64,000 nt of DNA from Thermoanaerobaculia bacterium (GTDB lineage Bacteria > Acidobacteriota > Thermoanaerobaculia > Multivoradales > Multivoraceae): NCBI GenBank assembly GCA_963666565.1, contig OY762911.1:3840001-3904000 (forward strand), in the 5' to 3' direction. This document shows, piece after piece, positions 1 through 64,000 of the stretch. Under the pieces are notes generated by a model, which was not told the DNA's origin, ran no database searches, and saw only the letters and a list, made by a program, of their open reading frames with translations. Numbering within the stretch: position 1 is the stretch's first letter; each line of letters begins with the position of its first letter. The position numbers and the translations under genes were made by a program.

Positions 1-2
1 AC

Positions 3-248
3 CACGCCCCGCGGGGGATGATCGAGTTCTGGGTCGACCCGGAGAGTCCCTACTACAAGGAGATCTTCGGCAGTGGCCGGGAGTTCATCTTCCATTGCGC
101 CAGCGGCTGGCGCTCCGCGCTCGCCACGAAGGCGGTCCAGGACATGGGGCTCGCGCCCGTGTCCCACATCGGCGGCGGCTTCACGGCCTGGAAGAAGGCC
201 GACGCGCCCGTGCTGCGAACGGAGGACGGCCGGGCGCCCCGCGCTTGA
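3..248 (+). CDS. Rhodanese-like domain protein (5' truncated by window edge)
   Basis: HAPRGMIEFWVDP...FHCASGWRSALATKAVQDMG...SHIGGGFTAWK: rhodanese CxSGxRS active loop and GGxxAW signature; frame open to the window start. Confidence 0.85.
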   Translation, partial: HAPRGMIEFWVDPESPYYKEIFGSGREFIFHCASGWRSALATKAVQDMGLAPVSHIGGGFTAWKKADAPVLRTEDGRAPRA

Positions 249-273
249 CAGCAAGGTACCGATTCCTTAGCCT
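245..273 (+). promoter_or_regulatory. Sigma70-type promoter of the lys operon
   Basis: TTGACA (245-250), 17-bp spacer, TAGCCT (268-273). Confidence 0.75.
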
Positions 274-301
274 CTGCGCCCGTTCAAGGCCTGTACGCAA
301 G

Positions 302-391
302 ATGCCCGTCCTCCTCACCTCCGCCTCGACCGCCCCTCTCGCCAAGGGTCGCCGCGGCGGCGCGAAGCGTCCGGGACAGGATCCTGGATGA
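302..391 (+). CDS. Putative attenuation leader peptide MPVLLTSASTAPLAKGRRGGAKRPGQDPG
   Basis: 29-aa ORF between the promoter and a terminator-like hairpin; Lys/Arg codons clustered at positions 15-23; no strong SD. Confidence 0.5.
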   Translation: MPVLLTSASTAPLAKGRRGGAKRPGQDPG

Positions 392-421
392 CCCGCTAGA
401 TCGAGAACGCATCTTCTCCCG

Positions 422-463
422 GAGGCCGGCCATCCAGAAGGATGAGCCGGCCTCTCTGTTCTT
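422..463 (+). terminator. Intrinsic terminator-like hairpin in the lys operon leader (attenuator)
   Basis: GAGGCCGGC-CATCC/AGAA/GGATG-A-GCCGGCCTC (14-bp stem, one bulge) followed by TCTGTTCTT, upstream of lysW. Confidence 0.65.
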
Positions 464-511
464 GAAACGCGCCTCTTGCCGAAGTGCAAACCCAACCGAG
501 GAGACAGCGCC

Positions 512-697
512 ATGGAACTCCAGACCGTCGACGCCGACAGCGAGTGCCCCGAGTGCTTCGAGTCCGTGAGGCTCGAGGCCGTGATGCAGCATGAGATCGT
601 CCAGTGCGCCGGCTGCGGCATCGACCTCGAAGTGATCGAGCTCGACCCCGTCACCCTGGAACTCGCACCGGAAGAAGAAGAGGACTGGGGCGAGTAG
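512..697 (+). CDS. lysW: LysW amino-group carrier protein
   Basis: Two CxxC pairs (CPEC, CAGC), acidic, C-terminal EEDWGE hallmark; SD GAGGAG before ATG 512. Confidence 0.97.
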
Positions 698-709
698 CGG
701 AGCCGAAGA

Positions 710-1600
710 ATGCGCATCGGAGTCCTCTACAGCCGGGTCCGGCCCGAAGAGAAGCTGCTGTTCGCCGAGTTCGAACGGCGGCGGGCCGACGTGGAGCCGA
801 TCGACGACCGCGGAGTCGTCCTCGCGCTCGGCGGCGGCAGCGCGATCGAGCCGTCCTTCGACTTCGACGTCGTGTTCGACCGTTCGCTCAGCTACAGCCG
901 CGCCCTCGTCAACCTGCGCGTCCTGGCCGACCGCGGCGTGGCGACGGTCAACCCGGTGGACGTGGTGGAGAACTGCGGCGACAAGGTCCGCACCTCCAGC
1001 CTGCTCCAGGCGGCCGGGCTGCCGACGCCCGCAACCCGGGTGGCCTCGACGCCGGCGGCCGCGCTGCGGGCGATCGAGGAACTCGGCTACCCGGTCGTGA
1101 TGAAGCCGACCGTCGGATCCTGGGGCCGCCTGGTGGCCCGCATCAACGACCGGGACGCCGCGGAAGCGCTGCTGGAGCACAAGAGCACGCTCGGCTCCTA
1201 CCAGCACTCCATCTTCTACCTGCAGCGCTACGTCGACAAGCCGGAGCGCGACATCCGGGCCTTCGTCGCCGGCGGCGAGACCCTCTGCGCGATCTACCGC
1301 CGGGCGCCGCACTGGATCACGAACACGGCGCGCGGCGCTTCCACCGGGAACTGCCCGGTGACGGCCGAGATCGACGACCTCTGCCGGCGAGCGGCAGGCG
1401 CCGTCGGGGGCGGCCTGGTGGCGGTCGACCTGGTCGAAGACCCCGACGACGGCCTGCTCGTGCTGGAGGTCAACCACACGATGGAGTTCCGCAACTCGAT
1501 CGAACCCACCGGCGTCGACATCCCCGCGCGGATGGTCGACTTCGTCGAGCGGGTGGCCAGCGCCGGCTGGGACGCCGCGCACGACCGGGAGGGAGCATGA
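710..1600 (+). CDS. lysX: LysX alpha-aminoadipate--LysW ligase (RimK/ATP-grasp)
   Basis: [24 protein letters not shown] and [10 protein letters not shown] motifs; follows lysW. Confidence 0.95.
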
Positions 1601-1662
1601 CCGCGCGCGCCGGCATCCCCGCGTCGACTCCGGGCGGCGGACCCGCGGAGGTCGCGGCATGA
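1597..1662 (+). CDS. 21-aa linker mini-ORF coupling lysX to lysY
   Basis: ATGA overlaps at both ends (lysX stop 1597-1600; lysY start 1659-1662); GGAG-type SD before each start. Confidence 0.4.
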
Positions 1663-2741
1663 CCCTGCGCGCGAGCGTCGTCGGCGGCTCCGGCTACGCG
1701 GGCGGCGAGCTGCTCCGGCTGCTGATCGGCCACGGCGGCTTCGAGGTCGCGCAGGTCACCTCGCGGCGGCTGGCCGGTTCGTTCGTCCACTTCACGCACC
1801 CGAACCTGCGCGGCCACACCGACCTGCGCTTCTCCACCGCGGACGAACTCGAGCCCTGCGACCTGCTCTTCCTCTGCCTGCCGCACGGCGCCGCCGCCAG
1901 GAACATCGACGGCTACGCCGCGCTCGCGCCGAAGGTCATCGACCTCTCGGCCGACTTCCGGCTGCGTTCCGCGGAGGCATGGGAGGAGTGGTACGGCGCC
2001 GCCCACGCCGCGCCGGAATGGCTCGACCGGTTCGTCTACGGCTTGCCCGAACTCGACCGCGAGGCCGTGGCCGGCGCCGGCCGCGTCAGCGGCGTCGGCT
2101 GCAACGCGACGGCGACCCTGCTCGGCCTGCTGCCCCTGCTCGAACCCGAGCTCCTGGCGAGCGGCCTGGTCGACTGGCGGCGCGGCGTCGTCACGGAGCT
2201 GAAGGTCGGCAGCAGCGAGGGCGGCGCCTCGTCGTCGGACGCCTCCCACCACCCCGAACGGTCCGGCGTCGTGCGGAGCTTCCGGCCGACCGGCCACCGG
2301 CACACGGCGGAGGTCGAGCAGGCGTTCGCCCACCGAGGCGTCGAAGCCGCCGGCAACGTCCACCTCTCGGTGACCGCGGTCGAGATGGTGCGCGGCGTCC
2401 TGGCCACCAGCCACCTGTTCCTCGGCGGCGAACGTGCCGGCAAGGCCGCCGAACGCGATCTCTTCCGGGCCTTCCGGGCCTTCTGCCGGCGACATCCCTT
2501 CGTCCGCCTCGTGAAGGACCGGCGCGGCATCCACCGCTATCCCGAACCGAAGATCCTCGCCGGCAGCAACCACGCCGAGGTCGGCTTCGACCTCGATCCG
2601 AAGACAGGCCGCCTGGTCGTCCTCTGCGCCATCGACAACCTGATGAAGGGCGCGGCCGGCAACGCGGTCCAGTGCGCCAACCTGATGTGCGGGTACGAAG
2701 AGACCCGGGGCCTCGACTTCCTCGGCCTTCATCCCGTCTAG
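1659..2741 (+). CDS. lysY: LysY/ArgC-family LysW-aminoadipyl-phosphate reductase
   Basis: GGSGYAGGEL, DLSADFRL, GVGCNAT (catalytic Cys), IDNLMKGAAGNAVQ. Confidence 0.93.
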   Translation: MTLRASVVGGSGYAGGELLRLLIGHGGFEVAQVTSRRLAGSFVHFTHPNLRGHTDLRFSTADELEPCDLLFLCLPHGAAARNIDGYAALAPKVIDLSADFRLRSAEAWEEWYGAAHAAPEWLDRFVYGLPELDREAVAGAGRVSGVGCNATATLLGLLPLLEPELLASGLVDWRRGVVTELKVGSSEGGASSSDASHHPERSGVVRSFRPTGHRHTAEVEQAFAHRGVEAAGNVHLSVTAVEMVRGVLATSHLFLGGERAGKAAERDLFRAFRAFCRRHPFVRLVKDRRGIHRYPEPKILAGSNHAEVGFDLDPKTGRLVVLCAIDNLMKGAAGNAVQCANLMCGYEETRGLDFLGLHPV

Positions 2742-2772
2742 GAGCTTGCGCCTGGCGGCGGTAACCACGGAA

Positions 2773-3675
2773 ATGGCCGAAACCAGCTCACACAACCCCG
2801 GCGAACCGCTCGTGATCAAGGCCGGCGGCGGCAAGGCTCTCGACCTGGAGGCGATCGCCGCGGACATCGGCGCCCTGTGGCAATCCGGCAAGCCCGTGGT
2901 TCTCGTCCACGGCGGTGCCGAGACCACGAACGAGGTCGCCGAGCAGTTGGGACATCCGCCGCGGTTCGTGACCAGCGAGAGCGGCTACTCCAGCCGCCGG
3001 ACGGACCGCCGGACGCTCGAGATCTTCGAGATGGTCTACTGCGGCCTGCTGAACAAGCGCTGGGTCGAACTCCTGCAGCGCCGGGGCGTTCAGGCGGTCG
3101 GCCTGTCGGGACTCGACGGCCGGCTATTCGAGGGCCGCCGCAAGGACAAGCTGCGCATCCGCCACGCCGGCCGGCGCATGGTGCTGCGCGACGACTGGAC
3201 CGGCACGGTCGAGAAGGTGAACGGCGAGCTCCTGCGCCTGCTGCTCGATGGCGGCTACCTGCCCGTGCTGACGCCTCCCGGCGCCTCCTTCGACGGCGAG
3301 GCTGTGAACGTCGACGGCGACCGCGCCGCCGCCGCCATCGCCGCCGCCCTGGGCGCTCCGACCCTCGTCTACCTCTCGGGCGCGCCGGGCCTGCTCGCCG
3401 ACTTCCCCGACGAGGACTCCCTGATTCCCCGCTTCCAGGTCGCCCGCGACGCGCTCTCCGGCGCCGCGCCCGAGGCCGGGCTCGAACCCCTGGCGGCAGC
3501 AGCCGAGGACCGGATGAAGAAGAAGGTGCTCGGCGCCGCCGAGGCGCTCCGCGGCGGGGTCGACCGGGTTATCTTCGCCGACGGCCGGGTCGACGGACCG
3601 GTTCGGGCCGCTCTCGACGGCGCCGGCACGCACGTCGTCGTCAGGCAGGCGAACAGGCAGGAGGAACCGCGATGA
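2773..3675 (+). CDS. lysZ: LysZ/ArgB-family LysW-aminoadipate kinase
   Basis: VIKAGG, LVHGGA, SRRTD, GLSGLDG, NVDGDRAA, MKKKVL; position in the operon. Confidence 0.92.
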   Translation: MAETSSHNPGEPLVIKAGGGKALDLEAIAADIGALWQSGKPVVLVHGGAETTNEVAEQLGHPPRFVTSESGYSSRRTDRRTLEIFEMVYCGLLNKRWVELLQRRGVQAVGLSGLDGRLFEGRRKDKLRIRHAGRRMVLRDDWTGTVEKVNGELLRLLLDGGYLPVLTPPGASFDGEAVNVDGDRAAAAIAAALGAPTLVYLSGAPGLLADFPDEDSLIPRFQVARDALSGAAPEAGLEPLAAAAEDRMKKKVLGAAEALRGGVDRVIFADGRVDGPVRAALDGAGTHVVVRQANRQEEPR

Positions 3676-4952
3676 GCGCCACCACAGCGGATGCGGGGAA
3701 CGCGGGCCGGCAGGCCCGCGCCACGGCCGGCGCACGCGGCGCGCCGGATGCCGGCCAGAAGGCCGGCGCGCCGACGGCCGCCGCGCCTGGCGCGGAGGAC
3801 CGCCGCCTCGGAACCTGGGCGCCGCGCAAGCCGACTCCGCCGATCGTCCGCGGCGAGGGCTGCGAGCTCGTCGCTGAGAACGGCGACCGCTACCTCGACC
3901 TGACCGCCGGCTACGGCGTCTGCTGCCTGGGCTACAACCACCCGGCAATCGTCCGGGCGTTGACGGCCCAGGCGGAGCGGCTCACGTACTGCCCGATGAA
4001 CATGCCCAGCCGGGACCGGGCCGAGTACGTCGAGGCGCTGGCCGCCGTCCTGCCCGACTCTCTCGACCGGGTCTTCCTGTGCAACAGCGGCACGGAAGCG
4101 GTCGAGGGGGCGCTCAAGTTCGCCGCGCTGGCGACCGGCCGCAGCCGCACCGTCGCGCTTCGCAACAGCTTCCACGGCCGCACCCTGGGAGCGCAGGCGA
4201 CGATGTGGAACCCCGCCGCCCGCAAGCCCTACGCCGGGCTGCTCCACGACAACGTCTTCGTCCAGCCGGAAGCCGAGGCCATAGACGAAGCGGTCGACGA
4301 AGACACGGCTGCGCTGATCCTCGAACCGGTCCAGGGCGAGGGCGGCGTCAACGTGCTGAGCGACGACGTGCTGCTCGCGGCCCGCCGCGCCTGCGACCGG
4401 CACGGGGCGTTGCTCGTCCTCGACGAGGTGCAGACCGGCTTCGGCCGTTGCGGAACCTGGTTCGCCCACCGCACGACGCCCGGCCTGGAGGCCGACCTGA
4501 TGCCGCTCGCCAAGGGCATCGGCGGCGGCTTCCCGCTCGGGGCGATCGCCTACGGCGAGCGCGTCGCGGCCGCGCTTCGGCCCGGTTGCCACGGCTCGAC
4601 CTACGGCGGCAATCCGCTCGCCTGCGCCGCCGGTCTGGCCGTGATCGAGACCCTGCGCGCGCTCGACCTGCCGGCCAGGGCGGCCCGGGTCGGCGAGGCC
4701 TTCCTGGGCGCCCTGCGCGACCGACTGGCGTCGAACCCGCGAGTGCGCGAAGTGCGCGGCCGCGGCCTGATGCTGGGCGTCATGCTGCGGCAACGCGCTG
4801 GACGCTACCTGGCCCGCCTGACTTCGGAGCACCGGATCCTGGCGCTGCCCGCCGGGCCGAACGTGATCCGGATGCTGCCGCCCCTCGTCGTCGGCGAGGA
4901 CGAACTCGAGCGCGCCGCGGACGCCCTCTCGGCGGTGCTCGCGGAGGACTGA
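3672..4952 (+). CDS. lysJ: LysJ/ArgD-family class III aminotransferase
   Basis: NSGTEAVE, FHGRTLG, EPVQGEGG, DEVQTGFGR, LAKGIGGG, HGSTYGGNPLAC; ATGA overlap with lysZ. Confidence 0.92.
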   Translation: MSATTADAGNAGRQARATAGARGAPDAGQKAGAPTAAAPGAEDRRLGTWAPRKPTPPIVRGEGCELVAENGDRYLDLTAGYGVCCLGYNHPAIVRALTAQAERLTYCPMNMPSRDRAEYVEALAAVLPDSLDRVFLCNSGTEAVEGALKFAALATGRSRTVALRNSFHGRTLGAQATMWNPAARKPYAGLLHDNVFVQPEAEAIDEAVDEDTAALILEPVQGEGGVNVLSDDVLLAARRACDRHGALLVLDEVQTGFGRCGTWFAHRTTPGLEADLMPLAKGIGGGFPLGAIAYGERVAAALRPGCHGSTYGGNPLACAAGLAVIETLRALDLPARAARVGEAFLGALRDRLASNPRVREVRGRGLMLGVMLRQRAGRYLARLTSEHRILALPAGPNVIRMLPPLVVGEDELERAADALSAVLAED

Positions 4953-4954
4953 GG

Positions 4955-6295
4955 ATGGCGAAGACGGACGCCTGCGACCGGCACGCTGCCGACGCCGCGA
5001 CGCCGGACCGGCCGGCGGCGAGGCGCTTGCCGTGGCCGAAGCCGCCCGGCCCGGCGAGCCCGCCCGGCCAGCGCGACGCGGTCCGCGACCGGGCCGAGAT
5101 CGAACTCGTGCGCGGTCTCGTCGCGGTGCCGTCGCTGTCGCGGCACGAGGCCGCCGCCAGCGGCTGGCTGGCGGCCGAAATGGAGGCACGCGGCCTGGAG
5201 CGCTGCCACGTCGACGGAGCGCTGAACGCGGTCGGCGAGCTGGGCGATCCCGCAGCGTCCCGCCTCGTCGTCCTGCTCGGACACATCGACACCGTGCCGG
5301 GGAACATCCCGGTCCGGATCGAGGACGAGGGCTCCCCCCAAGGCATCCTGCACGGCCGGGGGTCGGTCGACGCGAAGGGACCGCTCGCCAGCTTCGTCGC
5401 GGCTGCCGCGCGGCTCGGCGGCGACTGGGCCCGCGCCCACGACCTGCGGGTGATCGTCGCCGGCGCGACGGAAGAGGAGGCGGCGAGTTCCCGCGGCGCC
5501 CACTTCCTGCTGAAGCGGCTGAACGGCCGCGACGAGCCGGCGCCCGACGTCTGCGTCATCGGCGAACCCAGCCACTGGCACCGGCTGACCCTCGGCTACA
5601 AGGGGCGCCTGCTGATCGACCTGATGGCCCGGCGGCCGAGCAGCCACACGGCGGGCCCGGAGGTCGGCGTCGGCATCACCGCGTTCGACCTCTGGCGGCG
5701 GCTGGAACGGGTGGCCGAGCGGAACGGCGGCCGGACGCCGTTCGAACGCGTCCTGCCCAGCCTGCGGTCGATCGGGACCACGAGCGACGGCCTCTACGAC
5801 ACGGTCCGCGCCGACTACGGCCTGCGGCTCCCCGTCGACTTCGACGCCGGCGCGCTGGTCGACGAACTGACGGACTGGTTCCGCGGCGCGGCGGCCGACA
5901 TCGACGGGCCGCTCTTCTCCGACCTCGACCCGGACCGGGCCACCGGCACGATCCGCTGCGAGCGGGGCGACGCCAGCCTGGAACTCAGCCTGCGCGGCTA
6001 CGAGATCGGGGTGCGTGCCGACCGGCACTCGCCACTGGTCCGGGCGTTCCTCGCCGCCATCCGCGGCGTCGGCGGACCCGACGTCGCGCCGAAGTTCGTC
6101 GTCAAGACCGGTACCTGCGACATGAACATCGTCTGGCCGGTCTGGCGCTGCCCCATCCTTGCCTACGGTCCGGGGGACAGTACACTCGACCACACACCCG
6201 ACGAGCACCTGGATCTGAACGAGTACCTGCTGGCGGTCGACACCGTGGAACTGGCGCTGAGGAACCTCGCCGCGGCCATGCCGGCGGCCGGCTGA
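4955..6295 (+). CDS. lysK: LysK LysW-lysine hydrolase (M20 peptidase)
   Basis: LLGHIDTVPG, GRGSVDAKG, ATEEE, IGEPS, KTGTCDMN, YGPGDSTLDHTPDEH. Confidence 0.93.
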   Translation: MAKTDACDRHAADAATPDRPAARRLPWPKPPGPASPPGQRDAVRDRAEIELVRGLVAVPSLSRHEAAASGWLAAEMEARGLERCHVDGALNAVGELGDPAASRLVVLLGHIDTVPGNIPVRIEDEGSPQGILHGRGSVDAKGPLASFVAAAARLGGDWARAHDLRVIVAGATEEEAASSRGAHFLLKRLNGRDEPAPDVCVIGEPSHWHRLTLGYKGRLLIDLMARRPSSHTAGPEVGVGITAFDLWRRLERVAERNGGRTPFERVLPSLRSIGTTSDGLYDTVRADYGLRLPVDFDAGALVDELTDWFRGAAADIDGPLFSDLDPDRATGTIRCERGDASLELSLRGYEIGVRADRHSPLVRAFLAAIRGVGGPDVAPKFVVKTGTCDMNIVWPVWRCPILAYGPGDSTLDHTPDEHLDLNEYLLAVDTVELALRNLAAAMPAAG

Positions 6296-6299
6296 CCGC

Positions 6300-7862
6300 G
6301 TGGCCTCCGGCCCCGGCACGCCCCGAGTCGACCGCACGGCCTTCGGCGTCAGCGTCGGGCTGATCGCGGTGGTCTGCGCTCCGCTCGCGCTGGCGCCCCA
6401 GGCCGGCGGCGCGCTGGTGGTCCAAGCCTACGAGTCCCTGACGGAGCGCTTCGGCCTCGTCTACCAGTGGGCGACGCTGGCGGTCACCGCGTTCCTCGTC
6501 TGGCTCGCCTTCAGCCGCCACGGCAGGCGCAGGCTCGGCAGCGACGACAGCCGGCCCGACTTCAACATCTTCAGTTGGATGGCGATGCTCTTCTGCGCCG
6601 GCATCGGGGCCGGACTCCTCTACTGGTCGACGATCGAGTGGGTGACCTACCTCGACAAGCCGCCGTTCGAACTCGCCCCGAACTCCACCGAGGCGGTCGA
6701 GTGGGCGGCGACCTACGGCATCTTCCACTGGGGCATCTCGGCCTGGGCGTTGTACGGCTTTCCGGCGGTGGCGATCGCCATCCCCTACTACCGCCAGCAC
6801 GCGCCGGTGCTTCGGCTGAGTACGGGGCTGCACGCGCTGATCGGCCGCGACGGCTACGACCGGGCGCCCGCCCGGATCGTCGACGTGCTGTTCATCCTGG
6901 CGCTGGTCGGCGGCACCGGCACCTCGCTGGGGCTGGGAACGCCGATGGTGGCCGCCTGCATCGGCGAGGTCCTGGGAATCGAGCAGACGTTCGGGCTCCA
7001 GGTGACGATCCTGGCGGTCTGCGTCACCCTGTTCGCCGCCAGCGTCTACCTCGGGCTCGAACGGGGCATCAAGCCGCTCTCCGACGGGTCGATCCTGGCC
7101 GCGATCCTCCTGCTCGCCTTCATCCTGATCGTCGGACCGACCAACTTCCTCCTGCGTTCCGGCACGAACTCGATCGGGCTGATGCTCGAGAACTTCATCC
7201 GGCTGAACACCTGGACGGATCCGGTGGCGCGGACCGGCTTCATCGAGGACATGACCGTCTTCTACTGGGCCTGGTGGATCGCCTACGGCCCGTTCATGGG
7301 CCTGTTCGTCACCCGCATCTCCCGCGGCCGGACGGTGCGGGAACTGATCCTGGGCATGCTGATCCTGGGCACCCTCGGCTGCGCCCTCTTCTACGCCGTG
7401 CTCGGCAACTACAGCATGCACCTGGACCTCTCGGGAGCGCTGCCGGTGCGGGAGATCGCAGCCCAGGCCGGCGCCGAGAACGCCATCGCACAGAGCATCG
7501 GCTTCCTGCCGCTCGGAACCGCCGCGCTCGCCGTCTTCGCGCTCGTGGCGATCGTCTTCATCGCCACGACCTACGACTCGGCGTCCTACTGCCTGGCGGC
7601 GTCGGCCACCCGCAACCTGCCGGAGGGAACCCACCCGGCCCGCTGGCACCGGCTGTTCTGGGCCGTCGCCGTCGGCGTGCTGCCGGTCACGCTGATGTTC
7701 ATCGGCCAGGAGGGAGGCGCCGACCAACTGCGGGTCATCCAGTCGGCCACCCTGGTCGTCTCGCTGCCGCTCCTCGTCGTGGGAGCGCTGATGGTCGTGT
7801 CTCTGATGCGCTCGCTGCGGGAAGCGGACGGCGAACCGGCGCCCGACTCCCGCCGAGCCTGA
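6300..7862 (+). CDS. BCCT family (betaine/choline/carnitine) transporter
   Basis: SWMAMLFCAGIGAG, FHWGISAWALY, FYWAWWIAYGPFMGLFVTRISRGRTVRE; many TM segments; starts 4 nt after lysK. Confidence 0.93.
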   Translation: MASGPGTPRVDRTAFGVSVGLIAVVCAPLALAPQAGGALVVQAYESLTERFGLVYQWATLAVTAFLVWLAFSRHGRRRLGSDDSRPDFNIFSWMAMLFCAGIGAGLLYWSTIEWVTYLDKPPFELAPNSTEAVEWAATYGIFHWGISAWALYGFPAVAIAIPYYRQHAPVLRLSTGLHALIGRDGYDRAPARIVDVLFILALVGGTGTSLGLGTPMVAACIGEVLGIEQTFGLQVTILAVCVTLFAASVYLGLERGIKPLSDGSILAAILLLAFILIVGPTNFLLRSGTNSIGLMLENFIRLNTWTDPVARTGFIEDMTVFYWAWWIAYGPFMGLFVTRISRGRTVRELILGMLILGTLGCALFYAVLGNYSMHLDLSGALPVREIAAQAGAENAIAQSIGFLPLGTAALAVFALVAIVFIATTYDSASYCLAASATRNLPEGTHPARWHRLFWAVAVGVLPVTLMFIGQEGGADQLRVIQSATLVVSLPLLVVGALMVVSLMRSLREADGEPAPDSRRA

Positions 7863-7934
7863 TTCCCGGTGAACGGGGCGCTCGCCGCCCGCTTCAACAC
7901 CGGCTTCGGCCCGGAACCGGGTTCGCCCCGGAAC

Positions 7935-8735
7935 TCAGCGCTCGCCGCCGGCCCCGAGCGCCGACTTGAGCTCCCCGACGGCGCTCGCCATCGCGTCGAG
8001 CGCGCTCTCCCAGTCTTCCCAGTGGAACGCGTGCCCGGCCTCGATCGCCTCGTCCCAGGAAGCGTTGATCGCGAACAGCGCGTCGGCCGCCTCGTGGCGC
8101 TTCGCGGGGTCCCGGAGCCGCAGAACGGCGCGGCCCACCTCGGCGCGTTGCCGGCCCAGCGACCGCAGCCGCGCCAGGTTGCGGCCGCCCCGCGCCAGCG
8201 CTTCCTGGCCCGCTTCACCGGGAATGCCGACCTCTTCGTGATCCGCGTCCGGGCCGTGACAGCGATTGCACTGCGCCTGCAGGCCGCCTTCGACGCCCAG
8301 CGACTGGGCCGCCAGACTCCCGTGGCAAGTCGTGCAGGTCGGCGCCGCGCGGACCTGCCGCTCGAGGAGCGCGTAGTGGGCGCTCTCCTGCAGCGCCCGG
8401 TACTCGGCATCGTGGCAGCGGCCGCAGGTCCGCGGCAGATTCCAGTGGTTTGTCGGGCTGTCGCCGCGGGCGCTGTTGAGCACCCCCTTGTGGGCCCGCA
8501 ACTCGACGAACGTCGACGTGTTGCCGCCATGACAGTCCGCGCAGGAGACGCCGGCAGAGGCGTGCGCCGAGTCGCGGAACTGCCGCAGGTGGACCTGCGC
8601 CACTTCGTCCAGTTCCTGGGCGGCGTGGCAGTCGATGCACGGATCCTGTGCCCAGGCGGCGGCAGAGAACGCGACGCCGGCAAGCAGCGGAGCCGCCCGC
8701 TTCGCCGTCGTCCTGGCCGTCCTGACGCCGTTCAC
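7935..8735 (-). CDS. Secreted pentaheme c-type cytochrome
   Basis: Signal peptide ending AWA-Q; five CxxCH motifs (CIDCH, CADCH, CGRCH, CTTCH, CNRCH); helical C-terminus. Confidence 0.88.
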   Translation of the reverse strand: MNGVRTARTTAKRAAPLLAGVAFSAAAWAQDPCIDCHAAQELDEVAQVHLRQFRDSAHASAGVSCADCHGGNTSTFVELRAHKGVLNSARGDSPTNHWNLPRTCGRCHDAEYRALQESAHYALLERQVRAAPTCTTCHGSLAAQSLGVEGGLQAQCNRCHGPDADHEEVGIPGEAGQEALARGGRNLARLRSLGRQRAEVGRAVLRLRDPAKRHEAADALFAINASWDEAIEAGHAFHWEDWESALDAMASAVGELKSALGAGGER

Positions 8736-8775
8736 GGTTTCAGACTACCAACTGCCGCCAACGCCGCCCCCGCCG

Positions 8776-10506
8776 TCACCGCCAGTCGAACTCCGGCGTC
8801 AGCGCGACCTCCCGGTCCCCTCCCGGCAGGTCGGGCAGGCGCAGGCGGTAGTAGTTCAGCGGAATCCCGCCGTACCAGTAGCGGTGCCGCGCGATCCGCG
8901 CCGGCCGCTCGACGACATGGCGCACCGTCCCCGCGTCCGAGCCGCCGGAGACCGGCGCCAGCGTCGCCGTCAGGCGGGCGAGCCGCACCGGCGACCCGAT
9001 CAGGAGTTCGCCGTCGGCCCGCGGCCGGTAACGGATGCCGTCCGGCCCATGCGGCCGGAGACCGGCGCCGATCAGCCGGACGCGCAGGTCGCCGTGCTGG
9101 ATCTCCGTCGGGGCCGATCCGAGGTGAATCTGCGACGTCTCGAGCGGCAGGAGCCCCTTGGCGGCCGCCGAGACGTAGCGCAGGCGCCGGGCCCCGTGGT
9201 CGGGATCGATCTCCAGCGGGAACGAGGCCGCCGTCAGCCACAGGGGCGCCACGAACAGCGTCGCCGCCACCGCCGTCGCCGCCAGCCACCGCCGCGGCGG
9301 CGGCCGCTCGATCAGGAACCAGCAGGCCGGGTAGAGGGGAAGGAACCAGCGGTTCGCGATGGCGCCCGCTCCGCCATAGAAGTTGTAGGGGTTCTTGATC
9401 AGGAAGGCCAGGAGCCCGACGGCGACGCCGGCCAGCAGCCAGCGGCGCCGCGACCCCGGCCGCAGGCAGGCGCAGGCCAGGAGCAACGGAAGGAAGTACG
9501 GAACGACGCCGACGCTCCGCCCGATCAGCGCGTAGACGACGTTGTGGCCGAGCAGGGCGGCGTCCATGTCCGGCAACAGGAAGCCCTCGCGAACCCAGGA
9601 GGCGTCCCCGCCGGCCGCCAGCCGCTCGGGCCAGCGCTCCCGGTCGAAGTCGACGTCCGGATAGCCCGTGGCGCTGCTGAATCCCTGCCGTTCGCTCGCG
9701 TAGGGAGTCCAGGCGCCGCCGCTGGCGCGGTGAAACCAGGCGGAACCGAGCAGCAGCAGGATGGCGGCGGACGCAACGAGGGCCGCGGAGCGGCGTCCCC
9801 AGGCCTCGCGCAAGGTCGGCGTCGCGGCCGCCAGCGCGGCGGCGAGCAGCGCAAGGTAGAACGGCCGGCCGGCGCCGGCGACGGCCAGCAGCGCGCCGCC
9901 GGCCGCCAGGCGCACCGCCGGGAGTTTCCCACCCTCGAACCAGGGGTCCAGGCAGCACAGGCCAAGCGCCGTCACGACCAGGTAGAAGAGGTCCGCGTGG
10001 ATCCAGAAGACGTGGCCGAAAGCGACCGAGAAGAAGAGCAGGAGAGCCGCCACCAGCGGTCCGTCGGCGCCGACCCGCGCGGCCAGCAAGCAGTCGAGCA
10101 GCAGCGCCGCCGCGACGAGCAGCAGCAGATTGGCCAGGATCGGCCCCTGCACGGGCGCCAGGCGGACGAACGGCGCGAGGTAGAGAGAGTAGAAAGCCGG
10201 CTTGGCGTAGACCAGCGTCGCGCCGCCGTCGACGCTCTGCAGGATCAGCGGGTCGGGCACCTTGCCCGTCAACCGCTGGTAGCGCCGGAAGTCGGCCTCC
10301 TCGTAGCGACGGTCGAAGTCGAAGGCCAGGCTCTGGGCCTGCATCGCGTAGACCCCCTCGTCGCCGACCGTGTACGGCCAGTCGGACGGGTCGAAGACGG
10401 CCGCGCCGACGGCCAGGGCGAGCAGTAGCGCCCAGAGCGCGCCCCGCTGCCAGGTCGGCGTTCCAAGACACCGCCACGCCTGCCCGCTGCCGGAGGGTTC
10501 CTCCAT
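8776..10506 (-). CDS. Polytopic membrane protein, probable GT-C-fold glycosyltransferase
   Basis: First TM followed by a GDEGVY loop (DE motif typical of GT-C enzymes); about 10 TM segments; NRWFLPLYP motif; soluble C-terminus. Confidence 0.6.
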   Translation of the reverse strand: MEEPSGSGQAWRCLGTPTWQRGALWALLLALAVGAAVFDPSDWPYTVGDEGVYAMQAQSLAFDFDRRYEEADFRRYQRLTGKVPDPLILQSVDGGATLVYAKPAFYSLYLAPFVRLAPVQGPILANLLLLVAAALLLDCLLAARVGADGPLVAALLLFFSVAFGHVFWIHADLFYLVVTALGLCCLDPWFEGGKLPAVRLAAGGALLAVAGAGRPFYLALLAAALAAATPTLREAWGRRSAALVASAAILLLLGSAWFHRASGGAWTPYASERQGFSSATGYPDVDFDRERWPERLAAGGDASWVREGFLLPDMDAALLGHNVVYALIGRSVGVVPYFLPLLLACACLRPGSRRRWLLAGVAVGLLAFLIKNPYNFYGGAGAIANRWFLPLYPACWFLIERPPPRRWLAATAVAATLFVAPLWLTAASFPLEIDPDHGARRLRYVSAAAKGLLPLETSQIHLGSAPTEIQHGDLRVRLIGAGLRPHGPDGIRYRPRADGELLIGSPVRLARLTATLAPVSGGSDAGTVRHVVERPARIARHRYWYGGIPLNYYRLRLPDLPGGDREVALTPEFDWR

Positions 10507-10736
10507 ACCCGCCGGGACGCTAGCACCGGGGCGCTCCAGCGCTGGACCGGAGAATCCGGTCGCCCCCGCGGCGCGGAGGGGCCCCGGGGCGGTTCGCCTC
10601 TTGATCTGACGAAAGCACGACGGCGCCGTGACGGCGGCATTGCGAACAACGCATGGCGCTGCTCCGAACGCCTACCGATCGGCGAGTGTTGTACTCTCCG
10701 GACCGGTCGACCTACCACCATGAAGGGAGCCGTTTC

Positions 10737-13436
10737 ATGAAGAAGCTCGAAGTCGCGCCCCGTCGCCTGACGCACCTGCTGGTCCTGTTCCTGACTCTCG
10801 GTCTGGCGGTTCCGGTCCTGGCTCAGGAAGGCGACAACCAGGACGAAGCCGAGGCCGAGGAAACCACGGAGTTCGAAGAGACGATCGTCGTCGTCGGCAC
10901 CCGAACGGAGGGACGGACGGTCACCGCATCCCCCGTGCCGGTCGACGTCATTCCCGAGACCGAGCTGGTCAGCCAGGGCGCCAACGACCTGACGGACCGG
11001 ATCCGCAAGGTCGTCCCGTCCTACAACGTCGGCATGCAGCCGATCAGCGACGCGGCCACCCTGGTTCGCCCGGCCAACCTCCGCGGTCTGGCGCCGGACC
11101 ACACCCTGATCCTGGTCAACGGCAAACGCCGTCACCGCGCCGCGGTCATCGCCTGGCTGGGGAACGGCATCTCGGACGGCTCCCAGGGGCCGGACATCTC
11201 CGTCATCCCGTCCATCGCCCTGCGCCAGGTCGAGGTCCTGCGCGACGGCGCCTCGGCGCAGTACGGCTCCGACGCGATCGCCGGCGTCATCAACTTCCAG
11301 CTCAAGGACGCGAGTTCGGGCGGCAGCATCGAAGTCCGCTCGGGCCAGTTCGCGGACGCGAACCCGGGGTCCAGTTCCGGCTTCGGCGGGCAGTACACGT
11401 TCGCCGGCGAGAACGGCCTCTCCTACGCCGTAGCCGCCAACCTCGGCATGCCGATGGGCGACAACGGCTTCTTCAACCTGAGCCTGGAGTACGGCGCCGC
11501 CGACCCGACGAGCCGCAGCGTTCAGCGGAACGACGCGATCGCCATCATCAACACCGGCAACAGCCACATCCGCAATCCGGCCCAGGTTTGGGGCTCGCCG
11601 CTGGTCGAGGACGACATCAAGCTCTTCGCCAACTTCGGCAGCCTGTTCGACAACGGCGTCCAGTTCTACGGCCACGCGAACTACGCCACGCGGACGACGA
11701 CCGGCGGCTTCTACTTCCGCAATCCGAACACGCGGACCGGCGTCTTCACCTACTCGGACACGGCGAGGCGGGGCAAGTTCCTGCTCGTCGGCGACCGCGA
11801 ATGGGCCGCGACCGGCGTCGAGGGCGCCGGCAACTGCCCCGCCGTCCCGGTCGTCGATCACGTGCCCGACGCGGCCGCGCTGGCGGCCGTCGAAGCGGAC
11901 CCGAACTGCTTCACGCTGCGGACCCGCTTCCCCGGCGGCTTCACGCCGCAGTTCGGCGGCGACCTGACCGACTCCTCGATCATCGCCGGCCTCCGCGGCT
12001 ACCTCGACAGCGGCATGACCTGGGATCTCAGCGTCAACGTCGGCAACAGCGAGGTCGACCAGTTCATCTACAACACGGTGAACGCCTCGCTCGGCTACGA
12101 CACGCCGACCTCGTTCAGCCCCGGCATCTACGAGCAGACGGACACGAACGTCAACTTCGACATCACCTACCCGGTGCGCGACAACGTCAGCCTCGCCGCC
12201 GGCGTGGAGTGGCGGAACGAGCAGTTCCGGATCGGCGCCGGCGACCCGGCTTCCTGGGAGATCGGCCCCTACGCCGCCCAGGGCTTCAGCTCCGGATCCA
12301 ACGGCTTCAACGGCTACCGCGCCGACGTGACGGCCGGCACCTGGGACCGCGCCAACGTCGCGGTCTACGGCGACGTCGAGTTCGAGGACCCGGACGAGAT
12401 GTGGACCGTAACCACGGCGCTCCGCATCGAGGACTTCGACGGCTTCGGCAACACGACGAACGCGAAGGTCTCGGGGCGCCGCGTCGTATCCGACGCGGTC
12501 TCGCTGCGCGCCGCCGTCAGCACCGGCTTCCGCGCGCCGACGCCCGGTCAGCAGAACGCGTTCAACGTGACGACGGCCTTCGATCCCGAGACCGGCGGCC
12601 TGTCCAACAGCGGCACCGTTCCCTCCAACTCCGCGCCCGCGGCGCTGCGGGGCGGCGAGGATCTCCAGCCCGAAGAGGCCGTCAACTTCTCGGCCGGCCT
12701 GATCGTCGACAAGGGCGACTTCACCCTGACGGCGGACGTCTTCCACATCGACGTCGACGACCGGCTCGCGATTTCGGAGACCTTCCGGCAGTGCGCCCTC
12801 ATCCAGGAACCGAACTGCGTGACGGACGACGAGATCGAGCAGTTGCTCTCCGGTGGCTTCGTCGAGGCGCGGAACCTGAAGAACTTCCGGTTCTTCGTCA
12901 ACGACTTCGCCACCCAGACGCAGGGCCTGGACGTGGTCGGCACCTGGACGCCGGCGGAGCTCGGCGGCGACACGAGCTTCAGCCTCGTGTTCAACTACAC
13001 GAAGACGGAGGTCACGGACCACAATCCAGACACCGTCGGCCCCTTCCGCATCGCCACGATCGAGAAGGGACTGCCGGAGTTCCGCTGGAACCTGGCGATG
13101 AACCACGACGCCCGAAGCTGGAACCTGATGACCCGTCTGAACTACTTCGACGGCTGGTGGGACAGCGAGGACGCGCAGAACTTCCTCGGCCGGAACAACG
13201 CGCCGATGTACTCGGACTACAACGGCGAGTTCCTGCTCGACGTCGAGGTCGGCATTCCGCTGCCGAACAACACGTCGATCGCCATCGGCGTCCAGAACCT
13301 GCTGAACACCTACCCGGAAGAGAACCCCGGCGCCGCCGACGCAGTCGGCAACCGGTACGGCCAGTTCTCGCCGTTCGGCTTCAACGGGTCCTACTACTAC
13401 GTCCGGTTCAACTACGCCTGGGGCCAGAACTTCTAG
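10737..13436 (+). CDS. TonB-dependent outer membrane receptor
   Basis: Signal peptide, TonB box ETIVVVGTR, plug motifs NLRGL...TLILVNGKRRH and EVLRDGASAQYGSDAIAGVINF, terminal Phe. Confidence 0.95.
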   Translation: MKKLEVAPRRLTHLLVLFLTLGLAVPVLAQEGDNQDEAEAEETTEFEETIVVVGTRTEGRTVTASPVPVDVIPETELVSQGANDLTDRIRKVVPSYNVGMQPISDAATLVRPANLRGLAPDHTLILVNGKRRHRAAVIAWLGNGISDGSQGPDISVIPSIALRQVEVLRDGASAQYGSDAIAGVINFQLKDASSGGSIEVRSGQFADANPGSSSGFGGQYTFAGENGLSYAVAANLGMPMGDNGFFNLSLEYGAADPTSRSVQRNDAIAIINTGNSHIRNPAQVWGSPLVEDDIKLFANFGSLFDNGVQFYGHANYATRTTTGGFYFRNPNTRTGVFTYSDTARRGKFLLVGDREWAATGVEGAGNCPAVPVVDHVPDAAALAAVEADPNCFTLRTRFPGGFTPQFGGDLTDSSIIAGLRGYLDSGMTWDLSVNVGNSEVDQFIYNTVNASLGYDTPTSFSPGIYEQTDTNVNFDITYPVRDNVSLAAGVEWRNEQFRIGAGDPASWEIGPYAAQGFSSGSNGFNGYRADVTAGTWDRANVAVYGDVEFEDPDEMWTVTTALRIEDFDGFGNTTNAKVSGRRVVSDAVSLRAAVSTGFRAPTPGQQNAFNVTTAFDPETGGLSNSGTVPSNSAPAALRGGEDLQPEEAVNFSAGLIVDKGDFTLTADVFHIDVDDRLAISETFRQCALIQEPNCVTDDEIEQLLSGGFVEARNLKNFRFFVNDFATQTQGLDVVGTWTPAELGGDTSFSLVFNYTKTEVTDHNPDTVGPFRIATIEKGLPEFRWNLAMNHDARSWNLMTRLNYFDGWWDSEDAQNFLGRNNAPMYSDYNGEFLLDVEVGIPLPNNTSIAIGVQNLLNTYPEENPGAADAVGNRYGQFSPFGFNGSYYYVRFNYAWGQNF

Positions 13437-13465
13437 GAGTCAGGGCATCGACGCGGTCGCCGGCC

Positions 13466-13588
13466 GGGTGCGCGGGTCTTCCGACCCGCACCGTGCTGGG
13501 TGCGCGGGTCTTCCGACCCGCTCCGTGGCGGGTGCGCGGGTCCTCTGATCCGCACCGTGCTGGGTGCGCGGGTCTTCCGACCCGCACC
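13466..13588 (+). repeat. Tandem array of four REP-like palindromes (32-bp period)
   Basis: GGGTGCGCGGGTCTTCCGACCCGC starting at 13466, 13498, 13530 (variant) and 13562; hairpin GCGGGTC-TTCC-GACCCGC; between convergent genes. Confidence 0.9.
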
Positions 13589-13620
13589 CGGCGAAGCCGG
13601 CCAGTAAACCGCGCCGGCCG

Positions 13621-15402
13621 TCAGGCCGGCGTCCCTCTCTCCAGGCTCTGCAGCAACCAGTACCGCCGGTACAACTCGTTCGCCTCGTACAGCTCCTCGT
13701 GGCTGCCGGCGGCCACCAGCCGGCCCCGGTCGAGCACATGGATGCGCCGGGCCCGGCGCGCGGTGGCCAGGCGGTGGGCGATGACGATCGTCGTCCGGCC
13801 CTCGAGCAACTGCTCGATCGCCCGCTGGACAGTCGCCTCCGAGTCCGGGTCGAGGGCGCTCGTCGCCTCGTCGAGAAGCAGGATCCGCGGGTCGCGCAGG
13901 AACGCCCGCGCGATCGCGATCCGCTGGCGCTGACCCGCCGAGAGCCGCACGCCGCGCTCGCCCACTTCCGTGGCGAACCCCGCGTCCAGGCGTTCGATGA
14001 ACGAGACCGCGCCCGCCGCTTCCGCGGCCGCCCGGACCTCGTCGTCCCCGGCGCCGGGCCGGGCGAGGCGGATGTTCTCCGCCACCGAACCCGAGAACAG
14101 GAAGATGTCCTGCGGCACCAGCGCGATCCGGCGCCGCAGATCGGCCAGCGCGACGTCCGCCAGAGGCCGGCCGTCGATGAGCAGTTCGCCGTTCTGGGGC
14201 TCGTAGAACCGGAGCAGGAGCGAGAAGAGAGTGCTCTTGCCGGATCCGCTCGGCCCGACGAGCGCGGCCAACTCGCCCGGCGCCACCTCCAGCGACACCT
14301 CGGCCAGCGCGGGCTGCTCGGCGCCCTCGTACCGGAAGCCGACCGCACGGGCGCTGATCCGGGCCGCGTCCCCGGCCAGGCGCACCGGCGACGGCGGATC
14401 GGCGATCGCCGACCCCTCGTCGAGCAGTTGAAAGACCCGCTCGCTCGATCCCCGAAGTCTGCGATAGCCGGCATAGAGAGCGCCCAACTGCCCGACCGAA
14501 GTCGCGATCGCGAACGTGTAGAGCAGGAAGGAGGTCAACTGGCCGGCCGTCAACGCCCCCTCGAGCATGAGGCGCCCGCCGAACCCGAGCACGAGGGCAA
14601 AGGAGGTGAAGCCGACGAAGGTCATCAGCCCCCCGAAGGCCCCGTACAGGCGCACGTTGCGGAGCTGGACGGCAAGTAAATCGACCAGTCGCTCGCGGTA
14701 GCGGCCACGCGCCCGGTTCTCGGCGGAGAACGCCTGCAGGGTGCGGACGCCGGAGAGGGCTTCTTCGGCCCAGGCGGACGTCTCGGCCACCGCGTCGCGC
14801 TCCTCGACCGCGACCCGTTCCAGCCGCCGGCCGAAGACGAGCGCGAACACCACGACGGGTGGAACGATCAGCAGGGCCACCACGGTCAACCGGGTCTGGA
14901 GAACGAGCAGGATGACCAGAACGCCGACGAACCGCACGGCAGCCTGAAGCCCGGAGGGAATCTGCTCGGTCAGAGCCGTCTGCACCACGGTCAGGTCCGA
15001 TCCCATCCGGGAGAGCAGCTCGCCCACGCGACGCCGGTCGAAGAAGTCGATGGACAGGCCGACCAGGTGGCCGAAGAGCCGCCGCCGCAGATCGCGCAGC
15101 AGCCGCGCGCCGGCGGCGCCGAGCAGCCAGGTCTGGAAGTAGCCGAGGACGCCCAGAACCGCGAACAGGGCGATCAACCCGACCACGAGTTCGTCCAGCT
15201 CCCGTACGGACCGGGAAGCCATGGCGGTGTCGACGAACTCCCCCACCCGCATCGGCACCACCAGAAAGACCCCGCTGCCCGCGAGCAGCAGGACTGTCCC
15301 GAGGACAAGCTGCGGCAGGTAGGGCCGGGCCAGTCCGAACAGCCGGCGGAACGAAACCGGCGCTGCGGACCGCTCGTCCGCCTCGCGACTCTTTGCCGTC
15401 AC
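13621..15402 (-). CDS. ABC exporter, fused TMD+NBD (MsbA-like)
   Basis: Six-TM domain, GPSGSGKST, LSAGQRQR, LLDEATSALD, IAHRL. Confidence 0.93.
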   Translation of the reverse strand: MTAKSREADERSAAPVSFRRLFGLARPYLPQLVLGTVLLLAGSGVFLVVPMRVGEFVDTAMASRSVRELDELVVGLIALFAVLGVLGYFQTWLLGAAGARLLRDLRRRLFGHLVGLSIDFFDRRRVGELLSRMGSDLTVVQTALTEQIPSGLQAAVRFVGVLVILLVLQTRLTVVALLIVPPVVVFALVFGRRLERVAVEERDAVAETSAWAEEALSGVRTLQAFSAENRARGRYRERLVDLLAVQLRNVRLYGAFGGLMTFVGFTSFALVLGFGGRLMLEGALTAGQLTSFLLYTFAIATSVGQLGALYAGYRRLRGSSERVFQLLDEGSAIADPPSPVRLAGDAARISARAVGFRYEGAEQPALAEVSLEVAPGELAALVGPSGSGKSTLFSLLLRFYEPQNGELLIDGRPLADVALADLRRRIALVPQDIFLFSGSVAENIRLARPGAGDDEVRAAAEAAGAVSFIERLDAGFATEVGERGVRLSAGQRQRIAIARAFLRDPRILLLDEATSALDPDSEATVQRAIEQLLEGRTTIVIAHRLATARRARRIHVLDRGRLVAAGSHEELYEANELYRRYWLLQSLERGTPA

Positions 15403-16871
15403 CTGCCGACCGTCAGCGTGACGACGAGTTCGGGCCGCTCGGCGTCCGCGACGATCTCGTCGAAGACGCCGGCGTCCATCGACAGCGGAATCTCGAACGC
15501 CACCGAGCCGTGTTCGACCTGTTCGGGAATGTTGCGGCCCACCCGGCCCGCGAGGTCGCCCGAAGCGACCGCGTCGCCGCCGTCCGGCTGGCCGCCCCGG
15601 TGGAGTTCGACGCCGACGTTCACCCGCCGCAGCGCCCGGCCGGTCTGAAGCGCCAGTTCCGCGCGCAGTTCCACCCGGCCGCGGCGTACGCGGCGTTCCA
15701 CCTGCAGGCGCTCGATCGTCACCCCCTCGCAGAGGTACGGCGCGGTGTCGCGCGTGATCCAGGCGTACCCCGCGGGAAGCGACTCGACCGGCCCGAGCGG
15801 CAGCCGCAGCACCATCGGCGACGCCATCGCGATCCGTTCGATCACCGCCGCGTCGTCGGCACGCGCGGAGCCGGGCGTCACCTCGCCCGCGGCGGGCGCC
15901 GGTTCGGGCACGGATACAGCCCGTGCGGACGGTTCAGGCGCGGACGGCTGGGGCTCAACCACCGTCTCGACCGGCACCTCCGCGGGTTCAGCCGCGCGCG
16001 CAACCCGTGCGGGAGCAGCCGGCGTGGCCAGCGCGGGCTTCACGGGCTCGGCCGGCGCCTCGAACGGCGCCTCCGCCGGCGCAGGCGGTTCAGCCTCGGC
16101 CAGCGTCTCGACGGCCGACTCGTCCGGCGCAGGCGGTCTGGAGACCGTTTCGACCGGCTCAGCCGGGCGCGGCGCCGGGCGGCCGGCGGGGACGTAATGC
16201 CCCTCGAAGAACACCGTCGAGGGACGATCGCCGGGTCCGGCCCGCCGGGACGTGCCCGCGATCCGGGCGATCCGCCCGTCCGCCTCCCGGTTCAGCCGTT
16301 CCCGCCAGTTCGCGCTCCGTCCGTCCGCGGAGACGCGCTCGCCGTCGAATGCGAGCCCGTCGCCGTCGACGGCGCCTTGCGAGCGCACGATCGAGCCGCC
16401 GGACGAGACGCTGAATCGCCGCCATGCGTCCTCGGCGGCGTCGAACGAACTGAACGTCCGCCCCGACCTGCCGTCGGCGAAGGACCAGGTTTCCGCGATC
16501 AGGCAGCCGTCCTCCAGCTTCTCCACCCGGCTGCGGCCGACGACCTCGCCACCCGACTCCAGCCGCCATTCGCCGAGCAGGAAGTCCAGCGCCCGCCGCT
16601 CTTCGCTCGACTCGCACCCTTCCGACTCCTGCGCCGCCAGGGGCAGAGCCGCCGCCAGACCGGAACCGCACAGCACCACGAACGCCAGCGGCCAACCTGC
16701 ACGGAGCTGACCGGCGGCCCTGGCCTTCCGCTGGGTGCGCGGGTCTTCCGACCCGCTGCCGCCGAAGGCGGCCTCTTCATCCGGGCTGCACCGCTTCGCG
16801 GCGCCGCCCGTGGGCGGACCGGAAGACCCGCACACCCAGCGGGCAGCCCGCTTCACGCAAACCCGTTCCAT
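15399..16871 (-). CDS. Secreted two-domain protein (DUF1579-like N-domain, Pro/Ala/Glu linker, unknown C-domain) with in-frame REP doublet at the N-terminus
   Basis: ATG 8 nt after the NCS2 stop; hydrophobic signal ending LAA-Q; RRALDFLLGEWR motif; stop overlaps the ABC exporter start; start site uncertain. Confidence 0.65.
   Translation of the reverse strand: MERVCVKRAARWVCGSSGPPTGGAAKRCSPDEEAAFGGSGSEDPRTQRKARAAGQLRAGWPLAFVVLCGSGLAAALPLAAQESEGCESSEERRALDFLLGEWRLESGGEVVGRSRVEKLEDGCLIAETWSFADGRSGRTFSSFDAAEDAWRRFSVSSGGSIVRSQGAVDGDGLAFDGERVSADGRSANWRERLNREADGRIARIAGTSRRAGPGDRPSTVFFEGHYVPAGRPAPRPAEPVETVSRPPAPDESAVETLAEAEPPAPAEAPFEAPAEPVKPALATPAAPARVARAAEPAEVPVETVVEPQPSAPEPSARAVSVPEPAPAAGEVTPGSARADDAAVIERIAMASPMVLRLPLGPVESLPAGYAWITRDTAPYLCEGVTIERLQVERRVRRGRVELRAELALQTGRALRRVNVGVELHRGGQPDGGDAVASGDLAGRVGRNIPEQVEHGSVAFEIPLSMDAGVFDEIVADAERPELVVTLTVGR
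16728..16842. mobile_element. REPIN-like element (inverted REP doublet)
   Basis: REP forward 16733-16756 and inverted 16814-16837, flanked by CCGCT/AGCGG; spacer homologous to the 45752-45889 element. Confidence 0.75.
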
Positions 16872-16878
16872 GCCGTTC

Positions 16879-18174
16879 TCAGGCGCCCAGGAAGACGATC
16901 TTGAGCACGAACACCGCCGCCAGCACCGCAACCGCCGGTCGCAACTCGCCGAATCGGCCGGCCAGCAGCTTGATCGCCGTGTAGGCGATGAACCCTGCCG
17001 CGATGCCATGGGCGATCGAGTAGCTGAACGGGATGGTGACCGCCAGCACCACGGCCGGCACGTACTCCGTCGCGTCGCTCCAGTCGATCTCGGTCACCGC
17101 GCGCACCATCACGCTGGCGACGAAGAGCAAGGCCGCCGCGGTGGCGAAGGGAGGAATCGTCGCCGCCAGCGGTGACAGGAAGAGAGTGAGCAGGAACAGG
17201 ACGGCGACCGTGACCGCGGTCAACCCGGTCCGGCCGCCAGCCTTCACGCCCGCCCCGCTCTCGATGTAGCTCGTGACCGAAGACGTGCCCAGCACCGCGC
17301 CGAGCGCCGAAGCGCCGGAGTCCACGATCACCGCCTGCTTCAACCGCGGCAGGTTCCCCTCACCGTCGAGCAGGTCGCCTTCCTTGGCGACAGCGATCAG
17401 TGTGCCCGAGGTGTCGAAGAGGTCCGTGAACAGGAAGGCGAAGATGACGCCGAACAGGGTCGCGTCGAACGCGGCGCCGATGTCCAACTGGCCGAACGTC
17501 GGCGCCAGCGAGGGGACCGCCGACACGGCGCCCTGCCAGGTCGCCTCGCCGGCCAGGAGGCCCACCGCGGTTACGGCGAGGATGCCGATCAGCACCGCGC
17601 CGCGCCACCCGCGCGCATCGAGGGCGGCGATCAGCGCCAGGCCCGCGACCGCGAGGACGGCGCTCCAGGACGTGACGTCGCCGAGCCCCACGAGCGTGGC
17701 CTCGTCCGCGACGACCAGGCCGGCGTTCGTCATCGCGATGATCGCCAGGAAGAACCCGATGCCCGCCGCCGTCGCCATCTTGAGCGAGCGCGGGAACGCA
17801 TCGACGATCCAGGTCCTGATCGGCAGCACGGAGATCAGGACGAAGCAGACGCCGGAGATGAACAGTGCCCCAAGCGCGACCTGCCAGTCGTGCCCCATCC
17901 CGAGCACGACGCCGTAGGTGAAGAAGGCGTTGATTCCCATGCCCGGCGCTAGAGCGATCGGGTAGTTCGCGTAGAGCCCCATCGCGGCGCAGGCGATCGC
18001 CGTCGCAAGGCAGGTAGCGACGAAGACGGCCCCCCGGTCCATCCCCGCCTCGCTCAGGATCTGCGGGTTGACGACCGCGATGTACGCCATCGTCAGGTAG
18101 GTCGCGGCGCCGGCCGCGATCTCGCGGCGGGCCGTGGTCCGGTTCGCTTCGAGTTGGAAGATGCGGTTCAGCAA
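16879..18174 (-). CDS. NCS2/AzgA-family purine permease
   Basis: TYLTMAYIAVVNPQIL, NYPIALAPGMGINAFF, DLFDTSGTL, YIESGAGVKAGGRTGLTA; SD GGAGG before TTG. Confidence 0.93.
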   Translation of the reverse strand: MLNRIFQLEANRTTARREIAAGAATYLTMAYIAVVNPQILSEAGMDRGAVFVATCLATAIACAAMGLYANYPIALAPGMGINAFFTYGVVLGMGHDWQVALGALFISGVCFVLISVLPIRTWIVDAFPRSLKMATAAGIGFFLAIIAMTNAGLVVADEATLVGLGDVTSWSAVLAVAGLALIAALDARGWRGAVLIGILAVTAVGLLAGEATWQGAVSAVPSLAPTFGQLDIGAAFDATLFGVIFAFLFTDLFDTSGTLIAVAKEGDLLDGEGNLPRLKQAVIVDSGASALGAVLGTSSVTSYIESGAGVKAGGRTGLTAVTVAVLFLLTLFLSPLAATIPPFATAAALLFVASVMVRAVTEIDWSDATEYVPAVVLAVTIPFSYSIAHGIAAGFIAYTAIKLLAGRFGELRPAVAVLAAVFVLKIVFLGA

Positions 18175-18337
18175 GGCGCCTCCGTCCGGCCGGCAGCGAA
18201 CGCCATCGGCCCATCGCCCCGCATCCTAGCCGCTGGAAGCGCCGGCACAGAGTTCTCGGGGCCGAAATCCGTCTTGGTCCTGTAGAGCCCCGGAAACCGT
18301 CCGGGCGACGAAGGACCATGCAACGGGAGTACGAGCC

Positions 18338-18823
18338 ATGCAGAGAGCGGCAGTAGTAGAGTCGGACGCGACGATGACAAGGCAAGCCCTCAGGGACGTC
18401 GGTTTCGACGACAATCAGGCGCAGGCGCTGGTCGACCTGAGCGGCACCGCCGCCGAACGACGCGAACTGAAGGCCGACGTGACCACGCTCAAGGCCGACG
18501 TAGCGGTACTCAAGACCGACGTGACCGAGCTGAAGCACGGCCTCGCCAACTTCCGCACCGAGACGCGGGGCGAGTTCGCAAGACTGGACACCCGGGTCGA
18601 CAGTCTGCGAGACGAAATGAACGCCAGGTTCGGCGGCGTGGACGCGAGGTTCAAGGGCTTGGAAGACCGGATGGACGCCAGATTCGACGGCGTGGACGCG
18701 AGATTCGACGGCATGGAGAGCCGGATGAAGCTCATGCTGTGGATCATGGGAATCGGCGCGACCGTCTACACGGGCACAACGGTCTCCCTGATCTTCCTGC
18801 TCTATCGCGTCGTGGTGGCCTAA
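18338..18823 (+). CDS. CCDC90/DUF1640-like membrane-anchored coiled-coil protein
   Basis: Head LRDVGFDDNQAQALV, heptad stalk (LKADVTTLKADVAVLKTDV), DARF repeats, C-terminal TM; start may be 18374. Confidence 0.7.
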   Translation: MQRAAVVESDATMTRQALRDVGFDDNQAQALVDLSGTAAERRELKADVTTLKADVAVLKTDVTELKHGLANFRTETRGEFARLDTRVDSLRDEMNARFGGVDARFKGLEDRMDARFDGVDARFDGMESRMKLMLWIMGIGATVYTGTTVSLIFLLYRVVVA

Positions 18824-19875
18824 GCGCTCGCACCCCCTCTCCGGATCAGTCGGCGGCTCCAGGCGAAGAGTCGGCGGCTCCAGGCGAAGAGTCGGCGGCT
18901 CCAGGCGAGAAGGCCTCGCAGGATCTCGGCCGTCGCGGCCCGGTTCCTGATCAGGTTGCGGACGGTCAGGATCGACAGAAGGATTGCGACCAGCAAGACG
19001 CTCGCGAGGAGCGCGACCAGCAAGATGCTCGCGAGAATCGAGATCGCGACGAGGACGGCGAGCGCCTTCGCCACGAGGCCAACCATGCAGCCACTGGCCC
19101 TTCGCCGGCGGCGCGGTCGGCCATACCGCCGGCCGTCACGCCGGCGGTCGCGCCCGAACCAGCCGAAGCGCAGCCTGTCCAGCGTTCCACGCAGCATCGT
19201 CCTTCGGCCCGTCGGGTCGCGAAGAGCGCGCAGCCGGTCGCGGAGGGTAACGCGGCCCTTGCCAGCGAGGTCGGCCTCGTTCAACTGGTACTGGAAACGG
19301 ATGGACGTCAGGCCGTAGAGAACGCTGACGACGAACATGTAGCTCGCCGACAGGGACGATTCGAGCGCCGTGGACAGGCCGCCAACCAGGATCCCTGCAA
19401 GGATCAACAGTACGCTGCCGTCGAATCGCTTGACGGTCGCCCTGGCTATCCACTCCTCCAGGTCCGTGGCGACTTCCTCGAGGTCGGCGGCCGTCGCGGC
19501 CAGGGCCCGAATCTTCAGAGCGAAACGCTGGGCGGACTCCACCTGCTCGGACCTCGTGAGAACGAAGCCGTCTTCCATCGGCTGCCCCCGGCTGACGGCG
19601 CATGCGCGATAGCAGCGTCCGAGCAGGCTGCCAAAGCCCGCATTTCCGGGCGCCCTCGCGACGCACTCCTCGAGAATCGGCAGGGCCTCTTCCTGCCGGC
19701 CGGCGGCCAGCAGCTCGCTGCCGAGGGTCGCCTGCTCCGCGACGTCTCCGCCGTCCGTCTCCGCCGCAAGCCGCCGGGCCTCGGCCAACGGATTCCCGCC
19801 TTCAGACCCGCCGTGGTCCCGCAAGCGGCGGACATCGAGGCCGGCGCGTTCGCGTCGCTGTCGCTCCGATCTCAA
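18820..19875 (-). CDS. Hypothetical membrane protein with TPR-like N-terminus and repetitive C-terminus
   Basis: LGSELLAAGRQEEALPILEECVARAP TPR-like segment; hydrophobic segments; FAWSRRL repeats; start uncertain. Confidence 0.45.
   Translation of the reverse strand: MRSERQRRERAGLDVRRLRDHGGSEGGNPLAEARRLAAETDGGDVAEQATLGSELLAAGRQEEALPILEECVARAPGNAGFGSLLGRCYRACAVSRGQPMEDGFVLTRSEQVESAQRFALKIRALAATAADLEEVATDLEEWIARATVKRFDGSVLLILAGILVGGLSTALESSLSASYMFVVSVLYGLTSIRFQYQLNEADLAGKGRVTLRDRLRALRDPTGRRTMLRGTLDRLRFGWFGRDRRRDGRRYGRPRRRRRASGCMVGLVAKALAVLVAISILASILLVALLASVLLVAILLSILTVRNLIRNRAATAEILRGLLAWSRRLFAWSRRLFAWSRRLIRRGGASA
18848..18908. repeat. 21-bp tandem repeat, about 2.9 copies
   Basis: AGTCGGCGGCTCCAGGCGAAG at 18848, 18869 and 18890 (partial). 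Confidence 0.9.
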
Positions 19876-19972
19876 ACGACTCCGAGGGCGAGGAGCTCTC
19901 TCCTTCCCCCGCTGCGGCCCCTCCTACCGGGTCCGCTCCTGTCGCGTTTCACATGTCGGCGTCGTCCCACCT

Positions 19973-20866
19973 TCAGTCGACTCCGAAAGCGAAGAGCTTG
20001 CCCGAGGCGCCGCCGAAGAATCCGCCGTAGGCACCGACCTCCGAGGCCTGGCCGCTGTAATCGAAGAAGGCGTACTCGCCGGCGCGGAGGGTCTCCGCCT
20101 GGACCTCGCAGACGCCCGGCACCACCTCCTTGTAGTCCACCCGGCGCATCTGCTTCGGCGGCGTGCCTGCGGAACTTCCCCTCCAACTGTTGACCTTGCC
20201 GGTAACGAAGGAGCGCTGCTCCTTTCTCGGCATCGCCTCCAGGACGATCAGCAGAATCTCGGCCGGATTCGCGGCGCCGCTCGTCTGGTTCGGAACACCG
20301 GCCTGTGGCGCCTCGAAGCAGAAGTAGAACGTCGGGTCCCGGTCGGTCGTACGCACCGGCGAACGTTCCCCCCTGACCATCGCCTTCGCCTTGGTCGACT
20401 TCAGACCCCACGTCAGACCCGAGACGAGTCCGCTTCCGGCCTTCGACGAAGTCGGCTGGGTGAGTTCCAGGGCGACCAGGGACTCTCCCTCGAAGAGGAA
20501 GATCCCGGGATACTCGCAGGACGTTCCCTCAAAGTGCGCCGCCCGGCCGGCAGCCGTCGACCCGCTTTCTCCGGACACGCCGTCGGAGCTCGGCGCGGCC
20601 GGAGCATTCGCGCTGACCATCGCCTCCAGAATCTCGGGTGCGATCTCCGCCTCACTCAACGCCAGCAGGGTGTCGACCGAGGTCTCGAAGTCGGTGGAGG
20701 AACTCTGGATCTTGGCGACGATCACGGCTGCAGGCAGTCCGGCCTGCGCCATGCGGACGATGTCGTCGTTGGTCAACACGTCGCCGGCCTCCTGACCGGC
20801 CGCCGGCCACGCAGCGAGGCCGATGAGGAGCAGACCAGCGGGAAGGAGCGAAAAGGTTCTCTTCAT
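19973..20866 (-). CDS. Secreted hypothetical protein
   Basis: SD AAGGAGA; signal peptide MKRTFSLL...AAG-Q; LTNDDIVRMAQAGLPAAVIVAKI small helical domain; beta-rich C-domain (GEYAFF...KLFAFGVD). Confidence 0.8.
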   Translation of the reverse strand: MKRTFSLLPAGLLLIGLAAWPAAGQEAGDVLTNDDIVRMAQAGLPAAVIVAKIQSSSTDFETSVDTLLALSEAEIAPEILEAMVSANAPAAPSSDGVSGESGSTAAGRAAHFEGTSCEYPGIFLFEGESLVALELTQPTSSKAGSGLVSGLTWGLKSTKAKAMVRGERSPVRTTDRDPTFYFCFEAPQAGVPNQTSGAANPAEILLIVLEAMPRKEQRSFVTGKVNSWRGSSAGTPPKQMRRVDYKEVVPGVCEVQAETLRAGEYAFFDYSGQASEVGAYGGFFGGASGKLFAFGVD

Positions 20867-21018
20867 GACGTCTCCTTGATTGACATGGATGCGGTCATTG
20901 TAAGCGCCCGGTCGAGTGCCGGCCACGACCCAAATGGTACGCTTCGTACGGATGCCGCAGCCACACCGGCTGCGTCACGGCTCGCCTACAGCCGCCGGCG
21001 CTGGCGCAAGATCGCCCG

Positions 21019-25683
<4,665 letters not shown>

Positions 25684-25694
25684 GCCAACCGCCT

Positions 25695-25731
25695 ATTCTA
25701 ACCCGTCGATTGACGGTAAAGCGCCGTCAAT
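25695..25731 (-). promoter_or_regulatory. Putative -10 box plus operator palindrome upstream of the carboxylase
   Basis: TAGAAT on the minus strand (25700-25695); inverted repeat ATTGACGG-N7-CCGTCAAT (25709-25731). Confidence 0.45.
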
Positions 25732-25780
25732 GTGGAACTTGTCCGCCGCGAGGGCTATTCCGCCGCGGCCCTGACCAGGC

Positions 25781-26704
25781 TCAGTTTCCGCGTTCCTCCG
25801 CCCTGGTCGGGCCGATCTCCTGCAGCGTCGCCAGACTGGGCGCGACCATGACCCGCGCCGCCGTCTCCTCGTAGGCCGCGTACATTTCCGGCAGCTTCTC
25901 CCGCAGCTCCTCTTGGTCGCGGATCGTCCACTCCTCCTCCCACACCGGGCCGTAGGGCGCCTGGAGGTTCCAGGCCGTCGTGATGAACCAGTACGCGAAC
26001 TCCTGCATCTGGACCCGGAACCGGACCTCCCCGTCTTCGATGTCGAGGTACTGGTCGACCTGGTACCAGCCCTCGTCCGCGGCCTTCGCCATCGCCCGCG
26101 CGAGTTCCGAGTCCTCGGCGATGCCCCAGACCTCCGGGAACGTGTAGTGCAGGCCGATGTCCGTCACGTAGTGGAGGATGTGCTCGACCACCTCCATCAC
26201 CTGACCCTCGGGCACGTCCTGCATGATCACGTCGCACACCGAGTTTTCGCGCTCGATCGCCGCCCACCGTTCGTCGGTCTCGTCCATGAAGCTGTAGTCG
26301 AAACCGAGCGGTACCGGAATCAGGGCGTTGTAGCGATAGTGGTTCGCGAGCAGTTCGCGCTGGAGATCCGCGTCGAGCCCGGCGTCCCGCGGGAACGACT
26401 CGGCGATCGTCTTCGCGACAAGGCGCATGTAGTCGTCCGAGATGTCGTCGCGGGCGGCGAGCTTGAGGCCGTACACCTGCAGTTCCTTGCTGAACGGCGG
26501 TATGGCATCCGTGCGCACCACGTCGCCGTGCCGGTACACGTCCTCGGGGACATCGCCGATGGGCGACAGCAGGATGCAGTCGCCGAGGTGGGTGGGTGCG
26601 GTATCGGCTGACGCGACTCCACCGGCATCGGCATCTTCTCGGCCACCGCACGCCACGATCAAGAGCAGCAGCGGCAGGAAAGCGAACGGGAATCGTCTGT
26701 TCAT
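25781..26704 (-). CDS. Lipoprotein, possible zinc-metallopeptidase-like fold
   Basis: SD GGAGGT; lipobox IVAC; VVEHILHYV and downstream QEFAYW. Confidence 0.7.
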   Translation of the reverse strand: MNRRFPFAFLPLLLLIVACGGREDADAGGVASADTAPTHLGDCILLSPIGDVPEDVYRHGDVVRTDAIPPFSKELQVYGLKLAARDDISDDYMRLVAKTIAESFPRDAGLDADLQRELLANHYRYNALIPVPLGFDYSFMDETDERWAAIERENSVCDVIMQDVPEGQVMEVVEHILHYVTDIGLHYTFPEVWGIAEDSELARAMAKAADEGWYQVDQYLDIEDGEVRFRVQMQEFAYWFITTAWNLQAPYGPVWEEEWTIRDQEELREKLPEMYAAYEETAARVMVAPSLATLQEIGPTRAEERGN

Positions 26705-26865
26705 CGGCCACCTCCAGGCAAGAAGGGTGAGTCTACGAGACAACCGGTGGTAGCTTCGCCTCAAGACGACGCATCGGACTGCCGCCCACACCAGGGAAAC
26801 GCCGAGTCCGATCATCTTGACCCCAGGAACGCCTCGTGCGTCCCTGGACCTCTTCGGGGCTCCGC

Positions 26866-27741
26866 ATGCTCGGCAACGATCCGGCTCACGGGCGCCGCCA
26901 CTTCTTACCCCAGATCGTCGGATCCTTCGCCGACCCGGCGGCCGAGAACCCGACCGTCGAGATGGTCGAGGCGGCGTTCCGTCACCATGGCCTGCACTGG
27001 CGCTACCTGAACTGCGAAGTGCCGGCGGACCGGCTGGCGGAGGCGGTGGGCGGCGCCCGCGCGATGGGCTGGGCCGGGTTCAATTGCTCGCTGCCGCACA
27101 AGGTCGCGGTGATCGAGCACCTCGACGGGCTGGGCGAGTCGGCGCGGTTGATCGGGGCGGTCAACTGTGTCGTCCGCGACAGCGACGGCACGTTCATCGG
27201 CGAGAACACGGACGGCAAGGGCTTCCTTCGGTCGCTCGAGCAGGTGACGCCGGCGGCGGGCAAGCGGGTCGCGATCTTCGGGGCCGGCGGCGCCGCGCGG
27301 GCGATCGCGGTCGAACTCGCGCTCGCGGGCGCGGCCGAGATCACGATCGTCAACCGTGCCCTCGAGCGAGGCCAAGGACTGGCACGGCACATCGCTAGCC
27401 ACACGGCAACCCGGGCCCGGTTCGAGCAATGGCGCGGCGCCTACCGACTGGCCGCGGAAGTCGACGTGGCGATCAACGCCACCTCCATCGGCCTGTTCCC
27501 GGACGTGGACGCCGAACTGCCGCTCGACCTCGACTCGCTCCGGCCCGCCATGGTGGTCGCCGACGTCATTCCGAACCCGCCCAGGACCCGCCTGCTCGAC
27601 GCGGCCGCAGCGCGCGGCTGCACCGTGCTCGACGGCCTCGGCATGCTGGTCAACCAGGGAGTGAGCGGGATCCGCTACTGGACCGGAGTCGAGGTGGATG
27701 CCCGCGTCATGCGCGCCCGCCTGGAAGCGATCTTCGGCTGA
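26866..27741 (+). CDS. aroE: Shikimate dehydrogenase family protein
   Basis: GFNCSLPHK, IGAVNC, GENTDGKG, GAGGAARA, NATSIG, DGLGMLVNQG. Confidence 0.88.
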   Translation: MLGNDPAHGRRHFLPQIVGSFADPAAENPTVEMVEAAFRHHGLHWRYLNCEVPADRLAEAVGGARAMGWAGFNCSLPHKVAVIEHLDGLGESARLIGAVNCVVRDSDGTFIGENTDGKGFLRSLEQVTPAAGKRVAIFGAGGAARAIAVELALAGAAEITIVNRALERGQGLARHIASHTATRARFEQWRGAYRLAAEVDVAINATSIGLFPDVDAELPLDLDSLRPAMVVADVIPNPPRTRLLDAAAARGCTVLDGLGMLVNQGVSGIRYWTGVEVDARVMRARLEAIFG

Positions 27742-27862
27742 AGCCGGTCGAGCGGCACGGCGCCGGAATCAGGACGCCGAACGGGTCATGCGCGCTCGCC
27801 TGGAGGCGATCTTCGGCTGAAGCCGGTCGAGCAGCACCGCGGCGAGAATCAGAGCCCCGAAC
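27706..27862. repeat. Imperfect 79-bp tandem duplication spanning the convergent 3' ends of aroE and the permease
   Basis: GTCATGCGCGCYCGCCTGGARGCGATCTTCGGCTGAAGCCGGTCGAGC... at 27706 and 27785. Confidence 0.85.
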
Positions 27863-29181
27863 ACGACCTTCTGCTCGTAGGAGGCCACGCCCGCGATGTT
27901 CAGCCCGTTCTGGATGACGGCGATGATCATCGCGCCGATCAGCGTCCCCGCGATGCGGCCGCGGCCGCCCGCCAGGCTCGCGCCGCCGACGACCACGGCG
28001 GCGATCACCTGCAGCTCGTAGAGCTCGCCGGCGTTCGGCCGTCCGCCCTCGAAGCGCGAGGCGTCAACCATCCCGGCCAGGCCCGCGAACGCTCCGCACA
28101 GGCAGTAGACGGCGAGGAGCACGGCGGTCACCGGCACGCCCGACAGGCGCGCCGCCTCGACGTTGCCGCCGACAGCGTAGACGTAGCGTCCGAACATCGT
28201 CCGCGTCATCAGCAGGTGAGCGGCGACGAACAGGACAAGCATGAGCACGATGGGGTTCGGCACGCCGAGCACGGCGCCGTTGCCGAGCCAGGCGAAGGCC
28301 GCCGCGTCGACCCGCACCGCCTCCGGCGTCCCCTCGGCGCCGCCGCCCGACAGGCGCCGCTGATGACCGACGGCGAGAATCAGGGCCAGGCCGCGCGCCA
28401 GCATCATCAGGCCCAGGGTGGCGACGAACGGCGGCACCCGGAACGCGGTGACCATCGTGCCGCTCAGGAGACCCCCCAGGGCCGCGGCCGCGACGCCCAG
28501 GAGCATCGCCGCCGCCAGGAGCCCGGCCGGCGAGGCCGCGGCGCCTCCGAACCACTCCTGCGCCGCCACCGCCGCGATCACGCCGGCCAGCGCCAGCAGG
28601 CTGCCGACCGAGAGATCGATTCCCGCGGTCAGGATGACCAACGTCATGCCGAGCGCGATGATCGCGATGTCCGCGTTCTGGTTCACCACGTTGAGCAGGT
28701 TGCGGGCGGTCAGGAACGTCGGCCACCGGTAGCTCCGGGGCGCGAACACGCGCACGCCGGCGGTTCGCACCGGCCCCCACTCGGACGCGATCCGATGGGT
28801 GGCGATCGCATCGAGGGAACCGCCGGCTCCGGCGATCCGCTCCAGTTCGAGCCGCACGTCGCGCGGCTGGCCCAACGCGCGGCCGGCGATCCGGACTCCG
28901 GCGGCGTCGAGGCCCCGCTCGATCGCCTGCGCGAACACCCGGTCGGCCTCCGTGTCCCGCGCCACGACGAGCACGGAGCATGGCGCCGGGCACGCCTCCA
29001 GCACCTGCCGCGCGACCGCGCCGCCCGAACGACTCGTGATCGGGTTCTGCTCGCGCCAGGTCGCCGCGCTCGAGATCAGGCAGAGCAGGACCAGCACGAC
29101 GACCGAGAGGTTCCGGCCCAGCAGGTCCAGCAACCGGCGGCGCCACCGGCCGGCGGCGGACTCCCCGGTCCCTTCAGGCAA
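27769..29181 (-). CDS. Sugar ABC transporter permease (RbsC-like) with extra N-terminal soluble domain
   Basis: GMTLVILTAGIDLSVG, VPPFVATLG, FGRYVYAVGGNVEAARLSG, YELQVIAAVVVGG; TTG start with SD GGAGGAG, adjacent to the ATPase stop. Confidence 0.9.
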   Translation of the reverse strand: MPEGTGESAAGRWRRRLLDLLGRNLSVVVLVLLCLISSAATWREQNPITSRSGGAVARQVLEACPAPCSVLVVARDTEADRVFAQAIERGLDAAGVRIAGRALGQPRDVRLELERIAGAGGSLDAIATHRIASEWGPVRTAGVRVFAPRSYRWPTFLTARNLLNVVNQNADIAIIALGMTLVILTAGIDLSVGSLLALAGVIAAVAAQEWFGGAAASPAGLLAAAMLLGVAAAALGGLLSGTMVTAFRVPPFVATLGLMMLARGLALILAVGHQRRLSGGGAEGTPEAVRVDAAAFAWLGNGAVLGVPNPIVLMLVLFVAAHLLMTRTMFGRYVYAVGGNVEAARLSGVPVTAVLLAVYCLCGAFAGLAGMVDASRFEGGRPNAGELYELQVIAAVVVGGASLAGGRGRIAGTLIGAMIIAVIQNGLNIAGVASYEQKVVFGALILAAVLLDRLQPKIASRRARMTRSAS

Positions 29182-30772
29182 CGGAAGACTCCTCCGCAAG
29201 GCCGATGCCGGCGGCGATCCGCAACACCCCGGCGGGGTCGGCGCGCGCCGGATCCGGGATCTCGCCCCGGATGCGCCCCTCGTGCATGACCAGCACCCGG
29301 TCGCTCATGCCGAGAACCTCCTCCAGTTCCGAGCTGATCAGAAGCACGGACTTGCCTTCCGACGCGATCCGGCGGATCCACTCGTAGATCTCGTAGCGGG
29401 CCCCGACGTCGATGCCCCGGGTCGGCTCGTCGCAGAGAACGACCTTGGCGCCGCGCTCCAGCCATCTGGCGATCACGACCTTCTGCTGGTTGCCGCCGGA
29501 GAGCGTCGCCGCCCGCTGGCCGGGCCGGGCAAGCCGTATGTCCAGTTGCTCCCGCCAGCGGCCGAAGGCGAGCCCCTCGCGACGGCGATCGACGAGGCCG
29601 CGCCAGCGCCGGAAGCGGTCCAGGTTGGGAAGCGCGAAGTTGTCCCGCGCGCTCCGGCTCAGCACGAGGCCCTGGCCCCGGCGATCCTCCGGCAGCAGGC
29701 AGATGCCGCTCCGGATCGCCCGCCGCGGCGACCGGAGGTCGAGCCGCTCGCCGTCGAGCCGGACCTCGCCGCCGTCGGGCGCCATGGCGCCGGCGATCAT
29801 CAGCGCCACCTCGGTCCGGCCCGCGCCCACCAGGCCGGCGAGTCCCAGAACCTCGCCGCGACGGATGTCGAAGGAGACGCCCTGGACCCGGCGACCGGCC
29901 GACAGCCCCCGGACTTCGAGCCGCGTCTCGCCGATCACCCGCGGGCGCCGAGGCGGAAACTCCGCGCTCAGACTGCGGCCGACCATGGCCTGGATCAACT
30001 CGTCGCGGTCCAGGGGCAGGCGGCCGTCGCCGCCGCCGGCCGGGCGGCGCCGGTCGATCTCGTCGCGGTCAGGGGCCAGGAGACCATCGCCGCGACTGCC
30101 CTGCCCACGCCGGTCGATGCCGTGTACCAGTTCGCCGTCGCGGAGCACGGCGACCCGGTCGGCGACCGCCTCGATCTCCTCGAGGCGGTGGCTGATGTAG
30201 ATCGCGGCAGCGCCGCGGCGCGCCACTCCCCGCACCTGGCGCAGCAAGGCCCGCGCCTCGCGCGGCGACAGCGCCGCCGTCGGCTCGTCCAGGACCAGCA
30301 GCCGGGGTTCGAGCGCCAGGGCCTTCGCGATCTCGACCGCCTGGCGGGCGCCGAGCGAAAGCTCCGAGCAGCGGGCATCGGGATCGATGTCCATCTCCAG
30401 CAGGCCGAGCAGACGCCGTGCCTCTCGCTCCTCCCAACGCCGGCGCACGAGCCCCCGCCTGGACCAGCCGGCGCCGAGGAAGAGGTTCTCGCGCACGCTC
30501 AGTTGCGGCACCAGGCTCAGTTCCTGGTGGATCACCGCGATTCCCCGTTCGCGCGCGTCGGCCGGCGACGCGAACGCCGCGGCCTCGCCCTCGAACTCCA
30601 TCCGGCCGCCGTCCGGCCGCTCGGCGCCCGAGACGATCCGGATCAGCGTGCTCTTGCCGGCGCCGTTCTCGCCGACCAGGCCCAGCACCTCCCCGGCGCG
30701 CACCGCCAGACTCACCCCGCGAAGGGCGCGAACGCCCGGGTAGCTCTTGCCGATCCGATGGAGTTCGAGCAA
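29174..30772 (-). CDS. Sugar ABC transporter ATP-binding protein (RbsA-like, two NBDs)
   Basis: GENGAGKSTL, LDEPTAAL, ISHRLEE, LSGGNQQKV, DEPTRGIDVGA, ISSELEE; start approximate. Confidence 0.92.
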   Translation of the reverse strand: MLELHRIGKSYPGVRALRGVSLAVRAGEVLGLVGENGAGKSTLIRIVSGAERPDGGRMEFEGEAAAFASPADARERGIAVIHQELSLVPQLSVRENLFLGAGWSRRGLVRRRWEEREARRLLGLLEMDIDPDARCSELSLGARQAVEIAKALALEPRLLVLDEPTAALSPREARALLRQVRGVARRGAAAIYISHRLEEIEAVADRVAVLRDGELVHGIDRRGQGSRGDGLLAPDRDEIDRRRPAGGGDGRLPLDRDELIQAMVGRSLSAEFPPRRPRVIGETRLEVRGLSAGRRVQGVSFDIRRGEVLGLAGLVGAGRTEVALMIAGAMAPDGGEVRLDGERLDLRSPRRAIRSGICLLPEDRRGQGLVLSRSARDNFALPNLDRFRRWRGLVDRRREGLAFGRWREQLDIRLARPGQRAATLSGGNQQKVVIARWLERGAKVVLCDEPTRGIDVGARYEIYEWIRRIASEGKSVLLISSELEEVLGMSDRVLVMHEGRIRGEIPDPARADPAGVLRIAAGIGLAEESSVA

Positions 30773-30795
30773 GTGACCGCCGGGAGGCCCGCGCC

Positions 30796-31785
30796 TCAGT
30801 CGAGCGTCTCGTCCCGCTCGGCGTCGGCCTGCCGGTAGAGCTCCGTCGGGATCAGGTGGACGCGCTCGAAGTCCTCGCCGTCGAGGTAGCTCACGATGTT
30901 CCGCACCGTCATGACGCCCATCCGATCCGGGTACTGGATCGGATCGGCGTAGATCTTCCCCTCCCGGATCGCCCGGCGGCCCGCGATCTCGCCGTCGAAG
31001 CCGACGATCCTGACCTGGTCCGCGCGCCCCGCCTGCTCGAGCGCTGTGCGCGCGCCCAGGGCCGAGGGATCGTTGATCGCGAACACGCCGGCAAGGTCCG
31101 GGTGGGCCTGGATGCCGTCCGCCATCGCCCGGTAGCCCTCGTCGCGCAGGCCGCCGCCCTCGAGTTCGGCCACGATCTCGATCCGGCCCTCGGTCCGGCC
31201 GCGGTTGTACTCGCCGATCGCGTGGCGGAAGCCGTCCACCCGCAGGACGCAGGAGTTGGCCTGCTTGAAGTGCAGCACCAGCACCTGGCCGCCGGCCTCG
31301 CCGAGCGCCTCGATCATCGCTTCGCCGGCGAGCAGCCCGCCCTGGTAGTTGTCGGTGCCGACGTGACCGGCGATCTCGACGCCCTCGGCGACGGCCTGGA
31401 GGTCGGACGTGAACACCGGCACCCCCGCTTCGTTCGCCCGCCGCACCGCGGGACCGATGGCGATCCGGTCCACCGGGTTGAGCACGATCGCGGCGACGCC
31501 GGAAGCCAGGAAGTTGTCGACCTGCTGCGACTGCCGGTTCACGTCGCGCTCGGCATCGGTGACCACGACGTCGAAGCCGTGGAGCTCGGCCTCGGCGGTG
31601 AGACTGTCGGCGACGATCTTGAAGAACGGATTCTTGAGCGTCATCGCCGAGAAGCCGATCGTTCCCCGGGCGACGCTGCCGCTGCCTTCGTCCGGACCCG
31701 CGTCGCCGCCACAGGCGGCGAGCGCGAAGACGAGCGCTGCCGCAGGACTCCAGTTCGCCGTCCGCTTCACGATCCCTTCCCCCAT
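30796..31785 (-). CDS. Sugar ABC transporter substrate-binding lipoprotein (RbsB-like)
   Basis: Lipobox LAAC; TLKNPFF, VGTDNYQGG, FAINDPSALG, IVGFDG. Confidence 0.9.
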   Translation of the reverse strand: MGEGIVKRTANWSPAAALVFALAACGGDAGPDEGSGSVARGTIGFSAMTLKNPFFKIVADSLTAEAELHGFDVVVTDAERDVNRQSQQVDNFLASGVAAIVLNPVDRIAIGPAVRRANEAGVPVFTSDLQAVAEGVEIAGHVGTDNYQGGLLAGEAMIEALGEAGGQVLVLHFKQANSCVLRVDGFRHAIGEYNRGRTEGRIEIVAELEGGGLRDEGYRAMADGIQAHPDLAGVFAINDPSALGARTALEQAGRADQVRIVGFDGEIAGRRAIREGKIYADPIQYPDRMGVMTVRNIVSYLDGEDFERVHLIPTELYRQADAERDETLD

Positions 31786-31938
31786 CGCTTCGACCTCCCT
31801 CGACATCCTGGCAACCTGAACCTCGGATTGTGCCACGCAACCCGGAGGGGCGAGGCGGCGCGCCTGTCGGGCGTGCCGGCGACCGCGACGAGCATGAGCA
31901 GGACGGTCCCGCACGCCGGGCCGGATAGAGTCACGCCG

Positions 31939-33831
<1,893 letters not shown>

Positions 33832-33854
33832 CCGCCGCCAGCGCGGGCACCGCA

Positions 33855-35237
33855 ATGAGCAACAACGCCAGCCGGTTTCCCGAGGCTCTCGTGCTCATCT
33901 TCGCGATGATCGTGGCGGCCCAGATCCTCACGTACGTCCTGCCGGCCGGCGAGTACGAGCGCGACGGCCGCCAGGTCCTGGCCGGCACCTACCACGCGGT
34001 CGAAGCGGAGCCCCTGCCCTGGCACGCCGCCCTGACCAAGGTGCCGCGCGGGCTCGAGGCGGCGGCCGAGATCATCTTCTTCGTCTTCCTGGTCGGCGGC
34101 GCGATCGGGGTCATCCGCGCCACGGGCGCGATCGACGCCGCGATCGGGGCGGCGATCCGTTCCCTCGGAGGGCGGCCGATCCTGCTCGTCGGCGGCATGA
34201 CGACCCTGTTCGCGGTCGGCTCGTCGACCATCGGCATGGCCGAGGAGTACATGCCCTTCGTGCCGATCCTGGTCGCCATGTGCATCGCGCTCAAGATGGA
34301 CGCGGTGGTGGCCCTCGGTATGGTGTACCTCGGCGCCGGCATCGGCTACGGCACGGCGGCGATCAACCCCTTCACCGTGATGATCGCCAAGGACATCGCG
34401 GGCCAGGACCCCAGCGTCGGCTTCGGGCTTCGCTGGGCGCTGCTGGCGCTCATGCTTGCGGTCGGCGTCCACCACATCCTGCGCTACGCCCGCCGCATCG
34501 AGGCCGACCCGGAACGGAGCCTGGTGCGCGACATCGACTACTCGGGCGGCGGCCACGAACTGAGCGCCGCCGACCTCACGCCGGCCCGGCTCGGCATCCT
34601 CGGCGCCTTCGCCGCGATGATCGGCCTCTTCGTCTGGGGCGTCAACGCGCACGGCTGGTACCTGGTGGAGCTCGCGGCGCTGTTCCTGGGCGTCACGATC
34701 ATCTCGGCCGTGCTGGGCCGGGTGTCGGCGAACCGGACCGCCAGGGCCTTCACCAGCGGCGCCGCCGAACTGACCGGCACCGCCCTGCTGATCGGCTTCG
34801 CGCGGACGATCGAGGTCGTGCTCTCGGACGCCAGGGTCATCGACACCGTGATCCACGGCATCGCCTCGCTGCTCCAGCGGGCGGAGGCGCTCGGTTCCGG
34901 CGCCGCCGTCGTCTCGGCGTGGGGCATGCTGGCGGTGCAGAGCGTCTGCAACTTCCTGATTCCCTCGGGCAGCGGGCAGGCCTACGTGACGATGCCGATC
35001 ATGGCGCCGCTCGCGGACCTCACCGGAGTGGGCCGCGAGACCTCGGTGCTCGCCTACCAGCTCGGCGACGGGCTGATGAACCTGATCGTGCCGACGAACG
35101 CGCTGCTCATGGGCATGCTGCTGCTGGCGCGCATCCCCTACCAGCGCTGGCTGCGGTTCGTGCTGCCGGCCATCGTCAAGCTCTACGTCGTCGCGATGGC
35201 GGTGCTGGCGGTGGCGGCGCTGGTGCGCTTCGAGTAG
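33855..35237 (+). CDS. YfcC/DcuC-like (C4-dicarboxylate or basic amino acid) carrier
   Basis: [52 protein letters not shown]. Confidence 0.88.
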
Positions 35238-35268
35238 TCGCCGCCGCGCGGCGCCGTTCTTCTCGGAA

Positions 35269-35292
35269 GCGGGTCGGAAGACCCGCGCACCC
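35269..35292 (-). repeat. REP-like palindrome (single copy)
   Basis: Exact reverse complement of GGGTGCGCGGGTCTTCCGACCCGC, between convergent genes. Confidence 0.85.
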
Positions 35293-35327
35293 ACCCAGTG
35301 TGCAACGCGGCGGGCGCGCGCAGACGG

Positions 35328-36179
35328 CTACAGGTTCAGCTTCGCAGGGAGGTAGCGGTCGATCAGGCCCTGGTAGTAGGGCCGCAGCTCGGCTGCGTCC
35401 GGCGGACGATCGCTCTTCGAGTAGAGGTCGTAGCCGTTGAAGAGCCGGACCCAGGCGAACATCTCCCGGTCGCGGTCGTCCATCAGCTCCCCGTACGCGC
35501 CTTCGCGGTGGCAGGCGTAGAAGGAGTGGTAGCGGATCATGTAGAGGGCCGGTTCCGGCAGGCAGTCGCGGAGCGCCTGGTAGAGGTACTCGTCGTGGCC
35601 CCAGGACAGGTGGACCCGGCCAAGGCCGCAGCCCGGCTCGTACACGCCGAGCGGCGTCGAGTAGGCCGGATTCGCCGCGTCCGGGTTGCCCTCGAACAGT
35701 TCCGGGTAGACGATACGGTCCGAGAACGCGCAGCCGACCGGGAAGGTGTCGCCGACCACCGCCCACTGCGGCTCGCCCCAGAGGCAGAGCACCTTGCCCA
35801 GGTCGTGGACGAGTCCGGTCAGCACGAACCAGTCCGGGTGGCCGTCGGCCCGGATCGCCTCGGCGGTCTGCAGCAGGTGGTCGAGCTGCGAGAGATCGAG
35901 GTCCGGATCCGAATCGTCGACCAGGGTGTTCAGGAACTCGAGCGCCTCCCAGGCCGAGAGTTCGGCCCGGTCGAAGGTGAGGTACTCCCCCTTCTTGTCC
36001 TGGACGAAGTCCCAGGTCTGGTGGCGGTGGTTCAGCCGGTAGAACTCGCGCACCGTGTCGCGCGGCGGCGCCTCGAAGTCGCGGTAGTCCTCCCGCCGCT
36101 TGCCGCCGGCTTCCGCCGGCGCCGGATAGAGCTCGGCAACGAAGTCGTCCCAGTCGTCCAGTCGCTCGAACGGTGCCAT
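35328..36179 (-). CDS. miox: myo-Inositol oxygenase (di-iron HD-domain enzyme)
   Basis: [63 protein letters not shown]. Confidence 0.93.
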
Positions 36180-36257
36180 GGGCGATACGCTAGCGGAACT
36201 GGCCGCCAAGGTGGTGCCGGCCTCGGCCCCCACCGACACGAGAAAGGCGAACCCACC

Positions 36258-36611
36258 GTGCCCTACACCGTCTACAAGCTGCTGCATGTGCTGGGAGCGC
36301 TGATGGTCCTCGCCGCGGCGGGCGGCGTCGCCGTCCACGCCGCCAACGGAGGACGCCGCGAGGACAACGCCCAGCGCGGTCTCCTCGCCGCCATGCACGG
36401 CGTCGGCCTGGTCCTGAGCGTCGTCGCAGGCTTCGGCATGCTCGGCGCCAGTCTGCCCGGCTGGGCCTGGGCCAAGCTGGCCATCTGGCTGCTCTTCGGG
36501 GCCTCGCTGACCCTCGCCTACCGCGGCCAGACCCTCGCCCGAGCGCTGATCGTCGTCCTGCCGCTGCTGGCGGCGGCCGCCGCCTGGCTGGCGCTCTACA
36601 AGCCCTTCTGA
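36258..36611 (+). CDS. Small four-TM membrane protein
   Basis: [13 protein letters not shown]...HGVGL...GFGML...WAWAKLAIW...LYKPF; SD AAAGG before GTG. Confidence 0.8.
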
Positions 36612-36852
36612 GACGGACCCGAGCCCGCCGGCCCTTCCGTCAGGAACAGGTCAGCAACAAGTCACGTCCGGCCAGCGTCCGGCGGAGCCACAATCGGGCG
36701 TCCGCAGCGAGCGCGACTGTCTCGCCGCGGACGCAGGAACGGGCTCGGGCCCTTCAAGGGGCAGGGCGCGGACCCGTTTCGGCGCCGGGCGATGCGACTT
36801 CGTCGCGCCGTCCGGCGCCACCTGCCCGGGGCGACCCTCCGGGCCCGGCCGC

Positions 36853-37758
36853 TCAGGGGAAGATGCAGGTTGGACAGTCCCCGGCGGCGGCCGCCAGCGC
36901 GCGGTCGGCCTCGCACTGGTAGACCGGACTGCTCGAGCGTTTCGTCCGGGCGTCGCCGCCGAGCATCGCTTCGCGCTTCCAGTCGTCGTCGGACGCCCAC
37001 CTGTAGGGCAGCATCTTCACTGCGCCCGGCCGCTCCAGCTCGTCCATGGCCGCAAGCGCGGCGCGGACGATCTCCCGCTGCATCTCCGGCGCCTTCGGTT
37101 TCCCGGCGGTGTGGCCGAGCGGGAAGTCGAGGAAGGTCGCCCGCGGCGGATCGACGGAGCGGGTGATCGAGAGAGCGGACGTCAGCGACGTCGTCGGAAT
37201 CCCGTCCGCCTCGAGCCGGCGCGCGATCAGTCCCACGGACTGATGGCAGACCGGTCACACGGGGACCAGCAGCGCCAGGTCGACCTGGTCCTCCGCCAGC
37301 CTGCGGCCGATCTCCGGCGCCAGCGTCTCGCGGACGCGGCGGGCGGAGTAGATCCCTCCCATGAAGGCGTAGGCCCGCGGCGACAGTTCCCCGATCGCGC
37401 CCTCCGCGGCCAGCGCCCGCAGCGGCTCGATCGGGAAGACGACGTTCGGGTCGACCCGGGCGTCGGTCTGGTCGTAGGCGAAGTGGCTCGTCCGCAGTTC
37501 CGCGACGGGAACGGAGACGTCGATCGCGCGCAGCGAGATGTCGTCCCGGTGATGGAAGGCGGGTTGCCCGGCCCGGTACACGCCGCCGGAGCCCACCAGC
37601 CCCACCCGGCACTCGCCGAGGGGCTTCGCGAGCTCGGTCCACGGCGGCGGGCTCTCGCTGCGCACCCACCGGTAGGGATCGTGACCCAGGCTGGAGTACA
37701 GCTCGCGCGTACGAACGATGTGATCGACCGGCGGTCTTCGCGTCGTCATGGCGTCCAT
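36853..37758 (-). CDS. Selenoprotein of the PrdB/GrdB (reductase selenoprotein B) family; in-frame TGA at 37257-37255 read as Sec
   Basis: The end of ORF 37255-39687 and ORF 36853-37236 are one frame joined by a single TGA: VDLALLVPV-U-PVCHQSVGLIARRLEADGIPT; DPNVVFPI and FPLGHTAGKP family motifs; start 37758 or 37749. Confidence 0.88.
37216..37254 (-). promoter_or_regulatory. Bacterial SECIS-like hairpin
   Basis: Immediately 3' of the UGA: CCGGUCUGCC-AUCAGUCC-GUG-GGACUGAU-CGCGCGCCGG; perfect 8-bp upper stem; G-starting loop 18 nt from the UGA. Confidence 0.75.
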
Positions 37759-37785
37759 TCTGACCCAAGATAGGATGCGCGCTGC

Positions 37786-38283
37786 ATGACGACCGAGGAA
37801 CGGCCAGCGTCGGCGCCCGATCCGGGCGCCCCGCACGTGGAGAGGAGCGGCCGGCTCGACCTTCCCGAATCCGAATGGCGGTCCCGGCTTGGCGACGACG
37901 AGTTCCGGGTTCTGCGCCGCGAAGCGACGGAGCGGCCCTTCACTTCGGCCCTCGACCGGGAGCACCGGCAGGGCGTCTTCCTGTGCGCCGGCTGCGGCGC
38001 CGAGCTGTTCCGGTCGGACGCCAAGTTCGACAGCGGCACCGGCTGGCCCAGCTTCTTCCAGCCGATCGCCGGCGCCGTCGACACGAAGCGCGACTTCAAG
38101 CTGATCATGCCCCGCACCGAGTACCACTGCGCCCGTTGCGGCGGCCACCAGGGCCACGTCTTCAACGACGGGCCGGCGCCGACCGGCCTGCGCTACTGCA
38201 ACAACGGCGTCGCCCTGCGCTTCCGGCCGGAGTCCGAAGGCGACCCGGAAGCTCGACGTACCGCCCCAGGCAAGGAGGACTGA
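37786..38283 (+). CDS. msrB: Peptide methionine (R)-sulfoxide reductase
   Basis: TERPFT, CAGC, KFDSGTGWPSF, RTEYHCARCGGHQGHVFNDGP, RYCNNG. Confidence 0.96.
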   Translation: MTTEERPASAPDPGAPHVERSGRLDLPESEWRSRLGDDEFRVLRREATERPFTSALDREHRQGVFLCAGCGAELFRSDAKFDSGTGWPSFFQPIAGAVDTKRDFKLIMPRTEYHCARCGGHQGHVFNDGPAPTGLRYCNNGVALRFRPESEGDPEARRTAPGKED

Positions 38284-38286
38284 ACG

Positions 38287-39918
38287 ATGTCGACCACCGC
38301 GCCCACCCGCCGCGCCGCCGGAGCGATCCTGGCCGCCGGCCTCGTCCTGACCCTGGCTTGCGGCGGCGAGCAAGTCGAGCCCCTCACCGCCAGCGTGAAC
38401 ACGGCGCTCGGCGCCGTCGAGGGCCGGGAACTCGAATCGGGAGTCCTCCGGTTCGCCGGCATCCCCTACGCGGCGCCGCCGGTCGGCGACCTCCGCTGGC
38501 GGCCGCCCCAGCCGGCCGCCGCCTGGGAGGGCAGCCGCGACGCCTCGGACTTCTCCGCCGCCTGCTGGCAGCCGCTGTCCCCTCCCGGTTCCTTCTACGA
38601 CGCCGGAGAGATCGAGCGCAGCGAGGACTGCCTCTACCTGAACGTGTGGACCGGCGCCGACCATGCCGGCGCCGCCCTGCCCGTGCTGGTCTGGATCCAC
38701 GGCGGCGGTCTCCAGACCGGCACCGGCAGCACCTTCCTCTACGACGGCGAGAGTCTGGCCAACCGGGGCGTCGTGCTGGTGACGATCAACTACCGGCTCG
38801 GGCCGATCGGCTTCCTGGCTCATCCCGAACTCTCGGCCGAGGCCGAACTCCCGGAGGAGATCGGGGCGCCCGCCTCGGGCAACTACGGCATCCTGGACCA
38901 GATCGCGGCGCTCAAGTGGGTGCAGGCGAACGTCGCGGCCTTCGGCGGCGACCCCGGCCGGGTGACGATCTTCGGCGAGTCCGCCGGATCCTGGAGCGTG
39001 AACTACCTGACGGCGACGCCGCTCGCCGCGGGCCTGTTCCACCGCGCGATAGGCCACAGCGGCGGCATCTTCTGGCCCATGCCGCAGCTTGCGGACGCCG
39101 AGGCCGAGGGCGTCCGCGTCGCCGAGCGGCTCGGCGCCGGCGGCCTCGACGCGATGCGCGCCGCGAGCGTCGAGGAGGTCTACGAAGCGGCCGGCGCCTC
39201 CGACGCCCTCGGCTTCGTGGGCGTCAGCGACGGCTACGCGTTCCCGCGGGACGTCCACGACCTGTTCGCCGCCGGCGAGCAGAACGACGTCGACACGATC
39301 GTGGGCTTCAACAGCGACGAAGGCACCGCTCTCTTCGCCGGCCCCCCGGGCACGACCGTCGCGGACTACCGCCAGTCGCTGGCCGCGAACTACGGCGAGC
39401 ACGCCGACGCGATGTTCGCGGTCTACCCCGCCGAGACCGACGACCAGGCGCGCGAGGCCGCGTACGAGAACCTCGCCGACCAGTTCTTCGCCTGGCAGAT
39501 GCGGACCTGGGCCAGGCTGCAGAGCCGCACCGGAGAGCGGCCGATCCGGATGTACTTCTTCTCCCGCGTGCCGCCCTGGGACGAAGCGGAGACCTACGGC
39601 TCGTACCACGCGGCGGAGATCGTCTACGCCTTCGACAACCTGCACAAGACCGGCGAGACGAGGGACGAGATCGGTCCCTTCAACCATGCCTGGGACGACA
39701 CGGACCGGGCCCTCGCCGACACGATGGCGAGCTACTGGGTGAACTTCGCCGCAACCGGCGATCCGAACGGCGACGGCCTCCCCGACTGGCCCGTCTACGA
39801 TCCCGACGCGGACGGCGTCCTCGAACTGGGCGACGAGATCGGCGTGATCCAGGGCCTGCTCGAGGACCGGCTGGACGCCTTCGACGCCTACTACGAAGAC
39901 CTCCGCGGCAACGGTTAG
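38287..39918 (+). CDS. Carboxylesterase type B lipoprotein
   Basis: Lipobox TLAC; SEDCLYLNVWT, WIHGGG, FGGDPGRVTIFGESAG, YHAAEI. Confidence 0.93.
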   Translation: MSTTAPTRRAAGAILAAGLVLTLACGGEQVEPLTASVNTALGAVEGRELESGVLRFAGIPYAAPPVGDLRWRPPQPAAAWEGSRDASDFSAACWQPLSPPGSFYDAGEIERSEDCLYLNVWTGADHAGAALPVLVWIHGGGLQTGTGSTFLYDGESLANRGVVLVTINYRLGPIGFLAHPELSAEAELPEEIGAPASGNYGILDQIAALKWVQANVAAFGGDPGRVTIFGESAGSWSVNYLTATPLAAGLFHRAIGHSGGIFWPMPQLADAEAEGVRVAERLGAGGLDAMRAASVEEVYEAAGASDALGFVGVSDGYAFPRDVHDLFAAGEQNDVDTIVGFNSDEGTALFAGPPGTTVADYRQSLAANYGEHADAMFAVYPAETDDQAREAAYENLADQFFAWQMRTWARLQSRTGERPIRMYFFSRVPPWDEAETYGSYHAAEIVYAFDNLHKTGETRDEIGPFNHAWDDTDRALADTMASYWVNFAATGDPNGDGLPDWPVYDPDADGVLELGDEIGVIQGLLEDRLDAFDAYYEDLRGNG

Positions 39919-40065
39919 GCGTCGACGCCACCGAAGCGCGTCTTTGTGCTAGCGTCCCGCCATCAGGCAGTGGGTGCAGAGCTCACGCGGCGAACCAGGA
40001 TGCGCCTGTCGTTCTCGAGCGTTGATTGATGTGGAACCCCGGAGCCGAGAAACAGGAGCAGCAGA

Positions 40066-40329
40066 ATGGCAACGAGAATCTACGTGGGGAACCTCCCCTT
40101 CGACACGACGGAAGAGGCGGTTCGCGCGCTGTTCCAGGCACACGGCGACGTGAGCGAGGTTTCGCTGATCAACGACCGTGAGACCGGCCGGCCGCGGGGC
40201 TTCGGCTTCGTCGAGATGGCGAGCGGAGGCCAGGAGGCCATTTCCGCCCTGGACCGGCAGCAGTTCGGAGGTCGCACCCTCCGCGTCAACGAAGCCCGGC
40301 CGCGCGAGGAACGCCGGCCCCGCTGGTAG
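40066..40329 (+). CDS. RNA-binding protein (RRM)
   Basis: RNP2 IYVGNL, RNP1 RGFGFVEM, LRVNEARPR; SD AGGAG. Confidence 0.95.
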   Translation: MATRIYVGNLPFDTTEEAVRALFQAHGDVSEVSLINDRETGRPRGFGFVEMASGGQEAISALDRQQFGGRTLRVNEARPREERRPRW

Positions 40330-40412
40330 ATCGGCCTGGAAGCCTGCGCCGCCGATTCGGCGCGAAGCGAGCTCCCTGGCGCGAGGCGCCGCCCGCCACG
40401 GGTTCGGCGGCG

Positions 40413-41141
40413 TTACATCTCCGGGTAGAAGAACTGGGCCACGGCGACGTCCGCCTGCGGCGACGGCTTCAGTTCGACGATCTCGTCGCGGACGCCGCCC
40501 TTCGCCATGTTGAAGGACACGTTGACGCGCGCGGGAGCGTCCCAGAGCACGACCGCGAACTCGCCGTTCTTCTCGATCGAACCGCTCGCCTGGAAGCTGC
40601 CGTCGCCCGAGGCGACCGTGACCTCGCCGCCGCCCTTGACCGGCTTGCCGCGCCTGTCCTGGACTCTCCCCGCAAGCACCGTGCGGATGCCCGCGGGTTC
40701 CGTCGATTCGCCCTCCCGGAAGAGGATCGGGTAGAGCTGCTGGGATCCGTCGCGCTGCACCGCGACCCGAGCGATGACCGAGCGGTAGCCGTCGCGCTCG
40801 AAGGTCACGCGGACCGTGAGCCCCTCGTAGTCCTCCCGGCTGAAGATGCGGCCCATGTTGCGCAGCAGGAAGGTGCCGGTCTTGCGGCCCTTGGCGCGCA
40901 ACCTGGGCGCCGGCATGTTGTCGTTCTGGAACCAGATGTCGACGTCCGGCAGCGGGTTGCCGGCCGAGTCGAGGATGGTGCCGAACACGCGCGTGTTGTC
41001 GCGGCCGCCGACCGCGCCGGTCACGTCGCCGCCGCGCAGGTCGGCGCCCACGTTCGCCGGGCCCGGATCCTGGGCCGAGGCGGCGGACGAGACCAGGAGC
41101 AGGAGGAAGAACAGGAACGGAAACACGAGTCTCTTGGGCAT
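40413..41141 (-). CDS. Secreted protein with carboxypeptidase-regulatory-like beta-sandwich domains
   Basis: Signal MPKRLVFPFLFFLLLLVSSAASA-Q; VFGTILDSAGNPLPDVDI and LAGRVQDRRGKPV repeats. Confidence 0.75.
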   Translation of the reverse strand: MPKRLVFPFLFFLLLLVSSAASAQDPGPANVGADLRGGDVTGAVGGRDNTRVFGTILDSAGNPLPDVDIWFQNDNMPAPRLRAKGRKTGTFLLRNMGRIFSREDYEGLTVRVTFERDGYRSVIARVAVQRDGSQQLYPILFREGESTEPAGIRTVLAGRVQDRRGKPVKGGGEVTVASGDGSFQASGSIEKNGEFAVVLWDAPARVNVSFNMAKGGVRDEIVELKPSPQADVAVAQFFYPEM

Positions 41142-41309
41142 TCTGAGGTCCTCCGAACGCGTTCGCGCGTCGATCGCCGCCCGGTAGCCGCGGACGCTCG
41201 CGTACCCTATCAGCGGCGGCAGGGCGCCGACTCTTGCGGGCGCCGCGCCCCCGCCCATCCCGCCGCTCGCGCCGCTGCGCCGCGCGGCGCAATCTCCTAG
41301 GATCGTCCG

Positions 41310-42698
41310 ATGCCGCCGCCCGAACCCGTTCCGGCCGCGCCGCCGCGGCCGAGACAGATCCTGGCGGCGGTCTCGATCGGCATCGCGGCGGCTGTTCTCT
41401 TCCTGCGTTGGACGGCGCCGGACGACCCGGCGCCCGCCTTCGACGGCCCGCCCCGGGGAGTCCCGGCCCCCCTGCCGGAGCGTCCCGAGCCCGAGCCGCC
41501 GCCGCCCCTGCCGGGGGAACTCAGCGAGGCGCTCGACCTGATGGCTCAGGGGAGGCTGCGCGAGGCGCAACGGCTGATGCTCGACTTTCGTGCCGGTCCC
41601 GGCGCCGCCAACCTGTTCCCCGACCACCGCGAGACGATGACCGCGATGCTCGACCGGCTCGGCGACGACCCGGCCCTGGCGGCCGCCCTGGAGCTCGAAC
41701 GCGGCTTCGAGGACGCCGATCTCGGCCGCCTTCGCCGCACCCTCGGTTCGCTCTCGCGCGAGGGGACGGTCGCCCTCCGGCGCGACCCGCAGGCGTCCCG
41801 GCGGCTCGACGACGCGCGGCGCCTGACCGCGGAAGTCGACGCGGTCGAGGGGTTGCTCGGCAGCGACCGGCTGGCGGCGCTTCGGCTGGCGCAGGACTTC
41901 GCCCGGCGGCATCCGCGGTTCGCGGCCGGGCTCGGCTTCGAGAACCGCGCCGCGGCGGCGATCGAGGAGACCGCCGCGCGACTGATGGCGGCGAACCGCC
42001 TCGAAGAGGCCCGGACGCTGCTGGTGGAACTCAGGTCGCTCCGCGGCGACGCGGCGCCGGAGGCCGCCTCCGTCGACGCCAGGCTGTCCTCGATCGAGGC
42101 GGTGTTCCGGCGGCGGAATGACCTGGACGCCGCCATCCGGGAGATCGAGGCGCTGGGCCGGCGCCGCCCGAACGAAGCCCTGGAACTCCTGGCCGGCATG
42201 GAACGGACGCCCGAGAACCGCCGCCGGCTGGCCCAGGTGGAGTCCACGCTCAAGCTGCTGATGGACGATCTGGACCGGGGGAGCCCCGAGGTCGAGATCC
42301 TCGACGCGGACGGTTCGAGCCTGGACCGGGCCGAGTACGACGGTCGCGAGGATCTGACGTTCCTGATCCGGGCACGGGACGACTACGAGGTCGTGTCGGT
42401 GCGCTTCTTCTGGCGCTGGTTCGACCGGGAGGGGGAAGGCGACGTGGTGGAAGCGACGCTCGGACCGGTCGACGCCGCCCCGGCGCCGGGGGACGGAGAC
42501 GGCGGCGGCGAAGCCGGACGGGCCGGCGTCGCCTTCGAGGCGACGATCGCCGAAGCCGAACACGGCGGCCGCAGTCTCCAGTTCTGGGCCGAGGCAACCG
42601 ACCGCGGCGGCCGCACGGCCCGCAGCGCCGGCGCCCCGAACCGGCTCGTGCCGGAACGGCGAGGCTTCCTGCAGCGGCTACGGCTCCGCCGCCAATGA
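41310..42698 (+). CDS. Membrane-anchored hypothetical protein (helical repeats plus C-terminal Ig-like domain)
   Basis: N-terminal TM, Pro linker, helical body, IRARDDYEVVSVRF...AEATDRGG C-domain. Confidence 0.65.
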   Translation: MPPPEPVPAAPPRPRQILAAVSIGIAAAVLFLRWTAPDDPAPAFDGPPRGVPAPLPERPEPEPPPPLPGELSEALDLMAQGRLREAQRLMLDFRAGPGAANLFPDHRETMTAMLDRLGDDPALAAALELERGFEDADLGRLRRTLGSLSREGTVALRRDPQASRRLDDARRLTAEVDAVEGLLGSDRLAALRLAQDFARRHPRFAAGLGFENRAAAAIEETAARLMAANRLEEARTLLVELRSLRGDAAPEAASVDARLSSIEAVFRRRNDLDAAIREIEALGRRRPNEALELLAGMERTPENRRRLAQVESTLKLLMDDLDRGSPEVEILDADGSSLDRAEYDGREDLTFLIRARDDYEVVSVRFFWRWFDREGEGDVVEATLGPVDAAPAPGDGDGGGEAGRAGVAFEATIAEAEHGGRSLQFWAEATDRGGRTARSAGAPNRLVPERRGFLQRLRLRRQ

Positions 42699-42769
42699 CC
42701 CGGGACGGACGTGAAACCGTTGACTGCGAGACACTTAGGGACTCGGGCCGCGCTGCTATGATCGCCGCC

Positions 42770-44023
42770 GTGGCGAACGGAACGAGCGCCCCGAACGATG
42801 CCGGGGAACCAACCGTCGAGCCGGCGATTCCCCAGCACCACGTCGAGACGACGGACCGGGACTTCGGCGGCCTCGGCCTGAAGCCGGAGATCCTGGAGGT
42901 TCTCGCCGACATCGGCTTCGAGCATCCGACGCCGATCCAGGCCGGGGTGATCCCCGACGCGCTCGCCGGCAAGGACCTGATCGGCCTGGCCGAGACCGGC
43001 TCGGGCAAGACGGCCGCCTTCGTCCTGCCGATCGTCCAGCGGCTCGGCCGGGGCGGGGGCGTGCGCGCGCTCGTCGTCTGCCCCACGCGCGAGATCGCCC
43101 TGCAGACCAAGGCATTCCTCGACCTCTTCCGCAAGAGCCGGCTCCGCATCGCCTCCGCCTGCCTGATCGGCGGCGTGAAGATCGGACCCCAGTTCGACGC
43201 GCTGCGCCGCGAACCGGACGTCCTCGTCGTGACGCCGGGACGGCTGCTGGACCACACGGAGCGCGGCACGGTGAGCCTCGGCAAGGTCGAGGAACTCGTG
43301 CTGGACGAAGCCGATCACATGCTCGACCTCGGCTTCATGCCCCAGGTGCAGCGGATCGTGACCCAGGTGCCCCGCCGGCGGCACACGATGCTGTTCTCGG
43401 CCACGATGCCGCCGCCGATCGAGCGCCTGGCCCAGCGTTACATGGACGAACCGCTGCGGGTCGACCTGGCGCCGCGAGGCGCCGCATCCGGCATCGAACA
43501 CCGGCTCTACCTCGTCGACGAGAAGGACAAGAAGAGCTGCGCCCTGGCGCTGCTCGACTCCGTCCCCGGATCGACCCTCGTCTTCACCAAGCGGCGGTCC
43601 GACGCCGAGTGGCTGTGCCGCGTGCTGGAGCGCGGCAGGCACAGCGTCGCGCGCATCCACTCGAACCGCTCGCAGAAGCACCGGGTCGCCGCGCTGGAGA
43701 GCTTCCGAGCCGGCCGCCACCGGATCCTGGTGGCGACGAACATCGCGGCCCGCGGCATCGACGTCCAGGGCATCGAGCACATCCTGAACTACGACCTGCC
43801 CGACACCGCCGAGGACTACATCCACCGCGCCGGCCGCACCGCCCGCGGCGCCGCCGAGGGAGTCGTGTCGTCGATCGGCACCTGGCTCGACAAGCCGATC
43901 GTCCGCCAGATCGAACTTGCGCTCGGCAACGCGCTGCCCCGCTGCGAAGTGGAAGGCGTGGCCCCCTACCGCGAGATGCGTTCGCTCAACGAGCGCCGCC
44001 GCCGTTCTCCTCTGCGGCGCTAG
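42770..44023 (+). CDS. DEAD-box RNA helicase
   Basis: Q-motif PTPIQ, AETGSGKT, PTREIA, TPGR, DEAD, SAT, ARGID, HRAGRTAR; start uncertain (42758 or 42770). Confidence 0.95.
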   Translation: MANGTSAPNDAGEPTVEPAIPQHHVETTDRDFGGLGLKPEILEVLADIGFEHPTPIQAGVIPDALAGKDLIGLAETGSGKTAAFVLPIVQRLGRGGGVRALVVCPTREIALQTKAFLDLFRKSRLRIASACLIGGVKIGPQFDALRREPDVLVVTPGRLLDHTERGTVSLGKVEELVLDEADHMLDLGFMPQVQRIVTQVPRRRHTMLFSATMPPPIERLAQRYMDEPLRVDLAPRGAASGIEHRLYLVDEKDKKSCALALLDSVPGSTLVFTKRRSDAEWLCRVLERGRHSVARIHSNRSQKHRVAALESFRAGRHRILVATNIAARGIDVQGIEHILNYDLPDTAEDYIHRAGRTARGAAEGVVSSIGTWLDKPIVRQIELALGNALPRCEVEGVAPYREMRSLNERRRRSPLRR

Positions 44024-44059
44024 TCGGAGCCGCCAGCCCCCTCTTCGCAGGCTCACGGT

Positions 44060-45727
44060 TTGGCCGCAGCCCCCAGTTCGTCAGGCGCTCGCGCCTCGGC
44101 CGCCACGCTTCCGATCCCGGATCTCCTGAACCGGACGCCCTTTCTCGGCATCGACAGGAAGGCCCTGTCGGACCTGCTCGGCCTCGCCATCCTCGGCCGG
44201 GAGATCGGAACCGAGTTCCACGACCTGATGGCGGAGACGGAGACGCCGCCCACCTCCTGGCGGCCGGAGTTCTTCGAGCAGGACCTGTTCATCGACCGCC
44301 TGATCGCGGAGAGCTTCGAGATCGAGATGGACGGCGTCCGCTATCCGATCAACGAGCGCTTCCTGCGGCGGGCGCTGTCCGCCACGCCCACCGACCTGGA
44401 GACGATCGAGTTCCGGCAGTCGATCCTGCGCGAGATGGACGAGGACGAAGAGGTGCTGGCCTCGGCGGAACGCCTCTACCGCGAGCTGTTCGCCCTGCTG
44501 TCGCTTCACCGCACGCCGCGCTACCACCGCATCGTCGACACGGCGGCCCACAACCTGGACATCCTCAAGCAGAGCCGCCTCGTGATCGACCTGATGCACG
44601 ACCGGTTCGAATCGGCCCGGTCCGGTCTCCGGCGCCTCCACGAGGGAGCGGCCGCGATCCACGAGACGGAGGAGTACAGGACGCTCGCCGCCCTGCTCGA
44701 CTACGAGGACCGGCTCGCCCAACTGAACCTCGACATCGCCCTGGGCGGCGACGGCCGCATCCGCCGGGTCGAGGTCCGTTCGCTCGACGAGTGCAGCGAC
44801 AACCCCTTCTGGACGCGGCCCGTCAAGCGCTTCCTGGACCGGCTGAGGCTGGGCATCGGCGGCTACTCGATGACGAACCGCGAACTCCTGAACCGGGTGA
44901 TCGAGCGGGTCTACGTCTCGCTGTCCCCGGCCCTGATCCCGCTGATCCAGATGCTCGGCCAACTGGAGCTCTACCTGGCGGTGCGCGCGCTCCGGGACCG
45001 CGCGGCGGGACGCGGCCTCGCGATGTGCATCCCCGAGATCGCTTCCGGCGACGCCACGGGTCCGGGGTTCGTCTGCGAAGACCTGTGGAACCCGCTGCTG
45101 CTGCACCAGGAGCAGCCGCCCGTCCCCTGCACCGTGAAGGCCGGCGGGAGCGTGCCGATCACCGTCGTGACCGGGCCCAACTCGGGCGGCAAGACGCGGC
45201 TGATCCAGGCCATCGCACTGGCGCAGTTGCTCGCCCAGTCGGGCCTCTACGCGCCCTGCGCGCGGGGCCTCCTGCGAGTCCAGAACGGGCTCTTCGTCTC
45301 CCTCATCGAACGCGAGAGCGCGGACCAGGTCGAGGGACGCCTCGGCCGGGAGCTGGTGCGCATCCGCACCCTGTTCGAGGAGATGGAGCAGGGTTCGATG
45401 GTCATCCTGGACGAACTCTGCTCGGGCACCAACCCGTCGGAGGGCATCGAGGTCTTCACCCTCGTCCTCCAGTTGCTACGGCGGGTCGATCCGGTGGCCT
45501 ACGTCACGACCCACTTCCTCGACCACGCCCGTTCACTGGAGCGGAACCACCACGAACTGGGGCTGGAGTTCCTCCAGGTCGAGCTCGACGACGCCCGCCG
45601 GAGCACCTACCAGTTCAACGGCGGCGTCGCGCGGACTTCCCTCGCGGCGCTCACCGCCGAACGCCTGGGCGTCACGTTCGAGAACCTGTCGACGGCCGTC
45701 GACCGCCGCCGGACGAAAGCCAGTTGA
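44060..45727 (+). CDS. MutS-family ATPase (domain V) lacking mismatch-binding and Smr domains
   Basis: LWNPLL, TGPNSGGKT, EGRLGREL, ILDELCSGTNPSEG, TTHF; start uncertain. Confidence 0.8.
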   Translation: MAAAPSSSGARASAATLPIPDLLNRTPFLGIDRKALSDLLGLAILGREIGTEFHDLMAETETPPTSWRPEFFEQDLFIDRLIAESFEIEMDGVRYPINERFLRRALSATPTDLETIEFRQSILREMDEDEEVLASAERLYRELFALLSLHRTPRYHRIVDTAAHNLDILKQSRLVIDLMHDRFESARSGLRRLHEGAAAIHETEEYRTLAALLDYEDRLAQLNLDIALGGDGRIRRVEVRSLDECSDNPFWTRPVKRFLDRLRLGIGGYSMTNRELLNRVIERVYVSLSPALIPLIQMLGQLELYLAVRALRDRAAGRGLAMCIPEIASGDATGPGFVCEDLWNPLLLHQEQPPVPCTVKAGGSVPITVVTGPNSGGKTRLIQAIALAQLLAQSGLYAPCARGLLRVQNGLFVSLIERESADQVEGRLGRELVRIRTLFEEMEQGSMVILDELCSGTNPSEGIEVFTLVLQLLRRVDPVAYVTTHFLDHARSLERNHHELGLEFLQVELDDARRSTYQFNGGVARTSLAALTAERLGVTFENLSTAVDRRRTKAS

Positions 45728-45751
45728 ACTCGCTCGAAGCGGCCGTCCGCT

Positions 45752-45889
45752 GGGTGCGCGGGTCTTCCGACCCGCCCGTGGGCGGCGCCGCCAAGCGGCG
45801 CAGCCCGGACAACAGGGCCGCCGGCCAGCGGCCGGCGACGATTTCGGAGGCCGCCTCCGGCGGCAGCGGGTCAGAAGACCCGCGCACCC
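45752..45889. mobile_element. REPIN-like element (inverted REP doublet)
   Basis: REP forward 45752-45775 and inverted 45866-45889; spacer matches the reverse complement of the 16757-16813 spacer plus an internal insertion. Confidence 0.75.
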
Positions 45890-45899
45890 GGCGAACCCC

Positions 45900-46592
45900 T
45901 CAGTACGGGACGCCGGTCGCCCGGCAGACGAAGCGCATCAGAGGCGACGCGGCGACGCAGAGTCCGGTGAACTCGTCGAGGAAGCCGGCGCCGAGCAGCC
46001 GCGTCTGGTTCAGGCGCGCCACGGCCATGAAGGACTTCCGCTTGATGTCGTCGATTCGGGGATGAGCCGCGTCGAAGCCGCGCGGCGCCCGCTTCAGACT
46101 CTCGCCGCCGAGTTCGAGATCCCCGCCGAGCCCCGGATTCCCGGTGACCTCGGCCCAGCCGTCCGCGTCTTCCACAATCTGCCGCCGGATCGCCCGCAGC
46201 GCCTCCGGGTGGGGCCGCCACATCCCCGCGCCCATGAAGACGCTTCCCGGCTCGATGTGGAGATAGAAGCCTGGTGCGTGGGCGTCCTTGTGCTGCTTGT
46301 GGCGGAAGTGGATGCCGGTATGGGTCTTGTAGGGGCGCTTGTCGCGCGAGAACCGCACGTCGCGGTGGATCCGGAACAGGGAGCCGCCGACCTTCTTCGG
46401 CACCGCCAGGAAGTTGCTCGAGACCTCGTCGATCCGGGTCCCGAAGTCGCTGATGAACTGCAGCGCCGGCTCGCGCACGACATCCTCGTAGCGCTCGCCG
46501 TTGGCCTTGAACCAGTCGCGCTCGTTGTTCTCCGCGAGTTCGCGCAGAAAGGCGAAGGTCTGTCTCGAAAACGGATTCTTCCATCGACTCAT
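45900..46592 (-). CDS. DUF2461 / TIGR02453 family protein
   Basis: FLRELAENNERDWF, FRIHRDVRFSRDKRPYKT, PGFYLHIEPG, LKRAPRGF; SD AGGAG. Confidence 0.9.
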   Translation of the reverse strand: MSRWKNPFSRQTFAFLRELAENNERDWFKANGERYEDVVREPALQFISDFGTRIDEVSSNFLAVPKKVGGSLFRIHRDVRFSRDKRPYKTHTGIHFRHKQHKDAHAPGFYLHIEPGSVFMGAGMWRPHPEALRAIRRQIVEDADGWAEVTGNPGLGGDLELGGESLKRAPRGFDAAHPRIDDIKRKSFMAVARLNQTRLLGAGFLDEFTGLCVAASPLMRFVCRATGVPY

Positions 46593-46712
46593 CGGGATTC
46601 TCCTGGCGATTCCGGCGAGCGGTTTCGGCCCGCGCGGGCGCCACGCGCGGAGCGCGCCGCCGCCGCGAAGTGTATTCTCCGAGGCCGCGCCGCAGAACAA
46701 GAGGAGACCCGA

Positions 46713-47459
46713 ATGGACATCTTCGTCGCCGAACTGGTCGGCACCGCGCTCCTGATCATCCTGGGCGACGGCGTCGTTGCCAACGTGGTCCTCGCCCGGA
46801 CCAAGGGGAACGACAGCGGCTGGATCGTCATCGCGACGGGCTGGGGGCTCGCCGTGGCGCTCGCCGTCTACTCCGTCGGCCGGATCAGCGGCGCGCACAT
46901 CAACCCGGCGGTCAGCGTCGGCCTGTGGTCGATCGGCGAACTCGAAGCGGCCCTGCTGCCGACCTACATCGGCGCCCAGCTGCTCGGCGCCTTCGCCGGA
47001 GCGGTCGTCGTCTATCTCACCTACCGTCCCCACTGGGCGGTCACGTCGGACCAGGCGGCGAAGCTCGGAGTCTTCTGCACCGCTCCGGAGATTCCCCGGC
47101 GCCGGGGCGCGAACTTCGTGACCGAGGTCGTCGGCACGGCCGTCCTGGTGTTCGGCGTGCTCGCCATCGCGGCCAACGCCTCCGAGCTCGCCGGCGAGAT
47201 CGACCTGTCGGCGGTGTTCGCCACCGGCATCAACCCCCTCCTCGTCGGCTTCCTGGTCTGGGGAATCGGACTCTCGCTGGGCGGGCCAACGGGCTACGCG
47301 ATCAACCCTGCGCGCGACCTCGGTCCCCGCATCGCCCACGCCGTGCTGCCCATCCCCGGCAAGGGCGGTTCCGACTGGGGCTACGCCTGGGTCCCGGTGG
47401 CCGGGCCGCTCGCCGGCGGCGTGCTCGGCGCCCTCGCCTTCCGCGGTCTCGGCTGGTAG
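46713..47459 (+). CDS. glpF: Glycerol uptake facilitator (MIP family)
   Basis: SGAHINPAVS and GYAINPARDLGPR; directly upstream of glpK. Confidence 0.93.
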   Translation: MDIFVAELVGTALLIILGDGVVANVVLARTKGNDSGWIVIATGWGLAVALAVYSVGRISGAHINPAVSVGLWSIGELEAALLPTYIGAQLLGAFAGAVVVYLTYRPHWAVTSDQAAKLGVFCTAPEIPRRRGANFVTEVVGTAVLVFGVLAIAANASELAGEIDLSAVFATGINPLLVGFLVWGIGLSLGGPTGYAINPARDLGPRIAHAVLPIPGKGGSDWGYAWVPVAGPLAGGVLGALAFRGLGW

Positions 47460-47480
47460 ATCCGGCGGTCGGTCGCAACC

Positions 47481-48968
<1,488 letters not shown>

Positions 48969-49015
48969 GCGCCGCCTGGGGTACGCTCTCGCTCTTGCAA
49001 CATCCGGAGAACGCC

Positions 49016-49843
49016 ATGACCGAAACAGCCGCCCGCCCCCGCGTCGCCGTCGAGATCGAGAACGGCGTCGCCGACGTCCGCCTCGACCGGCCGGACAAGC
49101 TGAACGCCCTGGACAACGCGATGTTCGACGCGATCCTCGACGCCGGCAACGCCCTCGCGGAGGACGCCTCGGTCCGCGCGGTCGTTCTCTCGGGCAACGG
49201 CAGCGCCTTCTGCGCCGGCCTCGACTTCTCCATCTTCAGCGCGATGAAGGACCGGACGTCCGGCGCCGCCGCGACCCGGGACCTCCTCGAGCGGACCGGA
49301 GACAACCCGGCCAACCGCTTCCAGTCGGCGGCCTGGATCTGGCACTCCATGCCGGTCCCCGTGATCGCCGCGGTCCACGGCTTCGCCTACGGCGGCGGCT
49401 TCCAGATGGCGGTCGGCGCCGACCTGCGCATCGTCCACCCCGAGGCCAGGCTCTCCGTGCGCGAGATCGTCTGGGGCCTGATCCCCGACATGACCGGACC
49501 CCAGTTGCTCCAGCACCTCGTGCGCGCCGACGTCGCCAAGGAACTGACCTTCACCGGCCGCGAGATCAGTGGCGTCGAGGCCGCCGAACTCGGGCTCGCG
49601 ACGCGGCTCTCCGAGCAGCCGCTCGACGAAGCGCTCGCTCTGGCGCGTGAGATCGCGGGCAACTCGCCGCACGCGGTCCGAGCCGCCAAGCAGGCGCTCG
49701 ACACGGCAAAGACGGCCGGCGTCCGCGAGGGACTCGAGACGGAGGAGCGCCTGCAGGTGAGCCTGATCGGCACGCCGAACCAGGTCGAGGCGATCGCGGC
49801 GAACGTCGAGAAGCGCCGGCCCACGTTCGCCGACGTCGACTGA
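49016..49843 (+). CDS. Enoyl-CoA hydratase/crotonase family protein
   Basis: RPDKLNALD, AFCAGLD, PVIAAVHGFAYGGG, WGLIPD. Confidence 0.92.
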   Translation: MTETAARPRVAVEIENGVADVRLDRPDKLNALDNAMFDAILDAGNALAEDASVRAVVLSGNGSAFCAGLDFSIFSAMKDRTSGAAATRDLLERTGDNPANRFQSAAWIWHSMPVPVIAAVHGFAYGGGFQMAVGADLRIVHPEARLSVREIVWGLIPDMTGPQLLQHLVRADVAKELTFTGREISGVEAAELGLATRLSEQPLDEALALAREIAGNSPHAVRAAKQALDTAKTAGVREGLETEERLQVSLIGTPNQVEAIAANVEKRRPTFADVD

Positions 49844-49853
49844 TCGCGGCCGG

Positions 49854-49918
49854 GACGGGCGGCCGCCGGCGGCGACGGGCGGCCGCCGGCGGTTGGGTGC
49901 GCGGGTCTTCCGACCCGC
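49854..49918 (+). repeat. 20-bp tandem duplication followed by a REP-like palindrome
   Basis: GACGGGCGGCCGCCGGCGG(C) twice (49854-49892); REP at 49895-49918; between convergent genes. Confidence 0.8.
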
Positions 49919-49986
49919 CTTCCGAAGTCCCGTGGGCGGTGGCCCCGCTCCGCCGGGCGGCGCCGGCGCACGCTCGCGCGGGGTCC

Positions 49987-52206
49987 CTACTCCAGGTGCC
50001 AGCCGTGGCCGCCCTGGATCTGCGCGCGCTGGGAATCGAAGGGCTCGCCGCCCGCCCCCGGCTCGACCCGCGTGTAGCTGCCGTCCGACTCGAGACGCCG
50101 GCAGTTCGCCGTGTCGACCAGGTGCGGCGCGAGAATGTCCCGGAGCGCCGCCTGCCGCAGGTCCGGATCGAGGATCGGACACAGCAGTTCGACGCGGCCG
50201 TTCAGGTTGCGCGGCATCAGGTCGGCGCTGCCGGTGAAGAGCTCCTCGTCGCCGCCGTTCCGGAAGTAGTACAGCCGCGAGTGCTCCAGGAAGCGCCCGA
50301 CGATCGAAGTCACCGCGATGTTCTCGGACAGGCCCGGCACCCCCGGACGCAGGCAGCAGATGCCGCGCACCTGCAGCAGCACTTCGACTCCGGCCTGGGA
50401 GGCCCGGTACAGCGCGTCGATGCACTCGCGGTCGACCAGCGAGTTCATCTTGAAGATCAGGCGGCCGTCTCCGCGCAGGCGGTGGCCCTCGATCTCCCGT
50501 TCGATCCGCTGGAGGAGTTCCCGGCGCATCCGGTCCGGCGCGACCAGGAGCCGGCTGTAGCGCTCCTCGCGGGCGTACCCGGTGATCGCGTTGAACAGCT
50601 TGGCCACGTCCGAGGCAATCTCCCCGTCGTCGGTCAGGAGTCCGATGTCCGTGTAGATGCGGGCCGTCACCGGGTTGTAGTTGCCGGTCGCGAGGTGGAC
50701 GTACGAGTGCAGCTTGCCCGTCTCGCGCCGGACCACCAGGCACATCTTGGCGTGGGTCTTGAGCCCCATCACGCCGTACACGACGTGAACGCCGGCGGCT
50801 TCCAGCGCCCGCGCCCAGCCGATGTTGTACTCCTCGTCGAAGCGCGCCTTCAGCTCCACCAGGACGGAGACCTGCTTGCCCTTCTCGCGCGCCTCCATCA
50901 GGGCCTCGACGACGGGCGAGTTCGCGCCCACCCGGTAGAGCGTCTGCTTGATCGCGATGACGTCCGGGTCGGCCGCCGCCTCCTGGAGCAGCCGCACGAC
51001 CGGGGAGAAGCTGTCGTAGGGGTGGTACAGCAGGTGGTCGCGCCGGCGGATAGCCTCGAACAGCGACTCGTCGCTCCGGAGCGCGGCGTGGCGGACGGGC
51101 CGAATCGCGTTGTCGCGGAGCTCCGGCAGGTCGAGGAAGGCGATCTCGCTCAGGTCGGCCAGGCCGAGCGGCGAGGGCAGGGTGTCGACCTGGAACGGCG
51201 CCAGCTTCATGTTCCGCGCCAGGAGCCTGCGGATCCGCTTCGGCATGTCCTCGCGCACTTCCAGCCGGACGACGGAGCCGAAGTGCCGCTGGCCCACGAC
51301 CTCGACGATCGCGCTCAGCAGGTCGCTCGCCTCGTCCTCCCCGACTTCGAGATCCGCGTCGCGCGTGACCCGGAAGGTGTAGGCGGCGGCGACCTCGAAT
51401 CCGGGGAAGAGCAGGTCGAGATTCGCCGCGATCAGCTCTTCGATCCAGACGAACCTGCCCCGCCCCGACTCGAGGCCGAGCTGGTCCCGGCCGCTGCCCG
51501 GCGCCCGCACCAGCCGCGGCAACGCCTGCGGCACCTTCACCCGGGCGAAACGCTCGCCCTGATTCCCGTCGTCGATGACCACGGCCAGGTTCAGACTCAG
51601 GTTCGACACGTGGGGAAACGGGTGGCCCGGATCGAACGCGAGCGGCGTCAGGACGGGGAAGATGTCGCGCTTGAAGTAGGCCCGCAGCTTGCGCTTCTTC
51701 TTGGCCGAAAGGGCGTCGTACGAGACGATCTCGATCCCCTCGTCGCCGAGCTTCGGCAGCAGGTCTTCGCGCCAACAATCGTAGAGGCGCCGGCGTTCCC
51801 GCTTGAGGTGGGAGCGGATGCCGGCCAACTGCTCGGACGGCGTCATGCCGTCCGGCGGCGCCTCGAGCGCGCCCCGCTCCAACTGCCGGCACAGGCCCGA
51901 GACGCGGACCATGAAGAACTCGTCCAGGTTGCTGCCGTAGATCGAGAGGAACTTGACCCGCTCGAGCAGCGGGTGCCGCGGGTCGCGCGCCTCCTCCAGC
52001 ACCCGGCTGTTGAACCGCAGCCAGCTCAGCTCGCGGTTGATGTAGTGCTCGGGAAGCCCCGGCGCGATGGCCGGCGCGGGCCGTCTGGAAGTCGGGCTCG
52101 TTTCCGTTTGCGCAGGTTCGGCCGGAACCGTCGCGGCCGACGGCTCGATCGGATCCTCAGCGACCGCACCTTCCAGATTCATCGAAACAACTGCCGGGTT
52201 CACCAC
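49987..52206 (-). CDS. ppk1: Polyphosphate kinase 1
   Basis: INRELSWLRFNSRVL, SNLDEFFMVRV, HPYDSF, IKQTLYR, ELKARFDE, KTHAK, GRFLEHSR, SADLMPRNL; start uncertain. Confidence 0.97.
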   Translation of the reverse strand: MVNPAVVSMNLEGAVAEDPIEPSAATVPAEPAQTETSPTSRRPAPAIAPGLPEHYINRELSWLRFNSRVLEEARDPRHPLLERVKFLSIYGSNLDEFFMVRVSGLCRQLERGALEAPPDGMTPSEQLAGIRSHLKRERRRLYDCWREDLLPKLGDEGIEIVSYDALSAKKKRKLRAYFKRDIFPVLTPLAFDPGHPFPHVSNLSLNLAVVIDDGNQGERFARVKVPQALPRLVRAPGSGRDQLGLESGRGRFVWIEELIAANLDLLFPGFEVAAAYTFRVTRDADLEVGEDEASDLLSAIVEVVGQRHFGSVVRLEVREDMPKRIRRLLARNMKLAPFQVDTLPSPLGLADLSEIAFLDLPELRDNAIRPVRHAALRSDESLFEAIRRRDHLLYHPYDSFSPVVRLLQEAAADPDVIAIKQTLYRVGANSPVVEALMEAREKGKQVSVLVELKARFDEEYNIGWARALEAAGVHVVYGVMGLKTHAKMCLVVRRETGKLHSYVHLATGNYNPVTARIYTDIGLLTDDGEIASDVAKLFNAITGYAREERYSRLLVAPDRMRRELLQRIEREIEGHRLRGDGRLIFKMNSLVDRECIDALYRASQAGVEVLLQVRGICCLRPGVPGLSENIAVTSIVGRFLEHSRLYYFRNGGDEELFTGSADLMPRNLNGRVELLCPILDPDLRQAALRDILAPHLVDTANCRRLESDGSYTRVEPGAGGEPFDSQRAQIQGGHGWHLE

Positions 52207-52245
52207 GGTAACTGCTGATTCTACACGGTTTCCGGCTTCGGATCG

Positions 52246-54216
52246 TCACTCCGCAAGCCGTCGCCCGACGACGACGAAGGTCACGTCGTCGGCCGGAGCT
52301 CCCCGCGGCGAGAGATCCTCCACCCAGCGCTCGAACTCCGCGACCGCCTCGCGCGGCGGCCGCTGCCCCACCTCGCGCCAGCGCTCGGCCACCGCCGGAT
52401 AGCCCACCGGTTCGCCGTCGTCCTTCAGCATCTCGGGCAGCCCGTCGCTCATCAGCAGCGCCGAGTCGCCGGGTTCCAGGCGCACCCGCCGGCATTCGTA
52501 CGAAGCGGCGGCCAGCGTGCCGAGCGGCACGCCCGAGCTCATGATCTCCTCGACCTCGCCCGAGGGACCGCGGCTGATCAGCACCGGCGGCATGCCGGCG
52601 GAAGACAGCTCGAGGACGCCGTCCAGGTAACGCGCCAGCACCAGGGCCATCGCCCGCCGGCCCAGGTTCATCGAACGGATGGTCGCCGTCGCCTGGGACA
52701 GGAACTCGGCCCCGCCGAGGTCCATGTCGGCGGAAGCCAGCAGCGTCTTGACCACGGTCACCATCGTGCCGGCCCGCGCCCCGTGTCCGGTGGCGTCGCC
52801 GACCGCGATGGTCAGCGAACCGTCCTTCCGGAGCCGGCTGAAGTCGTAGTAGTCGCCCCCGACCTCCGACGCCGTTCGCAGCAAGACGGCGATCTCGAGG
52901 TCCGGGTGCTCCGGCAGGGCAGCGGGCAGCAGCGAGAGCTGGAACTCGCGGGCCTCCTCCAGTTCCCGGGTCTGCCGCTCGTTCTCCGCTTCCAGCAGGC
53001 GCCGGTCGACCTCCTGCCGGCGGCGGTCGCGTTCCTGTTCCAGCAACTGCCGCCGGTTCTTCTCCTGGTCGCGGGCCATGCGGTTGAAGGCCTCGCCCAG
53101 CTTGCCGACCTCGTCCCGGCCGCCGCACCGCGACCGGGCCGCGGCGTCGCCGCGGGCGAGCCGGTCGACCTGCCTCGTCAGGTGGCTGAGCCTCCGCGTC
53201 AGGCGGTTCGACAGCGGCGCCACCGCCAGCAGGGACAGACTCAGCAGGCCGACGCCGACGCCCAGGTTGCGAAGCGAGGCGTTCCTCATCTCCGCGAGGG
53301 ACGCGCCGATGGGACGAACGACGCCGTACGTCAACTGCCCTTCCGGGGCGGTCTGGGTGACGACCATCCACTCGCTCATCCCCTCGCACAGTTCCTGGCG
53401 TCCCCCGGCCACGGCCTCCAGCAGGGGTTCGCCGCCGGCACAGTGGATGTTCTCGAGCAACTCGAGTTCTTCCGGCTCGGAGGAGGTGTAGATCTCGCCC
53501 TCGGCGTCGAAGGCGAACGGCACCGCGCCGCCGCGGCGCGGAATCCGGCGCAGGACGCTGCGCATCAGGCGCTCCGGCCGGACCGCGGCTTCCAGGTGGC
53601 CGACCAGAAGACCGTCCCGGTGTACCGGCGTCGAGATCGGGCCGCCAAGGGTTCGAGCGACCCAGTCCCGGGCGTTGCGCGCCCAGTCGGCGTCGTCCTC
53701 CCCCGCGGTTTCTGCGTCCTCCCCTTCAGCCGGCGGGGCTTCCCCGGGAGCGCGGCGCACCGGAAGCCGGCCCGGCGCGTCCGGGCGCGCCCAGAGAAAG
53801 CGCGGCGGTCTCCTCGCCCGTAACCCCGGCGCGCGGGCGCCGTCGGCATCCGGGTCATCGCCCTCGCGCAGCTCCCGAATCGCCGCAACGGTCTCCGCCG
53901 GCACGAGTTCGAGCGCGTCGACGAAGTCCGCCTCGTCGCCGAGCCTGCTGAACAGGAACTCGGCAAGCTCCTTTCGGTCCACGTACTGCGGATCGTCGAA
54001 CGGCAGCAACGTGCCGACCCTGCCGACCTCGCCCAGCAGCTCCTCGCGAGTGCGCCGCAGCCCGATCAGCATCTGCCGCGCGACCTCCTCCGCCTCGGCA
54101 AGCACCGCTGCCCGAAACGCGTTCGTGGACGAGACGTAGGAGTAGCCCACGATGCCGGCCAGGGGCAGCACGGCCAGCACCAGGAAAGCGAGGATGAGTT
54201 GGCTGCGGAGTTTCAT
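52246..54216 (-). CDS. Membrane sensor with HAMP and SpoIIE/PP2C phosphatase domains
   Basis: Two TMs, HAMP DEVGKLGEAFNRM, EVGGDYYD, GDATGHG, MSDGL, ADDVT. Confidence 0.92.
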   Translation of the reverse strand: MKLRSQLILAFLVLAVLPLAGIVGYSYVSSTNAFRAAVLAEAEEVARQMLIGLRRTREELLGEVGRVGTLLPFDDPQYVDRKELAEFLFSRLGDEADFVDALELVPAETVAAIRELREGDDPDADGARAPGLRARRPPRFLWARPDAPGRLPVRRAPGEAPPAEGEDAETAGEDDADWARNARDWVARTLGGPISTPVHRDGLLVGHLEAAVRPERLMRSVLRRIPRRGGAVPFAFDAEGEIYTSSEPEELELLENIHCAGGEPLLEAVAGGRQELCEGMSEWMVVTQTAPEGQLTYGVVRPIGASLAEMRNASLRNLGVGVGLLSLSLLAVAPLSNRLTRRLSHLTRQVDRLARGDAAARSRCGGRDEVGKLGEAFNRMARDQEKNRRQLLEQERDRRRQEVDRRLLEAENERQTRELEEAREFQLSLLPAALPEHPDLEIAVLLRTASEVGGDYYDFSRLRKDGSLTIAVGDATGHGARAGTMVTVVKTLLASADMDLGGAEFLSQATATIRSMNLGRRAMALVLARYLDGVLELSSAGMPPVLISRGPSGEVEEIMSSGVPLGTLAAASYECRRVRLEPGDSALLMSDGLPEMLKDDGEPVGYPAVAERWREVGQRPPREAVAEFERWVEDLSPRGAPADDVTFVVVGRRLAE

Positions 54217-54238
54217 CGTTCCGGTTCAACCAGGATCG

Positions 54239-55126
54239 TCAGGTTTCGTCAGGTTCGCCATCTTCCCCGGCGGTCCCGGACGCGAGGGCCGGCTGCTGCA
54301 CCGGCCTGCCGTCCTTGCGCCGGCCGGAGAGCGAACTGACGACGCCGTGGAGCGCCCGCACCTCGTGTTCCCTGAGTTCGGCGCGGTGGAGGATGCTCCT
54401 CAGGTTGCGAACCATGATGCCACGCTTCTCGGCCACCCGCAGGAAGCCGGAGGCGTCGAGCTCCTGCTCCAGGTGCTCGAAGAGGTTGACGAGTTGCGCC
54501 GAGGTCGCCGGAGGCGTCGACGAAACCCCCTCGCGGGTCGCCGCGCCGGCGGCGCCCCCGGCCCCGGCCCCGGCCTCCGCCTCGTACCAGGCCCAGCCGA
54601 CCAGCAGCACCGCCTGCGCCAGATTGAGCGAGGAGTACTCCGGATTCAGCGGTATGTGGACGATGTGCGAGGCGAGAGCGACGTCGTCGTTGTCGAGACC
54701 CGCCCGCTCCGGGCCGAACAGCACCCCGGAACGGCGGCCCCGCGCGGCCTGGCGCCGGATCTCCGAGGCCAGCTCCCGCGGCCCGATCACCGGCTTCAGC
54801 ATGTCCCGGCGGCGGGCGGTCGTGGCGTGGACCCGATGCAGGTCGGCCACCGCGTCCGCCGCACTCTCGAAGACCTGCGCCCCGTCGACGACGTCCCGCG
54901 AGGCGCCGGTGGCCATCGCCCGCGCCCGCTCGTTCGGCCAGCCGTCGCGCGGCGCCACGAGCCGCAGTTCCGTCAGCCCGCAGTTCAGCATCGCCCGCGC
55001 CGCGGCGCCGATGTTCTCGCCCAGTTGCGGCCCGACCAGGACGATGACCGGCCCCCGCGACGACGCTTCGGCCGCCTCCCGGGCCGACTCCGGCGCGCCG
55101 TCCTTCTCTGTTTGCCGATCCGCCAT
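54239..55126 (-). CDS. trmJ: tRNA C32/U32 2'-O-methyltransferase (SPOUT)
   Basis: ENIGAAARAMLNCG, TTAR, LFGPERAGL, YSSLNLAQAV; SD GGAG. Confidence 0.88.
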   Translation of the reverse strand: MADRQTEKDGAPESAREAAEASSRGPVIVLVGPQLGENIGAAARAMLNCGLTELRLVAPRDGWPNERARAMATGASRDVVDGAQVFESAADAVADLHRVHATTARRRDMLKPVIGPRELASEIRRQAARGRRSGVLFGPERAGLDNDDVALASHIVHIPLNPEYSSLNLAQAVLLVGWAWYEAEAGAGAGGAAGAATREGVSSTPPATSAQLVNLFEHLEQELDASGFLRVAEKRGIMVRNLRSILHRAELREHEVRALHGVVSSLSGRRKDGRPVQQPALASGTAGEDGEPDET

Positions 55127-55175
55127 CGCTCCGATGTTGCGTAGGCTACACAGGTGACTCCCGGCAGCACTCAAC

Positions 55176-57575
55176 GTGAGCGCCGCGCCATCGCGCACGG
55201 AACAGGCCGCCTCGTCGGTGCGCGGGGCTTCTGACCCGCTGCCGCCGGAGGCGGCCAGAAAGACGCGCCCGCCGTCAGGCCGGCGCCACTCTGGCGGCCA
55301 GTTCCCTGCGAGCCTTGGCGATCGCCTGCCGGCGACGGCGGGCAGAGCCTCGCCCGACGAGATCCTGGACCGCTTCCTCGACTGGGTCGCCGGGCTCGGC
55401 TTCGAGCTGTTCCCGGCGCAGGAGGAGGCGCTGATCGAGGTGATGGCGGGTCGCCACCTCGTGCTCGACACGCCGACCGGCTCCGGCAAGTCCCTGGTCG
55501 CCATGGCGATGCTCTGGAAGGGCCTGTGCGAGGGCCGCACCGGCTTCTACACGGCCCCGGTCAAGGCCCTGGCTTCCGAGCAGTTCTTCCGCATGTGCAA
55601 CGACTTCGGCGCCGAGCGGGTGGGCATGCTGACCGGCGACGCCAGCATCAACCCGGAGGCGCCGATCGTCTGCTGCACCGCCGAGGTGCTCGCGAACATG
55701 GCTCTGCGCCGGGGCGCGGACCTGCCCGTCGACTACGTCGTGATGGACGAGTTCCACTTCTACGCGGATCCCGCCCGCGGCGTGTCCTGGCAGGTGCCCC
55801 TGATCGCGCTTCCCGACACGACCTTCCTGCTGATGTCTGCGACGCTCGGCAACATGGCGCCGATCGGCGAGGCCCTGGAGCGCGCGACGGGCCGTTCCGT
55901 GGCGATCGTCAGGAGCAAGGACCGGCCGGTGCCGCTCGAGTTCGAGTACCGCGAGACGCCGCTTCACGTCACGATCGAGGAACTCGCGAGCGCCGGCCGG
56001 GCGCCCATCTACGTCGTCAACTTCACCCAGCAGGACTGCGCGCGGCTCGCCCAGAACCTGACCAGCCTGAGACTCTGTTCCCGGGAGGAGAAGAAGGCGA
56101 TCTTCACGGAGATCGGGGACTTCCGCTTCGACACCGCCTACGGCAGGGACATCCGGCGCTTCCTCGGCTTCGGCGTCGGCATCCACCACGCCGGGCTGCT
56201 GCCGAAGTACCGGCTGCTGGTCGAGAAGCTCGCGCAGGCGGGGCTGCTCAAGGTGATCGCCGGCACGGACACGCTGGGCGTCGGCGTCAACGTGCCAATC
56301 CGCACCGTCCTCTTCCGGCAGCTCTGCAAGTTCGACGGCGAGCAGGACACGATTCTCAAGGTGCGCGACTTCCAGCAGATCGCCGGCCGCGCCGGCCGCA
56401 AGGGCTTCGACGAACGCGGCTGGGTCGTGTGCCAGGCGCCCGCACACGAGATCGAGAACCGGCGCAGGAGTCTGAAAGCGAGAAGCTCGCCGCGCGGCCG
56501 GGGCCGCAAGCCGGTCCGCAAGCGGCCGCCGCCGCGCGGCTTCGTCCCCTGGAATGAGCGCACGTTCGAGCGCCTCGCGACCAGTCCCCCCGAGACTCTG
56601 GAATCCCGCTTCCGGCTCCGCCACGGCATGGTCTTCGACCTGATCCAGGCCGACGAGTCCTCCCGCGACGGCGGTCGCGGCGCGAACTTCGACTCGTTGC
56701 GGCGGCTGATCGCCGCCTGCCACGAAGCCCCGGCGAGGAAGAGCCGCCTGCTCGGCCAGTCGGCGGGACTCGTGCGGTCGCTGCACCGCGCCGGCATCGT
56801 CCGCATGGCGGCGCGGCCGGGCGGCGGCTACCGCGTCGAGGCCGACCGCGACCTCCAGATCGAGTTCTCGATGCACCAGCATCTGTCGCTCTACCTCGTC
56901 TCGACCCTGGAACTGCTCGACCCGGAAGAACCGGACTACGACCTGAACGTGCTCAGCCTGGTCGAGGCGATCCTGGAGGACCCGGGCATCGTGCTGCGCC
57001 GCCAGGCCGCGAAGCTGCGCGACGAGCTCGCCGCCAGGCTCAAGGCGAAGCGGATGCCGTTCGAGGAGAGGATGGAGCGACTGCGGCAGGTCACCCACCC
57101 CCGGCCCCTGGCCGACCTGATCGAACCGACGTTCGAGGAGTTCCGGCGTTCCCACCCCTGGGTTCAGGGCGACTCGGTGCGGCCGAAGCGGGTCGGCCGC
57201 GAGGTCTGCGAAGACTCCCTGAGCTTCGACGACTTCATCCGGCGTTACGGCCTGCAGCGCTCCGAGGGCGTCGTCCTCCGCTACCTGAGCCGCCTGTTCA
57301 AGGTGCTGAGCCGCGGCGTTCCGGACCGGTTCAGGACGGAGGCCGTGCTCGACCGGATCGGCTATCTGCGCGACCTGCTCACGGCGGTCGACAGCAGCCT
57401 CCTGGACGAATGGGAACGGCTGGCGGCGCTGGAGGAGGCGGTCGCGGCCGGCGCCGGCGACGGGGCCGGCGGATCTACCGGCGACGCCCCACGCCGAGCT
57501 TGGGACACCACTCCTCCACCGGACAGCGGGAGCACCACGGACTCACCGGCGCGCAGAGCTTCTGGCCGAAACTGA
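55176..57575 (+). CDS. Ski2/HelY-like DExH helicase (DUF3516 type)
   Basis: PTGSGKS, DEFH, MSAT, HHAGLLP, GTDTLGVGVN, QIAGRAGR; start uncertain. Confidence 0.92.
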   Translation: MSAAPSRTEQAASSVRGASDPLPPEAARKTRPPSGRRHSGGQFPASLGDRLPATAGRASPDEILDRFLDWVAGLGFELFPAQEEALIEVMAGRHLVLDTPTGSGKSLVAMAMLWKGLCEGRTGFYTAPVKALASEQFFRMCNDFGAERVGMLTGDASINPEAPIVCCTAEVLANMALRRGADLPVDYVVMDEFHFYADPARGVSWQVPLIALPDTTFLLMSATLGNMAPIGEALERATGRSVAIVRSKDRPVPLEFEYRETPLHVTIEELASAGRAPIYVVNFTQQDCARLAQNLTSLRLCSREEKKAIFTEIGDFRFDTAYGRDIRRFLGFGVGIHHAGLLPKYRLLVEKLAQAGLLKVIAGTDTLGVGVNVPIRTVLFRQLCKFDGEQDTILKVRDFQQIAGRAGRKGFDERGWVVCQAPAHEIENRRRSLKARSSPRGRGRKPVRKRPPPRGFVPWNERTFERLATSPPETLESRFRLRHGMVFDLIQADESSRDGGRGANFDSLRRLIAACHEAPARKSRLLGQSAGLVRSLHRAGIVRMAARPGGGYRVEADRDLQIEFSMHQHLSLYLVSTLELLDPEEPDYDLNVLSLVEAILEDPGIVLRRQAAKLRDELAARLKAKRMPFEERMERLRQVTHPRPLADLIEPTFEEFRRSHPWVQGDSVRPKRVGREVCEDSLSFDDFIRRYGLQRSEGVVLRYLSRLFKVLSRGVPDRFRTEAVLDRIGYLRDLLTAVDSSLLDEWERLAALEEAVAAGAGDGAGGSTGDAPRRAWDTTPPPDSGSTTDSPARRASGRN
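55217..55256 (+). repeat. Degenerate half-REPIN
   Basis: GGTGCGCGGGGCTTCTGACCCGC-TGCCGCCGGAGGCGGCC matches one arm plus the spacer start of the doublets. Confidence 0.7.
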
Positions 57576-58107
57576 CGAGGGTCTTGTTCAGGCCGATCCA
57601 CTGGCTGCGCGGCAGCTTCGCGCGCAACGCCATCTCCGTCTCGAGCGGGGTCTTCGTGTCCACGTAGCCCCAGAGATTCACGATCCGGTGCACGTGGGTG
57701 TCGACGCAGATGCCGGGGCGGCGGAACCCCTCGGTGACGACCAGGTTGGCCGTCTTGCGGCCGACGCCGGGGAGTTCGACCAGCTCCTCGACGGTGCGGG
57801 GCACCTCGCCGCCGAACCGCTCGCGCAGCACCGTCATCGCGAGCTTCAGGTTCTTCGCCTTCGTGCGATAGAAGCCGACCGGGAAGATCAGCCGTTCGAG
57901 TTCCGCCCGCGGCAGCGCGCCGATCTCCTCCGGCGTCGAAGCCGCCTCGAACAGGCGCCGGGTCGCCCCCGCCGTCGCCTCGTCCTTTGTCCGGGCGCTC
58001 AGGATCGTCGAGACCAGCACCTTGAAGGGATCGCGCTCGGTCTCCGCGATCAGCGTGACGATCGGCAGTTCGGAACCCTCCAGATGCCGCCGGATGCGGC
58101 GCAGCAT
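57475..58107 (-). CDS. nth: Endonuclease III (HhH-GPD, 4Fe-4S)
   Basis: LSARTKD, LPGVGRKTAN, VDTHVHR, C-x6-CSRC-x5-C; start may be GTG 58152. Confidence 0.92.
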   Translation of the reverse strand: MLRRIRRHLEGSELPIVTLIAETERDPFKVLVSTILSARTKDEATAGATRRLFEAASTPEEIGALPRAELERLIFPVGFYRTKAKNLKLAMTVLRERFGGEVPRTVEELVELPGVGRKTANLVVTEGFRRPGICVDTHVHRIVNLWGYVDTKTPLETEMALRAKLPRSQWIGLNKTLVSFGQKLCAPVSPWCSRCPVEEWCPKLGVGRRR

Positions 58108-58233
58108 CGCCGCCAGTCGGCGGTTCGAGGGCGGCGTCGGCGACGGAGGCACGGCGGTCGTGAGAATACCGCCGCGCGCGCCCCGAAGGCCTCGCCGGCG
58201 CGCAGGGAACCGGCCGCCAACCCGGCTCACACC

Positions 58234-58257
58234 GGGAGCGCGGGTCTTCTGACCCGC
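58234..58257 (+). repeat. REP-like palindrome (GGAG variant)
   Basis: GGGAGCGCGGGTCTTCTGACCCGC between divergent genes. Confidence 0.75.
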
Positions 58258-58296
58258 TGCCGGCGTAGCCGGCCCGGGTACTGCTAGCTTGGGGCG

Positions 58297-59211
58297 GTGA
58301 ACGTGGCCGTCAGCGGCGCCTCCGGCCTGATCGGCGGCGCCCTCGCCCGGAGCTGCGAAGCCGCGGGCGATCGCTGCCGCCGGCTGGTGCGCCGCGCGCC
58401 CTCCGGCCCGGACGAACTCGAATGGCGGCCCGAATGCGGCCTGATGGACGCGGATGCGGCTTCCGGCCTCGACGTTCTGGTCCACCTGGCCGGCGAGAAC
58501 GTCGCCGGCGGCCGCTGGACCGCCACGCGCAGGCGCCGGATCGGCGCCTCCCGCGGCCCTGCGACGCGTCGGCTGGTCGAGTCGCTGGGTCGCCTCGAGC
58601 GACCGCCGCGGGTCTTCGTCTGCGCCTCCGCGGTGGGCTACTACGGCGATCGCGGCAACGAACTCCTGGACGAGACGTCCGCCGCCGGCGCCGGTTTTCT
58701 CGCCTCCGTGTGCCGGGACTGGGAGGCCGCAGCCCTGACCGCGGCCGAGGTCTGCGAGCGCGTGGCGATGCTGCGCTTCGGCGTCGTGCTCTCGGCCCGC
58801 GGCGGCGCCCTGGCCAGGATGCTGCCTCCGTTCCGGCTCGGGTTCGGCGGCCGCCTCGGATCCGGCCGGCAGTACTTTCCCTGGATCCACCTCGACGACG
58901 CGGTGGCCGCGATCCGGCACGTGACGGAACTGGACGTCCGCGGCGCGGTGAACCTCGCCGCCCCGGAACAGGTCGTGAACGCCGGCCTGACCCGGACCCT
59001 CGCCAACACCCTGGGCCGGCCGGCCCTGCTCCCGGCGCCCTCCCCGCTCCTCCGGCTGGCCTTCGGCGAGATGGCGCGGGAGACGCTCCTCGCCAGCGCG
59101 AGAGTCGTCCCCGGGGTGCTGCGGGAGACCGGCTTCCAGTACCGGTATCCCACGCTGGAAGCGGCGCTCGCCCGCGAACTGACCGGGGGCCGCGAGGCCG
59201 GCTATCGCTAG
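58297..59211 (+). CDS. TIGR01777 family NAD-dependent epimerase
   Basis: SGASGLIG, HLAGEN, ASAVGYYG, FLASVCRDWE, GSGRQYFPWIHLDD. Confidence 0.93.
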   Translation: MNVAVSGASGLIGGALARSCEAAGDRCRRLVRRAPSGPDELEWRPECGLMDADAASGLDVLVHLAGENVAGGRWTATRRRRIGASRGPATRRLVESLGRLERPPRVFVCASAVGYYGDRGNELLDETSAAGAGFLASVCRDWEAAALTAAEVCERVAMLRFGVVLSARGGALARMLPPFRLGFGGRLGSGRQYFPWIHLDDAVAAIRHVTELDVRGAVNLAAPEQVVNAGLTRTLANTLGRPALLPAPSPLLRLAFGEMARETLLASARVVPGVLRETGFQYRYPTLEAALARELTGGREAGYR

Positions 59212-59338
59212 AATCCGGGAAGCGAAACGGCGCCCGGCGCGTTGCCCACTCGCGAGAGTGCTGCCGGCAGGCCGCCACGCCGGCGCCAAGGCAGGGCCGG
59301 CACTCCCGGCCGACCGACGCCCGACTACCCGCTGAACC

Positions 59339-60064
59339 ATGGCCTTCAAGCTCGAGAGACGCAAGACCGCCGGGTCGAAGTCCGCGCCCGGATCGCTGCA
59401 TCTGGGCGGCGCCCCGTACGAATTGCCGCCGGAGAACCGGACCCCGCTGCGGATCGCGGTCGTCGCGACGATCCTCTTTCACGCCCTGCTGTTCGTCATC
59501 AGCTTCCCCAGCGTCCGGCCGCGCGCACTCCAGGCCGCGCAGGCGCCGAAGGCGTTCGTCGTCCAGGCCGTCCGCTTCAAGCCGCCGCCGCCCGCCAAGG
59601 CGGAGCCCATTCCGAAGCGCAAGACGAAGAAGATCCCGATTCCCGACCCGACTCCCGACGAGCCCGAGCCCCTGATCCGCGAGCAGCTCTTCGAGGCGCC
59701 GCAACTGGAGATCGACGGCATCGCCGACGTCCTGTTCGACCTCCCCGAAGCCCCCTCGCCCGCCGGACCGCCGGGCACCATGTGGGTCGAAGGCGACGTC
59801 CTGCCCCCGAAGAAGACCTACGCGCCGCTGCCCAACTACACCGAAGAGGCGCGCCAGGCACGCATCCAGGGCGTCGTCATCCTGCAGGCCGTCGTCGATG
59901 CCCTGGGCAACGTCGGCTACGTCAAGGTGCTCAAGGGCCTGCCGGAGGGCCTCACCGAATCCGCCGTCCAGGTCGTCCAGGAGTGGCGCTACGAACCCGC
60001 CACTCTGGACGGCGAACCGGTGCCGGTCTACATCAACCTGACGGTCAACTTCTCGCTGCAGTAG
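59339..60064 (+). CDS. tonB: Energy transducer TonB
   Basis: TM helix with conserved His, Pro-rich linker, PNYTEEARQARIQGVVIL...WRYEPA...VNFSL C-domain. Confidence 0.88.
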   Translation: MAFKLERRKTAGSKSAPGSLHLGGAPYELPPENRTPLRIAVVATILFHALLFVISFPSVRPRALQAAQAPKAFVVQAVRFKPPPPAKAEPIPKRKTKKIPIPDPTPDEPEPLIREQLFEAPQLEIDGIADVLFDLPEAPSPAGPPGTMWVEGDVLPPKKTYAPLPNYTEEARQARIQGVVILQAVVDALGNVGYVKVLKGLPEGLTESAVQVVQEWRYEPATLDGEPVPVYINLTVNFSLQ

Positions 60065-60072
60065 CGCGGTTC

Positions 60073-60124
60073 GGCGCGATGGCGCGATGGCGCGGCGGCG
60101 CGGCGGCGCGGCGGCGCGACGGCG
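60073..60124. repeat. 8-bp tandem repeat, six copies
   Basis: GGCGCGAT x2, GGCGCGGC x3, GGCGCGAC. Confidence 0.8.
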
Positions 60125-60142
60125 GTCGGACCCGCCCGCGCC

Positions 60143-60300
60143 GAGGCCGGGGGGAGGGTCCCGGCGGACGCTCGCGCCTTCCCGGTGGAGGTAGAGACGG
60201 GCGCTCGCTTCGGTCGGCTGCGCTCCGCTGCGCGGCCGGTGGATGGACGGACATGGGCAGTCGCTGGCCTCCAGCCCGCCGGGACCCTCCCCCCGGCCTC
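60143..60300. mobile_element. 158-bp element with perfect 25-bp terminal inverted repeats (MITE-like)
   Basis: GAGGCCGGGGGGAGGGTCCCGGCGG (60143-60167) and its exact reverse complement (60276-60300). Confidence 0.55.
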
Positions 60301-60332
60301 AGTGCGGGCCGGACGTAGAGGCGCGCGTTGTG

Positions 60333-60554
60333 TTGCACTTGTGCAAGTCAAGACTGTTTGTGGGACACTTTTTGACGCCAAGTGTTCCACAAACCAGTTT
60401 GACGGACAGAAGTGCTCCACAAACGAAGATCTCCATTCCCGTCCGTTCCTGTCGTCGCGCACCACTTGTACGTCGACGAGATTTGTGGAACGATTACGCA
60501 CTTCAAGTGTCCGACAAACCAGTTTGACGGACAAAAATGCTCCACAACGAAGAT
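60333..60554. repeat. AT-richer array of six 15-bp boxes in two 125-bp-period modules
   Basis: Box AAGTGYTCCACAAAC: inverted at 60356 and 60481, direct at 60380, 60410, 60505 and 60535; palindrome TTGCAC-TT-GTGCAA at 60333-60346. Confidence 0.85.
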
Positions 60555-60576
60555 TCGTCCAGAGACTCAAGCGCCC

Positions 60577-61692
60577 ATGACGCCAGCTCACTACCAACCC
60601 GAGAGCTTCCCACCCGACGACCGGCTCGACTGGGCCTCCCTGGTGCCCTTGATCGGCTCGGCGTCGGTCGCGGTCGCCCGCTACGACGGCTTGCTGGAGG
60701 CAGTGCCCAACGCGGACATCCTCGTCGCCCCCTTGGGCGACCGTGAAGCCGTCCTGTCGTCGCGCATCGAAGGCACGCAGGCAAGTACGCGCCAAGTTCT
60801 CGAGTACGAAGCCGGCCAGGAGCCCCCCTCCGCCGAGCTTCGCGACGACATCATCGAGATCCTGAACTACCGTGCGGCGATGCGCGAGGCTCAGATCCTC
60901 CTCAGAGAGCTCCCGCTGTGCCTCAAGGTCATGCGCCTCGCCCATGGCGTCCTCCTGCGTGGCGCCCGGGGCAGAAGTCACTCTCCCGGCGAGTTCCGGC
61001 GCATTCCGAACTGGATCGGCCCACCCGGCTGCCCCATCGACAAGGCCACCTTCGTTCCCATCGAAGCCGGCGAGCTGCCCGCAGCACTGGACCGGTGGGA
61101 GAAGTACCTCCACGAACGCCAGTTGGACCCACTGGTCCAACTCGCGGTCCTGCACGCCGAGTTCGAGGCCCTGCACCCCTTCCTCGACGGCAACGGCCGG
61201 CTGGGGCGCATGCTGGTGCCGCTCTATCTCTGGCAGAAGGGCATCATCCACCGGCCCAGCTTCTACATCAGCGGGTTCCTGGAAGCGAATCGCTCCGTCT
61301 ACTACGAACGTCTTCTTGCCGTGTCCCGCGACGACGACTGGACGGGCTGGTGCCGGTTCTTCCTGGAAGCGGTGCTGGCTCAGGCCAAGGACAGCACCGC
61401 CAGGGCGCGGAGAATCCTCGATCTGTACGAAGAAACCAAGCGTCGCGTAGCGAGCCTGACCCATGCGCGCTACGCCATCGCCGCACTCGACTTCGTCTTC
61501 CAGAACCCCATCTGCACCGCCGCCGACTTCAGCGCTCGCCGCGACGTTCCGATCTACGCCGCGCGCCGCATTCTGAACGCATTCCGCGAAGACGGCATCC
61601 TGCGGTTCACGCGCCCGGCCAGCGGCCGTCGCTCCGCGATCTTCGAGTTCACCGACCTCCTCGAAATCGCGGACGGCGATCTGGAACCATGA
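60577..61692 (+). CDS. Fic family protein (N-terminal autoinhibitory helix, C-terminal HTH)
   Basis: HPFLDGNGRLGR Fic motif; SSRIEGT inhibitory motif; C-terminal wHTH-like region. Confidence 0.93.
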   Translation: MTPAHYQPESFPPDDRLDWASLVPLIGSASVAVARYDGLLEAVPNADILVAPLGDREAVLSSRIEGTQASTRQVLEYEAGQEPPSAELRDDIIEILNYRAAMREAQILLRELPLCLKVMRLAHGVLLRGARGRSHSPGEFRRIPNWIGPPGCPIDKATFVPIEAGELPAALDRWEKYLHERQLDPLVQLAVLHAEFEALHPFLDGNGRLGRMLVPLYLWQKGIIHRPSFYISGFLEANRSVYYERLLAVSRDDDWTGWCRFFLEAVLAQAKDSTARARRILDLYEETKRRVASLTHARYAIAALDFVFQNPICTAADFSARRDVPIYAARRILNAFREDGILRFTRPASGRRSAIFEFTDLLEIADGDLEP

Positions 61693-61714
61693 AGAACGCC
61701 CGCGCCAGCCGCCG

Positions 61715-64000
61715 ATGAGACTCTCCTGGAACGAGATCCGCCCCCGCGCCGCCGAGTTCGCCCGCAAGTGGGCCGATGCCGGCTACGAGAAGGGCGAGAC
61801 GCAGAGCTTCTACAACGCCTTCTTCCGGATCTTCGGCGTCGAGCGGCGCAGCGTCGCCCGCTACGAGGAGCACGTCAAGCGTCTGGACGACTCGCAGGGC
61901 TTCATCGACCTGTTCTGGCCGGGGGTGCTGCTGGTCGAGCAGAAAAGCGCCGGCCGGGATCTCGCCGCGGCGCGCCGTCAGGCGCTCTCCTACTTCGACG
62001 CCCTGAAGGAGCACGAGCGGCCCCGCTACCTGCTGCTGTGCGACTTCCGGAACTTCGAACTGCTCGATCTCGACGAAGACGAAGAGTCGCGGTTCACGCT
62101 CGCCGAGTTGCCGGAGCACGTCGAGAAGTTCGGCTTCATCCTCGGCGTCCAGCGCCGCGCGTTCCGCGACCAGGATCCGGTCAACGTCGAAGCGTCCGAA
62201 CTGATGGCCCGGCTCCACGACCGGCTGCTGGAGACCGGCTACGGCGGTCACGACCTGGAGCTGTTCCTGGTGCGGACGGTGTTCTGCCTCTTCGCCGACG
62301 ACACGGGGATCTTCGAGCCCCGGGATCAGCTTCTGGAACTCCTCGAACAGCGCACCGCGGAAGACGGCAGCGACCTCGGCGGCTGGCTGGCCCGCCTGTT
62401 CCAGGTGCTGAACACGCCGGAAGACCGCCGCCAGGCGACCCTGGACGAGGATCTCGCCCGTTTCCCCTACGTCAACGGCGACCTGTTCGCCGAGACCCTG
62501 TCGATCCCCGAATTCGACGCCGGGATGCGCGTCGCCCTGCTCGACGCCTGCCGCTTCGACTGGACCGCGATCTCGCCGGCCATCTTCGGCACGCTGTTCC
62601 AGTCCGTCATGGAACCGGCCGAGCAGCGGATCAAGGGCAGCCACTACACGTCGGAGGCGACGTCCTGAAGGTCATCGAGCCCCTGTTCCTGGACGACCTG
62701 CGCGGCGAGTTCGAGCGGCTCAGGCGGAGCCGCGGCACCCGCCGCAACGCCGAGCTCCACGCCTTCCGGCAGCGCCTGGGGAACCTGCGCTTCCTCGACC
62801 CGGCCTGCGGCTGCGGCAACTTCCTCGTCATCGCCTACCGCGAGTTGCGGCAACTGGAGATTGAGGTGCTGCGGGAGCTCTACGCGCCGGGCCAGCTCGG
62901 CCTGCTCGCCGACGTGCTGTCGCTGGTCGACGTGGACCAGTTCTACGGCATTGACCTCGACGAGTTCCCGAAGCGCATCACCGAGATCGCGCTGTGGATG
63001 ATGGACCACATCATGAACAACCGGCTCAGCCTGGAGTTCGGAACGGCCTACGCCCGGATCCCCCTCACGAGTTCGCCTCGAATCGTCCGCGGCGACGCCC
63101 TGGAGCTCGACTGGGCCGGCGTGCTGCCGCCGCGGGACTGCGACGTCGTCCTCGGCAATCCGCCGTTCGGGGGGTCAAAGGTCCAGACGCCGGAACAGCG
63201 GGCACAGGTGCGGCGGATCGCCGGTCTCGGTAGGAGCGGCGGCACGCTGGACTACGTCACCGCCTGGTTCCTGAAGGCCGGCGAGTACCTGCGCGCGGGT
63301 CTCGATTCGGGCGCCGGAGAAGGTGACGCGGCGAGTGCCACGCCACCGGGCGCGGGTGCGTCGGCGGCTCGCTCGACCGGCGGCGCCCACCAAGCGGCCG
63401 GGCGACCTCCGCGAATCGGCTTCGTCGCCACGAACTCGATCACCCAGGGCGAGCAGGTGGCCCAGTTGTGGCCACTCGTCTTCGACCGGCTGGGCCTGGA
63501 GATCGCGTTTGCCCACCGCACGTTCTCCTGGCAGTCCGACATCCGCGGCATGGCGCACGTCCACGTCGTGATCGTCGGTCTCACGCTGGCCGCGGACGCG
63601 CCAGCCGACCGGCGACTGTTCTCGTATCCCGATCTGAAGGGCGACGCGGAGGAGAGCATCCACACGGCGATCTCGCCGTACCTGTTCGACGCGGACGGCC
63701 TCGCGGACCCGCACCTCGTCGTGCGGGAGACGGCGCGGCCACTGAACGGCTGGCCCGCCCTGCTGAGCGGTTCCCAGCCCATCGACAACGGGCACTACAT
63801 CTTCAATGCCGATCAGCGGACGGACTTCCTGGACGCGGAACCGTTGGCCGAGAAGTTCCTGCGGCCCTACATCGGCTCACGCGAGCATTTGCAGGGCCGC
63901 CCACGCTGGATCCTCGCACTCCAGGACGCCGAGCCGAACGAACTCGCGGCCATGCCGTCGGTCGTGCGGCGCGTCAGGGCCGTGAGAGAGTTCCGGAGCG
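61715..64000 (+). pseudogene. MmeI-like type IIL restriction-modification enzyme with a 1-bp deletion near 62660; runs off the window
   Basis: Nuclease motif IDLFWPGVLLVEQKS; GSHYTSE; then in the shifted frame VLKVIEPLFL, FLDPACGCGNFL, GNPPF, FVATNSITQGEQ, AHRTFSW. Confidence 0.85.

Follow-up and report, generated by a model that had tools for sequence, protein, structure and literature searches.

A predicted stand-alone PrdB-like selenoprotein encoded next to msrB in an acidobacterial genome

The analysed window is a stretch of 64,000 nucleotides from a closed, one-contig acidobacterial genome of 4.8 Mb, which is 97% complete by marker genes. At the locus considered here, a PrdB-like gene on the minus strand and msrB on the plus strand stand head to head (Table 1). 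The PrdB-like gene is composed of two minus-strand ORF pieces that share one frame and are separated by a single TGA, in the context VPV-U-PVCHQSVGL, exactly as the sequence-only reading of this DNA had described. The locus was compared with 80 related loci, 37 of them close (Thermoanaerobaculia, Ca. Multivorans-like) and 43 from other lineages, together spanning Acidobacteriota, Binatia, Gammaproteobacteria, Chloroflexi, Myxococcota and others.

Table 1. Positions of the genes and sequence elements at the locus, numbered within the window
Feature	Coordinates	Strand	Remark
PrdB-like gene (predicted selenoprotein)	36853..37758	minus	301 codons from ATG 37758; TGA translated as U
Gene stop TGA	36855-36853	minus	same frame as both ORF pieces
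C-terminal CxxC, CPTC, residues 295-298	36865..36876	minus	codons 36876-36865
Predicted SECIS hairpin	37226..37244	minus	8-bp stem AUCAGUCC/GGACUGAU, loop GUG
Cys171 codon, Cys of UxxC (UPVCHQS)	37246..37248	minus	conserved in alignment A3
Predicted selenocysteine codon UGA	37255..37257	minus	residue 168 from ATG 37758, 165 from ATG 37749
CAGAAT, -10-like hexamer	37757..37762	minus	7 nt upstream of ATG 37749
AGGA, putative Shine-Dalgarno of msrB	37772..37775	plus	10 nt before ATG 37786, inside TAGGAT
msrB (peptide-methionine (R)-S-oxide reductase)	37786..38283	plus	Pfam SelR 156.4 bits

The PrdB-like gene has two in-frame ATGs, at 37758 and 37749; the msrB ATG is 27 nt away from the first and 36 nt from the second, the distances given by the earlier reading. 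The second of them, opening a frame of 298 codons, is likely the true start, given the ATG position and the pattern preceding it in relatives. In 34 of the 37 close loci, an in-frame ATG stands 164 codons before the TGA (170 in 5 loci) with CA[GC]AAT ahead of it, in the arrangement CA[GC]AAT-N6-8-ATG, and the motif moves together with the ATG when the start is located 6 codons further upstream. The CAGAAT hexamer of the present locus is a candidate promoter, from which a leaderless or nearly leaderless PrdB-like mRNA would be transcribed.

The in-frame UGA and its hairpin

All 80 related loci have TGA at the selenocysteine (Sec) column, and the frame downstream of it is open and conserved. Likewise, exactly one TGA is found in each of the 50 orthologues from the family of the host that score above 300 bits. 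Among 91 full-length database relatives, the Sec column is occupied by Cys in 69, and the remaining residues are S (6), G (6), W, R and D (2 each) and T, E, F and N (1 each); the Cys forms run across the site as a single protein. Sec is the first residue of U-P-V-C, and C171, H172 and Q173, which follow it, reach a conservation of 90% or more in alignment A3, with the authentic PrdB P0149 included. The expectation that gene callers would split the gene is borne out by the databases, where 114 of the 120 listed homologues stop at the TGA and so span just 51–55% of the protein. The N-terminal fragments are 165–170 aa long, and the C-terminal ones begin at residue 170 or 175. Such cutting at the UGA has left the databases with mostly half-proteins of the PrdB-like family.

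The bacterial SECIS element is a stem-loop located just 3′ of the UGA, with a G in the apical loop. A hairpin of this kind, with an 8-bp stem and the loop GUG, follows the UGA of the PrdB-like gene as originally described, with 10 nt between the UGA and the stem and 18 nt between the UGA and the loop. By itself, the hairpin is unremarkable in such GC-rich DNA (z = -1.76; 11 of 200 shuffles fold equally well or better), and its significance comes from comparison. On comparative grounds the silent sites of the stem are under selection, with a third-codon entropy of 0.00–0.38 bits in the stem against 0.76–1.91 bits in the flanking codons. Pairing was counted in 81 sequences, corresponding to 73 distinct rows. 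Compensatory changes occur at two pairs of the inner stem, where CG replaces UA in 3 rows and AU replaces GC in 1 row, one-sided GU or UG changes are also present, and 87.2% of the cells are paired in the tested structure, in comparison to 27–44% when the partners are slid. An outer helix around the hairpin, suggested by the single-sequence fold (columns 7–11 with 41–45), was rejected, as its two outer pairs fail (in 44 and 39 of the 73 rows). The Rfam search returned no family for the hairpin and four chance-level matches elsewhere.

The genome search for the Sec machinery, proposed together with the sequence-only reading, recovered selA (430.7 bits), selB (349.7 bits) and selD (219.7 bits), all above the cut-offs, and ARAGORN found a tRNA-SeC(tca). 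The kept TGA column, the Cys homologues, the frozen and compensated hairpin and the presence of this machinery together lead to the conclusion that the gene encodes a selenoprotein, as was claimed, and that UGA 37257-37255 is, by computation, a genuine selenocysteine codon.

At least six further candidate selenoprotein genes are present in the genome: three AhpC-TSA, two UGSC and one CMD. Each of the six matches a known selenoprotein family across an in-frame TGA, and a hairpin follows each UGA. All of these other candidates are thiol-redox types. The genome has no Sec-type formate dehydrogenase: nothing scores above the cut-off, and none of the matches is interrupted by a stop. Relatives of the Prx, Prx-like, UGSC and AhpD-like proteins of this genome lie within 4 kb of the PrdB-like gene in 0 of 80 loci.

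Family membership and the missing pyruvoyl partner

The best family match of the protein is NCBIfam PrdB TIGR04483, with 170.3 bits and an E-value of 4.6e-50, under the cut-off of 300; on the same model, the authentic PrdB P0149 scores 453.2 bits. Pfam GRDB PF07355 is matched with 41.9 bits against a gathering threshold of 22, residues 45–165 aligning to positions 221–345 of the 347-position profile, and this model stops at the Sec site. TIGR01918, the selenoprotein B subfamily of glycine/betaine/sarcosine/D-proline reductases, gives 52.5 bits, under its cut-off of 65.45. The E-value on TIGR04483 upholds the proposed homology to PrdB/GrdB with a UxxC motif, and by these scores the protein is a member of the PrdB/GrdB superfamily and not a PrdB equivalog.

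Among the closest known systems is PrdB, a subunit of D-proline reductase (Clostridium sticklandii type; Kabisch et al. 1999). The PrdB-like protein is homologous to PrdB over residues 36–255 and shares with it the Sec/Cys column followed by x-x-C-H-[QR]-S, so that U-P-V-C-H-Q-S aligns with C-G-T-C-H-R-S of P0149. D103, R206, H92 and D73 are conserved throughout alignment A3, authentic PrdB included. In contrast to the 241-residue PrdB, the protein is extended by about 35 residues at the N-terminus and by about 46 at the C-terminus, the latter carrying a CxxC, and its gene stands alone, with no PrdA (PF09338) in the genome or adjoining. The likeness to GrdB, GrdF and GrdH (PF07355, TIGR01917/01918) consists of the common superfamily and Sec at the equivalent position. 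However, only the C-terminal third of GrdB, which has about 430 residues, is matched, the NCBIfam scores are all far under the cut-offs, and neither GrdA nor GrdE was found in the genome.

In structural comparison, the modelled fold has no helpful solved relative. A PDB sequence search gave 0 matches with the single sequence and 4 matches with the A3 profile, none of them meaningful (E 0.13–0.55). When the AF2 model was compared with the PDB by Foldseek, nothing matched at E <= 0.001, and the best TMq was 0.29.

The search for a partner supports the earlier suggestion that the protein is an orphan. Profile searches of the one-contig genome with PF09338 (PrdA/GrdE) and PF04723 (GrdA) gave no match, and they were also silent in all 14 control genomes; the absence of PrdA/GrdE therefore rests mainly on tblastn. 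With a real PrdA as the query, tblastn gave 0 matches in the genome and in 0 of the 80 PrdB-like loci, a search that a very divergent partner could escape, while in the control PrdA adjoins 77 of 80 authentic PrdB loci. On these grounds, the protein is considered an orphan without a PrdA/GrdE partner, and since the pyruvoyl PrdA/GrdE is absent from the genome, it presumably does not serve as B subunit in a Stickland reductase acting on D-proline or glycine. No other gene family recurs beside the PrdB-like gene across the 43 distant loci, where the largest clusters comprise 17–21 loci. Those recurring neighbours that were scanned as possible partners were rejected as lineage-specific genes (NuoF/NuoG-like, Exo_endo_phos, glutamate-synthase-like), and the 21-locus cluster, the largest one, is without a Pfam match.

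The sequence-only reading presented the gene as a hidden find, which does not hold for the family as a kind. A 'proline reductase PrdB' with UxxC and pfam07355 has been listed in marine selenoproteomes since 2005 and 2008. GOS contains 235 Sec forms, and in the Sargasso Sea the family ranks third in abundance, which puts PrdB-like proteins among the most abundant ocean selenoproteins (Zhang, Fomenko & Gladyshev 2005, PMC1088965; Zhang & Gladyshev 2008, PMC2398784). The present protein agrees with the description of that family, having a pfam07355 match and a UxxC with Sec first (Table 2 of PMC2398784), and in both cases the hosts are environmental, non-Stickland bacteria. Prx, Prx-like, UGSC and AhpD-like selenoproteins co-occur in the marine data and in the present genome. 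The passages of the two accounts drawn on here are silent on the missing PrdA and on the C-terminal CxxC, and they give no function beyond the name. The literature search found no study of the orphan PrdB-like form, and the supplementary tables of 2005 and 2008 may list such sequences. The locus thus opens no new category and adds a member to a catalogued family, one named after a clostridial fermentation enzyme although the essential partner of that enzyme is missing. It is a clean example of the family: the Sec machinery is complete, the SECIS hairpin is well defined, PrdA is missing and the CxxC is conserved.

The divergent msrB gene and alternative readings

The neighbouring MsrB scores 149.4 bits on TIGR00357, above the cut-off of 113, and no other gene of the genome matches SelR. 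It is the divergent neighbour of the PrdB-like gene in 36 of the 37 close loci, and it occurs within 4 kb in 0 of the 43 distant ones. The oxygenase noted earlier in the neighbourhood is a real MIOX by its Pfam domain match. MIOX is kept in 35 of the 80 loci and a carboxylesterase in 39, in the same close clade as msrB. The absence of msrB from the distant loci and the co-retention of MIOX and the esterase argue for lineage synteny and against a travelling pair. Thus, msrB looks like a neighbour through the gene order that one acidobacterial lineage has inherited, not a demonstrated partner.

The spacer was also described as holding overlapping -10-like boxes on opposite strands. Both hexamers are present, TAGGAT at 37771-37776 of the plus strand and TATCTT at 37772-37767 of the minus strand, but their reading as overlapping -10 boxes finds no support. 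A sigma-70 scan of 36600–38400 gave 0 sites, and the TAGGAT/TATC stretch, which contains AGGA, holds its distance to the msrB ATG in relatives. More precisely, where relatives have a longer spacer, the stretch GATAGGATGC stays equally far from the msrB start, and AGGA is likely the Shine-Dalgarno site of msrB. The conserved spacer motifs each travel with their own gene, and no shared operator or palindrome is visible between the two genes.

These observations bear on the proposal that the PrdB-like protein and the divergent msrB form a co-regulated Sec repair module, in which, for instance, the Sec and CxxC would regenerate a 1-Cys MsrB. The head-to-head order is retained with a spacer of 27–75 nt throughout nearly all of the close loci, no second SelR-domain gene exists in the genome, and the thiol-redox character of its other candidate selenoproteins fits the idea. 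Moreover, the MsrB has GTGWPSF where many MsrBs have a resolving Cys, and by this motif rule it presumably lacks that residue. Nevertheless, the linkage is no stronger than the general synteny of the clade and disappears in other lineages, and the spacer holds neither a sigma-70-like promoter pair nor an operator; as a co-regulated module, the pair is unlikely. The preserved 27–36-nt spacer and the presumed lack of a resolving Cys in the MsrB would be compatible with a functional link within this lineage. The reading preferred here, and judged highly probable, is that of one intact Sec protein of 298–301 residues, an orphan and stand-alone member of the PrdB/GrdB ('selenoprotein B') group, with msrB as an inherited neighbour.

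Two further readings differ from this preferred one in the protein itself. Were it a true B subunit of a D-proline/glycine-type reductase, the pyruvoyl partner would have to lie elsewhere or be too divergent to be recognised. PrdB is indeed the best match, and both the U-x-x-C-H-Q-S stretch and the four conserved residues D103, R206, H92 and D73 are common to authentic PrdB, but the scores remain under the equivalog and subfamily cut-offs, and the PrdA that accompanies nearly all control loci is missing from the genome and from every PrdB-like locus. The N- and C-terminal segments extending beyond PrdB and the oxygen-dependent MIOX among the neighbours also disagree with such a subunit, which makes this reading very improbable. 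The TGA could also be regarded as a real stop that creates two genes, a pseudogene or an assembly error, and the separate N- and C-terminal fragments of the database calls are what this would produce. Against it stand the conservation of the TGA in all the loci and family orthologues compared, with an open frame behind it, the Cys forms that continue as one protein, the selected silent sites of the hairpin and the full Sec machinery; in addition, AF2 models the joined protein as a single compact domain (pLDDT 95.5). The comparative data effectively refute the real-stop reading, which is hardly credible.

The C-terminal CxxC and a proposed catalytic cycle

The protein ends in C-x12-CPTCIFP, and the sequence-only reading treated this tail as a three-cysteine motif. 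The CxxC is retained in 78 of the 80 loci, in the forms CPTC, CEVC, CGVC, CPVC, CATC, CPGC and others, and is missing in two loci of the Sec clade, L050 and L089. The upstream Cys is kept in just 26 of 80 loci; the C-x12-CxxC motif was therefore dropped and the CxxC retained. In alignment A3, the CxxC is found in 45 of 47 Sec-form rows versus 1 of 28 database rows (Cys at the Sec column in 27 of the latter, Thr in one), an association confounded by kinship, as the Sec forms examined constitute one clade. The C-terminus of other PrdB-like subfamilies has a CxC. Confidence in the modelled tail is high, the AF2 pLDDT having a mean of 95 for residues 291–300 and values of 93–97 for residues 271–300.

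The conserved CxxC suggests a testable catalytic cycle for the PrdB-like proteins, in which it may recycle the Sec-Cys pair. In the preferred reading, the UGA is decoded as Sec by the SelA, SelB, SelD and tRNA-Sec of the host, directed by the 8-bp hairpin 10 nt downstream. In the cycle, Sec168 would act as the nucleophile, which Cys171 would resolve into a selenenyl-sulfide, in line with the proposal for PrdB. The Cys295-x-x-Cys298 pair would then reduce the selenenyl-sulfide and be re-reduced by a general thiol system, e.g., thioredoxin. The outcome would be a self-contained, thiol-dependent reductase acting on some small substrate. This cycle of Sec168, Cys171 and CxxC is put forward tentatively, by analogy, as the most likely mechanism, with a somewhat less than even chance. 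A broader proposal holds that the CxxC-tailed proteins are a distinct class of Sec reductases made self-sufficient by the C-terminal dithiol, which would recycle the Sec-Cys centre and make a pyruvoyl partner unnecessary, and that in the Ca. Multivorans lineage one of them was recruited head to head with the sole MsrB of the genome, a 1-Cys type, as its dedicated reductant; it is speculative and given a small chance.

C-terminal redox tails are known from other enzymes, for example the Cys pair of R1 in class I ribonucleotide reductase and, in mammalian thioredoxin reductase, the GCUG tail. By analogy, the terminal Cys pair of the PrdB-like protein could shuttle electrons from an external thiol reductant to the buried redox pair. 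There is no homology to either enzyme, and the PrdB-like tail is modelled with high confidence as docked and not as a flexible arm. CxxC-tailed PrdB-like selenoproteins are common in Acidobacteriota, Binatia, Gammaproteobacteria, Myxococcota and Chloroflexi.

Selenocysteine at the in-frame UGA

The minus-strand gene divergent from msrB is intact and genuinely encodes a selenoprotein, an orphan PrdB-like member of an already known family. Read through the TGA, the product has 301 residues from ATG 37758 or 298 from ATG 37749 and ends in ...YQCEADRALAAAAGDCPTCIFP. All the sequence features listed by an earlier sequence-only reading of this DNA were found where it had placed them.

Features of the PrdB-like gene, its neighbours and further candidate selenoprotein genes (window positions, except those marked G000:C1, in the genome of the host)
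Feature	Position	Strand	Details
PrdB-like reading frame	ATG 37758 or ATG 37749 to stop 36855-36853	-	single interruption, TGA
In-frame TGA	37257-37255	-	only break in the PrdB-like frame; context V-P-V-U-P-V-C-H-Q-S
Hairpin	37244-37226	-	8-bp stem AUCAGUCC-GUG-GGACUGAU, 10-nt spacer after UGA
CAGAAT, -10-like hexamer	37757-37762; in L015-L051 (close loci) ~4 to 30 nt before position 4001	-	34/37 close relatives
msrB	37786-38283	+	SelR 156 bits; TIGR00357 149 bits, cut-off 113
Myo-inositol oxygenase (MIOX)	35328-36398	-	362 bits
Carboxylesterase	38287-39918	+	360 bits
Six candidate selenoprotein genes (L095-L100)	G000:C1 1177399, 1133915, 2172334, 4259244, 2998258, 4074554	+, +, -, -, -, +	outside the window

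Scanning a single genome of each species gave 225 related stretches; the best 80, kept as the related loci, derive from Thermoanaerobaculia/Ca. Multivorans (Acidobacteriota), Binatia, Gammaproteobacteria/Pseudomonadales, Chloroflexi, Myxococcota, Thermodesulfobacteriota and others. The search patterns were unbiased for TGA, the sole pattern over the site encoding Cys there. All 80 loci carry TGA at the Sec column, in the context [AVT][LI]LVP[VT]-TGA-PVCHQ, and the frame stays open for 131-166 codons past it, reaching the conserved C-terminus. Within the family of the host, 56 of 57 genomes have a match; in 50 genomes one match scores above 300 bits, and each of these 50 contains exactly one TGA. 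The database relatives were represented by 149 aligned sequences from the 150 best listed of a 1.84-billion-protein library. Among the 91 that span the site, 69 have Cys at the Sec column, the others having S (6), G (6), W, R and D (2 each) and T, E, F and N (1 each), which is the classical Sec/Cys pairing. Thr or Trp occupies this column in the database proteins P0007, P0036, P0165 and P0249; the Trp may be a TGA that the source translated under another code.

The hairpin downstream of the UGA is unremarkable for such GC-rich DNA when folded on the single sequence (z = -1.76). Its conservation across 81 sequences is of a different kind. The third codon positions of the stem have entropies of 0.33, 0.10, 0.10, 0.38 and 0.00 bits, against 0.91 bits at the loop third position and 0.76-1.91 bits in 14 flanking codons (UGA codon excluded). 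At pair 18-34, U-A is replaced by C-G in 3 distinct rows, at the cost of an Ile-to-Val change, and at pair 21-31 a single row has A-U for G-C; pairs 21-31 and 22-30 also vary on one side only, to G-U or U-G. In the tested structure as a whole, 87.2% of cells are paired, vs 27-44% with the partners slid by 1-3 columns. The covariation score was reached in 0 of 500 shuffles, a count that overstates the significance because the aligned sequences are related. For the outer helix of the single-sequence fold, no conservation was found across the alignment. Such a pattern places the hairpin clearly under selection, and the definition of a SECIS with compensatory changes is a modest new detail.

The genome (4.79 Mb, one contig, 97% complete) also has the Sec machinery for which a search had been proposed: selA (430.7 bits), selB (349.7 bits summed) and selD (219.7 bits summed), each over its curated cut-off, and tRNA-Sec. 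A composition-filtered scan for in-frame TGA gave 70 candidates, from which 6 were picked by redox motif. Each of the 6 has a match to a known selenoprotein family that spans the TGA: three AhpC-TSA (U-G-C, U-P-Y-C and T-A-G-U, the last of the TxxU type), two UGSC and one CMD/AhpD-like (C-F-Y-U). A hairpin follows the UGA in each of them, and in one UGSC gene it has the same 8-bp stem and GUG loop; the Sec system is therefore in regular use. As a separate observation, ARAGORN reported at G000:C1 2788914-2789006 (-) an unusual 'tRNA-???', 93 nt long, whose anticodon has two bases (gg). With TGA in all of the 80 loci, Cys in most site-spanning homologues, a hairpin under selection and the machinery present, the proposal of a selenoprotein is borne out, and the UGA is best read as a selenocysteine codon.

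An orphan member of the PrdB-like radiation

The protein passes the Pfam GRDB model (41.9 bits) over residues 45-165 only, as this model does not extend beyond the Sec site. Among the NCBIfam models PrdB, TIGR04483, matches best (E 4.6e-50, 170.3 bits, residues 36-255), and its equivalog cut-off of 300 is missed by a wide margin; the selenoprotein-B subfamily model is missed as well (52.5 vs 65.45 bits). In contrast, authentic PrdB (P0149, 241 aa) scores 453 bits with TIGR04483. Nine other relatives from the match list score 113-197 bits, similar to the window protein, which is thus a member of a broad PrdB-like radiation and not PrdB proper. No solved structure resembling its model or sequence was found by structure and sequence searches. 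Database fragments are named 'D-proline reductase (dithiol) PrdB' (JGI) or 'glycine/sarcosine/betaine reductase selenoprotein B family protein' (NCBI). The prediction that gene callers would split the gene proved right: among the 120 best listed homologues, 114 cover only 51-55% of the query and stop at the UGA; of the others, 5 cover at least 93% and one 64%, the C-terminal halves being separate gene calls that start at residue 170 or 175. Many of the host-family genomes G002-G056 have extra, more distant PrdB-like paralogues (33-40% identity), mostly with one in-frame TGA. Matches reach 6 per genome (G014), and the window's genome has one copy; this expansion of TGA-containing paralogues in the acidobacterial family of the host adds a small new detail.

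The family itself has been described. In the Sargasso Sea survey, 'proline reductase PrdB', with UxxC and pfam07355, is the third most abundant selenoprotein family, with 42 genes (PMC1088965). The GOS survey (PMC2398784) counts 235 Sec forms beside 110 Cys homologues, which places it among the most abundant, and the six candidates together with the PrdB-like gene mirror the 'marine selenoproteome' of that survey. Reviews of 2022 and 2026, in their accessible parts, list D-proline reductase among known selenoproteins and do not set orphan forms apart. The orphan form, its lack of a partner and its CxxC tail were not the subject of any study located by the literature search; the supplements of the surveys may list such sequences.

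PF09338 (PrdA/GrdE) and PF04723 (GrdA) have no match in the genome, and since neither search matched any control genome, a positive control was built. Authentic PrdB genes on metagenome contigs have a 599-residue PF09338 protein just upstream, which served as tblastn query against authentic PrdB loci, PrdB-like loci and the window's genome. It matched 77 of 80 authentic loci vs 0 of 80 PrdB-like loci, and had no match in the genome, where the PrdB-like gene is also the only GRDB match. The protein is an orphan without a pyruvoyl partner, as had been proposed, and the control-backed absence of PrdA is new in a modest way. Across lineages, the 43 distant loci share no recurrent neighbour: the largest clusters reach 17-21 loci, those among them that were scanned are lineage-specific genes, and the largest (21 loci) lacks a Pfam match. 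Within 4 kb of the gene, none of the 80 loci has a Prx, UGSC or AhpD-like relative.

The proposed C-x12-CPTC terminus stands in its CxxC, present within the last 60 residues in 78 of 80 loci (CPTC 36, CEVC 12, CGVC 8, CPVC 5, CATC 5, CPGC 4, others; absent from L050 and L089), and falls in its upstream Cys, kept in 26 of 80 (24/37 close, 2/43 distant). In an alignment of the window's protein with 46 of the 80 loci and 28 database proteins, CxxC is carried by 45 of the 47 Sec-form rows vs 1 of the 28 from the database, a difference that persists among rows which have the tail before it (W..DD.WK...P.YQ.E.DR). The Sec forms make up a single clade, so the correlation does not count as independent evidence. 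Another Cys-form subfamily ends in C-x-C (P0135, P0156, P0158, P0170; ...IRCNC, ...IRCAC, ...IACAC), a second kind of terminal Cys pair, so such pairs are recurrent in the superfamily. AlphaFold2 with this alignment predicts a compact single domain (mean pLDDT 95.5, pTM 0.93) with a confidently placed tail (pLDDT means of 93, 97 and 95 in three blocks over residues 271-300). The conserved CxxC tail is a further modest novelty.

A mechanism can be outlined on these grounds. By comparative computation, UGA-168 is decoded in a SelB-dependent manner, directed by the hairpin, to give one polypeptide, and there is no pyruvoyl partner. By homology with PrdB, Sec168 would act as the nucleophile and Cys171 would resolve the adduct into a Se-S bond. 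Such a pairing of Sec nucleophile and resolving Cys has been proposed for D-proline reductase. From conservation, and rather tentatively, Cys295/Cys298 might then reduce this bond and be re-reduced by a general thiol system. D103, R206, H92 and D73 are conserved with authentic PrdB and weakly hint at a small charged amino-acid-like substrate.

The likely start site and the proposed link to msrB

The candidate ATGs lie 27 or 36 nt from the msrB ATG. In the spacer alignment each of two conserved motifs keeps to its own gene: GATAGGATGC, which contains AGGA, sits 10 nt upstream of the msrB ATG and resembles a Shine-Dalgarno site, and CAGAAT sits 7 nt upstream of the PrdB-like one. The pattern CA[GC]AAT-N6-8-ATG, in frame, is found in 34 of 37 close loci, and CAGAAT moves with the ATG in five loci that start 6 codons further upstream. 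Because it keeps company with this ATG, ATG 37749 and not 37758 is the likely start. The motif suggests a leaderless or nearly leaderless mRNA and is itself a modest addition. The overlapping promoter boxes proposed earlier find no support: a consensus scan found no sigma-70-like site in 36600-38400, and the distance of TATCTT from the PrdB-like start is not fixed across relatives.

The sequence-only reading had suggested that the selenoprotein and MsrB might form one co-regulated redox/repair module. The distribution of msrB speaks against this, as it is the divergent neighbour in 36 of 37 close loci (L044 has no match) but in 0 of the 43 others, and MIOX (35/80) and the carboxylesterase (39/80) are retained in the same close set. 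A small door is open to a functional link confined to this lineage, as the neighbour is the genome's only msrB or SelR-domain gene and reads GTGWPSF at the usual position of the resolving Cys. Many MsrBs carry a resolving Cys there, and the window's MsrB is presumably of the 1-Cys type. A DEAD-box helicase, a DcuC-type carrier and components of ABC transporters lie farther out in the window. On the plus strand at 36260-36611, in the interval from MIOX to the PrdB-like gene, a long shadow ORF has a C-terminal stretch of ~115 residues that resembles a small protein with several hydrophobic membrane-like segments and has no Pfam match.
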